Source: Basidiobolus meristosporus CBS 931.73
Lineage: Eukaryota > Fungi > Basidiobolomycota
DNA: 64,000 bases
Direction of reading: 5' to 3'
NCBI GenBank assembly: GCA_002104905.1
Contig: MCFE01000456.1
Span: 8,096-72,095, forward strand
Part shown: positions 1 through 64,000 of the stretch, in pieces
Position numbering within the stretch: position 1 is the stretch's first letter
How the letters are laid out: every line of letters starts with the position of its first letter
Made by a program: the position numbers and the translations under genes
The notes under the pieces: generated by a model
What the model saw: only the letters and a program-made list of their open reading frames with translations
What the model was told of the DNA's origin: nothing
Databases searched by the model: none

Positions 1-1253
1 GCCACATTAGGCATTGTGAAAACAAGCTTTGATTGGTTACTTCTTTCTAGCGTTTCTTGATAAGCTTGAACGATCCTTTCTACACTGTCAAATGGAACTT
101 CGGTCACCTCTTTCTCCAGCTTGAATGTTCCATTTTCAAAATGTGGCCTCAAAGTATCTAGCATTCTGGCGCCCTCTGTTGGATTCATCCGGCTAGAGCT
201 AAGCCCAAGCAAAGTCAAGGATTTGGCATAAAACTTTCGAAGATTGAGTGAGGCGTGCCCGTCTTTGTTATGGACTGCCATCACCACTATTCTGCCTCTA
301 CCTTCAGGACTCAGAATGTCCATCACGTCATTGAGAAGAGTATCTGAGCCATAAGCGTCAATCACTACCGTCAACTTGTTGCGGAATCCAAGATCAGACA
401 AGAGACGAGCCGGAGATGGATTGATTGACAAATCAATAGGGATGTGACTGGTGGCCTCAGGAGGAGATTTCGAGTAGGTCCCAAAGATATTCCTAGCTTT
501 GATTTGCGAGCACAGTTGGAGTGCTGCCGAGCCGATAGCCCCTCGAGCACCTAAAATGGTCGAAGGTGATTTAGTCCCTAGTCTTTTTTGATGCCAATCC
601 AAGTGGCAGTGAGAAAGACGGTTGCTCATTACCGTCACTTACCAATAATCAGAACGTTATCCTCTTCCTTCACCTGGGCAAGCGTATGTACGGCCAAGTG
701 TGCACATAGCCAAGGCAGACCTACAGAAGCTGCTTGGGCGAAACTCAGGTTTTTGGGTTTTTCGCTCAACGCGTCAATGCCGACCTTGATAAGACTATCC
801 GTGGTATGTGTTACTCTCGATGAATAGCCATTCCTCGTGATCCAAAGGATTTACCTTGCATGAGCTCCGTCAGATGTGAAACCAACCTCTCCACCTGTAC
901 CCCACACCTCTTTTCCCACCCACTCCTGGTGATTGCTATCAGCCACGGCTTCAACAATACCCGCGAAGTCTCTTCCAGGAGTGCGAGGTGTTGTTGTGAA
1001 AGGAAGCCACCCAAGTACGTTGACGACATCCGACTGCATTTCACCGGACGATCAATAAGAGATGTTAAGGATTGTAGTGTAAGAAGAAAATATTATTGAA
1101 CAAATGTACCAGGTTTATTCCACTGGCTTTCACCCGGATGTAGGCTTCGCCAGATTTGAGCGACGGCAGCTCTACCTTGTCGAGCCTGAGATTCTCAAAA
1201 GAACCAACGCTTGCGAAACGGAGGGCCCGAGCAACTTTAGTCATGGTATTCAT
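1..1253 (-). CDS. Medium-chain dehydrogenase/reductase (Zn-independent, quinone-oxidoreductase-like); multi-exon, 3' end runs off the window
   Basis: Spliced translation: ...RVKASGINL|SDVV...PRTPGRDFAGIVEAV...EVWGTGGEVGF...|...KPKNLSFAQAASVGLPWLCA...VLIIG|ARGAIGSAALQL (Rossmann Gly motif)...GRIVVM. Intron 1034-1109 has GT/AG ends. No stop before position 1. The exon 3 acceptor is uncertain. Confidence 0.9.
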
Positions 1254-2631
1254 TAGTTAGGGACATCTAGCCATATAGATGGACGTTATATACCTCACCA
1301 TATCACATGTCCTGATTCTTCCCAAACTTACTTAGTCACGTGTCCACTATGCAGAGCAGCCTGTCACGCTACTCCGGTAATTTATGCAACAAATTTTTTC
1401 TAGATCAGACAGCTAATGTTCGCAAGATCCATGCCAGTGTTGCCACAAGATAGATGTCTTGTCAAGCGGATCCGCGCTAGATAGTGAATCTAAGCCCGAG
1501 ACAGAACGTAACCTAGATTGAAACCATGTATTTGCATGGCTAGGTGGTTGGTTCTCAATAGGTGCTCAGCTGAGAGCCAACGATATCTGATACTGCGCCA
1601 TTTGGCTTGGCAGATTGCGTTGGGGCTCTGTGCGCCAGAGTCCGGATATCTCTAGGAATTGTACGGTATGGACAAACCGGCAAATAGGCGTGGTTTTGCT
1701 CATATATTTAGTATGAAAACAGACTAACCTTCCTCACCTGGATATACTGGTATGCCTTCTACGGTATCATGTGATAGCGGTACGTGAGATGTATACTTGG
1801 TCTCAAGAGATGGTAAACATCATTGATATCCAAGGCACTTCAGTGTTGGGTATGAGCGAATAGCCGTCCGCTTCATTTACTTCAGCCAACCAGACGACAG
1901 TCTCGACCTATTGTATAAACCTTCCATGCAACGCCAACGGTGTCGTCTATGGAGAAATCCCATCTAATCACAGATAGATTGCTTGGGGAACACAGACGTC
2001 AGTTTCATATGCTGCAGTGTATTCCTACCATTTCGTGCGGATTATCAGCTCAGCACATGTGGTTAGGGAAGTAGCTCTCCATTTCCAATTAAGGCTAATG
2101 GATCCTCGTGATCCATGATCCACCTGTCGATTACTCGCCCTTGACATGTATTGAAAACAGCTCACCAATGTTGGAACAATTTCGCTTCAATCCAATGCAA
2201 CAAATGCCCAATTGCTTGGATGAATCACCCGTTGCTGGATCCGAGACCAAATTAGAGACATTAGGGTGCAAGCCCAGAATTAGTCCAACAAGGCGTGGGG
2301 AACATGACAGAGAATATGTATGTGCGTGTGAGTGTGAAGCACCCAAGTGGTTTAGAGGGTTACAAGTCCGCCCATTGCCCACCAATTCACGTCTGCATGT
2401 TAGCAATCATACTCCAGCCTCACGGGTAATCATCCGCATAGCGACCAGATTAGCCGGATTTCAGAACACAGGAATCCTCTTTCATCGGGCCATCAATTTT
2501 TAGCCTGGAAAAAACAGCCATCATCCACGAGTTACTCGGGTCTCGTTTTACATGGATCGAGATTTAAACTGAGGTTGTCATGTAACTAATATCCCTCTTT
2601 CACTTTCGGAATTCCCTAGGTCTTGAAGCAG

Positions 2632-3234
<603 letters not shown>

Positions 3235-3591
3235 TCTGCTTGTATGAAATGATTGTTTGCACGTTCTACTTCAATAAACAATCCAGCATGCTTACTTGCG
3301 TACACGAAACATCATAGCTGTGGCAGTTATCAGTATTCTTCAAACCTAGGCTATCTGCGAATGGTGCCACTGCGTGAAACCCATGCAGCTCAACACAGTC
3401 GATTTGGGCTTTGAATACCATGCGTTGGGTGGGTTTTCCGTATGGTGGCACACGGATGGATTTGGATTTGATTCTGTTTAGATATCAATCAGAATTGGTC
3501 AGTATGGCATTATGGTTGATACGCTGCCCACAAATTTCTTTTGTTGCATACATCGGCTTGATCTCTGTTCGAGTCCCCTCCAGCGAATACT

Positions 3592-5357
3592 ATGACTTCA
3601 TCCATGCATATAGTAGACGAGCCAAGTGTATTGAACACCGAGTACTGGTCATACAAAGGGGAGGGCAATGCCAATCTGATTCTTAGTTATGACGGGCCGG
3701 ATTCACTTTATGTAAGTAGGTCTATCTACCGAGGCCCTTCTGCCCTTTTATACTCAAACCTTCTCAGGAAAACACAATATTGAGGCTTCGAAAAACCGAG
3801 AAAGAGCAGGAAAAGCCCACACCTTTAAATGAGGGGTACATCGAAAACCTAGAGTATATAGACAAAGCCATTGGCCCCTTAATTGGGCAGAAGTATGCCG
3901 GGAAGATGGTAAGACCTCAAGTAGTATCTATTGTTCTGTCTGGCCAAGGTTCCCCTAACGCTACTGCAGATTCTTTGCAAACTTCGGCCTGACTTTCTTG
4001 ATGCGCTCTCGAGAAAGATCGAGGGGTCTCGACCTGAATCCAGAAGATTCAAAACCATAGACGTTACAGAGAGTGTCGGTCTAATATGCTCAGACCATTC
4101 GAAGGTTGCCTCAACACTCTTCCCTCCGGAACACGTCCTTTCTATAGAGATCAAGGTATTTCTCCGGCCGAAAGCTAGACGTATTGCCTCCCAGCCAGTA
4201 AATTCACTCACGTCGTAACCATCTTTCTGTCGGAAAGCCAAAATGGGGATTTCTCCCAAACTCGCCACATATTAGCCAGACCAACCGGGTGAAACGCAAG
4301 GTGTGTAGATACTGCATGCACCAATATCTTAAACAAAAGAAGGACCCTGCCATCACTAGGAGCCATTTCTGTCCGCTTGATTTGTATTCGGAGGACGAAC
4401 CACGCGTGATGAAGAGCCTCAGGTGTTTGCTCGAAGTCCCACAGAATAACCTCAAGATTCACTTGAACAATCGACGACTCCTGTTTGAACAAGTAAGGGT
4501 TGCGCTTACCACGAGTCCGTGTGCTACACACCACTGAACCTAAATGTTGCTGCCAGGATGAGGATTTCCTCAGTATGGAGGCTTCGTTGGGGATTGCCCC
4601 TACAAACGACGACAGTGGACTAAGGTATCTGTTGGGATGCTTGGCAGCACGCACCTCTTAGGAGGCTTACTGATTTGCTTTCACCTAGAAAAGAGCGAGT
4701 GATCGACTTGTTAACGAAGGCGGTTTCCAAGGCCCTCTTGCATGATGGAATCATGCGGAAGCTAAAGAAGCTGCAGAGTACATTGGATGAGGCTGACATA
4801 GAAGGGATTTTCCCAATATACAAGAGCCTGAGCGAGGAAGAGCAGTACGAATTGAGGGTGTCACCTTTGGAGTGGGAGGCCACCGTAAAGCGATACATGT
4901 ACAGAATGAATGGGAAAATCAGTAGGTTTTCTATCCCCAGCCCTTATAGACTCGCACTGCTAACGAGAGACGATCTCCATACAGAACTGCATGATCTTCA
5001 AAGTCTGTCGAAAGAAGAGAAATTTCAGAAGATTCGGGAATTCATGATCTCCACGACACTGAAGGACTGTTCGGTCATGCTGACCCTGATGTCCTCGAAA
5101 TTCATGCCTGCCGAAAAAAGGTAACCACTCGATCACCACTTCCTGAGCGCAGTATCAGTAACCTTGCTTTTAACAGGCACTTGACCGATGGCGTGTTCAG
5201 CTCATTTGAAATTGGCGACGATCAATTCTTTCAAAAGGTTGGGCTGGTCGATCTGGACCCCAAAGCGGTCTCAAAGATCCCGCACTATTACAAGTTGGAT
5301 CAAGAGATAGTGGCCCATTATTGTGAGCTGGGTGTTAACGAGCCATGCACGCCATAG
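3592..5357 (+). CDS. IPK1: Inositol-pentakisphosphate 2-kinase, 7 exons
   Basis: Family motifs assemble across six GT-AG introns: YKGEGNANL, LRLRK, EIK|PKWGF, CRYCMHQ, DLYS, PQNNLKI, TTLKDCSVML, LVDLDPK. Stop TAG at 5355-5357. Confidence 0.95.
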
Positions 5358-5552
5358 AGGGAGGGCTTCCAGAAGCTAAGGAATTCTGAAATCTACGTCG
5401 AGCACATCCCAATTTGCTCATCCCTCCTGCCTCTCTGTCTGGGATGCTCCTTGCAGTCCGTAATGAACTCTCAAAGAGCATTAATTCCTTGAGTATCTTT
5501 AGAATAAACCGCTGCTAAGTAAGATGTATCGATCGATCGTTTTAATATTTAT

Positions 5553-6743
5553 TTACTGATCGTTTTGTGACGACTCTTTAAGCGGCTCATCCGAGGATGG
5601 TGCATGGTTCACCTGGTGGTGGTCTCCCCTGGGCCTGTAATGTTGTTGAGCCCCTCGGGAATCTCTCCAAGGCTGGTTTGGGATAGAGCGCGAGTGCTCT
5701 GGCCGAGGGGAAGCGATATATGTTTGATGCCTCCAATTTTGCGAAGCATGATGATCATGATACCCTGCACGATATTGCGTGTTCCCTTGCGAATACCCAC
5801 CTCGCCCATAAGAGGGGTGTCTAGGTTGATGATTCGGATGTGAATAGCCTCGATGATGACTCGAATGTGAATAGCCTCGATGATGACTCGAATTATGATA
5901 GTTGTTCTGATATTTAGCATGTGCTGGTTTTCCTTGATTTTCCTCAAGACTTAGTTGCTTCCGTATACTATATATATTAGGATTAACAGGACTGTGAGAG
6001 AGCGCGTTCAGTTGTTGGAGAATGTATTCATTAGTATAGTATCCATCTACAAATATAGCTTGACGAGTATCTATCTCCAAGGCTTTATAAAACCCTTCTT
6101 CGAGGGTAGGTCTGGTGAGCATGCGTTGGAACCTTCTCAGTACTTCCAAACCTTCTTCTCCTACTACTCCGGTGGGGTGTTCTTCACGAGCCTGGACCCG
6201 ATTCTCGCATTCCTGTACCGAACGGAAAGTCAGCCTTACCATCGCTAAAAAAAACCTTTTCTAGCTGTGTATAACATACTTGAAAGGGGGTGGTGAAGAA
6301 AATTACTTCTGGGAGCAAATCAAATTCGAACGCAATTCTGATCCAAGTCTTTCTCTGCTTTTCGTCAAAGTTACACCTGTCTATCACAGCATTTCTTCCC
6401 TAAAAAGCTAAAAGGTGAGTTTGCTTGGTCCTGGCAACTCATATCGGCGAGCAACAACCTCTTTCAACCACCTTCGAGTATATCTTTCACAGGTAGATCT
6501 ATCACCCATGTCATCCTGATTAACCCTACGCCAGCTCTGGGATGGAAAAAGGATTAGGAAAACAAAGAACCAAGCCATTAGTTCTAGCTCGAATGCTAGA
6601 GATACCTTATCATAAGAACATAAACTCTTTGCAAATGTGCTCTTGCCACTCCCAGGCGCGCCTACTAGAATCAAGACCCGAGACTTTTCCGGTAGTTTTC
6701 TGCTCGTGGTATTTTGAGTTTCGGGGAGCTTGTTCGATTCCAT
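5553..6743 (-). CDS. AAA_33 / polynucleotide-kinase-like P-loop protein with a low-complexity C-terminal tail; 4 exons
   Basis: Walker A LVGAPGSGKST; spliced WRRVNQDDMGDRSTCE...WLKE|GRNAVIDRCNFDEKQRKTW...TTPFQ|ECENRVQAREEHPT...PTLEEGF. Three GT-AG introns restore the frame. Confidence 0.88.
5838..5891. repeat. 27-bp perfect tandem duplication (x2) inside the kinase tail
   Basis: ATGTGAATAGCCTCGATGATGACTCGA repeated twice; encodes SSHHRGYSH twice on the minus strand. Confidence 0.95.
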
Positions 6744-7090
6744 TCCAAAAAATCAATTTCTCCGTTGCTTGCGTGAGGCTTTATTGACAAGTAATTTGCA
6801 ATTAGAAGGAATCGAAGTTACACTCTGCAGAAATTACTAAATTTAAGCAATGCCAAATCGGATACGAATGCCACCCGCTCTATGATTCAAAACTGTACAT
6901 GCTTGATTAGGGTTAGTAAGGTGGTTAGAATTGGAATCAGGGTTGTGGCATGAGCTAGGGATGGAATTTACTGTCATGGGACGAATTAGCTAATTCACCT
7001 ATTATCACCGATATTTAATTCGCTTGGTCGATAAAGAGGACATTATTCACAGGTATTATGGAAATAAATAGACTTGAACCAGAGCTAGAA

Positions 7091-8546
7091 TCACCACAGT
7101 AAAAATTCAGGCTCGGTCTGATTCGACCCGTCTTCGTCCTCTTCCTCTGGCTCAGTGCTTGGCTCGGTGTTGGCTAGAGTTTGCCAATTAGGGAGGATCT
7201 CAGATAGCGGTTTAGGATTAGTATTGATCGCGTATCCTAGGGTTTCTAAAATGCCGATCAGCTGAGGACCTATGGGCGAGTATTTGCTTTGCTTGACTTG
7301 TCGGAGTTTTGCCTGTATGGAGCCAGGACCACTCTTATACTTCATAACAAAGTCGGGTGAGTTCAGGTTGCTCTGGTAGTCCAAGTGGCAGAGTGAGCTG
7401 CCCTGCGTGAATCGCCCTATTGACGTTTCTAGAAAGATAGTATCATTGAGATCTTTGGCATTTTTCGGCAAAAACACAATGGCGTTGGGTCGTGTTCCGG
7501 CACTCAGGAGATCCTGAGTGATTTGGGCTTCTACAGTGTCTTGAAGTTTCCTGAAGATCCCCCACCCGGAGGAGCCAGATTCGTATTTCTGTGAAAGCAA
7601 CCGATTACTTATTTGATCCGCTATCTCGGTCAGTCTGGTCATACTGGGGTACTCCGCCAAATACTGATCGAATGCGTTCTCAGTGAAGCCAACAAATCTG
7701 GTACCACCGTTTCTTAGGTTCTGAAAATTAGGCCTCGGTGTTAGACCGATCTTGAAATAGTTATCCCATTGCGTGGTAAACCCAAGACCGTGGATCAATT
7801 CGTGCAGAATCACAGAAAGGAAGTCATACTGGCGACGTTTAATGGGATTCGGGTCCTATTGAGATGGTCCTTGTGAGAAAACGCTATGCATGGCTGACCT
7901 CTGGCACATCAGCTTACCACTTGAAACCAGAACCTGGCTTCCGAATTGAACGTTGCCTGGATGTCGACCCCACTAAATTCGGGCACTTCAGACAGCTCCA
8001 TCTGTTTAACCAGTGCCTGGGGATATAGTCTGCGTTTTCCATCGCTGTCGTTCAGTTTAATACTTCTAGCCGGGCCTGCATACCCTGACGCGTGCACCAT
8101 TAGTACCGTAGTCCTACGAACGCGCGCTCGGATTGTCCAAGCATCCAGAGAATATAGTTACCTAGTAACGAGGAGTGACACCAGTCCATATCCTCACAAT
8201 AATTGACATATGCCGCCTTGACGTTTACCGTACGCTTGAAATCGATCACATTGCGCAATATGTCAAATGCGATCTGGAAGGTGGCTTTAGCTTTTTCACA
8301 AGTGACTACGCTCTCCGTACACTTGAACGAAACTAATCTCATCGTTGGCGGTTCTTTCTCGGCCTCGTCCGAAACTCTGGCATTATCCCTTGCAGAGGCG
8401 TGGCACTCTACTGGGACTATGTAGTTTGGCTCAAATGAATTGGGGTGCTCGTAACACAGGCTATCCAAAGCCACATCACTCACTGGGATTCCCATCACCC
8501 CTGCTATGCACTCTACAAGAAGTGGTAGTAAAATGGCTTTACGCAT
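7091..8546 (-). CDS. Secreted HEXXH zincin-like protein of unknown function; 3 exons
   Basis: N-terminal signal-like MRKAILLPLLVECIAGVMG; spliced LLG|YAGPAR, RLYPQALVKQ, FWFQV|DPNPIKRRQYDFLSVILHELIHGLGF; later FTQGSSLCHLD, DFVMKY, PIGPQLIGILETLGY. Zero-frame stop at 7091-7093 (see finding on the -1 frame tail). Confidence 0.85.
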
Positions 8547-9489
8547 AAAAGTAAGGGTTAGTATAAGTTTATGGGGTTAAAGAGACGGTTAGTTGAGGAA
8601 CTCCTAGACAAGTCGGCATTCCAGCGATTTATATCAAGAAGCCTTTGGGCATAAACGGTGGACACAATTAGATAGAAAAGAATCCACTTTTCGGAAAATA
8701 ACCTGCCAATGTTTGCAATCAGCTACGATTGACCGAATAATTTCCATACCATTTCATTATCCTCATTCAATAGGGCTCGGAGAATTCGAGGCACTCTACT
8801 CGTGCACCGCCCGTTCTCGGCGTAGCTAAAATGGCAATCCACAATAATTCACCTACCAAAATGGACCCATCCGGCACTGGCGCACTGTCCGGATACGTTG
8901 TCCTACGGAGCCGAGTGACTGGTTGTTTGATAAGGAGAAGCGTTATGCTGGCATGGATGAAAGGGCCTGCATGTGGATCCAATCGGTTTCAAACGTCAGA
9001 AATGGCATTGTTCAAAAATGGATTCGAGCCAGCAGTCTATTTTGTAGATTAGACACGGTTATCCACGGCCTGCCGTGTCCAATTGCCTTCACCCTCCTCA
9101 ATGGCGATTGTGCTGAGCTAGGGCACATCTACACAATGAATGAATGAGAGCACTTTCGAGAAGAACTCGGATTGGGTGCTTTCCACACACACAACACAAT
9201 GACTAATAGCCAATCCTGGCGTCAAGCAGGGTGCGTATGCCGGAGCATCGGTTGATCCACGCCAATCCATTCCAGATCTGCCAGAGTCTGTTCAGCAACC
9301 TTGATATGATAGTGTCGCTTGGTGGAGGAACGAATTTCCAGCGCTGGATATCCTATTCAGGGGCGATTCATATCAAATAAGTCGGATATTTGCCTTCTGC
9401 CAAACAACATTTTGTTGCTTCTAAATGTTAACAGGGGTGTTTACTTTACGATGCGATGCAAGTGCTACTACAAATCGAATGTCCCTCGT

Positions 9490-10813
9490 CTACATAAAGC
9501 GCTTTCTCAGCATGGTGCTGACTTGATCAAACACCACCAACAGGATGCCTCCACCAGGCCCCAATCTCAAAACCTTAGGAACGAACCCTTTATACAATGC
9601 GGCAAACCTACAAGTCGGATGTTTAGCACGAAACATTTTAGGTTGAGCAGTAAGCATCCATGGTACCCTTCCTCCTTGTACACTGTTCTCAACGCAGGAA
9701 GAGCCCAGTTGTATTTGGGCACCATTCCTGGTGTTTGGTTCTGTATTCTTGTTTTTACGACATCGAAAGGCGTATTGAGAATTGTACCAGCTGCTCCACC
9801 AATCGCACCAGCGACGAAGTTGCGGACTAGTTCACCCTGTTTAGTCTACAGAAAACGTTAGATAAGCTTTCATCCCTGAATACTCTGGCACACTTACTTC
9901 TGCCTTGGGAAGTGCAGATCTGACACCATGAATGACACCAAAATAGCCACCGTTCCAAAGAGCATGGCGGAACACTGTGGCCTCCAATCCTTTGAAGAAA
10001 GCAAAAGGCCCTGAGGGTAACAATTAATTCAATGTTGGCGACTGCTTAGTCGAGGCTGACTACCAATTAAACCGCACCTTCTTCAGCAAGGATTTTTCTA
10101 ACGCAATCCATTGTGCCCGTGTACCTGCCAGCCTGGTATTGTTCTACATATCAGTGGGTCTACGATAACATCATACAATGACTGATCAGTTACGTTGTTT
10201 TTATCTTGCAGGCGGATCTTAACGAGCTCAAAGGAAACCACAACAAATGCTTCGGTGACGCCTGCGCTGACACCAGTAAGGATAGACAACGATTGTGTCA
10301 TGTGTGAAATCCCGAAGAGATTTTTGTAAAGGGTACTATATTGCTCATTGGCAGCAAATTTAATAGCGCGCTTAGGTGCCTCAACCATAACAGGCGGGAT
10401 GATACCACGATACAGCCGGCCAAAGCTAGACCGAAGAATGAGTCAAAGAGCAGCTCGGGTTCAGAATATATACATACCCTTCCGTTTTTATGATTTTCCT
10501 GAAGCAGTCAGCAATGGAGGTGTATCCTTCAGCGCCGCCTTTCCCAACCTGTAGCTGGAATCTGGTTTTCACCACTACGAGTAACCGATAATTAATATGG
10601 ACACAACCCAACCACTGTGCTTATGCAAGCTACCATCAAGTGGATACATAGTCAGAATCTCGCTAACTCCGGCAACGGCACCAGCAACAAATTGGAGATG
10701 AAATGGAAGTGCTACAGAGGGCAGTTTCTTAGATTTGGAAATATTCAGAGGTAAGAACAATATAGGGCTGTACGTTTTTGAGGCAGGGTGGCCGTGTTTT
10801 GCTTGGTAGTCAT
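9490..10813 (-). CDS. ODC1: Mitochondrial 2-oxodicarboxylate carrier (SLC25A21/Odc family); multi-exon
   Basis: MTTKQNTATLPQK|PLPFHLQFVAGAVAGVSEILTMYPLD|VVKTRFQLQ; EAPKRAIKFAANEQY; FELVKIRLQD; RHALWNGGYFG; NTPFDVVK; YKGFVPKVLRLGPGGGILLVVFD. Three carrier repeats with PX(D/E)XX(K/R)-type signatures. Confidence 0.93.
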
Positions 10814-12135
10814 GGTATGCCCGAGAGATATTTGCGGTCAAAAAAGTCGAAGTTTTCGTAGTACTAACGAGCAGGTACCACTCAAGCGCTCAGGGTAGCG
10901 ATATATATAAACATTGAATGGTAAATCCCCAATCTATATATGGAGTTTCCCCAAGGGTTGATAGTCATTCAGGGTTGTAGTGAACTTAAATTCGATTATG
11001 ATCAAAACGAGATGCAATCTACCTACGATGATTTGTTGATATTGAGCCATATTCAGCAATAGGACTTGTGGAGGCATGGGAGTGGCTTTTGCCGCGAGGC
11101 TTTGGCATTGCTAGATCTATCTTATCTAGCAGGTCACACGGACGAGTTCATGGTCGACAAGGGCTGACTGTAATAACTATTATACAAGGCACCCCTGCTA
11201 TGCGAAACGATTGTCACTGTGGAGAGATCATTGCACTTATTGGTCATCCTCATACGAGCCTCCAATATAATATTTAATTGGGTTTGCGCTCTTGAATACT
11301 CCACGTCCACAATATTAGGAAGAGATTTTCAGAGTTGCAAGCGCATCTGCCATTTTGGGTCTCATACTGGCGAACGTCACTACCCGTTCTGGTGACTCTA
11401 ACCTGGAGACGACGAATATTCCTTTACGCTGGGGCTTATTTCACTTCTGCATGGCAATTCCTCTTGCCTAGAGTGTCTGCAAACATGACTTAACTATAGA
11501 ATCACTACCGCAAAGCAATCAAGTGAAGGCTGTCGACCCAGAAGTTACCGCTTCCTTGGATGATAGCTGATAGCACAACTAGATGCAATCGGGCACTTCG
11601 CTAGCCTCATTGAGCAAATAAACACCAGCACTACAGGCTAAAAACACTGGGGTAGCCCAAATGCTTGACGCTGAATGCAGCTCGATTGATTCCTTGTCAA
11701 CTCACGATTGTCAGAATCGTTATCATGCACCATGAGTTTTGTTAGGCAGCTCGAAGGAGTGGGGTTCACATATGTTTCGCTGCTCTCCAATTACAGGGCT
11801 GAGAGGATTAATTTTGCAATCCCTATCCCTATCCCGTTCCCATGTATACCAATTATCTCCGCTTGGAGTAACAATTAATTAAAACAGCAATATCCTTGCA
11901 AGGATTACTATACATGTGTTATAGCCCGCTGCATGGCACACCTTCCTGAAATCCTGGAACCCTTGGATACCTAGAAAACAATCTCGGAATCGTGAGTTTA
12001 AGTACTGTGGTAACGATCTGGTGGCATGGGTGCTGAGTCCTTACGTTTACTCCACAATTGGCCCGAGCAGTTTAATACGGGTGCTTGTCTATAAAAGACC
12101 CAGCTTTCGCAACTGGCTCGCCAACATACCACATT

Positions 12136-12960
12136 ATGGCAAAGTCTTGGTGGACATATGCTTATCTAGTTGATTGGGCCATTGTGGCGGCTCTGATCAG
12201 CGTAACAATCTTCTTCCAGCACTCTTACAACTCACGACCGGAGCTTGGAGCCACTGTGATTGAGGATGCCCATACCATCACAATATTCGGTCTGTACGTT
12301 ATCACCTTGGTTGTACCCCTCATCTCCATAGTACTGCATCAAGGGTTGGCTTCATTATGGATATACTGGGTCCGTCGTTCAGAGGAGGAGTCGAGTATTC
12401 CGGTGCTACACGTATTGCACAACAATCTCTTGGGCCTGGTATCCAGCTTTGGCATCACCGCATTTGTAATCGAGGTCTTGTATATGATCTTATCCGGTGT
12501 ATCATTGAATGACTGTCAATCCAGCTCCAATTGCACCGGCGAGTCGGGAAAGGTGTATCCGTCGATCTATGCTGGATATACATCCTTGGGAATGGTGTAC
12601 TTGAGCATGTATATATCGCGTAAATCACGTTTCAGTCACGGGAGTATGCTGTGGTCGCTGGTTAGTATGCTGCCACTACTGGTGATCATCGTGGTTTGCG
12701 CCTCACAGATCAATCAAGGTCAGACAACTCTGTTGAATGTCTATTTCGGATCGCTTATTGGCATTGCGATGGTGATACCATGTCGCAGAATATACTTCTG
12801 CCCCGACGGCCAACCACGAGTCATCAGCGCTGAGTTTCCTCCCAGAAAGGATACGTTAGAGGAGGGCGGAATTTATGGGAAGTACACACTAAGCGCAGCA
12901 ATGAGCGAACACTTACCAGGTAGCAAGAGCTCATCCAATAGATCGTGTTGCGCCCATTAG
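12136..12960 (+). CDS. PAP2/lipid-phosphate-phosphatase-fold membrane protein with degenerate active site; intronless
   Basis: About six hydrophobic helices in LPP order (YLVDW..., VVPL..., LHNNLLGL...SFGIT). At the C2 position YPSIY replaces FPSGH, at C3 SQINQGQT...NV..GSLIG replaces SRxxxxxHxxxDVxxGxxxG, and no KxxxxxxRP C1 motif is present. First ATG at 12136. Confidence 0.75.
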   Translation: MAKSWWTYAYLVDWAIVAALISVTIFFQHSYNSRPELGATVIEDAHTITIFGLYVITLVVPLISIVLHQGLASLWIYWVRRSEEESSIPVLHVLHNNLLGLVSSFGITAFVIEVLYMILSGVSLNDCQSSSNCTGESGKVYPSIYAGYTSLGMVYLSMYISRKSRFSHGSMLWSLVSMLPLLVIIVVCASQINQGQTTLLNVYFGSLIGIAMVIPCRRIYFCPDGQPRVISAEFPPRKDTLEEGGIYGKYTLSAAMSEHLPGSKSSSNRSCCAH

Positions 12961-13283
12961 ATACCTGGGTGGTAGTAACTCTTGTATACCAGCCATTACA
13001 CCGGGTCATGCAGTACCGACATTTCTTGATCTCAGTTGTTAGTCTATAGGGAAGATTGGCCATCCTATCCATCCACTGTTGACTAGCAATACTTCTGTAG
13101 GTTTCATCTTTTTGTTGCTAATAATAAAGTCTGGGTTTATTTTACAATAGCTTGGTATTGGTTATTCTTCAAACGCTTCAAAAAAATCGATCATCTAGAA
13201 GTATCTCTGGTAAGTGAAGGTGGAATCGTGTAGTAAGTGAAAAGGGGAATTGCCTCGCTGTAATGGGGGAGGGGTGAATGGAC

Positions 13284-15025
13284 TCAGTTGTTAGACATTG
13301 CCTCGGGCGTATTGCATCTTCCGGGGTTGCGTGCGCACCACAAAGGCTGTAAAGGTTCAGCCATGATGCCACGGCGGGTTAGACGGAATCGCATTTCATG
13401 GAGTCGTGCTTGTGCATCAAGAAGGCTGCGGGCGTTTCCTTTCTGATCCTTGCTTCCACTCCAGAGAACTTCAGCTGCTGCGGAAGATCTGGGCCAGAGG
13501 TACTTATCCAGGTTAGTGAAATCGGCTTGTTCCGACCATAGCATCACCTCCCCACCCCAGACATTCTTCGCCTCCGCACTGGTTAGATTTGCCAGGATGT
13601 CATATGAATATACTCGCTGCCACGTTTTGAACGGGTCACACCTACATACGTGTTAATGGAATTTAAGGCTGCTGAGGGAAGTGTAGGGTCTTACCATGAA
13701 ACAGATTCTGCATTGCCACCCACGAAGTCGCCGTGGCCACAGTCAAGATACCAGTAGTCGCTTGAGCTGGCTAATACAGGGTATCCCTGGGAAGCCACCT
13801 TCTTGGTATATTCGGCTCCAAGCCACACCTCAATTAAGGTATCTTTGGGAACGGTTAGGTTATGGTGGGTTACTGCCTCCTGCCATGTGATGGGGATTTT
13901 CTTGCTTTCTCGGACCCATCCATGTAGCTTCTCCAAGAATGGCAATAAGATTTGGTTATAATCAGTGTATCCTTTTGCTTGCATGTAGCTTCGTATGCTC
14001 TCAGATGAGTTCCAGCATTCGAAGCGAACTTCATCGCCACCGACATGGGTATATTTCGAGTCGAACCAAGGGACTACCTCGTCCAGGAATGTTTTGACTA
14101 GCTGGTCCGTCTGAGGCTTGGTGATATCAAGCTGACCGCTCACTGGCTCTGCCGCATGGACATCCCATCGGTTGTAGTCCATACAAACGGTAAGCTCTGG
14201 ATGGGATAACCCCCAGGAGTAGGCATGGCCTGGTATATCAAATTCAGGGATGATAATGACTCCTCTTTCCAAACCATACTGCACGAGGCCCCGAATCTGT
14301 GTCTCATCATACATCATGTCTGGCCCGTATGCTCCTTTGAGCGCCAACTCTGATGTCTTCTTTGTCAACACAGGGAAACTGTGGGAGTCAATAATATGCC
14401 AATGAAGGACGTTCATCTTGTTATACGACATGGCGTCAATAGTACGTTGAAGGTCTTCAATGGCGAAGAAGTTGCGCGAAGTGTCAAGGAGTATACCACG
14501 ATATTTGAAGGCGGGCTTGTCACGGATAGTGACTGGGTACTGGTTGATATAGAGCTGATCTTCCTTGCCTGAGTACGACACCAGCTGTGAGAAGGTTTCC
14601 AATCCTCTAAGTGCCCCGAAGATAGTCTTGGCCTTCAATGCTCCCGCTTGAGAGCTTTCTTTGAGCTCCAAAGTGTACGATTCGTCTGTCTGGAGGTCAT
14701 ACCTAGGATCATTGCTTTCGACTTCGATATTTATCGTATCCAGGTTGGTTGATCTAGGTCTCTGGGACCAAGTACTAGCACGAAGGAAGGATTGGGGGTC
14801 GTTGGCCTTCATACGATCATCATGAATGATTTTGAGATAGCGCTTCATAGCTAAGCTAAGTATGTCAGATGATCCCCGGAAGTTGAATTTAAAATCATGA
14901 CTCAACAGCACAGTGGAATTGCCATGAGTGTATTCGTGGGGTACAGGCCAAACCGTACTGCTGACTAAAGGTAAAGTAACGCTAAGGAGGTATAATGCGG
15001 TAGACTTCTTTCCTTGGAAAATCAT
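13284..15025 (-). CDS. Beta-N-acetylhexosaminidase (GH20), secreted; 2 exons
   Basis: Signal peptide, YRGILLDTSRNF, MNVLHWHIIDSHSFP, PEFDIPGH, catalytic HVGGDEV, WYLDCG, spliced SW|CDPFKTWQRVY, GGEVMLWSEQ, WPRSSAAAEVLW. Confidence 0.97.
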
Positions 15026-16276
15026 CGTGTTCAAGTTGAGCGGATTGTTGATGCTGAGAGCATAGGCAGGGTTTATAAATACACCGACTTCTGAAAAATG
15101 GCTCTGTAGCAGGATTGGTCAAGGAGACTCCTGCATAGGCTTACGATTTGCCGACATGCCTGTGTATTCGGATAATATCTTCAATGCAACAGCGACTATT
15201 TAGAGTGAAGTTGGCCATTGTGTATATAAATATCATTGGCATGATTATCTACAATTTCTGCGTAGCAATAACACGAAAAAGATGCATTTCACTGGACAAA
15301 CCGGATCCTTAGATATTAATATACGAAATAGGGATTGTTTGCTGGCAGGAGCCACAAACCGGAGTTGCCAATGTAAGAAACCATTGGATGGCCTCTTCCC
15401 ACATCTTACCCATATACAGACTATCAAGATGTCACATTCTTTCACTTTCTTGCTCGTAACCTTTGAGCACTAGAAAGGAAGCGATGTGCGATCTTATCAT
15501 TGTCTGATTAGGTTTAATTGTTGGATACAAGCCGTCATGACATCCAGTTAACTACATGTCAACAAAAAGCCCCGCTGCGCCCGGTTGGGAAATGTCTGAT
15601 GACGATTTCATATGCACGAAGATCGCCCACCATATCCGGATTTTTTATTTCCTAGCGGAAGACATGATGTTCAGTGGATATTCTGCCTACAAGCCCACGA
15701 CCATCGCGATTCACGAGCTTTTTTCTATATTCCTTAGCTAGCTCACGCTCTATATAGTCGACTTTCAGTGATGGCCCAGTGGACACCTACGTGCAGCATG
15801 CACGACTATCTATTTCTACTCCACACATCATTGCCATCGTTTGGCAGTGGTCACAAAACCTAGTCCCCTAGGCTTAATTGGGAAATAATCAACACCATCA
15901 GTTGGACAGTCAAATCGTCGTGTCCTGGAACCAATCAAGCACCGTGGTTGAAAACCCTGGTGTTCACATCACACCTCGATACAAGCTCGAACTGTCATTT
16001 TCCATGACATAGCCCATGTTGGGGAGCTGGCGCCCACTAGGTATCATACGAATGGATATTAATTCTGATACACTGGATATTTTCCACCATTGCCTTCGTG
16101 TTTGAAAACTTGTCAAAACGATATGAAAGTTGCGAGTCAAAACCACATTTAGTCAAGATGAGGCAAAGTGGTGACAGCAGAGCTGGTGTTAAAATCATGT
16201 ATATACATTCAAAGGGAATGAAAATTTTCGTCTAGCAAAGGGTAGTGCATGGTAGACGTCATCACAGTATCACAAA

Positions 16277-18182
16277 TCAAATGGAGGGTAGGGAGCTGAC
16301 TCCGTTATTCTTGATGGGCTCTGGCATGCGAAGATGGTAATCTGGAGACAATAAGGTGAGTAAGCGGATTGATTTGGATGTTCACTGTGGACTAACCTCC
16401 ATTTTGCGTGATATATCTGACCCATGGAAGCGCCTGGTAGCCGCTCTTTTCGACAACCTTAAGGTAACGAACCTGAATCCCGGATGGGACGAAGTAGGGG
16501 ATCTCAAACTTGACTGAGATGGGGAGTTTCTTGTCCATTTCCTCCTCTACGAAGTCAGATGTTATTATGCATTCAGACCGACTTCCTTAATACCAGAAGA
16601 TACTTACCTCCTTTAACACTAGGGAGGCTAAAGTGGGCACGTAAAATGAATTCTCGACCCCCAGGGAACTGCTTGATCTTCCAAGACAAGGCCGACTTTT
16701 CAGGCTTGTACGAGGCTGAGCCCATGGAGCACTTGAACTTTGGTGATGCTGCATCATCAGGGACAGGGACTAGAATTTCGACGTTATTGGCACTGGAGCG
16801 TTTCTTGAATTGTGCTTTAGCCTTTGAGGAAAGGTAACCATGTATTAGTAATGAACAACGATGCTTGGACGAGTGGTCAGCTACCTTGATCATGTATTCA
16901 ATTCTGCCAGTGTGATATTCAACCACCGCCTCACACCAAATCAATGGCTTCACCTGTAACCATGTAAAGTCAACGGATTAGTCAGATTAATAGCGTTACT
17001 CTCAACCCCAACCTACCTGAGTATTTAGTCTATAACTCATTAATTCAAAGTCACCATCAGGGGGAATGAACGAAATGGTTCGGTCGTTTTCAAAGCGCGA
17101 TAAGCGAACACACTGATGGAATTTGACATCCTCCATTTCGATTGCTTTCCCTTTGCCTACAGCTGAAATCAACCAGAATAAGAAGTAGCCCAGCCAGTCT
17201 AATATCCCTGTTACTCACTTCGACCGATATTCTCGAACAGAACTTTATCGTTTAGGCCGAGTCTTAACTCTGGCATGCCGCTGAGGTAACAGCGCATCTT
17301 GACGCTACCAAGGATCTCGCTTCTCAGTACGTTGCCACTGGCGTTGGCCTAAGAGGAGGGCATTAGATGCTGACAAAGTGCAACCAGACAATCCATAGAT
17401 GTTCACCAGTAAATTAACGGATTCGACAACATCAAGAAAGACCTCATTCTTGCGGTATCTAATCCCTTCCGTTCTCCATGAGACTGCATTGGTAACCGCC
17501 ATAGGGGGACGAGCTTGCACTTCAAGTTTGAAGCCTTCCTGTGTAATATATCTAAGGAGGTTTCAGTCTTGTTCAGACAGCAACTCCTACAACAAATATA
17601 TAATGCTCACTCTTGGAGAACTTTGGTTTCAGTTGTCTGCGGATAGCCGAAGTCCATCATCTCATCAAGCAGCTCATAAATGATGACGAAATTGTCACGA
17701 ATCGATTCCTCTTCGAGGGTTTTGAAGTACTCCGTAAAGACCTGTGCTCAGAAGCGTAGAAATAAGTGCAAACCCGATTTGAGCCGTAAGCGTATGATTG
17801 ATAAATACCTGAGTGAGTTTGTGAAGGAAAACGAGTATTGTAGTAGCATCCGAGTTTTTCTTTGTAATAGCGAGGACTAAAGATGACACTTGGCTTAGGA
17901 TGCAAACCGCTTCGGCGAAGATGATCAATAACAACGCGAAACCTCGTCGGGAAAGCGGGTCGCGAGACATAGCAAAAGGATACGATAAAGATTGTTATGA
18001 CGGATGTAGAGGTAGTTAACACCCTCATAAGTAATCACTGGTGTAGGAGTTTGCTCCTCTTCTTCGGTTTCCAGAATCAAGGGAAGGAATTTATCCACTA
18101 CACTCATGGGGATGTCTCCACGATAGTTACGGGAGATGAGGACCTTTCCTTTCAGGTCGAGGATGAAGACCGCAGAAGCCAT
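16277..18182 (-). CDS. APM1: AP-1 adaptor complex medium (mu) subunit; multi-exon
   Basis: [121 protein letters not shown]|DYHLRM; TGA at 16277-16279. Confidence 0.97.
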
Positions 18183-19732
18183 TGTAAGTGTATAGATGCT
18201 GTAACCAACTTAGAGTAGGTTGACTGGAAATCGTGCCGGTGGAAACAGTGAGTACAGAAGGTTGTTTATTGAAAACTTCCGTCTTTTTTTCGAATAGAAA
18301 CCAATACAACTTTGGTTTGGATCCTCGAGATTTGATATTTACGATCACTGGGGAGGTTTGTAAGTTTGGTTGGCAGCCGCAACCAGTAGTTTCAATATCC
18401 ATGCTAGTGACGTATTAGTCTAGGGTGATTAGCGAGATAAATGGCCATCCCATAACTCGGAGGGGCATCCTATGAAAACGAAAATTGCACCCCAAAGATA
18501 TCCCGACCCTGTCTATTCATGCCTCGAATAATAGCCGCTATTCCAAGAATACGCCAGAAGTTAATTATTTGATTAAGGGCCGATCTCGTGATTTCCCGGA
18601 TTCGAAGGGTAGAACTAAGCACCAGTTCGTAACACCCAAGGTTCCGGATGGTGAATTTCTGACCATGCTTCCGGATATGCAAGCCTCAGATTGATTCAAA
18701 GTGTGGGTGGTTAACCGGCATTGAATGTAGCAAGGCGCTTTACATCCCGACCCAAACGCTATAGGGGATAGATGAAAACACCCCGTTTGGAAAAGTGGCG
18801 GTGTTAACCAGAACGATGTGTTCTGGCACGTTTTGCGACACCACAAGGTCCCCGAGTATACTACGCTGTGTTTCAGAAACTGCCATAAAGGCGTGTGTAG
18901 TCAAACCATAATTGACTCGCACGTCTGTAAGGCAGGCGCAGGTGAATGGTAACACTATCGAATGGGCGAGGTGTTGGTAGATGTACATCGAGTAAGACCA
19001 GATTCAATAGAGGGTTTTATTCGAATTCGATATCTTAAAAGATTGTCAAACACCACTCGAGTCAGTACCATCAAGTTGGCAGGATTACTATACCTTTTTT
19101 TCATCTGATCCTGCCAAAGTAGGAATGAGGCAGACACATAGCTGTTCAGTTGACCCGCCTGCAAATATTTCCCGCACTCTGATACTGCGTGTACGGGGAA
19201 TTCAAGTTACTGATAGCACAATGAATATTGCTCGGCTGCGCGACCTGTCCACGTAGGCCTTGAAGTCTGCAGACGGTAGGGCATCGGTAGGTTGTTAGCA
19301 GTAACCGGAAATAAGCAGCAGCAGTTAGGGAGATTCTGAAGGCTTGAACCAGGCCCATTGGCCCGAACTATCCGAGTTTCTTATTTGAGACATGTAGGCC
19401 GCATAGCAAGTTCTAGCTATTCCAATTCCAGTGCCCCGAACAATACACAGCCAAGATCTCAAACCCTAATGAACTCTGATGCTAATAAGGTTATCGGCCA
19501 TGGCACTATTTTCCCACGTTAAAGATCCATCCCTCTGGATTTGCAAACAACTGGACGCAACCTGTATGTCTTACCTAACTAAAATTCAAAATCCTTATCC
19601 GACTACTCTGTGCGCCCAACGAGTAAATCGGTGAGAATATTTGCTATCCGAAGTCTGAGTCATGCCAACTTTGCTGGTCTCTATAAAAATACACAACACC
19701 GTTGCTGGAATCGTTACCAGGTCATTCTATTG

Positions 19733-21537
19733 ATGAGTACTCCGGAGAAAGCCGATGCTGATATTTACCAAGTTGATGGGGTGAATGTTACTATCAACCT
19801 TGATGAACCCCGCGTTGCCCACTAACATTTACTGGTTTCCCAGGAGGTTGACCAACTTACTGAGCGTGAGAAGGAGCTTCTTCGTCTAGAGAAGGAGCTC
19901 AACGCCAAACTGGATAAAGAGCTGATCGACAACCCCGATAAGGTTCCCAAGGCTGTCTGGTTCATCATCCCCAACGAGTTCTGCGAGCGTTTCTGTTTCT
20001 ACGGGATTAAGCCTATGCTTACGCTCTACTATCAAAATGCCGCAGGACTCGACCCCGTTGACACCAAAGTACAGGTTCATTCGTTTACAATGATGGCATA
20101 TTTCTTCCCCCTTCTAGGTAAGTATTCGCCGCAATTTATCTGGCGGTCCATTCTAACCTAGTGCGATAGGTGCCGCCATATCTGACAGTTGGCTGGCTAA
20201 ATACGAGACCATCATCTATTTGTCTGTGATATATTTGCTTGGTACAATCCTTCTTGCCGTATTCTCAATCAACGGCTTGATTGGGCAATATGGCCAGTTG
20301 CCCACATGGGCAATTACCTTGCCATTGGTTTTGATTGCTCTTGGAACCGGTGGAATTAAGCCATGTGTTTCTTCTCACGGTGGAGACCAGTATCTTCCTC
20401 ACCAGAAGAAAGGATTAGACTGGTTCTTCGCGTTGTTTTACGTCTCCATAAATGTTGGCTCCTTGATCACCAAGAACGTAACCCCAATCATCAAGAATAA
20501 CATCACTTGGTATGAATGGATTGTTTTCATCGTATGGTTTCCTCTCTAATTCCAATTTCCTTAGCTTCGGCACTGAGTGCTATTTCGCGGCGTATGGACT
20601 TCAGTCTATTCTGTTTGGTGTTTCCATAGTAATCTTCATCTGCGGTAAGAAGTACTATCGTATCGTTCCAGCCCTAGGGGAGTTCTTGCCTTGGAAGGCG
20701 CTAAAGGGGTCAATCTATGCTGCGAAGAGGTATTACAAAGCCAAGCCCGAGGAGCGTGTACGCCGTGGTAGCTGGTTGAATTTTGCTGAAGAGACCGTTG
20801 GCGCCTTATTTGTAACTGAGATCCGACTTTTTGGTCGTGTGCTTGGAATGATATGGCCTGTCCTCTTCTTCTGGATGGTTTATGATCAACAGAGCACCCA
20901 GTGGCAGCAACAATACCAGTACATGAACAAGAAGTTCGGTTCTTTGACGTTGGCCCCTGAACAATCATCCATCTACAACACCATCTTCATCATTCTCTTT
21001 GTTCCTTTTTGCGCTCGAGTCGTTTACCCCACTGCCGAGAAGCTGGGCTTCCGCTTCACCCTGCTCCGCCGAATGGCAATTGGCTTCTTTTTGGTAGTGC
21101 TCAGCTTCGCTATCTCAGGCATCCTTCAAATATTCGTGGATTCTCATTTTGATGGTAAAACTGTTGGTAAGAACATTGTGGCCGGGCCCAACTCACTTCA
21201 TGGCGCTTGGCAGATTCCCCAATGGATCGTCCTCTCATTTGGAGAAGCCATGCTTTCACCCTCTGGTCTTCAGTTCACTTACACTGAAATCGGGCGTCAG
21301 ATGAGATCCACCAGTGCGTCATTCTGGCTGGTCACCACATCAATCGGTAACCTGGTGGTGACAGTGGTTGAAAGTGGTTTGAAGGGAACCTCCGTCCAGG
21401 GTCCTGCGAAATATTTCTTCTATACCGGCCTCGGACTTTTCGGCAACTTGATCTTCATCTTCCTTGCTAGACGTTATACGTACAAGGAGGATAGGGAGAA
21501 GAGTGACTTGGAGAAAGTAACCGAGCCAAAGGAGTGA
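19733..21537 (+). CDS. PTR2: Proton-dependent oligopeptide transporter (POT/PTR family); 4 exons
   Basis: NEFCERFCFYG motif, LIALGTGGIKPCVSSHGGDQ, FFALFYVSINVGSL, FFWMVYDQQSTQW, QIPQWIVLSFGEAMLSPSGLQFTYTE. Introns at about 19781-19843, 20118-20169 and 20510-20564. TATA-like TATAAAA at 19682. Confidence 0.96.
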
Positions 21538-24187
21538 TGTTCTTAAAGTCATCCTACATCCTATCCAAATGCCCAACCAATTCCCATTGTGTAATCAAGC
21601 ACTGTACTTTGCTAATTAATAGCTTGAAGATATTTCACCCATCATAATCATATAATTAAACCCTTTTGTGAATCAATGGGATTACTGCTGGCATCGGCCA
21701 CCTTACCAGTAGAGTCATTCCATTTTTGGTTGGGGCATCTGCTGGTGATGGTGCAGAACCAAGTGCCTTCGCCAGCCAGAGATAGAAATGCCATTGCAAA
21801 CTCACAATAGAGTCTTGGTGGGATGTAAATATAAACATACAAACTAATGACCAGTGCAGAGGATTGGCATATATGCAAGGGTTCAGGTGTTCAAGAGCTG
21901 ACGCATGCACAATCCCTGGTAACCAAATTCTTTCCCGGATTTCTATGCAACATAGCAACGGGCAATACACACATCTGGCTGGATCCGTAATGACTAATTG
22001 CACCCTGTGGCATACAGTCACCATTTACATCTAATGTCCAGTGTCTGAAAAATCCCTTGGTCCCAGTCCTATGGCTCAAGAATCAAGGGGTGTACGTCGA
22101 TTTCAAGTATGTATGGCGTCACTTAGAGTGGTACCACCTAGCACACCGACACCAACCTCCTTCCCCTCGAAGCAGAAGAATGCCTCCGCAGTAGTGGTAG
22201 CTCATATATAGATAATCCATTTGATCACGCAGATTAATCCTTATTGCCACGGGGAAGTGCGAGGTGGTGACACAAACCGCCCAAAAATCTCCGTTTCAAA
22301 AACATCCCAAAAAATGGCCTGTTGGTTTGGTGCTGTTCTGTACAGTATGGTGAGAGCAGCTCGTCCTGTGACGTAGATTCCCAACCACCCAACACACACC
22401 GTATCCCACGAATCCCATCTCACCCATCAGCGATTGATAGCATTGATGATAAAGTGACAAGGATCATCACGGATAGATGTACCATTAGATATGTAATTCA
22501 CCACAATGAAACAGCCAGCAAATCCAGACCAATTTCTTCCTCCCACCCCTTCGCACTTCATCGTCGAGTGGCCGCTCGGTCGCAAGCCATGTATTTGTGG
22601 TATGATGGTGTTGGATCCGGAAAGCCTGTGGCCAGCTTGATTATATGGAATCCCCAGAGCCCGCCGGAAGCCAATGGCACCAGGTGGCTTAGTTGATGGG
22701 ACGAGAGGTGGCGGTTGAATCTGATTCAAACAGATCAATGGCCGCCAGTCTCGAATTCCAGCGGCGAAGAATAATGGGAGTGAACCTGTTCCATATAGGA
22801 GATTTAAATATATGGGTAAATAGCGCCCAGGATGCCGCCCAACTCTATTTCAAATACTTCCAACACAGCTGACATATCGAGGCATAACCTGCTTTGGTAG
22901 CTGATCTGGGTGTCCTTTCAATGAGATTCAGAAGTGCGGATTGGAGGGTGAGCAGCCAGGCCAGCAACTGGCCTTTTGATGAAGCGCGTGCGGTGCTCTG
23001 CGGCAAAGGGTGAGGGAAAAGGCACGAGAGATTTGCTTAGGTGCGGAGTCCATGGGCTTCACCGATATGGCATGCTTTCTGGTGGAGGTGCGGCATTGAT
23101 TCTTGGTGGATAGCAGAACCACCGCCCCCTGAATTACTCACTCATGGTTGGCATTTTTGGGGAAATATTCGCTGCATCACAAATTACCATTCCGCTACCT
23201 GCTGGAAGGCTACTAATATATGATCTGCATCCCAATCTTTCTGGTAGCCAATGCTTATTCGGGCGTTGTTTAGGGATACTAACACCACTGATCAAAAGAG
23301 GATTAAGATTGGACGGTTTTGTGCATGGGTACCAGATACATTGGTAAAGCTAGAATTCTCCGGCCACTCTAGCCATATCAGACACTGGGCTCTTTAATTT
23401 CGTACAGCTACGAAACCTTGGGATATGGAGGCTTACATGCGGAGCCCAGGGTAAGCGATTTCCCCGAACACCGGAAGCATAGGCCGCGATACAGCCACCA
23501 ACGGCTGACGTTGTAGCTGCTGACGATCCATTCCCCAGATGCGAAGGTGGCCAGTTGAAGTCACTCGCCATGTTGATCCCCTATTTCCGTAGAGGATTTC
23601 CTGTCCACCCCTTCCATATTTGGCAAACTGGAGACTGTCTCACTCATGTAGTTGCCCTCCCCATTGTAGCACTCCACATGACGCAGAAACCTGCCTGCGA
23701 CCGGGGCCGAATGCTGGTGTTGCAACGAATTGTGATTCAAAGGCCCAAATAAGTGAGCGCACATATAAAAAAGAGGTAGAACCCGATTTCTGAGGAGCCT
23801 AGGGTGTCGGTGTGCGAGACAGTTAAGGACCAAACCTGATGCTCCCCCGATTTGGCACTGAGTGGTTCCAAAAGGCTCGGCCAATGCCTAGAGTGGAGTG
23901 ATAATTCCTAATCCCTAGTTTGCGAGTCTTCATAAGAATCCCTAGCCCCTGGCTGGATAATGATTCGGAGGATTTTCTGGAGTGGAATGAGCTCAGATAG
24001 GTACAGGCCAACCAGGCCGCTGCAAAACAGTTAAAACGGGCAAGTAACAGGCAAATTGGAAATCCAAACAGGTTTACCAATTCCATTTCTCTTCGCCTTG
24101 CGTTTTCGAATCGACCAGCTAGGCTATATTGATCCCGGATTAGAGGCAATCATCGCTCTGTTGTAGTTTAGCTCAAGGCTCGCTGCC

Positions 24188-24517
24188 ATGCACGGCTTGG
24201 GTAAAGGTAAGGGAAGCCCCAAAAAGCGCCCGGTCAGAGTGGACACAATAAAAGGCATCGGCGACATGTCTCTTCGCAAATTGGCCAGGCGAGGTGGGGT
24301 GAAGAGAATATCCAAACCGATCTATCCGCATATCCGCGAGACGATAGTGGAATTCCTCAACGACCTGATCCGTGACACGGTTTCCTACACACAGTACGCA
24401 CACAGATCCATCGTCACTTCCAGCGATGTATGCTACGCTATGAAGAGACGAGGCCACACATTGTACGGGTTTAATCAGACTCAGGATAGGGTTGTTGCCA
24501 ATGACAAGTATTTTTGA
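24188..24517 (+). CDS. Divergent histone H4 variant, intronless, 109 aa
   Basis: H4 histone fold is unambiguous (RKLARRGGVKRIS, FLNDLIRDTVSYT, VTSSDVCYAMKRRGHTLYGF); 43/77 identities to canonical H4 residues 24-100 by manual alignment. Kozak-like GCTGCCATG context. Confidence 0.9.
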   Translation: MHGLGKGKGSPKKRPVRVDTIKGIGDMSLRKLARRGGVKRISKPIYPHIRETIVEFLNDLIRDTVSYTQYAHRSIVTSSDVCYAMKRRGHTLYGFNQTQDRVVANDKYF

Positions 24518-25564
24518 AAGGCTTGCAGGTGAGTGGGTAAGCCCTCTAATAAATTCGCAAGCCCAACAGATAAAGCTAAATGAAATGCATTCAATTATAA
24601 AGTGCCATGGTGGCAGGTTCAAATCGAATAACCTCTGCACAATTAGGTGAATACATTATCGAGCACTCTAGGATTTGCTTTCATTGGGTTACAGCCAAAC
24701 GTATGCAGTCATGATGGTGAACAGCCAGCTCAGTTGACCAGGAAACAGCAAGAATCGCGTAGCCTATGCCCTTAAGTTAGTGGCTATCTAACCTCACCTT
24801 GCGGACACAACAACCCTTGCCCTCAAATCTCCATTGCTTCTTGAACCCAATGCTACTGAGAAATAAGTAAATAAAAGAGACCTGCTTTGTTGCTTACACA
24901 ACGTTCAACCCGTGATTCCACAGCGTGGTGTCTGGGTGGTATCCAGGGCACTAGCTCCGTATCCCAACTGGCTGCTGCACATTGGTCGCGGATGTACTAT
25001 AGATGTATACATTCACCCCAGCAGGCCCAATCACTCCACATCGATATATTACATCGATAAGCCAATTCGGATCGATTACAAGGCAGGCATTCCATCCACT
25101 CCTAGATTCAAGTATTTTCCTAAACCAGTCACTCTATACGGCATTGATCCGATGGGAGAGCAACTCGGTGCTGAGTATGGAGCGCCGGTCCATGGGAAGA
25201 TCGTACAATAAGTGACTTTCAGTTTATTCAAAGTGCAGCAAGTGAGCTAGGTGAGCATAACATCGGTCCGTTCTGAAGGAATAATGAATCCCGAGAAGCC
25301 TACATTTTTGAATGGCTCTGCCAGATAACGAATGTACAAAAAGTTGTCAAGAAAACTCAACTGATCTCCTCTCGTTGGAGAGCAGGGAACGTAACGATAT
25401 CATAGGTGATGAGCGTGTGCTGAAGGATGGGTCGGTTCGTTCAAAGAACTCCTCGCAGCCTTCTCGACGCTGGATCATCAAGCTGCCCAGAATTCATACA
25501 AGAAGAATAAATACATTTTGACTTGAAAGTGACCATTAACCCTTCAGAAGAATATGCCGCTCTA

Positions 25565-26032
25565 CTAAACCCCAGATGAGCCGGAAGGGGTCCTGTTGGG
25601 GCTGCAGGATATCTGGCTAGATGGGGTGGAGAGAGGAGAGTTTTCGGGGTTTCTTTTGATCTCACTATCTCTGGAGGGATACGTAAAGGGAGCTGAGGCA
25701 CGAACCCTCATGGAACGCACGATGCGAGGCCGATGGCAACGATTGCAGCCCATGTCGGGGGTTTTGGTTGTCCATAGACGTGTGGAGCTGCTGCTGAGTA
25801 GCAGCTCAGATGCAAGCTTTCTTCTCATTGCTTCGCTCCAGTTGGCAGTAGTAAGTTGGAATAGAGTACGACAACGGTTTTCTGGCCAGCCAGCAGCAAT
25901 CCATTGCATCACATTTGCTAGCTGGCGAAGCTCATACTCATTGACCATGGAGCGGAGCCTTAGGGCAATGCAGTGGACATTCCGATCGTTGCGAATCCAC
26001 TCGTGAAAATTGGTGTTGAATAGCGAATCCAT
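25565..26032 (-). CDS. Hypothetical protein, 155 aa (helical-looking N-terminus, Ser/Pro-rich C-terminus)
   Basis: ATG in GCCATGG context, protein-like composition (FHEWIRNDRNVHCIALRLRSMVNEYELRQLANVMQWIAAGW), ends in tandem TAG TAG. No family recognised. Confidence 0.5.
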   Translation of the reverse strand: MDSLFNTNFHEWIRNDRNVHCIALRLRSMVNEYELRQLANVMQWIAAGWPENRCRTLFQLTTANWSEAMRRKLASELLLSSSSTRLWTTKTPDMGCNRCHRPRIVRSMRVRASAPFTYPSRDSEIKRNPENSPLSTPSSQISCSPNRTPSGSSGV

Positions 26033-27037
26033 GGCACGGATATTCGCTTCAATATTCCCTTGGCATCTTGCAGCTATACAAAAGTTCGTTTAACAAAAGA
26101 TATGCTGGAACATCGAGACAAAGGTCGTACCTATTAGGCTAGTGAACGAGGAGGACTGCTTTTGTGACAATTCATGCTTCCTTGTGGGGTTGTTGTTTGT
26201 GAGGATGGTATTGTCGCTACTAGGTAACGGTATCGTGGTGTCTGTGGAGTACATAGTCCAAAGGAAAGAAATGAGAAGAAATTGAAATGATGAGCTCCCA
26301 TCCACCGGCGACTGCTTCTTATTATATAACCACCGTTGCCCAGGGAGGATTCGGAATCATTCAAACAATGCCGGAATATTTGATCTGGTAGTAAATGTCC
26401 AAATTAAAATGGAGGAGGAACCCATTACTGTAGCAACGAGCTGTTAAAGCAATCTGACCATTAAAAAAATCAAACCTTGGAGTTTCCTGATTCGTAGCAA
26501 AGTGACCCTTTGTTCTGGAATGATTAGTAGGCTTTTCTCATTTAACGCTGGTTATTGCCGGTTGGAGATACCCTGACAAGTTTCAATGGATCTTGATTCT
26601 AAATTATGTTATAGGAGCGTATCAGCTCCAAAATCATCCCAAACGCCCGCTACAATACAAAATACAACTGATCCCTGGTCAGAGAAATATTCTGCGAAAA
26701 TGAAACACCAAAAGAATCCGCCATTCAGAGGACTCTTAAAATACAGTGAATCATACTCATTTATACATTATACCCAATCCTCACGCATTTTCCCAGCCAA
26801 ACTCAATAGTAATGTAACACATAAGAGCAATGTCATTCAAACGCTATTTCATCAATGCTATATTTGTATGAATGGTGAATGGTCAACGGTGAATGGTGAG
26901 GAGGACAATTGGCCGATTTGCTACGCCGAGTCCCTCAGCACAATACAACCCACCCACGCGGGTCTCCTAGGCCTCTCATCCTGCAGCACCACTATCAACG
27001 CGGAGGACGACGACCGTGCAACGGTGCTCTGCCCCAA

Positions 27038-27400
27038 TTAGTAGAGGTGCTCAGACGCAGCAGCACTGATGAAGCAGTCCGGCTTGAGATATGTATAGCC
27101 TCCTTGCAAATATAGGGCTCGCTTCAAGATCGTATCTCCGAGCTTACTGCCCGGCTCCATCTCCCTTGGCTCGACATCCTTACCGTCCAATTCAATTAGC
27201 TGTACTCAATCAAATTTAAGTTGCAGCAAGTTTTGGCCTTTTTTGAACAGGGATTGAGGTTGTTCCCACTATATGTGTGGCTCGCCAGAGATAATTGGGT
27301 GTACAGATAATCAGTGCTCCATTGTCTCCGTATACTGATCCTGGCTCACTATACGACATCGACCATGTTTCTCTGGATAATCCACTTGATATCATTCGGC
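27038..27400 (-). CDS. Probable 3' exons of an unidentified gene
   Basis: Two open segments join in frame across a GT...TACAG intron (about 27200-27269): ...SEPGSVYGDNGALIICTPNYLWRATHI|LIELDGKDVEPREMEPGSKLGDTILKRALYLQGGYTYLKPDCFISAAASEHLY*. The 5' end could not be resolved. Confidence 0.35.
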
Positions 27401-30400
27401 TCTCACGTAGGCAGGTGTCCCCAAAGGTAAGTTACGGAGTTTGTTTTGATACATAGATGGTTAAATTGCCTCTATCGAGTATATCCTTGGCTCTTCACAT
27501 CGAGGAGTTACTATGCTTCAATGTAATTCACTGATCGTGTTCGGCCCCAGTGGTCCAACATGTGTAGCTAAAGATGAGTCGCAAAGCTAATGTGCTCTTC
27601 CTAGATGGCCAATGTTGGACCTTTTGCGTGAGAAAAGGGGGAAGCCCCCAGCATCATGGTACGAATAGGCTCAATCCGCCGAATGAGATCAAATATAGGA
27701 GCCAAGGGCAGCTGTGACGATGCTTTCACCTCTTGACTAGGCTGCACAAGTATTAGCTGGGCCTTAGCATCAGCTACTACATCACTTTGGGTGGAAGGAG
27801 ATCACCTACCATGCCTGGATGAGGATTTAAGGTAGTATGCACCATGAGCTTACATGACGTACATATCTGGAACGCAACAGTGTGGTCTGTCTTTGGTCTA
27901 GGAAGGGATGCCGTATTAGGAATACAGTTTTGATTGTCAAGGGTCGAGTGTCAGGCAAAGCAGGGCGAATGCCTATGCAATCAATGGGGTGCATCTACTT
28001 GCTATGACTCGACCCTCCAGTCACTTAGGGTTTGGCTAGGGCGGCCTCCTATCTGCGATGTAAGTGCCAACGGCCACATCGAGGGAGTAAGCTCATGTCC
28101 ACATACGTACTATATGGTGCTACATTATAGAAAAATGCATCTAAGCAACTCTGTATTAGCAGGTGTTCAGGAATCTCAGTTTTCGAAGTGGCTTCTGTTG
28201 AATCGGAAACAAAAGAATCTCCAAAACACAAACATCTGAGATATATGTAGTTACCCCATAGTCCTGAAACCGTTAGATGGCTATGCCAAGGAGTGTAGGC
28301 AACAATTCATCGACTCCAATATGTCAGGTATCAAGCCTGGAACCGGGCGTATGCTAACCGTACGAATTTTGCAACAACACAGACCGGATGCCTCCAGTAA
28401 GACAACCCAATACACTCTACAAATGGGTACCACTGTAGGCTTGGGACCCACGGACGGGAGGGGAAGCTGGTGTACCGAAATGCTGTAGTGCTTTCAATGC
28501 AGCCAGCCTGGATTTGTAGGAATCTCCAATATCCCAGAATTGACTAATACTGGATAGAGATCCTGAAAAGAAGGCCGATCTGGTTTCCTAGGATTCTGAA
28601 TCCAGCTGTTCCAATTTCCACCCAGAGCGAACACTGTTACACCTGGGTTTTGCACCAGGCTAGCCACTTGATGATGTTTAAACCATGGAGTTGTGTGTGG
28701 GCCTTCTGCTCATGAGGTGACTTCTCTTAAAGCTCAGTGCCCACCCGTTCATCTCATCAATCAGTTGGCCGATGCTTCGCACTCCGTCCGTAATTACGGC
28801 GAATTGGGTAGTGCTTCCGTATTAGATAAATGAGCTGTGGTAGTATTAAGATTCATGGATATATAGCATTTATTGATATGCATGTCATATTGCCCTGAAG
28901 GCTTTCCTGGTAAGAAGGTTATTTTCAAGTTCCGCTTTTGGCAAAACCTCCCCATTCGTATTTCAGCCATTGGCAGCAAGCCCGGATTTTCCTACGTCTG
29001 ATTGGAACATCCGTGGAAGCAGTTTGGCATGGGCTTCCTTCCAATCTTACTTCGGGGCATGGAGGGTGCAGGGAAGTCTGCACATATCTGACCTAGAACT
29101 AGGTTTGACCTAGCAAGTATACAACTGGCTTTCTCTATGTCCCACTCAAGTATTACCTATGGCAATGAACCCAAAACGATATTCCAGTCCCAGTAACGAG
29201 CAAACTTATTGTGTAGCGCTGTATCTGATATGCCGATGATAGTGAATTAATCCATATGTATCCTTGGCATTTGATAAGGCAATAGGAGAAGCTCTTGGCC
29301 AAGCCTATCATATGCTGTCTGATACGGCAAACTGGTCAAACCACCACTTTTAATACATCGGATATTTAAAATGATTTAAGTATAAGGCTGATGCATATTG
29401 TGCCCAAAACCATTTAATGGTAAAGCTACTCCAATATGCTCCTAGAATGCAACAACAGACCTAAGCAGTAGTGCAGTGATCCCCAATGGGAAGGGATATA
29501 AGGTGGCTCGAATGCCATATCGGCTAATTGGGAAGGGATTAGGAGGCAATTTCGTAATACAACATGTTCAATCTACTCACCGCTCCCAAAAAGGTTGGTA
29601 ATGCTGCAATGTCTATAAAGTATCGTAGGATTCGCTCCACCCTTTAATGTACGCAACTCTCCTATTGGCAAGCCGTAGTGGTCTGTTGCTTCAGAAATCG
29701 GTTGCCATGTATGGAATCAGGTGGTTTTCAATATTGCCTAAAAACGGACCTCGCTTGGAGCAGTGGTGGTAATTCTCCGTCACACTCAATAAATATTACC
29801 ACAGCATACATCTTGTACCTCTGGCCAACGCCAAGAGCTTTGTTGGGGAGTGTCAACTGCCAGAGCTATTTTAATGTTGCGAAGCCAGTACGACAAACAA
29901 GGATTCTGGAGGCATGTCTGGGATGTTACTAAATCGGTGGGATTACATAACCCTCAGAAGAATCCCTGCTCTTACTTCCGATTGCTTGAGAAATTAGCAT
30001 TAAGGTCCCAGATCCAACCCATAGCGCTTGCTCCCCTTCCACCCCGCTCAGGAAAGTCAATGAGGTCAGGTCCATGAATGTATGGGTACCAAATGCCACT
30101 AGCAGAGCGGTATACATGTGTGCACTATGCAAACATTTCGATTGTAGTCTACACAGCGATGAAGGCCCTGCGAGTTTCCTCAAAATGCGGTCTATCACAT
30201 ATCATAAGCCTCGCCTTGCAACCACTTGGACCTCCAGGATTGCCCGAATACATTTGCAGCCCTGGTGTTGGGGTGCTACTGATGGCCTACTGTACATGGC
30301 ACGAGAATCACAAGGCTGATTAGGTAGGATTGGGACGAAGCAATGCACCTTTCATCGAACCATAATCTTGCTAGCGCTCTGAAGTATTCAATTTTTCAAT

Positions 30401-30558
30401 GGACCAACCACTCTAAAAATGCTGATCTCAAAGCCAGCGATCCAAGATCAACGGCTCCCTTACCACATGAATCACTCGAAATATCAAATTTTGATGGGCG
30501 ATTTCGATGCATAAAGCACACCCAGTGGTGCTACGGCCTGGTAGATACGGCAGTAAAC

Positions 30559-31821
30559 ATGTCCACAGTATCCTTACTTTCGATCGTTGAGAGCTGCGAC
30601 AAAGTACCCTACAATGAAACTGAGTATTTTTCTCAGCAGAAAATTGCTCGCTTTTTGGTCAATGAGGTGACGATCGGCTATGTGGATGAGGTCGCTTTGT
30701 TAGAGATGGAAAAGTATATCGCTACAGTTTGTGAAAGATCTTTCCGGGTTAGCAAGCAATTCGTAACTTTCCACCCTGAAGTAAAGACGTTCGAAGCGCG
30801 TTCGGAGGTGATTATGGATCTGCTGAAGTATTGGAAGGAAAAGGGGGTTTTCTCCTGTTTGACTGGTATTGCTCAGTCCCCTCGTTTTTCAGGTAATTAT
30901 TCTTAAATGGCCCTGTTATTTTATCGACAGGTTGGAGGAATGAATTCTATCCAGTGTACGGCGATTCCAAGCAGCCGGGTAACATTGCTTTCCGTGTTGA
31001 GCGTGCGGGGGCCTCAATTTTTGGCTTCCGTACCTTCGGCGCTCATCTTAATGGCTATGTACGTACCGAGACTGGTTTGAAAATGTGGATAGGCCGCAGA
31101 AGCTTGAAAAAACCTACCTGGCCGGGTCTCTTGGATAACATAGTAAGTTCGGGGGGGGGATTCGGCTCGGCCATTCGACTCTACTAAACTTCATATGATA
31201 TCAGGTAGCTGGCGGAGTTAGCTACGGTCAAAGCCCGGACGAAACTATTGTTAGAGAGTGTGATGAGGAGGCAAATATACCCTCGGACATCACCGTCAAC
31301 GTAATCACGTCTATGTTGCATTCCTAGTGGTGTCTTCAGTCACTAAGCACTGTTTGTTATGCATCCATTTAGATAAAAGCCGCAGGCGCTATTACCTACT
31401 TCGATCTAACCGAACGTGGATTGGCACCCGAAACGCAGTAAGTATAGCGTGCTGTTTTCCTTGTTTGTTCACGAAAAGTAATCTCAACTGTCTGAAGATA
31501 CGTTTACGACCTGGAGTTGCCCCAGGATTTCGTCCCGAAACCTAACGATGGTGAGGTGGACTGCTTCTACCTATGGGATTTGGCAGAGGTAACCCGCTAC
31601 GATGTCCACTATCATTCCCACTCCACAAGTAATCATACTTATGTGCGCGGTAGGTGCGTCAACACATCGGGGCGGGTGAGTTCAAGCCCAATTGTGCTTT
31701 GGTGATCATTGACTTTATGATCCGGCATGGACATATAACCAGTTCCGACGAGCCGGATTTCCTGGAAATCCTCGACCGAATCCATCGTCGTTTCGAGCTC
31801 CCTGGCCCCAAGGGATGCTAA
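30559..31821 (+). CDS. Nudix hydrolase with DUF4743-type N-terminus (YJR142W/NUDX20-like); multi-exon
   Basis: Spliced GWRNEFYPVY, ERAGASIFGFRTFGAHLNGYV, MWIGRRSLKKPTWPGLLDNI|VAGG, Nudix box GGVSYGQSPDETIVRECDEEANI, PKPNDGEVDCF, FKPNCALVIIDFMIRHG; TAA at 31819-31821. Confidence 0.93.
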
Positions 31822-33342
31822 ATGGATCCGTTTGTTTCGGAAATCCGCGCGATTCCTGAGTAACCATTGAGTAGAACAGGATCCAGGTGCCCCGTCTCAT
31901 GTATTACTTTTGCCTGTTCGTAGCATCTAGAGAAATCCCCCCACCAATGATTTCAGACATTGTATGACCGGTCACGGTTTAATATGACCACAGTCCGTTT
32001 TTATAAATCTGTTGAGGCGGATATCCAAGGGCATGAGCGCTATTGTGTTGTACAGCATCCTGAATATGCTCGAACACGGCGAGGTTTCTCAGGATTGCCG
32101 GGCTTGTGTGCAGATTTATGGGCAATGCCCTTTGTATGCTATTTATAACTCGGCACAGCTGAATTCATTATTCACGGTCAATACATTATTGGAAGTAGCC
32201 TTAAGCTTGGGTTCTAGATTGGATAGAATACAGTGCTATATCAGGTCCAGTTCCTCACCAATGTTACTTTGGAGCACATTCCGATTTCCCCCTAATGATC
32301 GTCTTTACGAGCAAATGACGGATGATTTTGGAAAATGCCGCTTAGCGTATCTTGGCTCAGCATATACTACGCCGATTTGAATTGGCTCTCTCGACTCGGA
32401 AAATACTTTGTAGTACATCAGATTCATGACGTTCGTAGATGGCAATATTTCGGGGCAGTTCAGATGAACAGGTATTTCACGAGCCCTAGCATTGCTGCAT
32501 CAGGCAATGATTAGTCCTGGAGACTCCAGCATATGCACATTCATTACGTTTCATTTCCATGGAATGGAATACGAGCTGTAGACCATTAAACGAAAGATGG
32601 ACTTCGCGGAATGAGATCCTGATTTGAACCGGTATCCCCGTTCACTGAGAACATCGGAGAATTTCCAGTACCCACTAACCTCTACGTAAGATTTCATGCG
32701 GCCGAGTTTGGGAGGAAAAGAAGGTTAGAAATTCGAAGGCGTCGGCTCGATTGTTCTTTTGCCTGGTGTGAACGAAACAGGTTACTCAAGGATGTTGGTC
32801 ACGTTGGGGGTTTGAGTTGACGTTCCTATGGTTGCTTCAGTAAATAACCCTTTTGCTCTAAGCGTGGTCACTATCGCCGCAACAGAGCTCAATGGTGACC
32901 GACTTGGAAATGTACATGCTTGTCAGAATGCGAACGTGATCAGGATCGCACTTGTTCACCGGTCGCAGATAGTCAGGCAGGATTGATGGATTGAGCCATG
33001 AGCCATGTATAGGAAGCGTTGTAAGAAGCGTATGATGTAATTTCGACAATTACATTAGCTTCAATCCTTCACTATCTCCACAGGTCTGATCAATTTCAAG
33101 ATGTGAGGCCCAAATTAATTCAGTAAAATTGGGAATACGTATGTTTATGGCAAAGATTGGTTCCACGCTGATTAAATTTTTCACACTCGTTTAGTTAAAA
33201 TAGCTGCTGATATCTTGCTGATACCGTCTTTGGGGAGAGAAACGTACGTATACTACACTTATTTAATGGTCAGCTGGTGCTTGATACCTCCATCAATTGA
33301 GGAGAATTGTCCAAAAGAGTACTACTCTGCCATATGGCTAAC

Positions 33343-33359
33343 TATATATATATATATAT
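33343..33359. repeat. (TA)8 microsatellite
   Basis: Direct reading; lies just before the start of the transposon block. Confidence 0.9.
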
Positions 33360-33650
33360 TGCAATCTCTCCTTGGTTGATATAATAAGTCCCCTTCTGGA
33401 CACTCGCTGCAACTTTAATTGTCACTGATATCTCTCCAAGTCTCAGTGCTACCAGATTTCCAGCTTGAACCCAAAGCCACCGGTCCTATATGTGATTGTT
33501 GACTGAATACTTGCCCTAAGAACGAAAGTTAAAAAAAGGCCAGCAGAATTCCAAGTTTCTCTAAACTTACAATCCTCCATATTGCAGGAACTAGCCACTT
33601 GGCAGGCAAGCAGACATATTTTCCTGGTGAAGTCTGGCCCAGCAAGCATT

Positions 33651-34139
33651 TGTTGTGAAAATTTGTAATTGCACCTAAATATTCACCTGACTTGGCCACT
33701 TAGATTATTACCTACAAATTTTAGAGAATTCTAGCCAAATTCCTTGTTGTGTTTACTTTGAATATTTTCACCAAAACATCAGGTACCCAGAAAATGAGAT
33801 TTCTCAAAGATTTCCAAGTACCCCCAAACCTTGCACACATGCTCTTGAGACCTTCCTGAACATATTCTATGCATTTGCTTTGCCAAGACCATGTAAAATA
33901 TAGCACCATCTTTACATTTTAAATATCATTAAGTGAAAACCACATAATCTACTTGTTTTACTAATCGCTTCCAATATCTCCAAAATTTGTGCAACAGGCT
34001 ATGAGCCCTAAACTGGCTTGCTCTGGAATGTCTACTATTGCTATCACTGAAATTTTACCTGTGCTGAACTGCTTGAGGATCCAACTACCAAGTCTGGAAA
34101 GAAAAGATGAACATGCTGCCAAAGGAAAGAGTCCTTTAG
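33651..34139 (+). mobile_element. Old Ty1/Copia 5' LTR (family A) + PBS + start of gag, truncated
   Basis: TGTTG...GCAACA LTR at 33651-33996, homologous to the LTRs at 41497 and 43799. Followed by GGCTATGAGCCC (PBS variant) and a degenerate gag start (MSTIAITEILP...NYQVWKEKM). Confidence 0.85.
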
Positions 34140-34345
34140 TGTTGCCAGAGCCTTTGAGATTTTGTAAATGATTTGGAGAACAAGTAGATTATATGGTTTT
34201 GACTTGATTTATTGAATGTAAAAGTAGTATTTATACTGTTACATGTTCTTGGCATAGCAATCTTGTAGAATAGGCTTAGGAAGGCCTCAATAACACATAT
34301 GCAAACTTTGGGACTGTTTGGACAGCATTGAGAGTATCATGCCTT

Positions 34346-37300
34346 TGTTGTAAGAGTCTTGGAGATATTGGAAGTGATTTGGAGAACAAGTAGATTATGT
34401 GGTTTTCACTTAATGATTTATTGAATGTAAAAGTAATAATTATACTTTTACCTGGTCTTGGCATTACAAACACATAGAATAGGTTAAGGAAGGTCCCAAG
34501 AGCATGTGTGCAAAGTTTGGGGCTGTTTGGACAACTTTGAGAATTTTCATGTTCTGGGTACCTGGCATTTTGGTGAAAATATTTTAAGTAAATCCCAACA
34601 AGGAATTTGGTCAGTATTCTCTAGGATTTGAAGGTGATGATCTAAGTGACTAAGTTAGGTGAATATTTAGGTGGAAATACAAATTTTTACAACACTCCCA
34701 CTCAGCTAAATGTTCATACTGACTAGTCCTAATTTTGACCTAAGATATTCAAACTTGTCTCTAGCTAAAGGTTTGGTAAATATGTCTGCAATCATTTCAT
34801 CTGTAGGACAGTAAACTAAGCTAACTAAGTTATTCTCTATAGCTTCACGTATGAAATGATATCTAATATCTATGTGCTTGGTTCTAGCATGAAAAGTTGG
34901 ATTTCTACCTAATTGTATACATCCTTGATTATCTTGAAATAAAGTAATAGGCGTTTTTTGACATAGGCCTAAATCTGTAAACAGCTTTCTTAACCACATT
35001 GCTTCTTTTGTAGCTTCACAGGCTGCCATATACTCTGCCTCTGTGGTGGAAAGTGCTACGGTTGGTTGCTTTCTTGAATTCCATGAAATTGCTCCTTTAC
35101 AGTAAAGAAAGGTGTATCCTGTGGTGGATCTTCTGTCTTCCAAATTTTGTCCCCAATCAGCATCAGAGTAACCCACAAGATCCTGTTCTGAATCCTTATA
35201 AGTGTATCTTAAGCAGATATCAGCAGTTCCTTTTAGGTATCTAAAAATCCGCTTAACTGCTGCAATATGATCAGATCCAAAATTCTGATCATGTTGGCTG
35301 ACAACTCCCACTGAATATGAGATATCTGGACGTGTTCCAAGCATGATATACATCAGACTGCTGACCATAGATTGATAAGGAAAGTCAGGGCTTTCAGATG
35401 GCACCAAGCTCTCTTGATTTGGTTGAGTTTTGACCAAGTTAAGGTTTGTCTCCATTGGGGTGGCTGCTGGTTTACAGTCTTCCATTTTGTACTTCTTTAG
35501 TATATCTTGAATATACTTGGATTGGCTTAGGGTAATAATCTGGGTACTTCTGTCTATGGAGAACTTAATCCCTAAGTGGTAACTAAGTTCTCCTAGATCG
35601 GACACCTTGAATTCCTTAGATAGGCTGGATTTAGTCTCTTCCAATGTTTCTAGGTTATTGGCGGCTATAATAAGATCATCCACATATAGAGCTAATAGAA
35701 CTGGATTTGCTCTATCTGGCTTATAGTATATACTATAGTCAGCATAACTTCTTTTGAAACTCAAAGATTCCAAATAAGAATCTATCTTGCAATTCCAGGC
35801 TGTTGGTGATTGTTTGAGACCATATAGTGACTTTTTAAACTTGCAGACCAAATGGGGGTTATCTTGGTCAACATACCCATCAGGCTGGTCCATATACACA
35901 TCCTCATTAAGTTCTCCATTCAAAAATGCAGTTTTTACATCCATTTGATGAATAAAAAACTTATATTTGGCACAATAGCCAATATTAATTTGATGGAGTT
36001 AAACTTGGCTACCAGTGCAAAGGTCTCAGTATAGTCAAGTCCTTTTGTTTGAGAGTATCCTTTGGCTACAAGTCTTGCTTTGTGTCTTTCAATTGTACCA
36101 TCAGCCTTGTATTTTATCTTGAAGACCCATCTGCATCCAATTGATTTTTGGTGGATTGGTAATTTGACTAAGTCCCAAGTTTGATTTTCCATCAGTGCCT
36201 GATATTCCTCAGTCATTGCAGATCTCCAAAACTTTGTCTGAGGGCTATTTAGGGCCTCTTTTACAGTCTGGGATTCATCAATATGGACTGAATAGGCATA
36301 GGCTAAGTTTGTACCCTCATTAATATAGTAATTTGGGCTATTTCTTGTCTGATTTGATCTCCGGGCATTTGATACTGGAATGATCACTTCTGGGATATTC
36401 CTGGGCACTGATTCTGGCTGAACCACAGCTGTAGAGTCCTCTGGAGTGAAGAAATTTTCATTGTTTTGCTCTGATTCAATCCTGACAATTGGTGGACTTG
36501 AGATCAAATTTTTGTCATCATCTGATGTCATTTTTTGTGAAAATTTAGAATTTTCATCAAACAACACATCCCTGGACTTGATCAGCTTCTTTGCTTTGGT
36601 ATTGTAGAGTCTGTATGCCTTACTCTCATTGCAGTAGCCCAAAAATATGCATTTTACACTTTTTGGCTCAAATTTTGACTGATTTCCAGCCAGTTTTTTG
36701 GCATATGCTGTACACCCAAATATTCTTAGATGTTCTGCACTTGGTCTATATCCATACCATGCTTCAAATGGAGTAGAATCACAAAGTATTCTGTTATAAC
36801 TCCTATTTTTAAGATATACAGCAGTGGCAACTGATTCCGCCCAAAAATCATAGGATAATTTTTGATCATGGATCATAGATCTTGCCATATCAATTATTGA
36901 TTTGTTAGCTTGTTCTGCTACTCCATTTTGCTGTGGGGAGTATGGTACAGTAGTCTCTTGCTTTATCCCATGAATTTTGCAGAAGTGGATGAAGAGTTTG
37001 GAGGTATATTCTCCACCATTGTCAGAGCATATTTTCTTGATTTTTTCACCAGTTTCTCTCTCCACCATGGCTTTAAACTCCTTGAACTTAGACAGAGCTT
37101 CTTCCTTTCTCTCCATGAAGTAGACCCATGTGTATCTTGTATAATCATCAATAAAAGTGATTAAATACGTGATCCTGCCTAAGGAAAAATTTTGCATAGG
37201 TCCACACAGATCTGAGTGAATTAGATCTAATTTTTTCTTAGTTTTGATTAACCCAGAGCTCTTGAACGGTTATCTGGCTTGTTTCCCATATATGCAGGCT

Positions 37301-39028
37301 TCGCAGTGCTCCAAATTAGCTGGGGGATCAATTTTCACTCCAGAAATTAGCTGATCTTTGATCATTTTACGCAAATAATCAAAATTGATGTGTCCAAATC
37401 TCCTGTGCCAAAGCATTGGTGTTTCTTCATTTAAGTTACTTATATTGGCTTCCAAATATGATGGATTATAAGTCAACTTGTATAGATTCTGATCTCTGAT
37501 GCCTGAAGCAATATGGGCACCATTTTGATCAGTGATCCTGCATCCAGAATTGTCAAAACTGAAACTGAGTCATTCTGCTGTGGCCTTGCTTACAGAGAGT
37601 AGGTTCTTGGCTATTTCTGGTACATAGAGTACTTCTTTGAAGGTCAGTGTATGGCTTCCTTCACTGCTTCTAAGGTTTACTTGGATAGTTCCTTCTCCCA
37701 CTGCATCAAGTGTTCTATTGTCACCCATGAAAACCTTCTTAATTGGAATTTCTTGATATTGGGTAAAAAGTTCTTTTTGGTGTGTAAAGTGTTGAGAAGC
37801 TCCAGAGTCAATATACCACGTCTGAGAATCCTTGTTTGTGGTCATATTTAGTGCAGATATGAATAGTCTATCTTCAGTTGTTGCAGCATTTCCATATTCA
37901 GGCTTCTTTTGCTGATAATCTCTCTTTTTGAAACACCGGTCTGATGTGTGTCCTTTCCTTTTGCAGTAGTTGCAAAATAGGTTGCTGTCACTTTTGTAGG
38001 GTCTTGGGTACCTCCTTTGTTGGTTATCATTGCTTATTAAAGCATTTTCTTCTTCCTTCTTATTGGTGCTTGATTTTCTTAATTCTTCATCCAGGAGCCT
38101 TCCATATACGTAATTTAAGGTCAAATCTTCAGTTCTGAACTCTAGGGCTGATACAAGGCCCTGAAACTTGTCTGTCAGGCTATTCAGGATGGTAACTATC
38201 ACATCCTCATCAGTAGTTGGTACGCCCACAGATTCCGTCTCATCTACCAGCAGGGTAATTCTGTTAATTAGATTTTTCATTTCTTCTCCTGGCAGCATCT
38301 TTGTAGTAAAGAATTTTCTTCTCAGATACATTTTCTTGGCAGCTGAACATGACTGGTAGGTGTCTTCTAATGCCTTCCAGGCATTCTTTGCTGTTTTTGC
38401 TCTTGAGCATTGAATTAGCAATTTGTCCTTGACATTAAGGCAAATGCAGTTAAAGGCACTTTGTTCTTTCTTCTGGTACTTTAAGGCTTCCTCTCCCACG
38501 TTTTTAGGAGGGCATTCTTCTCCCATGACAATATCCCAAAGGCCTCTTTCTTGTAGCAGCATCTTCATCTTCACCTTCCACACTTGTAGTTAGAGCCATC
38601 CAACTTTTTAGCAGAGGGAAAAATTCCAGTAATAGCAGTAGTAGACATTGCAGAGAGTGACAGCTTGGGGCTCATAACCTGTTGTAAGAGCCTTGGGGAT
38701 ATTGGAAGTGATTTGGAGAACAAGTAGATTATGTGGTTTTCACTTAATGATTTATTGAATGTAAAAGTAGTATTTATACTTTTACCTGGTCCTGGCATTA
38801 CAAGCACGTAGAATAGGTTAAGGAAGGTCCCAAGAACATGTGTGCAAAGTTTGGGGCTGTTTGGACAACTATGAGAATTTTCATGTTCTGGGTACCTGGT
38901 ATTTTGGTGAAAATATTCTAAGTAAATCCCAACAAGGAATTTGGTCAGTATTCTCTAGGATTTGAAGGTGATGATCTAAGTGACTAAGTTAGGTGAATAT
39001 TTAGGTGGAAATACGAATTTTTACAACA
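34346..39028 (-). mobile_element. Full-length Ty1/Copia LTR retrotransposon E1 (4683 bp)
   Basis: 349-bp LTRs at 38680-39028 and 34346-34694 with TG...CA ends and 12 substitutions between them; 5-bp TSD GCCTT at 34341-34345 and 39029-39033; PBS GGTTATGAGCCC at 38668-38679; PPT TGAGTGGGAG; domain order gag-PR-IN-RT-RH. Confidence 0.97.
34706..38648 (-). pseudogene. Copia gag-pol of E1, disrupted
   Basis: Zinc knuckle CNYCKRKGHTSDRC, protease WYIDSGASQH, GAG-pre-integrase LWHRRFGH, IN (HSDLCGP, FIDDYTR, SDNGGEY, QQNGVAE), RT YVDD, RNase H SDADW. Lesions: 1-bp loss near 38585, TGA at 37570, TAA at 37270, 1-bp loss near 35970. Confidence 0.95.
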
Positions 39029-40218
39029 GCCTTGAGTACCTGATATTTTAGTGAAAATATTTGAAGTAAATCCCAGCAAGGAATTTGGTTGGTATTCTCT
39101 AGGATTTGTAGATAATGATCTATGTAACTAAGTTAGGTGAATATTTAGGTGCAATTACAAATCTTTGCAACACTCCCACTCAACTAATTTCTCATACTGA
39201 CTAGTTGCAATTGTGACCCAAGTTATTCAAATTTGTCTCTAGCCAATGGTTTGGTAAGTATATCTGCAATTAACTCATCTGTAGGATGGGACACTAAGTT
39301 AACCAAGTTATTCTCTATAGCTTCACATATGAAATGATGTCTAATATCTATGTGCTTAGTTCTAGCATGAGAAGGTGGGCTTCTCCATTATTGTGTACAT
39401 ATTTGGTTATCTCAAAATAAAACATTAAATGCTTTTGACCTAAGTCTAAATCCTTAAGAAGTGTTCTTAGCCACATTGCTTTGTTTTAAACTTTGCATGC
39501 TGCCACATATTCTGCCTCTATGGTGGAAAGTGCTATGGTTAGAAGCTTTCTTGAATTCAAAGATATTACCCCTATACAGTAATGAAAGGTGTATCCTGTG
39601 GTGTATCCTCTGTCTTCTAAATATTATCCCCAGTCAGCATCAGAGTATCCAGCAGGTTCCTGTTCTGAATCCTAACAGGTGTACCTTAAGCAGGTATCAG
39701 TAGTTACTTTTAGGTAACTAAGAATCTGCTTGACTGCTACAATATGATCAGATCTAGAGTTCTAATTATGCTAGCTGAAAACTTCCACCAAATATGAGAT
39801 ATCTGGACATGTTCCATGTATGCTATACATCAGACTGTTGACCATAGATTGGTAAGGGAATTCTGGGCTTGAAGATAGCACCAATATCTCTTAATCTGGT
39901 TGACCATATTTGGTCCTGCAGGTAGATCTAATCTGGATCGGCCATCTGAATCCTGCTGAGAGACCACAATAATACCAGCAGCTTGGAATCAATGACCTTC
40001 TGCACAATCTTATAACAGGGTCACAACAGATTTTGCTAATTTTACTGCCAATTTAACTTAAAGAACATGACAGTGTTTAGGTGGTTTTTTGACAAGAGTT
40101 GTATGGCATTGTGACAGTCTTGATGCACTTTACAGCTATTTGAGCAAATCTAACTGGTCAGCACATCCAATTGCCTTATATGGCAAGAAATGTGATGATG
40201 TTTTGATGGCCTCATTAC

Positions 40219-40312
40219 TGCTATAAAATCTTAATTCCACCTAAATACTCTCCTAACTTAGTCACTTAGATTATTACCTTCAAATCCTAGAGAATACTGA
40301 GCAAATTACTTC
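40219..40312 (+). mobile_element. Family A Copia LTR 5' fragment
   Basis: CCACCTAAATA...CCTAACTTAGTCACTTAGAT...CCTTCAAATCCTAGAGAATACTGA matches the first about 90 nt of the family A LTR. Confidence 0.85.
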
Positions 40313-41496
40313 CTATGAGAAATTATTGTGATGATCCCATCAAAAGGCTGTCACAAACTTAAAGTTCTGTGACTAAGAGGTATTAATCCCATCAGGACAC
40401 TATGCAAAGACTGTCAAGAAATAATAGTATCCCAGATTTCACAAAAAACTTGGTCAAAATACTTCATCACAACAATACAAAAATGGCATTTAATCAGTTC
40501 TCTGCCAATTTTCTCACTTTCTGATTGCAGACACTCCATCACCTCCTACATTTGTGTGGATTGATTGGCTATTGCCTTTTTTTCACACTCCTACTTCCCA
40601 ACTCAACTGTTTTTCTTACATTTCATGCATACAAAATAATTTATTCCATTGAAACTTCAGTTGCACCTTAATAGCCAACTGTATTGACCTATGCAAGTCT
40701 CTAAACCCTATTCCGACATTAAGCCCAACCCCACACTCACCAGGTAAATCTATTGAAATCCACCAGTCAATAAGTATTTCTGCTGTAATGCTCTGTTTCC
40801 ATGACTTTGGGAGGAACCCTACAGCATTATGCCACTATTCATTCACTGGTTCACACATGCCCTGGTCTTCAGCCAGCACTGCAAGGTCTAGCACCTCATC
40901 TGCCAGTCTTTGCAATAAGTCCTTGCAATATTCCAGTGTGTTTTCTTGAGCACTGCTCTTGAAGAAGTGTGTAACCTCTTAGTGTGCCCGTCAATGTTCC
41001 AAAACTCCACTGAAGGCATTGTGATAGTCTTTCAAGGTCTTGAAGTTGTAGCCTTGTCTGTTAGTGGGATCTCCACACCATCAACAATGAAGGATATGGA
41101 GGCTGCAATAGACAAATTGCCTTTTTCAGCAAACTTATCTGCCTTGCTGGAGTGTAGCTCAACTGGCTGCGCTTCCAGCCCTTGTGAAAACAGCTGTTTT
41201 CTTGTTGGTAATTCTTCTTGGCTATGATGGGATTCAGTCTGTTCCTGACTTGCGGCATTAATTGGCAAGAACTGCAGTTTTTTTTGCATGCCTCCCTGTC
41301 TCAGGCTTGGGTAGACATTTTTACCTTTAAATTTTCCTTTATCACTACCAGGTCACTCACTGCTACTTTGTCTGAGTGCTTCTTGTAAGGAACTACATTT
41401 TCTCCTGGACAAATTCTGCTCTGATGCATCTTTTTGGCCTGCTTGTCCCTTACTAGCACTCTTCTGGCAGCCTGATGTTTCTTTTCCGCTTGTTTT

Positions 41497-44146
41497 TGTT
41501 GTAAAAATTTGTATTTCCACCTAAATATTCACCTAACTTAGTCACTTAGATCATCACCTTCAAATCCTAGAGAATACTGACCAAATTCCTTGTTGGGATT
41601 TACTTAAAATATTTTCACCAAAATGCCAGGTACCCAGAACATGAAAATTCTCAAAGTTGTCCAAACAGCCCCAAACTTTGCACACATGTTCTTGGGACCT
41701 TCCTTAACCTATTCTACGTGCTTGTAATGCCAGGACCATGCAAAAGTATAAATACTACGTTTACATTCAGTAAATCATTAAGTGAAAACCACAAAATCTA
41801 CTTGTTCTCCCAATCACTTCCAATATCTCCAAGACTCTCACAACAGGTTATGAGCTACTGCAATGAGAGTAAGGCATACAGACTCTACAATACCAAAGCA
41901 AAGAAGCTGATCAAGTCCAGGGATGTGTTGTTTGATGAAAATTCAAAATTTTCACAAAAAATGACATCAGATGATGACAAAAACTTGATCTCAAGTCCAC
42001 CAATTGTCAGGATTGAATCAGAGCAAAACAATGAAAGTTTTTTCACTCCAGAGGACTCTACAGCTGTGGTTCAGCCGGAATCAGTGCCCAGGAATATCCC
42101 AGAAGTGATCATTCCAGTATCAAATGCCCGGAGATCAAATCAGACAAGAAATAGCCCAAATTACTATATTAATGAGGGTACAAACTTAGCCTATGCCTAT
42201 TCAGTCCATATTGATGAACCCCAGACTGTAAAAGAGGCCCTAAATAGCCCTCAGACAAAGTTTTGGAGATCTGCAATGACTGAGGAATATCAGGCACTGA
42301 TGGAAAATCAAACTTGGGACTTAGTCAAATTACCAATCCACCAAAAATCAATTGGATGCAGATGGGTCTTCAAGACAAAATACAAGGCTGATGGTACAAT
42401 TGAAAGATACAAAGCAAGACTTGTAGCCAAAGGATACTCTCAAACAAAAGGACTTGACTATACTGAGACCTTTGCACCGGTAGCCAAGTTCAATTCCATC
42501 AGATTAATATTGGCTATTGCAGCCAAATATAAGTTTTTTATTCATCAAATGGATGTAAAAGCTGCATTTTTGAATGGAGAACTTGATGAGGACGTGTATA
42601 TGGACCAGCCTGATGGGTTTGTTGACCAAGATAACCCCCATTTGGTCTGCAAGCTTAAAAAGTCACTATATGGTCTCAAACAATCACCAACAGCCTGGAA
42701 TTGCAAGATAGATTCTTATTTGGAATCTTTGAGTTTCAAAAGGAGTAATGCTGACTATAGTATATACTATAAGCCAGATAGAGCAAATCCAGTTCTATTA
42801 GCTCTATATGTGGATGATCTTATTATAGCCGCCAATAACCTAGAAACATTGGAAGAAACTAAATCCAGCCTATCTAAGGAGTTCAAGATGTCTGATTTAG
42901 GAGAACTTAGTTACTACTTAGGGATTAAGTTCTTCATAGACAGAAGTACCCAGACTATTACCCTAAGCCAATCCAAGTATATTCAAGATATACTAAAGAG
43001 GTACAAAATGGAAGACTGTAAGCCAGCAGCCACCCCAATGGAGACAAACCTTAACTTGGTCAAAACTCAACCAAATCAAGAGAGCTTGGTGCCATCTGAA
43101 AGCCCTGACTTTCCTTATCAATCTATGGTCAGCAGTCTGATGTATATCATGCTTGGAACACGTCCAGATATCTCATATTCAGTGGGAGTTGTCAGCCAAC
43201 ATAATCAGAATTATGGATCTGATCATATTGCAGCAGTTAAGCGGATTTTTATATACCTAAAAGGAACTGCTGATATCTGCTTAAGATACACTTATAAGGA
43301 TTCAGAACAAGATCTTATGGGATACTCTGATGCTGATTGGGGACAAAATTTAGAAGACAGAAGATCCACCACAGGATACACCTTTCGTTACTGTAAAAGA
43401 GCCATTTCATGGAATTCAAGAAAGCAACCAACCGTAGCACTTTCTACTACAGAGGCAGAGTATATGGCAGCCTGTGAAGCTACAAAAGAAGCAATGTGGT
43501 TAAGAAAGCTGTTTACAGATTTAGGCCTATGTCAAAAAACACCTATTACTTTATTTCAAGATAATCAAGGATGTATACAATTAGGTAGAAATCCAACTTT
43601 TCATGCTAGAACCAAGCACATAGATATTAGACATCATTTCATACAAGAAGCTATAGAGAATAACCTAGTTAGCTTAGTTTACTGTCCTATAGATGAAATG
43701 ATTGCAGACATATTTACCAAACCATTAGCTAGAGACAAGTTTGAATATCTTAGGTCAAAATTAGGACTAGTCAGTATGAACATTTAGCTGAGTGGGAGTG
43801 TTGTAAAAATTTGTATTTCCACCTAAATATTCACCTAACTTAGTCACTTAGATCATCACCTTCAAATCCTAGAGAATACTGACCAAATTCCTTGTCGGGA
43901 TTTACTTAGAATATTTTCACCAAAATACCAGGTACCCAGAACATGAAAATTCTCAAAGTTGTCCAAACAGCCCCAAACTCTGCACACATGTTCTTGGGAC
44001 CTTCCTTAACCTATTCTACATGTTTGTAATGCCAAGACCAGGTAAAAGTATAAATACTACTTTTACATTCAATAAACATTAAGTGAAAACCACATAATCT
44101 ACTTGTTCTCCCAATCACTTCCAATATCTCCAAGACTCTTACAACA
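41497..44146 (+). mobile_element. Internally deleted Copia E2 (2650 bp), same family as E1
   Basis: LTRs at 41497-41845 and 43799-44146 (13 substitutions + 1 indel), TSD GTTTT at 41492-41496 and 44147-44151. PBS GGTTATGAGC joins directly to the post-integrase region (TACTGCAATGAG); gag, PR and the IN core are absent. Confidence 0.97.
41850..43787 (+). CDS. Uninterrupted Copia RT-RNase H ORF (645 aa from the PBS ATG)
   Basis: No stops; [58 protein letters not shown] are all present. 19 differences from E1 over the 412-aa RT-RH segment by manual comparison. Confidence 0.85.
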   Translation: MSYCNESKAYRLYNTKAKKLIKSRDVLFDENSKFSQKMTSDDDKNLISSPPIVRIESEQNNESFFTPEDSTAVVQPESVPRNIPEVIIPVSNARRSNQTRNSPNYYINEGTNLAYAYSVHIDEPQTVKEALNSPQTKFWRSAMTEEYQALMENQTWDLVKLPIHQKSIGCRWVFKTKYKADGTIERYKARLVAKGYSQTKGLDYTETFAPVAKFNSIRLILAIAAKYKFFIHQMDVKAAFLNGELDEDVYMDQPDGFVDQDNPHLVCKLKKSLYGLKQSPTAWNCKIDSYLESLSFKRSNADYSIYYKPDRANPVLLALYVDDLIIAANNLETLEETKSSLSKEFKMSDLGELSYYLGIKFFIDRSTQTITLSQSKYIQDILKRYKMEDCKPAATPMETNLNLVKTQPNQESLVPSESPDFPYQSMVSSLMYIMLGTRPDISYSVGVVSQHNQNYGSDHIAAVKRIFIYLKGTADICLRYTYKDSEQDLMGYSDADWGQNLEDRRSTTGYTFRYCKRAISWNSRKQPTVALSTTEAEYMAACEATKEAMWLRKLFTDLGLCQKTPITLFQDNQGCIQLGRNPTFHARTKHIDIRHHFIQEAIENNLVSLVYCPIDEMIADIFTKPLARDKFEYLRSKLGLVSMNI

Positions 44147-45521
44147 GTTTTGAGCTCTCAGCCATAGTTGTGCCAGGCTTCTGTAAAAGCAGCCAGTTTT
44201 TATCACTGCCAGGTCCTTCACTGCTGCTTTGACTGGTTGCTTCTTGAGTAGTACTACACACTTTCCTTGATAAATATTGTGCTGGTGCATCTGTGTCTGC
44301 CTGCTTGTCCCTTGTTGGCACACTTCCAGCTACCTGACATATCTTTGATGCTTGTCTAGAGCCTTTGGCCCTGCTTGTAACAGGCTCTTGAGGAAGCTGC
44401 TGGTTTTTAGCCATAGCACCCTTGTTCTTCTGCCTTTGATAGTTTCTGCTGTTCTTAAGATACTTTCTTGGCATAACAATACTGGCCCAAAGTCTGTTTG
44501 CCCATTTAAATCCAGAATATTGCTCATGGAACAAGTCAAATACATTCTGCTTGGCCTTGAGCTACTGACAGTCCCATCGTATGCTGGCCTTAAGGTGATG
44601 GTGTGATAGACTTCTGATGGCCTCTTCTATATTAGTCCACTCTTCATCATTGCACTCAACAGCTAGACATATCTTCAATGTCTTTTAATTTTTAGGCTTT
44701 GGTATAAACACCACATTTTTCTCCCTCCCAAGCTGTGATAGGCTTTTCTGTGGGCTTTATCTTTGGGTACTGTTGTTGTGCTTCAGAGAATGAATGGTGT
44801 TCCCCCACTTTTACATCAGGAAATGGCTCAATTCTTGGCTGTGACATTGAGCTACTTGAGTTCCTTCTTTGCAGCAAAGATACTGCTTTCTCTACCTGGG
44901 ATATTGATTGCTCTACACCTTTTATCTGCTCATTCTGTTTCTGAGCTATTTCCCAATTTTTCTGGGCCAATGCATCAATCCTGTTGGCCACTGCACCTAA
45001 TTGCCTCATTAATGCTTTGGTATGAGCTGACAACATACTTGCTAATATAGGTGGTGGTGATGTTATGACAGCCACTTGCTGGTCTTCAACTAAAGGTACT
45101 GCATTTGCTACTTTCTCATCTGCCTCAGCATTATGACCAGCTTGAGGCTCTGCAGAGATTCCAAATTGCCTGCTTGACTGAGAGCCTGAGGAGTCCATAT
45201 TACTCTCCTCAGTGGGTACACTTTCCACAGGGCTTTTTTTGGTTGAAGCCCTGCTTGTTGCACTGAATGTCAAAGCAAGCTGTTGTCCAACCATTCTTCT
45301 GCTGCTGTCAGCAATGGGGTTTAGTAGGGAACCAGGCCACTTTGCTCTATTTTTTGGCTGCATACATATGGAAGTGAGTTAAACCAAACAGGAAATAGTG
45401 TTACATATAAGTGTGTTTGTGGTAAACAACTTTATTTATAATGCTTACTCTGGCAGGTCATCATTAAATCTTATATTCAAGTAGGTGCAATGTCTCAATT
45501 ATAAGACTATCATTAGTTCAT

Positions 45522-46870
45522 ATGGGTATTGACAAAGAAATAATACACTGGTCTTACATTGTTGAGTGCCAAGTTGTTTATCCCATGGACAAGACTACTT
45601 TGATTCAACATTGGAAGAGAAGAGAAAAAAGACCATGTGGCTATTGTAGCAAGCCTCTCAGCCATGAAGCATGCAGACAGCAAAGGAAGTATTACAAGGA
45701 TCATGGCCAGTGTTTTGCCACCCAATTCATTCTTGACTACTCACTAGTCATTACTATACCAACAATATCTTGCCATCCACTTGATACTTCTACAATAGCA
45801 CCTGGCCATACTTGTCACCTTATGCAAGCTGAGTCAGATGAGGTAGTGACACCATTAGGCTCACCTCAGCCTTCTGAATATGGCATGCAGAGATATAGCT
45901 CTGAAGAAGCAGGCTCACTGATGAATTGTGAGCCTATCTCTCCTAACAACAGTTCCATGCATGAGCCCGGAAAAATCCCATTTTGCAATGAGACAACACC
46001 TGTGAAAAAAAATGCCATGGATAATTTATGGAGTCAAGTGAGCCCAGTAATTCATCTACTGATTAATGATGTGATGTTGTTGCCAGAGAAGTGGGGTACT
46101 TCCACTAATATCAGTAATGGAGGTTATGAGGATTTACTACAACATCTTGCCAAAATCATCCCAGGTTGCAACTTATTATGTACATGGTACAAGTAGACAG
46201 TCATCATGCAGCTGGCAACATATGACCCTGACACAGTCCTGATAGCAGCTTGTGCTAACAGTTGCATGGCATACACATCGGAAAATTCCACAATTGCAAG
46301 GTGTCCAACTTATCAGGAATCCACCACCATTGGGGGAAAGCATTGTGCACACTTTAGATATTTTCTGATAATACTCCATCTAAAGAAGCTCATGGAGCCC
46401 TACAAATATTGTGAATCTACAAAGTACCACACACAGTATCAATCAAGTGCAAACATTATAAACAGCAAAGAAGCAAAGGCTACTTTGAAGGTATGTATGA
46501 CCAAGCCTTTGCCTTGGCACTTGATGGATTCTTATTAAACAAGTACTCTACCATCAAATCCTGCTGGCCAGTGATTCTCATCAACCTGAATTTGCCACCT
46601 ATCTTATTGTATCAGAGCAGAAATCTGATTGCAGTTTCACTGGTATTTGGGCCTTAATCACTATTGAAACTGGATAGCTACTTGTAGCCATTGCTGGATA
46701 AACTTTGTATGCCTTCCAGCAGGATGACAGTAAGTGGCCATCATGTAAAGCTCATATTATTATCTGCATTGGAGATACCCAGCCATCAGCAAGATAGCTA
46801 AATTTTCCGGGCACAATGAACAGTACTGCTGTCAAATATGTAAGTTCCAGGGGACTAACTCCATACCTCA
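45522..46870 (+). mobile_element. CACTA/En-Spm (Transposase_21-type) transposase relic
   Basis: ISNGGYEDLL, IAACANSCMAY, RCP, FRYF, ALALDGF, CWPVILINLNLPP, NLI...GP, LDSYL*PL, AISKIAKFSGHN..CCQIC, with stops and frameshifts. Confidence 0.8.
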
Positions 46871-47048
46871 CACACTGTATTATTACCCAAACACCAACAC
46901 TAAGAACATCATCTTCCTGCAGAGTGAATGTCCAGAAGTCAGCATGCAATTGCAGCAAAGTTGACAAATTATTAGCCATTGGTGAGAATATGAAATCAAT
47001 TGGGAGTAACAAAATCAGGAAGAACTGACCAAGCCACCTGAAAACATC

Positions 47049-48157
47049 ATGCTTAAAAGAAACACCTTGATACTTGAGAGCTTAAAGCTTGCCAAGACAA
47101 GATCTGACAATCATTGTAGAGATGAACTCCTTGAAGTTATATCTGATTACCAAGATGAAATTGGAATTATCAAAGAAGCTCAGGATAATATTACCATAGT
47201 AATTAACAGCATTGAGAATCCACCAAGCCTTGCTCTGCATCAGCCACCATGAAGTCATGCCTTGGGATGCTCCAGATCTACATCTCTATCTAGACCTGTG
47301 CTGGTGGTTGTACCAACATCCTTGCCTCTTTATACTGAAAAAGCCAATGTCATAAAGAATCCTATGGAGTTTCTCTACAAGTTTAGCCATCTCTTAGCTG
47401 CACACCAACTAGAACACAACACCAATTGGGCAAGACTTCTGCCTCTCTGTCTCACCATGCAAGATGCTGACTGGGCTGAGGTGAACATTCCTTCCAATAG
47501 CACATGGAAGATTGCCCAACACCTCTTTTGCAGCCATTTCAAAGATCTTCTTAAGAAAGCATATCTGAGCTACAACTTATGGAAAACTAAAATGCAAAAA
47601 GGTGACTCTGTGACACACTTCTGTGACTGATTCCATAGACATATGAGGTTTGCTGGAGTTGGTGATGATAATCTGTTGCTTACAGCTCATTTTCATTGAA
47701 CTTTTCACACCAACTACAGAGCAATATTGCTATAGTCAAAGCTTGCAAACCTGCATGTACTTATGACAGGATCTCAGAGATATGTAGACTTGCATTCACC
47801 ATAACTGCAGCTGCTTGCCAGACTTCTGGTATCCCCACTCAAGATCAAGTAACAGCAAGAAAAGAAACCAGTCATGTGACCAAGAAGAAGTCAACCTCTA
47901 CCAAGCACTCTGAGCTTCACAGAAGATGCTATCATTCTACTGGTGAATGCAAAGGCATGACCCAGCAGTCATATATATCAGGAAACCTCTCTGAGAAGCA
48001 GCATAACATCAAAACTGCTAACTTGTCCACCAATGATAAAAGCTTTAAATGTGGAAGGATGGGACATAGATCACCTACCTGTTCCAAGAACTCTACACCA
48101 TTGGCAAAAGTTACTCAGATCCTAGAAGATCCTTCAACCAATGTTATGACAGTATGA
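47049..48157 (+). mobile_element. Ty3/Gypsy-type gag relic
   Basis: VPTSLPLY...PMEFLYKFSHLLAAHQLE...WARLLPLCL...W...W...F retrotransposon-gag pattern and a degenerate zinc knuckle SFKCGRMGHRSPTC; contains stops and frameshifts. Confidence 0.65.
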
Positions 48158-48483
48158 GGAAGTACATAAAGTACTTACATTTAAAGTTTATCACAACTAC
48201 TTTGAATTTCCATCTAAAATTGCATCTCTTCAAGAAAAGAAGTAACCAATAACAAAGCTAAGTGCCTTGGGAGAAAACCAATCAAAAGTACCTTATGTAT
48301 TGTTGCAATGAAAGATTTTGATTGTTTCTTGCAAAATCTGGGATGCAATTATTTTTTGATAGTCTTTACACAGTATCCTGATGGCACTAATACCTCTTAG
48401 TCACAGGACTTTAAGTTTGTGATGGCCAATTGATATGATCATCCCAATAACTTTTCATAGGGCACTACATTTTTTTTAAAGAG

Positions 48484-48555
48484 ATCATTAAGTGAAAACC
48501 ACATTATCTACTTGTGCACACAAACACTTCAGCTATCACTAAGTCTCTTACAACA
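48484..48555 (+). mobile_element. Family A Copia LTR 3' fragment
   Basis: ATCATTAAGTGAAAACCACATTATCTACTTGT...CTCTTACAACA matches the family A LTR end. Confidence 0.8.
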
Positions 48556-49309
48556 TCACAACATGGATTGCATTCCTTACAATTCTCCTGCAGGGGTGGT
48601 GATGTATTGAAGATCATATGCTGGTCTTCTACCAGTAATTTTATGCTGGCTACATTTTAATCAGCCTGAGTGTAATGACCAGCTTACCACTAGGCAGAGA
48701 TTCTCAGTTACATACTTGACTGAGAGCCTGATGAGTCTGTTCTACAGCTTTAGGTTGTCTTACTGTCAAAATAGACTTTTTTTGGATGTAGCCCTGTTGT
48801 TGCACTGCATATCAGAGCAAACTGTTGTCCAGCTGTTTCTCGGCTGCTATCAGTAATGAGGTCTGGTTGGGAATCTGACAACTTTGTTCTGTTCTGTGGC
48901 AGCATACATATGTAAGTGGGTCAAGCCAGATGGCAGAAAATAAATCATATGCCTGCACATGTGGTACCTCAGCGTTATTGATAATGCTTACTATCATGCA
49001 TCAGCCTTGATCTTTTTCCATCTTACAAGTAAAAGTACCAAAGAAGACCTGGTTTCTATGACTACTGTATGAAGTCAGGATATTGGGCAAGAGAAAATAG
49101 GGGTAAACTGGAGCAGGCAATCCATATGGCTACAGATGAACAGTTAATTGTAACTGTACATGAGAGTACAAGTAACTGTGGTAACAAATGATATATTGTC
49201 TGCCAAGTATCACAGCATATTTGTGGTATAAAGGTATGGTTCAGCAGCTAACTATTATTCCTGTAAAAATGGCTTATCTGGGAGACAACTCTGCACTGGA
49301 AGCTACAAA

Positions 49310-52300
49310 TGTGGTGGTGAGGAAGTCCAAGGGAGAGAAGTGTCTGTTGCTATAAAGTAGTGATTTAGATATGAGGGACATATCAAGAATTAGTGATAAT
49401 AGTTAAACTGTTGCTTACTTGTGAAGAAACACCATCTGGCACTCTGTGGCATGATCAGGCACCATCTGGCATGCTATGGCACTATTGGGCACTATGATCA
49501 GCTGGAATGATGGAACAAGTCTAATGTTTGGTGAGAGCGCTAATTTGACCTTAACTATGGTTAATAATCATTAGATCATAGATCTGGAAGAAAGTGGCAA
49601 ACTCAGGGCTACAAATGAGTCCCACAGTAACTAAGACTAGTCCAGAATAGTCAAGTAAATTTTAGCTGCTTAATAGTTCTAAATAGTCCAATAATTCAGC
49701 ACTCCTCCTCAACTAATGGATTTCTTAATCCTAATTTCTTCCTAAGATTTTCAAACTCTGGCCTAGCAAGTGGTTTCATATTAATTAAGTCATAAGATCT
49801 ATGCATATTAGTTGCTCCACAGTATTTCAGAACCATATTAATGAAACCTTGCAGATATCTGATGATTTGTTTAACTCTGTAATTTGATTAGCTGTGTAAT
49901 GCTGCATGAATTGACGGACCATTCCAGCTACCAACACATTATCTGGACATTTAGACACCACTAAGAACAGCAGGCCACCAACCATTGATTGATAGGGAAA
50001 AGTTTGGTCCATATTTGACCTTTTTGATCCAAAACTGATTGAGATTTGCTCAAATTTGGGTTATGGTCTTTGGAGTTGCTGCACGCTTACAATTTTTTAT
50101 TTTGAAGTATCTACCAATGTCCCTGATGTACTTAGACTCAGCACACTTCTACATGTAGAAATGTCAAACTTGACTTAAATCTCAAAAGAATAGCTCATCA
50201 TTTCAAGCTCCTTTATCTGAAACTTGCTGTAGAGATCTAATTTTGTGTGGTTAAGAGCCTCCTGGTCATATAATCTATTATTATCTCTTCCACATAAAGA
50301 ACTGGGATGATCACACCCTTTTTTGGCCATTTTGCACTTATACTTTTATCTGCAGTGCTGCAAATGAACCTAATCTCCTCCACATATGTGACAATCCTGT
50401 TTTACCATGCTTTACATGCCTATTTAGGTCCATGAAACAGTTATCTGAGTCTGCACTCCATACAGGGGTCATTTGGTTTGGTTAAACCTTTGGGTTGCTA
50501 CATACATATAGATTCTTGCAGATCACCATTTTGAAAGGCTGTGTTCACATCCATTTAGTGCAGATCTAGACTTTGTACAGCTGCCTGGGCTAGAACTGTC
50601 CTAATGGAGATAAACTTGGTAACTGCAGCAAATATTTTCTTAGATTCTGATCTCCAAATCTGGGAATAGCCTTTAGCAACAAATCTTGCCTTGTACTTAT
50701 CAACAGTACCATTTGAGGCTATCTTGATCTTGTAGACCTTTATGCAACCTATTAGCTTTTTCCATTTGCTAAATCTACCAGTTCCCATGTGTTTGCCCTG
50801 GTAAGTGGCTGTCACTGCTCCTGACTGGCTTACTGCCACATGGTAGCATCTGAGCTTTGCATTACCAGTCCCAGATTCTAAGGTTTGGAATATAAGGAAT
50901 AAAGTAATCTACTTTGTGAGCATTAGATGTCTACTAACAGTATCTGGGCGCAATTTTTAGTCTGGTAGATCTCCCAACTAGAACAATCTACTCTAGCCTG
51001 GAGCTGGTAGAGTTTCTTCTGTATCTGGCTGAGTTGTATACATGTATTCTTCATCAGTGTTGATGGCATCTTCAGGCAGCTGGCCAAGGATTGCAGTAGC
51101 TTTCTGATCTGAATTCTCCTTAAATGTGACATCCCTGCTTTTGATCAGCTTCTGAGCTTAACCATCATACACTCTGCATCTTTTAGTATCTCCACATTAC
51201 ACAAGAAAGATCCCTTTTCTAATCTTTGGCCTCAACTTTGAGCATTTTGTGTCAGGGATATGATAAAATACATCATTGCAAAATATCCTGAGGTGTTGGA
51301 GCTCTGGTTTTCTGCCTTCATATGCCTCAGAGTGTGGAGAATCATGTAGCGCTGATGAATGGCATCTTTTCTTGATGCATACTGAGGTAGCAATAGGTTC
51401 AGCCCAAAACTTGTAGTTCATTCCCACACCATGTAGTATAGATCTTCCCATCTCTACTATTGTTCTAATTGCACTTCCTGCTACTCCAGTTTGCTATGGA
51501 GCTTGTGCAACGGTGGTTTGTTGACATATACCAGTGGTTGAGCAGTACTCTGCAAACTCCTCAAGAGTGGTATTCTCCTCCATTGTCACTTCAAGTTACC
51601 TTTAATTTCCACCCAGTTTGTGTTATTGCCATGCTCTTGACGTGCTTGAATGTCCCTAGTGACTCATCATTTGCCTTGAGGAAGTACACCCATATATTTC
51701 TTGTCTTGTCATTAATAATAATCATAAAATGCCCCTTGGCTCCAAAGCATAGTGTTGTCATGAGCCCACATATGTCTGAGTGCACACTAGCCAGTATATC
51801 TGTAGTATCAGTGCCTCCAGAGCTCCTGAAACATTGCCTAGCTTGTTTGCTATGTGAATATCCCTCCCAGAAACACAATCTGATTGCAATTGTGTAATAT
51901 AGGCCCAAAACAAGCAGGTTTTTGACCAACTGGCTAATTTTCTGTCCCCAATGTGTTCTAACCTCCTATGCCATGTCTGCCTGCTAGCTTCATCAGTTTC
52001 AGCTATGCTGACATATTCAGGCACAATGATCTTGCATTGTACATTTATATATTGAGAACTCTGATTTCCAAAGCAAGTTTTGTCTGTTTTCACTCAATAT
52101 TAAGCAGCTTAGCCTAGTAGAAGCAAATTCAAGTACTTGGGTAGTTGCTCACTGACTGAGAATTGGTTCTTAGCTTTTACAAGCACCTAGAGTAAATCAG
52201 TCAGTTTTGCTGCTATTGCCACTAAGATATCACTGATATTTAGCTGTATAAACCTACTAATGGTAGCTTCCAGTGCTGAGTTGCATCTCAGAGAAACCTT

Positions 52301-54111
52301 ACATGTGGGAATGGTTGTATTTCTGAGTCACTCCTTTATTTTGCAAACATGTTGTGATGCTCCAGGGTCAATATACCACTTATTACTCTGATTACTGGCA
52401 CTATGTTGTACAGTTACAACTAACTGCTCACATGTAGTTGTATGATATGCCTGCTCTGGTTTTGGCTTTGTTCAACTTTTTTCTTCTTGCATTCTCTTGC
52501 CCAGTGTCCTGGCTATCTCCAGCAGTTACTGCATCCAGGTTTTCTTTGGTTTTGTTGCTTTCCCTTCTGTTTTGTGTGCCTTTTGGAGCTGAATAAAGCA
52601 TGGACTTCAACTTTCTCTGCTTGATCATTATATCTGAGTTCCTTGTGGGGAAGTCTTCCTTTGATATAGTTGGAGGTCAGATTGTCCAAAGCTTTCTTTC
52701 CTCAATGTGGATCTGCATTGTGATTCTCCAAAATCTGTAGTTCTTTCCATCAAAAATCTCCCTTACAGGGAGGATGTTTGTGTTGTTCTGCTTGCTAGTA
52801 GAAGTAGTATTTATAATAGATTAAGGCAAGTGGGGCTCAAAACCTGTTGCAATTTTAGATGTGATTTGAATAGTAGGAACTTATTAAGAAGTAGTGATAA
52901 TAGTAGAACCATTGATTATTCATAAAGAAGCTCAGTATTGATGCCTTTGCAGAAGTAATACAGTGTAACACTAAGTAAGGAGATTTTCTCAACATTCAGG
53001 AGAATACTATAACAGTTTAAGGATTAATACATAATGATTGGTAAAATGCTAATTTGATCTTGTCTTGAGGGGAGTAATCATTAAATCATAGATATGTACA
53101 AAAGTGGCATATTTAGGGCTGCAAATGAGTCCTACAGTGACTAAACTAGTCCAGAGCTGTTAAGTAAGCTTTTAGCTGCTGAATGATACCAAATATCCTA
53201 ATATTGTAAAAGTGTCCAACACTTGTCAAGTGTTTTGTGTGCGGGGTGTTTGCTGGGTGCAACAACCTCTGGCAAAAGCTTGCTAGCAATATTTGGGTTT
53301 TGTCTCTACTCTAATGTGAAGTGGTGTAAAGCCACAAGTTTGCCATGGGCAAACTAATGAGCTACATATTCTAACTTAGTTGACATGTTAACAAAGGTAT
53401 GTGTTGGGATCAACATCCATTGAGATGCCAGTGTAATAAAACTTCCAAAGTCAAAGCAGCGGTAAACTCTACCAGCAGGAACTTGACAAGGATGCAGCTG
53501 TGCTCAACTGTTACAAATATAGAAGAATATTGTTGCCTGTACAACAATGAGCTTGTGAAAGAATCAGATATAATAGAAGACACCAACCCTAGGTATTCCT
53601 TATAAGTGGTGCCTCTATGGTTGGTTGGTTGTCAGTGTGGCTTCCTGGCAGTGTTCTGTGGTCCATGAGTGAAAGTTCAGGTAGCAGCTGGTGGCAGTGA
53701 TCACACTAATCAACAAGTTGCTATATTGATAAAAAGGATGATGATTTCTTGTAGAGGGATTGCCTCCCTTATTTACTTTTCTCACTGGCCAAGTGACTAC
53801 CAATTGTGATGTTCTGGAAGGTTTCAGAGATCAATAGGATTCTTCTTGATATCAGAATGCGCTAGGAATGTTCTAAGTAGAAGCAAAATGGTTCCAAGAG
53901 GCATAGCACATCCAACCAATCAGGGATCAGCATTCTGCACCCTGCAGAACATAGGCACCACATATGGATAAAAATGGTAGGCAGCTTACAGGATAGCACT
54001 GATCAGACAAGACAAATGGGATACAAATAAAATAGGGGTAGTGGAGAAGTAGGGAAGTAAAATATGGGAATGAGCACCCCTGTCAGTTGTTCTCCCTATA
54101 ACCCCATCACA
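49310..54111 (-). mobile_element. LTR family C copy, interrupted by Copia B1
   Basis: 53217-54111 and 49310-49344 align in reverse complement with the family C copy at 54653-55796 (e.g. GCACATCCAACCAATCAGG; TGTGGTGGTG terminus). No TSD found. Confidence 0.7.
49345..53211 (-). mobile_element. Degenerate full-length Copia B1 (LTR family B)
   Basis: LTRs at 52845-53211 and 49345-49701, TSD GTGTC at 49340-49344 and 53212-53216, PBS variant GGTTTTGAGCCCC, PPT at 49702. Relic PR (WYIDPGASQH), IN (VHSDICG), RT (YKARFVAKGYSQ) and RH. Confidence 0.88.
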
Positions 54112-54652
54112 CTGTCAGTAAATCTTTACTGCAAAAGATGAGTGATAACCTGGGGGCAACAACAGCCAATCTAAATGACAGACTCCTTGTGCCTGAACTA
54201 GTGTGGAACCTACTCTCAGTGAGTGATGCAACTACTAAGGGACTGAAATTTGCTTTTACTAAGCTGTGCTGCTTACATTTGATTGAATAGGACAAAGATT
54301 AGCTTAGGGAATCAGAGATCATAATATTTACCAGTAACAATGCATGACCATTGTACCTGAGTATGTGGATATTGTGCACTCAGACATATGTTGGCTATGG
54401 GAATACTATCCATTAGAGCCAGGAGATACTTTACAAAATTTACTGATGACAGAGTTTGATTTTTATGGGTGAACTCCCTGAAGATAAAGGATGCAGCTTT
54501 AGAGATATTGAAGCTATTGAAGAGCATGGCAAAACCACAAACTAAGTTTAAGTCAATGGTACTTTAGGGTAACATTGGAGGAGAATACTGTTCTAAGGAA
54601 TTAACAGAATAATGCTCAACTACTGTTATACTTCAGCAAATCACTGTCCTGC

Positions 54653-55796
54653 TGTGGTAGGGTAAACATACCTCCCACAGCCAAGTTTATTCATATAGCC
54701 ATTATGATATACTTATCCATATTTTATCTCATCAGTATTATCCCATTCTTCTTTTGCCCATATTATCAATATGATCCCCATATGATGTTTACCCTGATTA
54801 GTTATTAGCATTGGTTATCCCAGATGTTATTCAGCTTTGTGATCAGTGTATGTATCTACATAATGCAAGTACCGGTGTCAGTACCCATGAAACATGACCT
54901 AGGTCTGTTTTACCATCCCTGCCATTTCAATACCATATATTGTATTTCTATGTTGCACAGGTTACAGACTACTGATTCCTGATTGGTTGGATGTGCTGTG
55001 CCTTTTAGAACCTTGCAGGACATTCTTGGTGTATTTTTAGCTCATAGTGATGTGATCAAGAATTCTGCTGATGCCTAGAATCTTCTAGAACCTTGTCATT
55101 AGTGATCACTTGGCAATCAGGAAAAGCATTTAAGGGAGAGCAATCCCTCATCAATAAATTATCCCTTTTATCAGTAACACTTCTGTCTTACTGATCAGCA
55201 GTTGATCACTGCCCCTGCCTTCAACAGTACATCTCAGACCTGCCATCAAGGAGCTTTTCAGGGTAGTGCACAAGACACACAGAGGTCTTTGGAGACACTT
55301 GGAGCACCTAGGAAGCTAGAGAAGCAGGAGCTCTTGTTACAAGTCTTGGTATAAGTACTGTAGAGGAGTAGGGAGTGATCTTTATTAAGGTTCCAGCAGC
55401 TCCTTGTATACATTTTGCCAGATCAATTGCTGACTAATTGTATTTCCTAATGTAGGTTGTGGCTGATGACTCATTTGATTGCATCATCATCACCCAATAA
55501 GATCCTACTTAATATATCTATTTTTATCTGATAAGGATCTGCTGATTCAGTTGCTGACTAATGTTACTGATATGATAGATAATAGTGATATACTGATTAC
55601 CTAAACATATATCTAATTGATTTGACTAAAAACTGATCTAACTTAAACATTCCAGCGGCAGATCATAACACTTTAACCATAGTGGCATATTGACAATGAC
55701 ACCAGCAGTTTATATACAGAGGTTATCGCACCCATCAGACACCTCACACACCTTGAGTAGTGTAGCTTCTCCCAGGAGTACCTCTACACCACCACA
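54653..55796 (+). mobile_element. Solo LTR family C inserted in the Copia integrase
   Basis: TGTGGT...ACCACA inverted termini; 4-bp TSD CTGC/CCGC; removing it restores integrase I-T-V-P-H-T. Confidence 0.8.
55335..55670 (+). mobile_element. Solo LTR family D nested in solo LTR C
   Basis: TGTTAC...CATAACA; homologous in reverse complement to 62291-62656; flanks CTCT/CTTT (imperfect 4-bp TSD). Confidence 0.75.
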
Positions 55797-56483
55797 CCGC
55801 ACACTCTGTAGCTAAATGGAGTAGCAGAACATGTAAATGGGACCAAAATAGAGAAGGCAGCATATATACTCTATGATAAGTGAATAGACAATAAGTGTTA
55901 GCTGAATCTGATGCTACTGGGATATATATGTAAAACAGCCAACCCACACAGCACTATGTGCTTCAGCACCTTTGGAAGCATATACCGGCAAGAAACCAGA
56001 CTTTCAACACTTCAGGATCTCTAGCAGTGATGTTTTCTAATGTATTCCCAACAGAAATGCTCAAAGTGAAATCTGAAAGATAGAAAAAGAACAATGCTTG
56101 GGTATAGAAAAGATACTATAGGCCATTGAGTGCATAGCAGCATAATTCAGAAGCTGAGCAAAGGTAGGGATATTGTATTTGAGCAAAGTTCAGATCAGAA
56201 AGCCACTGTGATCATTGGCCTGCTGCCTGATGATGTAACTGTTAATAATAGAGTGGCCACATATCTAATGGATCCTCATAGAGAAGAGAACTCCGCCAAT
56301 TCTGGATCACAGCATATTTTCCCAGTGAGCAGATTTTCCAGAATAAGAAACATCCCCAGACCTTTGCGGCAGGCAATCAGTGACCATGAAGAGGTTTATC
56401 TTGCCTTACAGGCCAAATTGCAGAATCTGGAATAGGCAATAGCGGGAGGCATCTGTTAAGTATGAAGAAGCTTATCTTGCCTT

Positions 56484-56852
56484 TGTTGAAATATTGGGCT
56501 ATTTGGTATCATCAGCAGCTCAATACTTACTTAGCAATTCTAAACTAGTCTTGGTCACTGTAGGACTAATTTACAGCCCTAACTTCACCACTTTCTTCAA
56601 ATCTATGATCCTATTATTATTTCCCTACAGCCAAGATCTAATTATCCATGTTTATCAGACATAATTCACCAACCCTGAAACTGCTACAGAATGCTCCTGA
56701 GTGTCAAAAAACACTCCTTACTCAATACTACAACCATATTACTTCTACATAGGTATAAATGTTGAGCCTTGTTATGAGTAAACAGTAGTTCAACTATCAC
56801 CACTTTTTCCTGATCAGCTCATTTTATCCCAATCACTTCCTAAGTTGCTACA
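56484..56852 (+). mobile_element. Solo LTR family B
   Basis: 369 bp, TGTTGAAATATTGG...GCTACA, homologous to 62674-63042 and 52845-53211; flanks GCCTT/GCCTA. Confidence 0.8.
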
Positions 56853-58263
56853 GCCTAATGTGCTGAATCTTAGAGCCTGGAACAGGCAATGCAAAGTCCA
56901 GATGCGGCAATGTTGCAAAATGACATACAGAAGGAGTACAAATCACAGATTAATGCAAAAAATTGGGAGCTGGAAGATTGACAAGATAGGATAAAGCCAA
57001 TAGGATATAAATTGGTCTACAGGATCAAGATAACATCAAATGGCACTGGTAGTAAGTATGCAGCTGAAATGATGGCTAAATGATAAAAAAGATACAGGTA
57101 CAATACTTCAGGGAAACACTTGCTCCAGTAGTCAAGTTTAACTCCTTGGGGATGGTTTAAACCCTTGCAGCTGCACATGGACCAGATCCATATCAGCTGG
57201 ATGTCAAAAGTGCCTTTCTAGATAGGGACATGCCAGAAGCTACATGCATGGAGCAGCCAGAAGGCTTTACCATTCCACAAGGTCCCTGTAAGGTACAGAT
57301 TTGGATGATTGTGGTATGGGCTTAAGCAGGCACCCAGAGCATGATATAATATGCTTGCCACACATTAAGAGGAGATTGGGTGCATTTTTAGCACTGCAGA
57401 TCACAGCGCATATGCAAAGCAGCTTAAAAGGTGGTGATTTCCTGGTACTCTGTATGGACAACTTGGCAATACCTGCATGTGATTGGGAGGCACTTTGACA
57501 GTCAGAATACAAGCTTTTCAGCTATCTTGAGATGAAAGATCTTAGAGCAGTGACCCCTTTTCTGGGAGTTGAAGTAAAGGTTGATTATTTACACAGAAAA
57601 CTGAGCTGAAGTAGCCTGAGTATATACAGGACACTTTTAAATACTTCATAATGAAAAACTGTAAGCATGCAGCAACCCAACTGGAGAGTAACCTAAAGTT
57701 GAGCTTATATCAGCCAGTTTGGGATGAGCACAGCTCAATATGGACCAAAATTCTGCTATCAATGAAAGGTTATACACTGATATAATCAATTGTATCAATA
57801 CCATCACATAATGCAGTTGCAGTGGAAATAGTCTGCATGATTAATCAGAATAAAGGATCTGACCATATTGCAACAGTTGAGCAAATGTTCAGATATATGC
57901 AGGTTACTACAAATATGCTTTTAGAGTACTCCAAGGCAGCTAAATGACAAAAATATACTAGCCATATTCATTCTGAATGGGGCAGGGATCTGATTGACAG
58001 ATGCTCTACCACTGGGTAAGTATTTCTATATGCTGGTGCAGCAATTAGTTGGAATTACATGAGAAAACCAACTGTAGGACCCACTATAATTGAGGCAGAG
58101 TATATGGTGCCTTTCATGCAGGTAAGGTAGCTTTATGATTACAAATTATGCAAAGACCAAGGTTTATGATCCAAAGAGCCAGGTTGTATATACAAGGGTA
58201 ATTAAGGTTGTATTTCAATGGCTAGAGATCCCACCAATATTGACAGAACTAAGTACCTAGATA

Positions 58264-58391
58264 TACTATTGGACTATTTGGTATCATTCAGCAGCTAAAA
58301 GCTTACCCAGCAGTTCTGAACTAGATTTACTATTGGACTGTTTGGTATCATTCAGCAACTAAAAGCTTACCCGGCAGTTCTGAACTAGATT
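58264..58391. repeat. 64-bp tandem duplication within a family B LTR
   Basis: TACTATTGGACT.TTTGGTATCATTCAGCA.CTAAAAGCTTACCC.GCAGTTCTGAACTAGATT at 58264 and 58328; three mismatches, all transitions. Confidence 0.9.
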
Positions 58392-59039
58392 TAGCCACCT
58401 CAGGACTTGTCTGAAGACTTAGCTTTGCCTCTCTCTTTCAGATCTATGATCTTATGATTATTCCCCATAGTCAAGGTCAAATAGTGCTTTTACCATACAT
58501 TAGGTACTAACCCTGAAACTGTATCAGTATGCTCCAGAGTATTGAGAAACTCTCCTTACTTATTGTTACATTTATATTACTTCTAGAAAGGTATAAGTAC
58601 TGAACTTCTTCACAAATAAGCAACAGTTTAACTATTATCACTATTTCTTGAAAAATTCCTTGTATCCTAGTCACTTCTTGATTGCCACAGACAAAATGGA
58701 TGTTATCCCCCAAATTCACAACTTTAAGCAAGCCTTGAAAATATGCCTGGATTGGGGGTTCAACTGTATATGGGGTTGTTGCATGAATGGATGTATGGTG
58801 ATGAACACTTCAACAATTCTGAAACTGTTTACATCAAAGTCATATTGAACAAATATCCTGGACTTGGTATTCAACACATGTTCAAAACTGGTCCTACACC
58901 CAACAAATTGCCAAAGTAGTATATTAGAACACATGGACAGTTGAAACTGTTGAAGAAGACTCCTTATTCAACTACTATTGCTATTTCTTGATAAATTCTG
59001 CATATCTAGAACACTTTGTAAATTACAGCATCACTTGCT

Positions 59040-62000
59040 TGGTCACCAATTGGTAGGGTGAAAATGAACATTCTTCAATGTTCTTCTCTGGCCCTGCACA
59101 TTGAGGCCCAAAGTAGCTCCTTGCATTATTTGTTAGCAATACAACATTCCCAACTGTCCATGCCTCTGATTATATAATCATTTTGAATCTCTGGTGCTTC
59201 TTTTCAGCAAACTGAGACACATTAGCCTGCTCCTCTTGACTTCTTCATGCCAGTTGTTGATGCTTGCTTTTACATTGCTGACTGGGCTCATCTTCGAGAG
59301 TATGTGTTAGCGTTAGCTTTGTGTGATCTTGTGGCAATCTTGGCTCACAACAATACACTGGACTTGCTCAATTGTACAGTTCCATGGCATGCAGTGAAAT
59401 CTGAAGTTGTGTAGTTCAATTGTGTGTGCTGCTGTGGCTATCCATAGGCAGGGTTGCTCTTGGACAATCAGTCTAGTATCAAGATCTGATTCTTTAATGT
59501 AACACACACAGGGCTAGTGGATTGCTGGTTTTGGTGAGTGAACATGGTGTCACCGCTTGCACACAACTAGCTAAGTAGGTGCTAAACATATCAAATAGCT
59601 CCACTGGTGTTACAGATGAGGTATAAGCATGCAGGGTATTACTTGGTCAAGGCTCTGTCTTAAACATGAGACAACTTTAATACTACCTAAATCAGAGTTT
59701 AGTAGACTTGATTTGTTAGATAGTGCCACATTGAGCCATGAGTGCCAAATGATGCCATAGTGTGCCTGAGAGGCCAAGTAAACCTATATTTGGCCACAGA
59801 GTGTGAAGCATAGCTCTGCATCATCATGCAAAGCAGCCCCCATGTTTCACTTATGATGTAGGAGAAAAACAATTTTTTGACATTTATTTGTGGATCAATG
59901 ATGTGCAGGAAATGTAAGAGCACAGAAGAACTGACAGCATGCATCAGGTTTGCAATATTCATGGCACTCTAAATCTAGCTTCTGTGGCTGATGACATGTC
60001 ACAAAAATGCATGGCACTATCTAGGTCCACTGGTACTATCTGGCACTATAAGTGCTTTGTATAGATCTTACTTTAGGGTTAATAATTATACCAGATGCTT
60101 ATCTTCAATCATTTTGTGGTTGTACAGATCCTGCACAAAATTGACCTAAAAAAAAGGTCAAAAATGGATTTTCTCCAACATACTGGGTGAATCATGGGGG
60201 CTGCTTTGCATGAAGATGAAGAGCTATGTTTCACACACTATGGCCAAGTATAGGTTCTCTTGGCCTTTCTGGCAAACTATGAAGGCATTTGGTACTTATG
60301 GCTCAATGTGGCACTATCCAATGGAGCCAATCTGGTGATCACTAGATTGCAACAACTTGGTTTGCATTGCAAAAAAAGGGAGTTGCTTGGATCATGATAA
60401 ATGATAGTAACTCAACACAACTCCATGACCTTCTCCTACACTTTTTCTCAAAGGGATAATTACTAATGTATTTTGGCAGTTATCCACCCTGCGCACCTAA
60501 ACTACTTTCTAACTAACATTTCTATCAGCTGCTTGTATACTCAAAGTCAGTATTATGCCATCTGATTGATGAGTGCTATGCTGGAGCTTGGCTGCACTGA
60601 ATTGCTCTAGAAGATGTTACAGAACCAGCCCAAAGCACCATGCACTAACATGTGCTTTTACTTGCCTATGGCTCCTGAGGCAGAGGCATCTCTGGTGGAC
60701 CATTATTAGTCAGGTCACCAGAAGTGACATACTAATGGTCAGGTGCTTTTGCATATGCTGGCACAACTTGATGAGTAGGCATGGTCCTTGTCTGAGTTTT
60801 ATGTACTGTCATATTTTGACACAACTTGGCCGGCTTCAATGGACTTGTAATTAATTGAGCAGTCTGGTGAGATCTGGGAGCTTTGCTCTGAACTGTGCAC
60901 AATGACTTAGCGCTTAATGCTCCTGTGAAGGGTGTGGTGTAGATTGAATTGATGCGCATGGGTGCACAGGTGGTGCAAGGTATGGTAAGGACTTGTGTAA
61001 ACCTATCTGCTGGCATCCAGACATAGAACCTGTCCTGCAGCTTTCTACACTAGTCATTGCATCACTGTTGACTCTCTGAGGTGTCCAGTCTTGATAGATA
61101 AATGAGCAGTAGCCAAATATATGTACAAAGGCTTGCCATAGATACTTGGGACATACTAAAATCAGTTGGTAAGCACTCAGTTGGATTCAAGATAATATCT
61201 TCTGGTCTGGGCTGCATTAGTGAGTTCAAGGATGGATACTCTATGTATGTACTAAGGATGAGTTGTGACATAGTATAGGCTCATAGTGATGGATTTGGAT
61301 AACTAAACAGTTGTATATTGATATCAACCTGGTGTATATGAGTCTTATATGCAAAACAATGTAATTGTTGAGTTTTCAGTATATAATACATGATGCATCT
61401 TGGATATTTTTGACACAGATCAGATCACATCAGCTGCAGATTTCCTATTTGAATACAGACTTGTAAGTGAATCATGAGCAGAATCACCAAGTCATTGTTT
61501 GTGGATGACTTTTGAATCATAATGATGGGATATGTGGCAATTGATGGAGATTAGATAATAATGCAAGGTAAATCAAAAAAATTAAGCTGATAGTGTCAAG
61601 TCAATGCCAATTGAAAGTATACATTCACATATAAATTTTAACACTACTTACTCATCTTAATGGTATTATCTTTTTAATCCAATCAATGCCACTGGATTTC
61701 CGTGATAAATTTGGGGAGACCCGTACCAGGTACAGTGGACTGTTTACCCCAGTGTACTCAAGGAGACCCTTGTTGAGCCTCTCTGCTATTACAGGAACCA
61801 TTATCCTACAAAATTTAATCCTACCATTAATAGCAACAAAAGCCCTTGAGACTATAATTCCCAGCTAACAGCAATGAAGGCGCTCCTTGCAGAGGGAATG
61901 AATGACTCCAAACAAGCTTGGAATATTAGGTCAGAAGCTCCAGTAGACTCCCATCTCACAGGATGTGCCAAATTTCTAAATGGTGTTTGCAAAGTGTCTT

Positions 62001-62290
62001 GGCATGATCAATACTTCTTAGTTGCAGGATTATGATTTTTTGATGGTCTTTTGATGGAATTATTGCCATTATTTTTCACTAAGTTTGCAAACTTGCCATT
62101 TGGCTTGCTCTAGTTAAGCTTCTTCAATTTCACTTTAGTGTGCACCAAATGGATCACTTCTTTTTTGCTGTATAACAATATGTTATCTAGACATATTACC
62201 ATAGGCCGGTTTAAGTTTCCCATGAAGAGAGTGTACATCAAGGTTATGAATGTTGCAGGGGCATTGGTGAGGCCAATACCCATGACTTGG
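59040..62290 (-). mobile_element. Ty3/Gypsy pol relic (RT-RH-IN), interrupted
   Basis: YQVMGIGLTNAPATF..LM..LF...ICLDNILLYS (RT); C..QSK...H and HQSDG (IN); TVGNVVLL...GP (IN C-terminus). RT-before-IN order is Gypsy-type. Confidence 0.75.
59719..60318. mobile_element. 600-bp foldback/MITE-like element with about 195-bp terminal inverted repeats
   Basis: Arm 59719-59915 (GATAGTGCCACATTGAGCCAT...CATGCAAAGCAGCCCCCATG...) is the diverged reverse complement of arm 60122-60318. The spacer carries GGCACTAT-like sub-repeats; no coding capacity; no TSD identified. Confidence 0.75.
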
Positions 62291-62656
62291 TGTTATGATC
62301 CACTGCTTGAATATGGAAGCTAGCTCAGTTTTTAGTCAAATCATTAGCTTTATGTTTAGTCTATCACTAGATCAGTATTCTTATCTAATCAGTGGTGTTA
62401 GTCAGCTAATGTATCAGCAGATCCATATCAGAAAGAAATTGATATATTATGTAGGTTCTAACTGTGTGGTGATGATAAAATTAAATCAGTCATCAGTCAC
62501 TACCTAGATTAGCAAATAAAATTAATCAGCAATTGATCTGGCAAATTGTTTATAGCAAATGCCAGAACCTCAATAAATATCATTACTAGTTTTAGCAAAT
62601 ATAACACCAGCTAAGCTCCTTGTTTCCCCATAATTCTTATACCAAGACTTGTAACA
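62291..62656 (-). mobile_element. Solo LTR family D inserted in Gypsy RT
   Basis: TG...CA termini, perfect 4-bp TSD TTGG (62287-62290, 62657-62660); removing it restores TAC CAA GTC ATG (YQVM). Confidence 0.85.
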
Positions 62657-62673
62657 TTGGTAGCAGCAATAAC

Positions 62674-64000
62674 TGTTGCAATTTAAGAAGTGATTTGGAT
62701 ATAAGGAACATATCAAGAAATTGTGATAATAGTTGAACTGTTATTCATTAAAAAGAAGCTCAGTATTTATACCTTTGTATAAGTAATAGAGCTATAACAC
62801 TAAGCAAGGAGGGTTTCTCCAATATTCAGGAGCATTCTCTAACAATGTCAGGGTTAGTACATAATAGTTAGTATTAGTGCTAATTTGATCCTGACTATAG
62901 GGGAATAATCATAAGATCATAGATCTAAAGAATGTGGCAAAGTTAGAGCTTTTAATTAGTCCCACAGTGACCAAGACTAGTCCAGAATTGTTAAGTAAGC
63001 TTTTAGCTGCAGAATGATACCAAATAGTCCAATATTTTAACACTCCCCCTGAACTAAATAATGTCTTAATGCTAATACCACTCTGAGATTCTCAAATTGT
63101 GACCTAGCTAGTGGCTTTGCCAATATATTTACCACCATTTTGTTAGTTGTGCAGTACACTAACTCTATCAAGTTATTTTTTACAGCTTCCCTCACAAAGT
63201 GACACAGCATATCAGTGTGCTTAGTTCTAGCATGATTAGCAGGATTTTCTAGCTGATCAAATACAACTTTGATTATCCTTGTTAATATATGTTGGTTAAT
63301 CTGAATTAAACCTAAGTCTTTAAATAATTTTTGTAGCCATATAGCCTCCTTAGTTGCTTGACATGCAGTCATATTTTCTACTCCAGTTGTAGATAGGGTC
63401 ACTGTTGGCTGTTTCTTGCAATTCCAAGTAATAGCTGCACCAGGATAATGGAATACATAACCTGTGGTAGGTGTCTGTCAATCAGATCCCTACCCCAATC
63501 TGAATCGCTACAATCATCAAATATTTGTCTATAGCTGCTCAGAGTATTGCAGTACCACATTTACGGTACTTGTAGATATCTGAAAATCCGCTTAACTGTT
63601 GCAACTTGATCTGATCTATATTTCTGCATAAATTGACTGACTATTCCAACTGCCATTGCAGTATCTGGACGTGTAGATACTATCAGGTACATTACACTAC
63701 CAACCATTGATTGATAGGGAAAGTTTTGGTCCATATTTGAGCTGTTTTCATCCAAAACTGGCTGAGACTTGCTTAATTTCAGGTTATTGTCCATAGGGGT
63801 TGCTGCAGGCTTGCAATTTCCCATTTTGAAGTGTCTAAGAGTGTCCCTGATGTACTTACACTGGTTCAGTATAAATTTCTGTGTAAGTATGACAAATTTG
63901 ACATCAACTCCAAGAAAATAGCTCAATTTTCCAAGATCTTTCATCTCAAACTTGCTGAAGAGATCTGATTTTGTCTGTCTAAGTGCCTCTTGGTCACTTG
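62674..64000 (-). mobile_element. Copia B2 3' end: RT/RNase H relic, PPT and 3' LTR (family B); continues beyond the window
   Basis: KDLGKLSYFLG, PYQSMVGSVMYL...TRPD, ACQATKEAIWL, HARTKH, ILAKPL; PPT (plus-strand CTCCCCCT) at 63043; LTR 62674-63042. Confidence 0.88.

What the first reader, a model, noticed from the sequence alone, without database searches (positions are those of the whole stretch)
24188..24517. Highly divergent histone H4 variant with truncated N-tail, rewired H2B/H3 contact residues and a C-terminal extension
Established: H4 is among the most conserved eukaryotic proteins and variants are rare. Seen: only 43/77 identity over residues 24-100. The SGRGKGGK start (S1, R3, K5, K8) is missing, with an in-frame stop 8 codons upstream, and the K16-R19 basic patch/K20 region is rewritten (KGSPKKRPVRVD). 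Core changes include K31D, G48K, L49P, E52P, E53H, K59V, H75Y (a residue of the H4-H2B four-helix bundle), K77H and K79S. The terminal GG is replaced by a 14-aa tail (NQTQDRVVANDKYF). The DNA-contacting RKLARRGGVKRIS, Y72, Y88, K91 and TLYGF are kept, which looks like selection rather than decay. Inference: a lineage-specific variant forming unstable or non-canonical nucleosomes, possibly independent of the ascomycete hH4v-type variants.
Basis: partly seen in the sequence, partly recalled or inferred. Interest (0 to 1): 0.75.

Follow-up and report, generated by a model that had tools for sequence, protein, structure and literature searches.

The report
Orphan divergent histone H4 gene, Basidiobolus
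The fungus Basidiobolus meristosporus carries an intact extra copy of the normally almost unchangeable histone H4 gene. The copy has lost the regulatory start of its tail and changed nearly half of its core, in a pattern that looks maintained by selection, but nobody has shown that it is expressed or shared with other species.

Summary
Window 24188-24517 (+) is an intact, intronless 109-codon ORF in Basidiobolus meristosporus CBS 931.73 (contig MCFE01000456.1), already annotated as a gene.

- **What it is:** unambiguously H4-derived (PDB H4, E 3e-26; predicted fold matches only H4 chains). It is only 52/92 identical to canonical H4 and falls below Pfam's threshold.
- **What changed:** So are the missing residues 1-8, the in-frame TAG 8 codons upstream, and the 14-residue C-terminal end.
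- **Not plain decay:**
  - 20 of 40 replaced codons need two or more base changes. Neutral simulations give 6.1±2.5, and none of 9000 reached 20.
  - Replacements fall in H4 columns that vary elsewhere.
  - GC by codon position is gene-like.
  - CpG is undepleted.
  - There is no frameshift.
- **What is open:** no RNA runs were available. No relative closer than canonical H4 exists in about 15 billion proteins. However, neighbouring genes are equally orphaned, because the only other Basidiobolus proteome is 56-60% identical and fragmented. So orthology and dN/dS stay untested.
- **Relation to known variants:** it does not fit the fungal H4E/hH4v family (short N-tail, no introns, other phylum).

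Verdict: a probably functional, independently arisen H4 variant (about 0.55); a recently dead relic is not excluded (about 0.3). Moderate interest.

The parts
24188..24517 (+). Complete ORF of the H4-like gene (109 codons plus TGA), with no intron
   Evidence: Annotated 109-aa gene in GCA_002104905.1. PDB H4 E 3e-26.
24164..24166 (+). In-frame TAG 8 codons upstream of the ATG. It closes the frame where the ancestral start codon would lie.
   Evidence: tblastn with canonical H4 extends in register to 24167.
24167..24187 (+). Seven in-frame codons (FSSRLAA) in register with H4 Met-S1-G2-R3-G4-K5-G6. Only S and R match. Possibly a relic of the lost N-terminus, possibly chance.
   Evidence: inference
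24188..24262 (+). Shortened, rewritten N-tail (residues 1-25). It keeps GLGKG (K12) and a KKR remnant of the basic patch. It lacks S1, R3, K5 and K8, and has P in place of K16 and K20.
24263..24451 (+). Histone fold: alpha1 residues 26-35, L1 with the conserved ARRGGVKRIS, alpha2 45-70, L2 (rewritten: H-R-S-I for K-R-K-T), alpha3 78-88
   Evidence: AF2 model with pLDDT above 90 for residues 30-90. The Foldseek top 50 are all H4 chains.
24458..24472 (+). Conserved C-terminal TLYGF strand. From established knowledge, in canonical H4 this strand pairs with the H2A docking domain and is the part bound by ASF1.
   Evidence: function from established knowledge of H4
24473..24514 (+). 14-residue C-terminal end replacing GG (a net extension of 12 residues), predicted with low confidence or disordered
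   Evidence: pLDDT 54-46
24124..24131 (+). TATA-like CTATATTG 57-64 nt upstream of the ATG (consensus match only)
   Evidence: read; not evidence of function
24548..24553 (+). AATAAA 31 nt downstream of the stop codon (consensus match only)
   Evidence: read; not evidence of function

Best explanation
This is a solitary, intronless paralogue of histone H4 in Basidiobolus meristosporus. It arose by duplication (or retro-copying) of a fungal H4 gene and has since evolved for a long time as a protein-coding gene under relaxed but real constraint. In other words, it is an independently arisen H4 variant.

Shown:
- It is H4-derived and intact.
- Roughly half of its positions are frozen while the rest are saturated with multiple hits.
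- It keeps gene-like codon-position composition.

Inferred mechanism (from what is kept and lost, using established knowledge of H4):
- **Pairing and DNA binding.** It still pairs with an H3-type partner through the alpha2/alpha3 hydrophobic core (F61, L62, I66, V70). It still binds DNA through alpha1/L1 (R35, R39, R40, K44, R45).
- **Interfaces kept.** It keeps the H2B-facing Y72, Y88, K91, R92 and Y98, and the TLYGF strand used by the H2A docking domain and ASF1. It can therefore probably be chaperoned and placed in nucleosome-like particles.
- **Marks lost.** It cannot carry the R3, K5, K8, K16 or K20 marks.
- **Altered surfaces.** It has a proline-flanked remnant (P-K-K-R-P) of the basic patch that normally engages the acidic patch and ISWI-, Dot1- and Sir3-type factors. 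It also has a rewritten L2/LRS surface (K77H, K79S, T80I) and a new, floppy C-terminal end.
- **Predicted behaviour.** It would be a replication-independent, modification-poor H4 replacement that alters tail-dependent chromatin folding and reader or remodeller recruitment where it is deposited.
For: - **H4 identity:** (E 3e-26, all hits H4; Foldseek top 50 all H4, TMt about 0.8; histone fold at pLDDT above 90).
- **Intact and annotated:**
- **Against uniform decay:**
  - 20 of 40 replaced codons need at least 2 base changes from any codon of the canonical residue. Neutral simulations matched for identity give 6.1±2.5, and 0 of 9000 reach 20.
  - Neutral evolution deep enough to give 20 such codons leaves 32% identity (maximum 50% against 56.5% observed) and stays stop-free in only 5% of runs.
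  - Replacements fall in columns that vary among 149 other H4-type proteins (Mann-Whitney p 3e-6).
  - There is only one in-frame one-codon insertion and no frameshift over 92 aligned codons.
  - GC at codon positions 1/2/3 is 0.48/0.41/0.62, like the neighbouring GH20 and PTR2 exons, against 0.48 for intergenic DNA.
  - CpG o/e is 1.02 in the ORF, 0.6-0.7 in the flanks and 0.02-0.12 in the transposon block.
- **No sign of a transposon or retro-insertion scar:**
- **Precedent:** the divergent fungal H4 variant of Neurospora (62% identical to H4) is nucleosomal and functional (bioRxiv 10.64898/2026.08.11.744009).
Against: - No expression evidence: no RNA run was listed.
- No orthologue or paralogue closer than canonical H4 in the word search, the exhaustive HMMER search, viral contigs or metagenome contigs. 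No hit shares more than 7 of the 40 derived residues. Conservation and dN/dS are therefore untested.
- Both ends of the ancestral reading frame are gone. The start region is replaced, with a TAG just before it, and the stop is displaced.
- It scores below Pfam's H4-family threshold (23.7 against 28.1 bits).
- Two prolines sit in the first turn of alpha2.
- The open frame by itself is only mildly improbable under neutrality (P 0.12-0.18).
- The column-tolerance test used sequences selected by similarity to the query.
- A gene that was functional for long and died recently would look the same.
Confidence: 0.55

Rival explanations
1. A dead or dying H4 duplicate: an unexpressed relic, perhaps a retro-copy. 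It was either never functional or lost function recently, and its frame is still open by luck.
For: - Singleton with no visible orthologue.
- The ancestral start and stop are both lost, with a TAG directly before the position of the old start.
- Solitary, not paired with an H3 gene, and intronless.
- Below the Pfam threshold.
- Stop-free by chance in 12-18% of identity-matched neutral simulations.
- No RNA evidence available.
Against: - The excess of multi-hit codons combined with 56% identity never arises under homogeneous neutral change.
- There is no frameshift.
- Replacements avoid the invariant H4 columns.
- GC3 is gene-like and CpG is not depleted.
- There is no poly(A) tract and there are no target-site duplications.
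- These points rule out long neutral decay, but not a recent death.
Confidence: 0.3
2. The gene model is incomplete. An unrecognised upstream exon, spliced in just before the ATG, restores a longer N-tail, canonical or novel.
For: A pyrimidine-rich stretch with AG dinucleotides (…ctctgttgtagtttag…) lies at 24155-24171, just upstream of the ATG. Fungal H4 and H4E genes often have an intron near the 5' end (PMC10878826).
Against: No GRGK/GKGG-type tail motif is present in any of the six frames within 2.7 kb upstream. tblastn with full-length canonical H4 finds nothing else in the 64-kb window. The annotators' model starts at the same ATG.
Confidence: 0.07
3. It is an orthologue of the described fungal H4E/hH4v family (Pezizomycotina, basal Taphrinomycotina, Glomeromycota), not an independent invention.
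For: By language-model features, the nearest ESM Atlas cluster is an Ascomycota 'Histone H4' cluster of 135-aa proteins that mostly miss the Pfam model, which is probably H4E-type (score 0.95). Both have a C-terminal extension, a degenerate tail and a partly kept basic patch.
Against: - H4E has longer N- and C-tails and a characteristic multi-intron (or, in Glomeromycota, one-intron) structure. This gene has a shorter N-tail and no intron.
- In the exhaustive HMMER search all best hits are canonical-type H4 at 54-57% identity.
- The survey of fungal genomes in PMC10878826 does not list Basidiobolus (0 occurrences).
- That paper itself found that H4 phylogenies do not resolve such questions.
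Confidence: 0.06

Closest known systems
Canonical histone H4 (fungal type, e.g. S. cerevisiae H4 in PDB 1id3 and 4kud)
   Same: Same fold and same register over residues 9-100. The L1 DNA-binding segment, the alpha2/alpha3 hydrophobic core, Y72, Y88, K91, R92, Y98 and the TLYGF strand are conserved. The best PDB scores are to yeast H4.
   Different: Only 56% identical. It lacks residues 1-8. K16 and K20 are replaced by proline. The L2 loop and the start of alpha2 are rewritten. The C-terminal end is 12 residues longer. It is solitary rather than paired with an H3 gene, and it falls below the Pfam threshold.
Fungal H4E / hH4v (Aspergillus hheA, Neurospora H4v; PMC10878826; bioRxiv 10.64898/2026.08.11.744009)
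   Same: A strongly divergent extra H4 beside canonical H4 genes in a filamentous fungus. It has a conserved core, loss of canonical tail modification sites, a partly kept basic patch and a C-terminal extension. It is likely to work in the same general way, as a replication-independent H4 replacement that pairs with H3.
   Different: H4E has a longer N-tail (25 extra residues in Neurospora), a longer C-terminal part (35 residues) and a conserved intron pattern. This gene has a truncated N-tail, only 12 extra C-terminal residues and no intron. It lies in Basidiobolomycota, outside the reported range. It is also more divergent from H4 (56% against 62%).
Other described H4 variants: trypanosome H4V, hominid H4G, rice H4.V
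   Same: Lineage-restricted H4 paralogues.
   Different: According to the preprint, these share about 73-85% identity with canonical H4 and lack C-terminal extensions. The Basidiobolus protein is far more divergent.

Membership tests
Histone H4 (core histone; Pfam PF15511 covers H4) | Sequence similarity to H4 above all other histone-fold families | tested here: met
   phmmer against PDB: 91 hits, the best 60 all H4, E 3e-26, residues 3-96 aligned to H4 9/10-102. The exhaustive search gives 4554 hits, and the best are H4-type.
Histone H4 (core histone; Pfam PF15511 covers H4) | Score above the curated Pfam gathering threshold | tested here: not met
   PF15511 scores 23.7 bits against a cut-off of 28.1.
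Histone H4 (core histone; Pfam PF15511 covers H4) | Histone fold alpha1-L1-alpha2-L2-alpha3 of H4 geometry | tested here: met
   AF2 model: helices at 26-35, 45-70 and 78-88, with pLDDT above 90 for residues 30-90. The Foldseek top 50 are all H4 chains. Caveat: the model was built from an alignment of H4 proteins.
Histone H4 (core histone; Pfam PF15511 covers H4) | Canonical N-tail with S1, R3, K5, K8, K12, K16, K20 and the K16-K20 basic patch | tested here: not met
   Only GLGKG (K12) and K-K-R remain. Residues 1-8 are absent, and K16 and K20 are P.
Histone H4 (core histone; Pfam PF15511 covers H4) | C-terminus ending ...TLYGFGG | tested here: not met
   TLYGF is kept, then 14 other residues follow.
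Histone H4 (core histone; Pfam PF15511 covers H4) | Dimerises with H3 and is incorporated into nucleosomes | not testable with these tools
   Only a monomer prediction is available, and there are no expression or chromatin data.
Fungal H4E / hH4v | N- and C-terminal tails both longer than in canonical H4 | tested here: not met
   The N-tail is shorter: by the alignment the ORF starts at the position of H4 residue 7. The C-end is longer by 12 residues. The criterion comes from PMC10878826.
Fungal H4E / hH4v | Characteristic intron/exon organisation (seven introns in Pezizomycotina, one 5' intron in Glomeromycota) | tested here: not met
   The ORF is colinear with H4 residues 9-100 without interruption.
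Fungal H4E / hH4v | Sequence closer to H4E proteins than to canonical H4 | tested here: inconclusive
   The best HMMER hits are canonical-type H4. The nearest Atlas feature cluster is an Ascomycota H4-like cluster that may be H4E. H4E sequences could not be fetched, because the supplement is not held.
Processed pseudogene / decaying duplicate | Stops, frameshifts, a poly(A) tract or target-site duplications | tested here: not met
   There is no stop or frameshift. There is no A-run after the ORF and no flanking direct repeats.
Processed pseudogene / decaying duplicate | Substitutions spread evenly over sites (neutral pattern; dN/dS about 1) | tested here: not met
   The multi-hit codon excess, the deep neutral run and the column-tolerance test all speak against an even spread. 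A true dN/dS was not computable, because neither an orthologue nor the parental DNA was available.

The most novel reading that the evidence does not exclude
Basidiobolus independently evolved its own highly divergent, modification-poor H4 variant, the most divergent H4 paralogue known outside the Pezizomycotina. It would act with the genus's extra H3 and H2A variants (flagged elsewhere in this scan) in specialised nucleosomes. One possibility is a replication-independent surveillance pathway on foreign or repeated DNA, analogous to SAD-6/ATRX-H4v in Neurospora. The extremely CpG-depleted copia blocks next to this locus would be a natural target.
Probability: 0.12. Interest if true: 0.8.

Novelty: new variant of a known kind. 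Interest (0 to 1): 0.5.

Why it matters
H4 is the most conserved core histone, and very few H4 variants are known. Until 2026 the one fungal family (H4E/H4v) had no function. A preprint now ties it to ATRX-type genome surveillance.

A second, independently arisen and even more divergent H4 paralogue in an early-diverging fungus would have two uses:
- It would show that H4 replacement is a recurrent evolutionary solution.
- It would serve as a natural experiment on which H4 surfaces are dispensable (tail residues 1-8, K16, K20, the L2/LRS surface) and which are not (L1, the H3 and H2B interfaces, the C-terminal strand).

Basidiobolus has very large nuclei, a duplicated genome, 5mC and 6mA, and several other histone variants, so it is a plausible place for specialised chromatin. 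Without expression or conservation data this remains a well-supported candidate and not yet a discovery.

Tried and rejected
- **RNA evidence:** The look-up of sequencing runs (kind rna) listed no run, so read laying could not be used and expression is untested.
- **Orthologue by similarity:** none was closer than canonical H4 in the word-index search, the exhaustive HMMER search, the 90% cluster look-up, viral contigs or metagenome contigs.
- **Orthologue by synteny:**
  - The PTR2 neighbour (searched as its single long exon) led only to paralogous PTR2 arrays in B. meristosporus and B. ranarum. These hold no H4-like sequence.
  - The NUDIX neighbour (searched as one exon ORF) has a B. ranarum homologue on a 1.8-kb contig, too short for synteny.
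  - Spliced neighbour proteins were not joined.
- **dN/dS against the parental gene:** the canonical H4 DNA of B. meristosporus could not be reached with the available collections, so it was replaced by codon-distance simulations.
- **Shared derived residues:** no hit shares more than 7 of 40. P0006, a candidate with a long acidic N-extension, comes from an unrelated assembly.
- **H4E sequences:** the supplement of PMC10878826 is not held, so no direct alignment or tree with H4E was made.
- **Transposon, virus or retro-insertion origin:** rejected. There are no flanking repeats, no poly(A) and no viral relatives.
- **Gene on the other strand:** the 155-aa antisense ORF 24173-24640 and the neighbouring small ORFs have no Pfam match.
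- **Open reading frame as proof of selection:** rejected as insufficient on its own (P 0.12-0.18).

Full report
**Where we are.** The window is from Basidiobolus meristosporus CBS 931.73 (GCA_002104905.1, contig MCFE01000456.1). The exact protein look-up places the ORF on that contig. A neighbouring exon matches proteins named for that strain. NCBI taxonomy puts the species in Basidiobolomycota.

The first half of the window is gene-rich, in this order:
- GH20 hexosaminidase
- an adaptor-complex subunit with clathrin-adaptor domains (Clat_adaptor_s, Adap_comp_sub)
- a PTR2 peptide transporter
- the H4-like gene
- a 210-aa orphan gene on the minus strand
- a DUF4743-NUDIX gene

From about 33 kb onward the window is a block of Ty1/copia retroelements. 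There GC drops to about 0.38 and CpG o/e to 0.02-0.12.

**The observation.** The ORF 24188-24517 (+) is there as described: ATG to TGA, 109 codons, no intron. It is already a called gene of 109 residues in the public annotation.

- phmmer against all PDB chains gives 91 hits. The best 60 are all histone H4, at E 3e-26, with residues 3-96 aligned to H4 residues 9/10-102 and a single one-residue insertion in the tail.
- Identity is 52/92 over H4 residues 9-100.
- The in-frame TAG lies 8 codons upstream, at 24164-24166.
- After F100 there are 14 non-canonical residues.
- The protein is divergent enough to miss Pfam's curated threshold for the family that covers H4 (23.7 against 28.1 bits).
- An AlphaFold2 model built on an alignment of 79 H4-type proteins gives the three histone-fold helices at pLDDT above 90. 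The tail and the C-terminal addition get low confidence. Its 50 best Foldseek matches in PDB are all H4 chains.

**Is there a hidden canonical tail?** No GRGK/GKGG-type motif occurs in any frame within 2.7 kb upstream. tblastn with a full-length canonical H4 finds only this locus in the 64-kb window.

That tblastn alignment runs in register up to 24167, directly after the TAG. The seven codons before the ATG read FSSRLAA against H4 M-S-G-R-G-K-G. Two matches out of seven are compatible with a relic of the ancestral N-terminus or with chance. I treat this as unexplained.

There is an AG-containing pyrimidine-rich stretch just upstream, so a short upstream exon cannot be formally excluded without RNA data.

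**Decay or selection?** I could not compute dN/dS, because neither an orthologue nor the parental gene's DNA was reachable. I therefore asked what homogeneous neutral mutation of a canonical H4 coding sequence would produce. The sequence was back-translated with the codon usage of two exons of this window.

1. When matched to the observed identity, only about 0.28 substitutions per site are needed. The frame then stays free of stops in 12-18% of runs.
2. In the real gene, 20 of the 40 replaced codons are at least two base changes away from any codon of the canonical residue. Identity-matched neutral runs give 6.1±2.5, and none of 9000 reached 20.
3. If neutral change is continued until 20 such codons exist, it takes 0.63 substitutions per site. 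Identity falls to 32% on average (maximum 50% in 2000 runs, observed 56.5%), and only 5% of runs remain stop-free.

So the real sequence combines saturated positions with frozen ones. That is what long evolution under purifying selection on part of the protein produces, and what uniform decay does not.

Further points agree with this:
- The replaced positions are those that vary among 149 other H4-type proteins (entropy 0.41 against 0.12, Mann-Whitney p 3e-6). The caveat is that this set consists of the best hits to the query.
- There is no frameshift over 92 aligned codons.
- GC at codon positions 1/2/3 (0.48/0.41/0.62) resembles the neighbouring genes and not the intergenic 0.48.
- The ORF has CpG o/e 1.02. 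Its flanks have 0.6-0.7 and the transposon block 0.02-0.12.
- No flanking repeats, target-site duplications or poly(A) tract mark it as a recent retro-insertion or transposon passenger.

None of this excludes a gene that was functional for most of its history and died recently.

**Relatives.**
- The word-index search returned only the protein itself plus miscellaneous H4-type proteins at 38-62% identity over the locally aligned parts.
- The exhaustive HMMER search of 1.84 billion cluster representatives returned the protein itself. After it came canonical-type H4 proteins (many fused or extended) at 44-57% identity, mostly 54-57%.
- Its 90% cluster has one member on one contig.
- No hit shares more than 7 of the 40 derived residues.
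- Viral and JGI metagenome contigs hold no relative.

This absence needs a control, and the control weakens it. The two neighbouring genes I searched are also single-member clusters. Their nearest non-self hits are a 62% paralogue and B. ranarum proteins at 56-60%, lying on contigs of 1.4-11 kb.

The databases therefore contain no genome close to CBS 931.73. The one other Basidiobolus proteome is both distant and fragmented. An orthologue at 50% identity or less would not stand out from canonical H4. Synteny could not be tested: the PTR2 hits were paralogous arrays without an H4-like sequence, and the NUDIX contig is 1.8 kb.

'Lineage-specific' is thus neither supported nor refuted. A second strain, B9252, exists in taxonomy and would be the first place to look.

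**Expression.** No RNA run could be listed for this stretch, so no reads were laid. A TATA-like CTATATTG lies 57-64 nt before the ATG, and an AATAAA lies 31 nt after the stop. These are consensus matches only.

**How it probably works (inference from established H4 biology).**

Kept:
- the alpha1/L1 DNA-binding residues (R35, R39, R40, K44, R45, with R36K)
- the hydrophobic alpha2/alpha3 core that makes the handshake with H3 (F61, L62, I66, V70; L58I and V65L are conservative)
- the H2B-facing Y72, Y88, K91, R92 and Y98
- the C-terminal TLYGF strand, which pairs with the H2A docking domain and is held by ASF1
- the GLGKG motif around K12

Lost or changed:
- residues 1-8 (S1, R3, K5, K8)
- K16 and K20 (both proline)
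- R23
- much of alpha1's outer face (T30G, K31D, P32M)
- the first turn of alpha2 (G48K, L49P, E52P, E53H)
- H75Y
- the L2/LRS surface (K77H, K79S, T80I)
- the GG end, replaced by a probably disordered 14-residue stretch

The simplest reading is an H3-pairing, chaperone-competent H4 replacement. It could not carry most tail marks, and it would present an altered basic patch and LRS surface. Where deposited, it would change fibre folding and the recruitment of tail-dependent enzymes.

**Comparison with what is known.**
- A 2024 survey of fungal genomes described H4E (hH4v) throughout Pezizomycotina, in basal Taphrinomycotina and in Glomeromycota. H4E has longer N- and C-tails, lost modification sites, a recognisable basic patch and a characteristic intron pattern. 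Basidiobolus is not mentioned (PMC10878826).
- A 2026 preprint shows that Neurospora H4v is 62% identical to H4, with 25 extra N-terminal and 35 extra C-terminal residues. It is nucleosomal, is deposited by the ATRX orthologue SAD-6, and acts in genome surveillance. The same preprint says other known H4 variants are 73-85% identical to H4.
- The Basidiobolus gene works like these in outline. It fails two defining features of H4E (longer N-tail, intron pattern), lies in another phylum, and is more divergent.
- By language-model features, its nearest Atlas cluster is an Ascomycota H4-like cluster that is probably H4E. This is a lead only.
- I file it as a new variant of a known kind, not as a member of H4E.
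- Earlier notes of this scan report extra H3 variants, one of which a follow-up found conserved in Basidiobolus, and a very divergent H2A in the same genome. I did not test these. They make a specialised histone set in this genus plausible.

**Verdict.**
- Best explanation: an independently arisen, long-maintained H4 variant gene (0.55).
- Main rival: a relic that is now dead (0.3).
- Interest: moderate (0.5). The object is unusual and the sequence evidence for past selection is good, but expression, conservation and chromatin incorporation are all open.

Noticed in passing
window:33000-64000: This is a block of Ty1/copia-type retroelements (gag, integrase, RVT_2 ORFs at 34706-38583 and 41718-43787). 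CpG is extremely depleted (o/e 0.02-0.12 against 0.65-0.82 in the gene-rich half) and GC falls from about 0.46 to about 0.38. That is consistent with methylation-driven or RIP-like C-to-T decay confined to repeats. The boundary lies about 9 kb from the H4-like gene.
   Followed up: partly
window:24173-24640 (-): A 155-aa ORF runs antisense across the whole H4-like ORF. It has no Pfam match, and several ORFs of this length are expected by chance in 64 kb. It is probably meaningless.
   Followed up: partly
window:24167-24187 (+): The seven in-frame codons between the upstream TAG and the ATG (FSSRLAA) sit in exact register with H4 M-S-G-R-G-K-G, and S and R match. This may be a relic of the ancestral N-terminus or chance.
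   Followed up: partly
window:21538-24187: This is a 2.65-kb interval between the PTR2 gene and the H4-like gene, without an annotated gene. No repeat family was found in it, and the two 107-108-aa minus-strand ORFs that I scanned have no Pfam match. That is long for an intergenic spacer in the gene-rich half of this window.
   Followed up: partly
L002, L003 (B. meristosporus), L004 (B. ranarum): PTR2 peptide-transporter genes occur as tandem arrays of two to three copies in both species. One PTR2 protein (P0230) is encoded identically on two B. meristosporus contigs. The B. ranarum homologues of this window's genes are only 56-60% identical, so the two 'Basidiobolus' genomes are deeply diverged, or these are paralogues.
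   Followed up: no
L005:2258-2794 (GCA_004196315.1, SDBT01110273.1): This is a 178-aa H4-type protein with a near-canonical core behind an N-terminal extension of about 90 residues, acidic and serine-rich at its start. It lies beside a deoxynucleoside kinase gene, in an assembly I did not identify.
   Followed up: no
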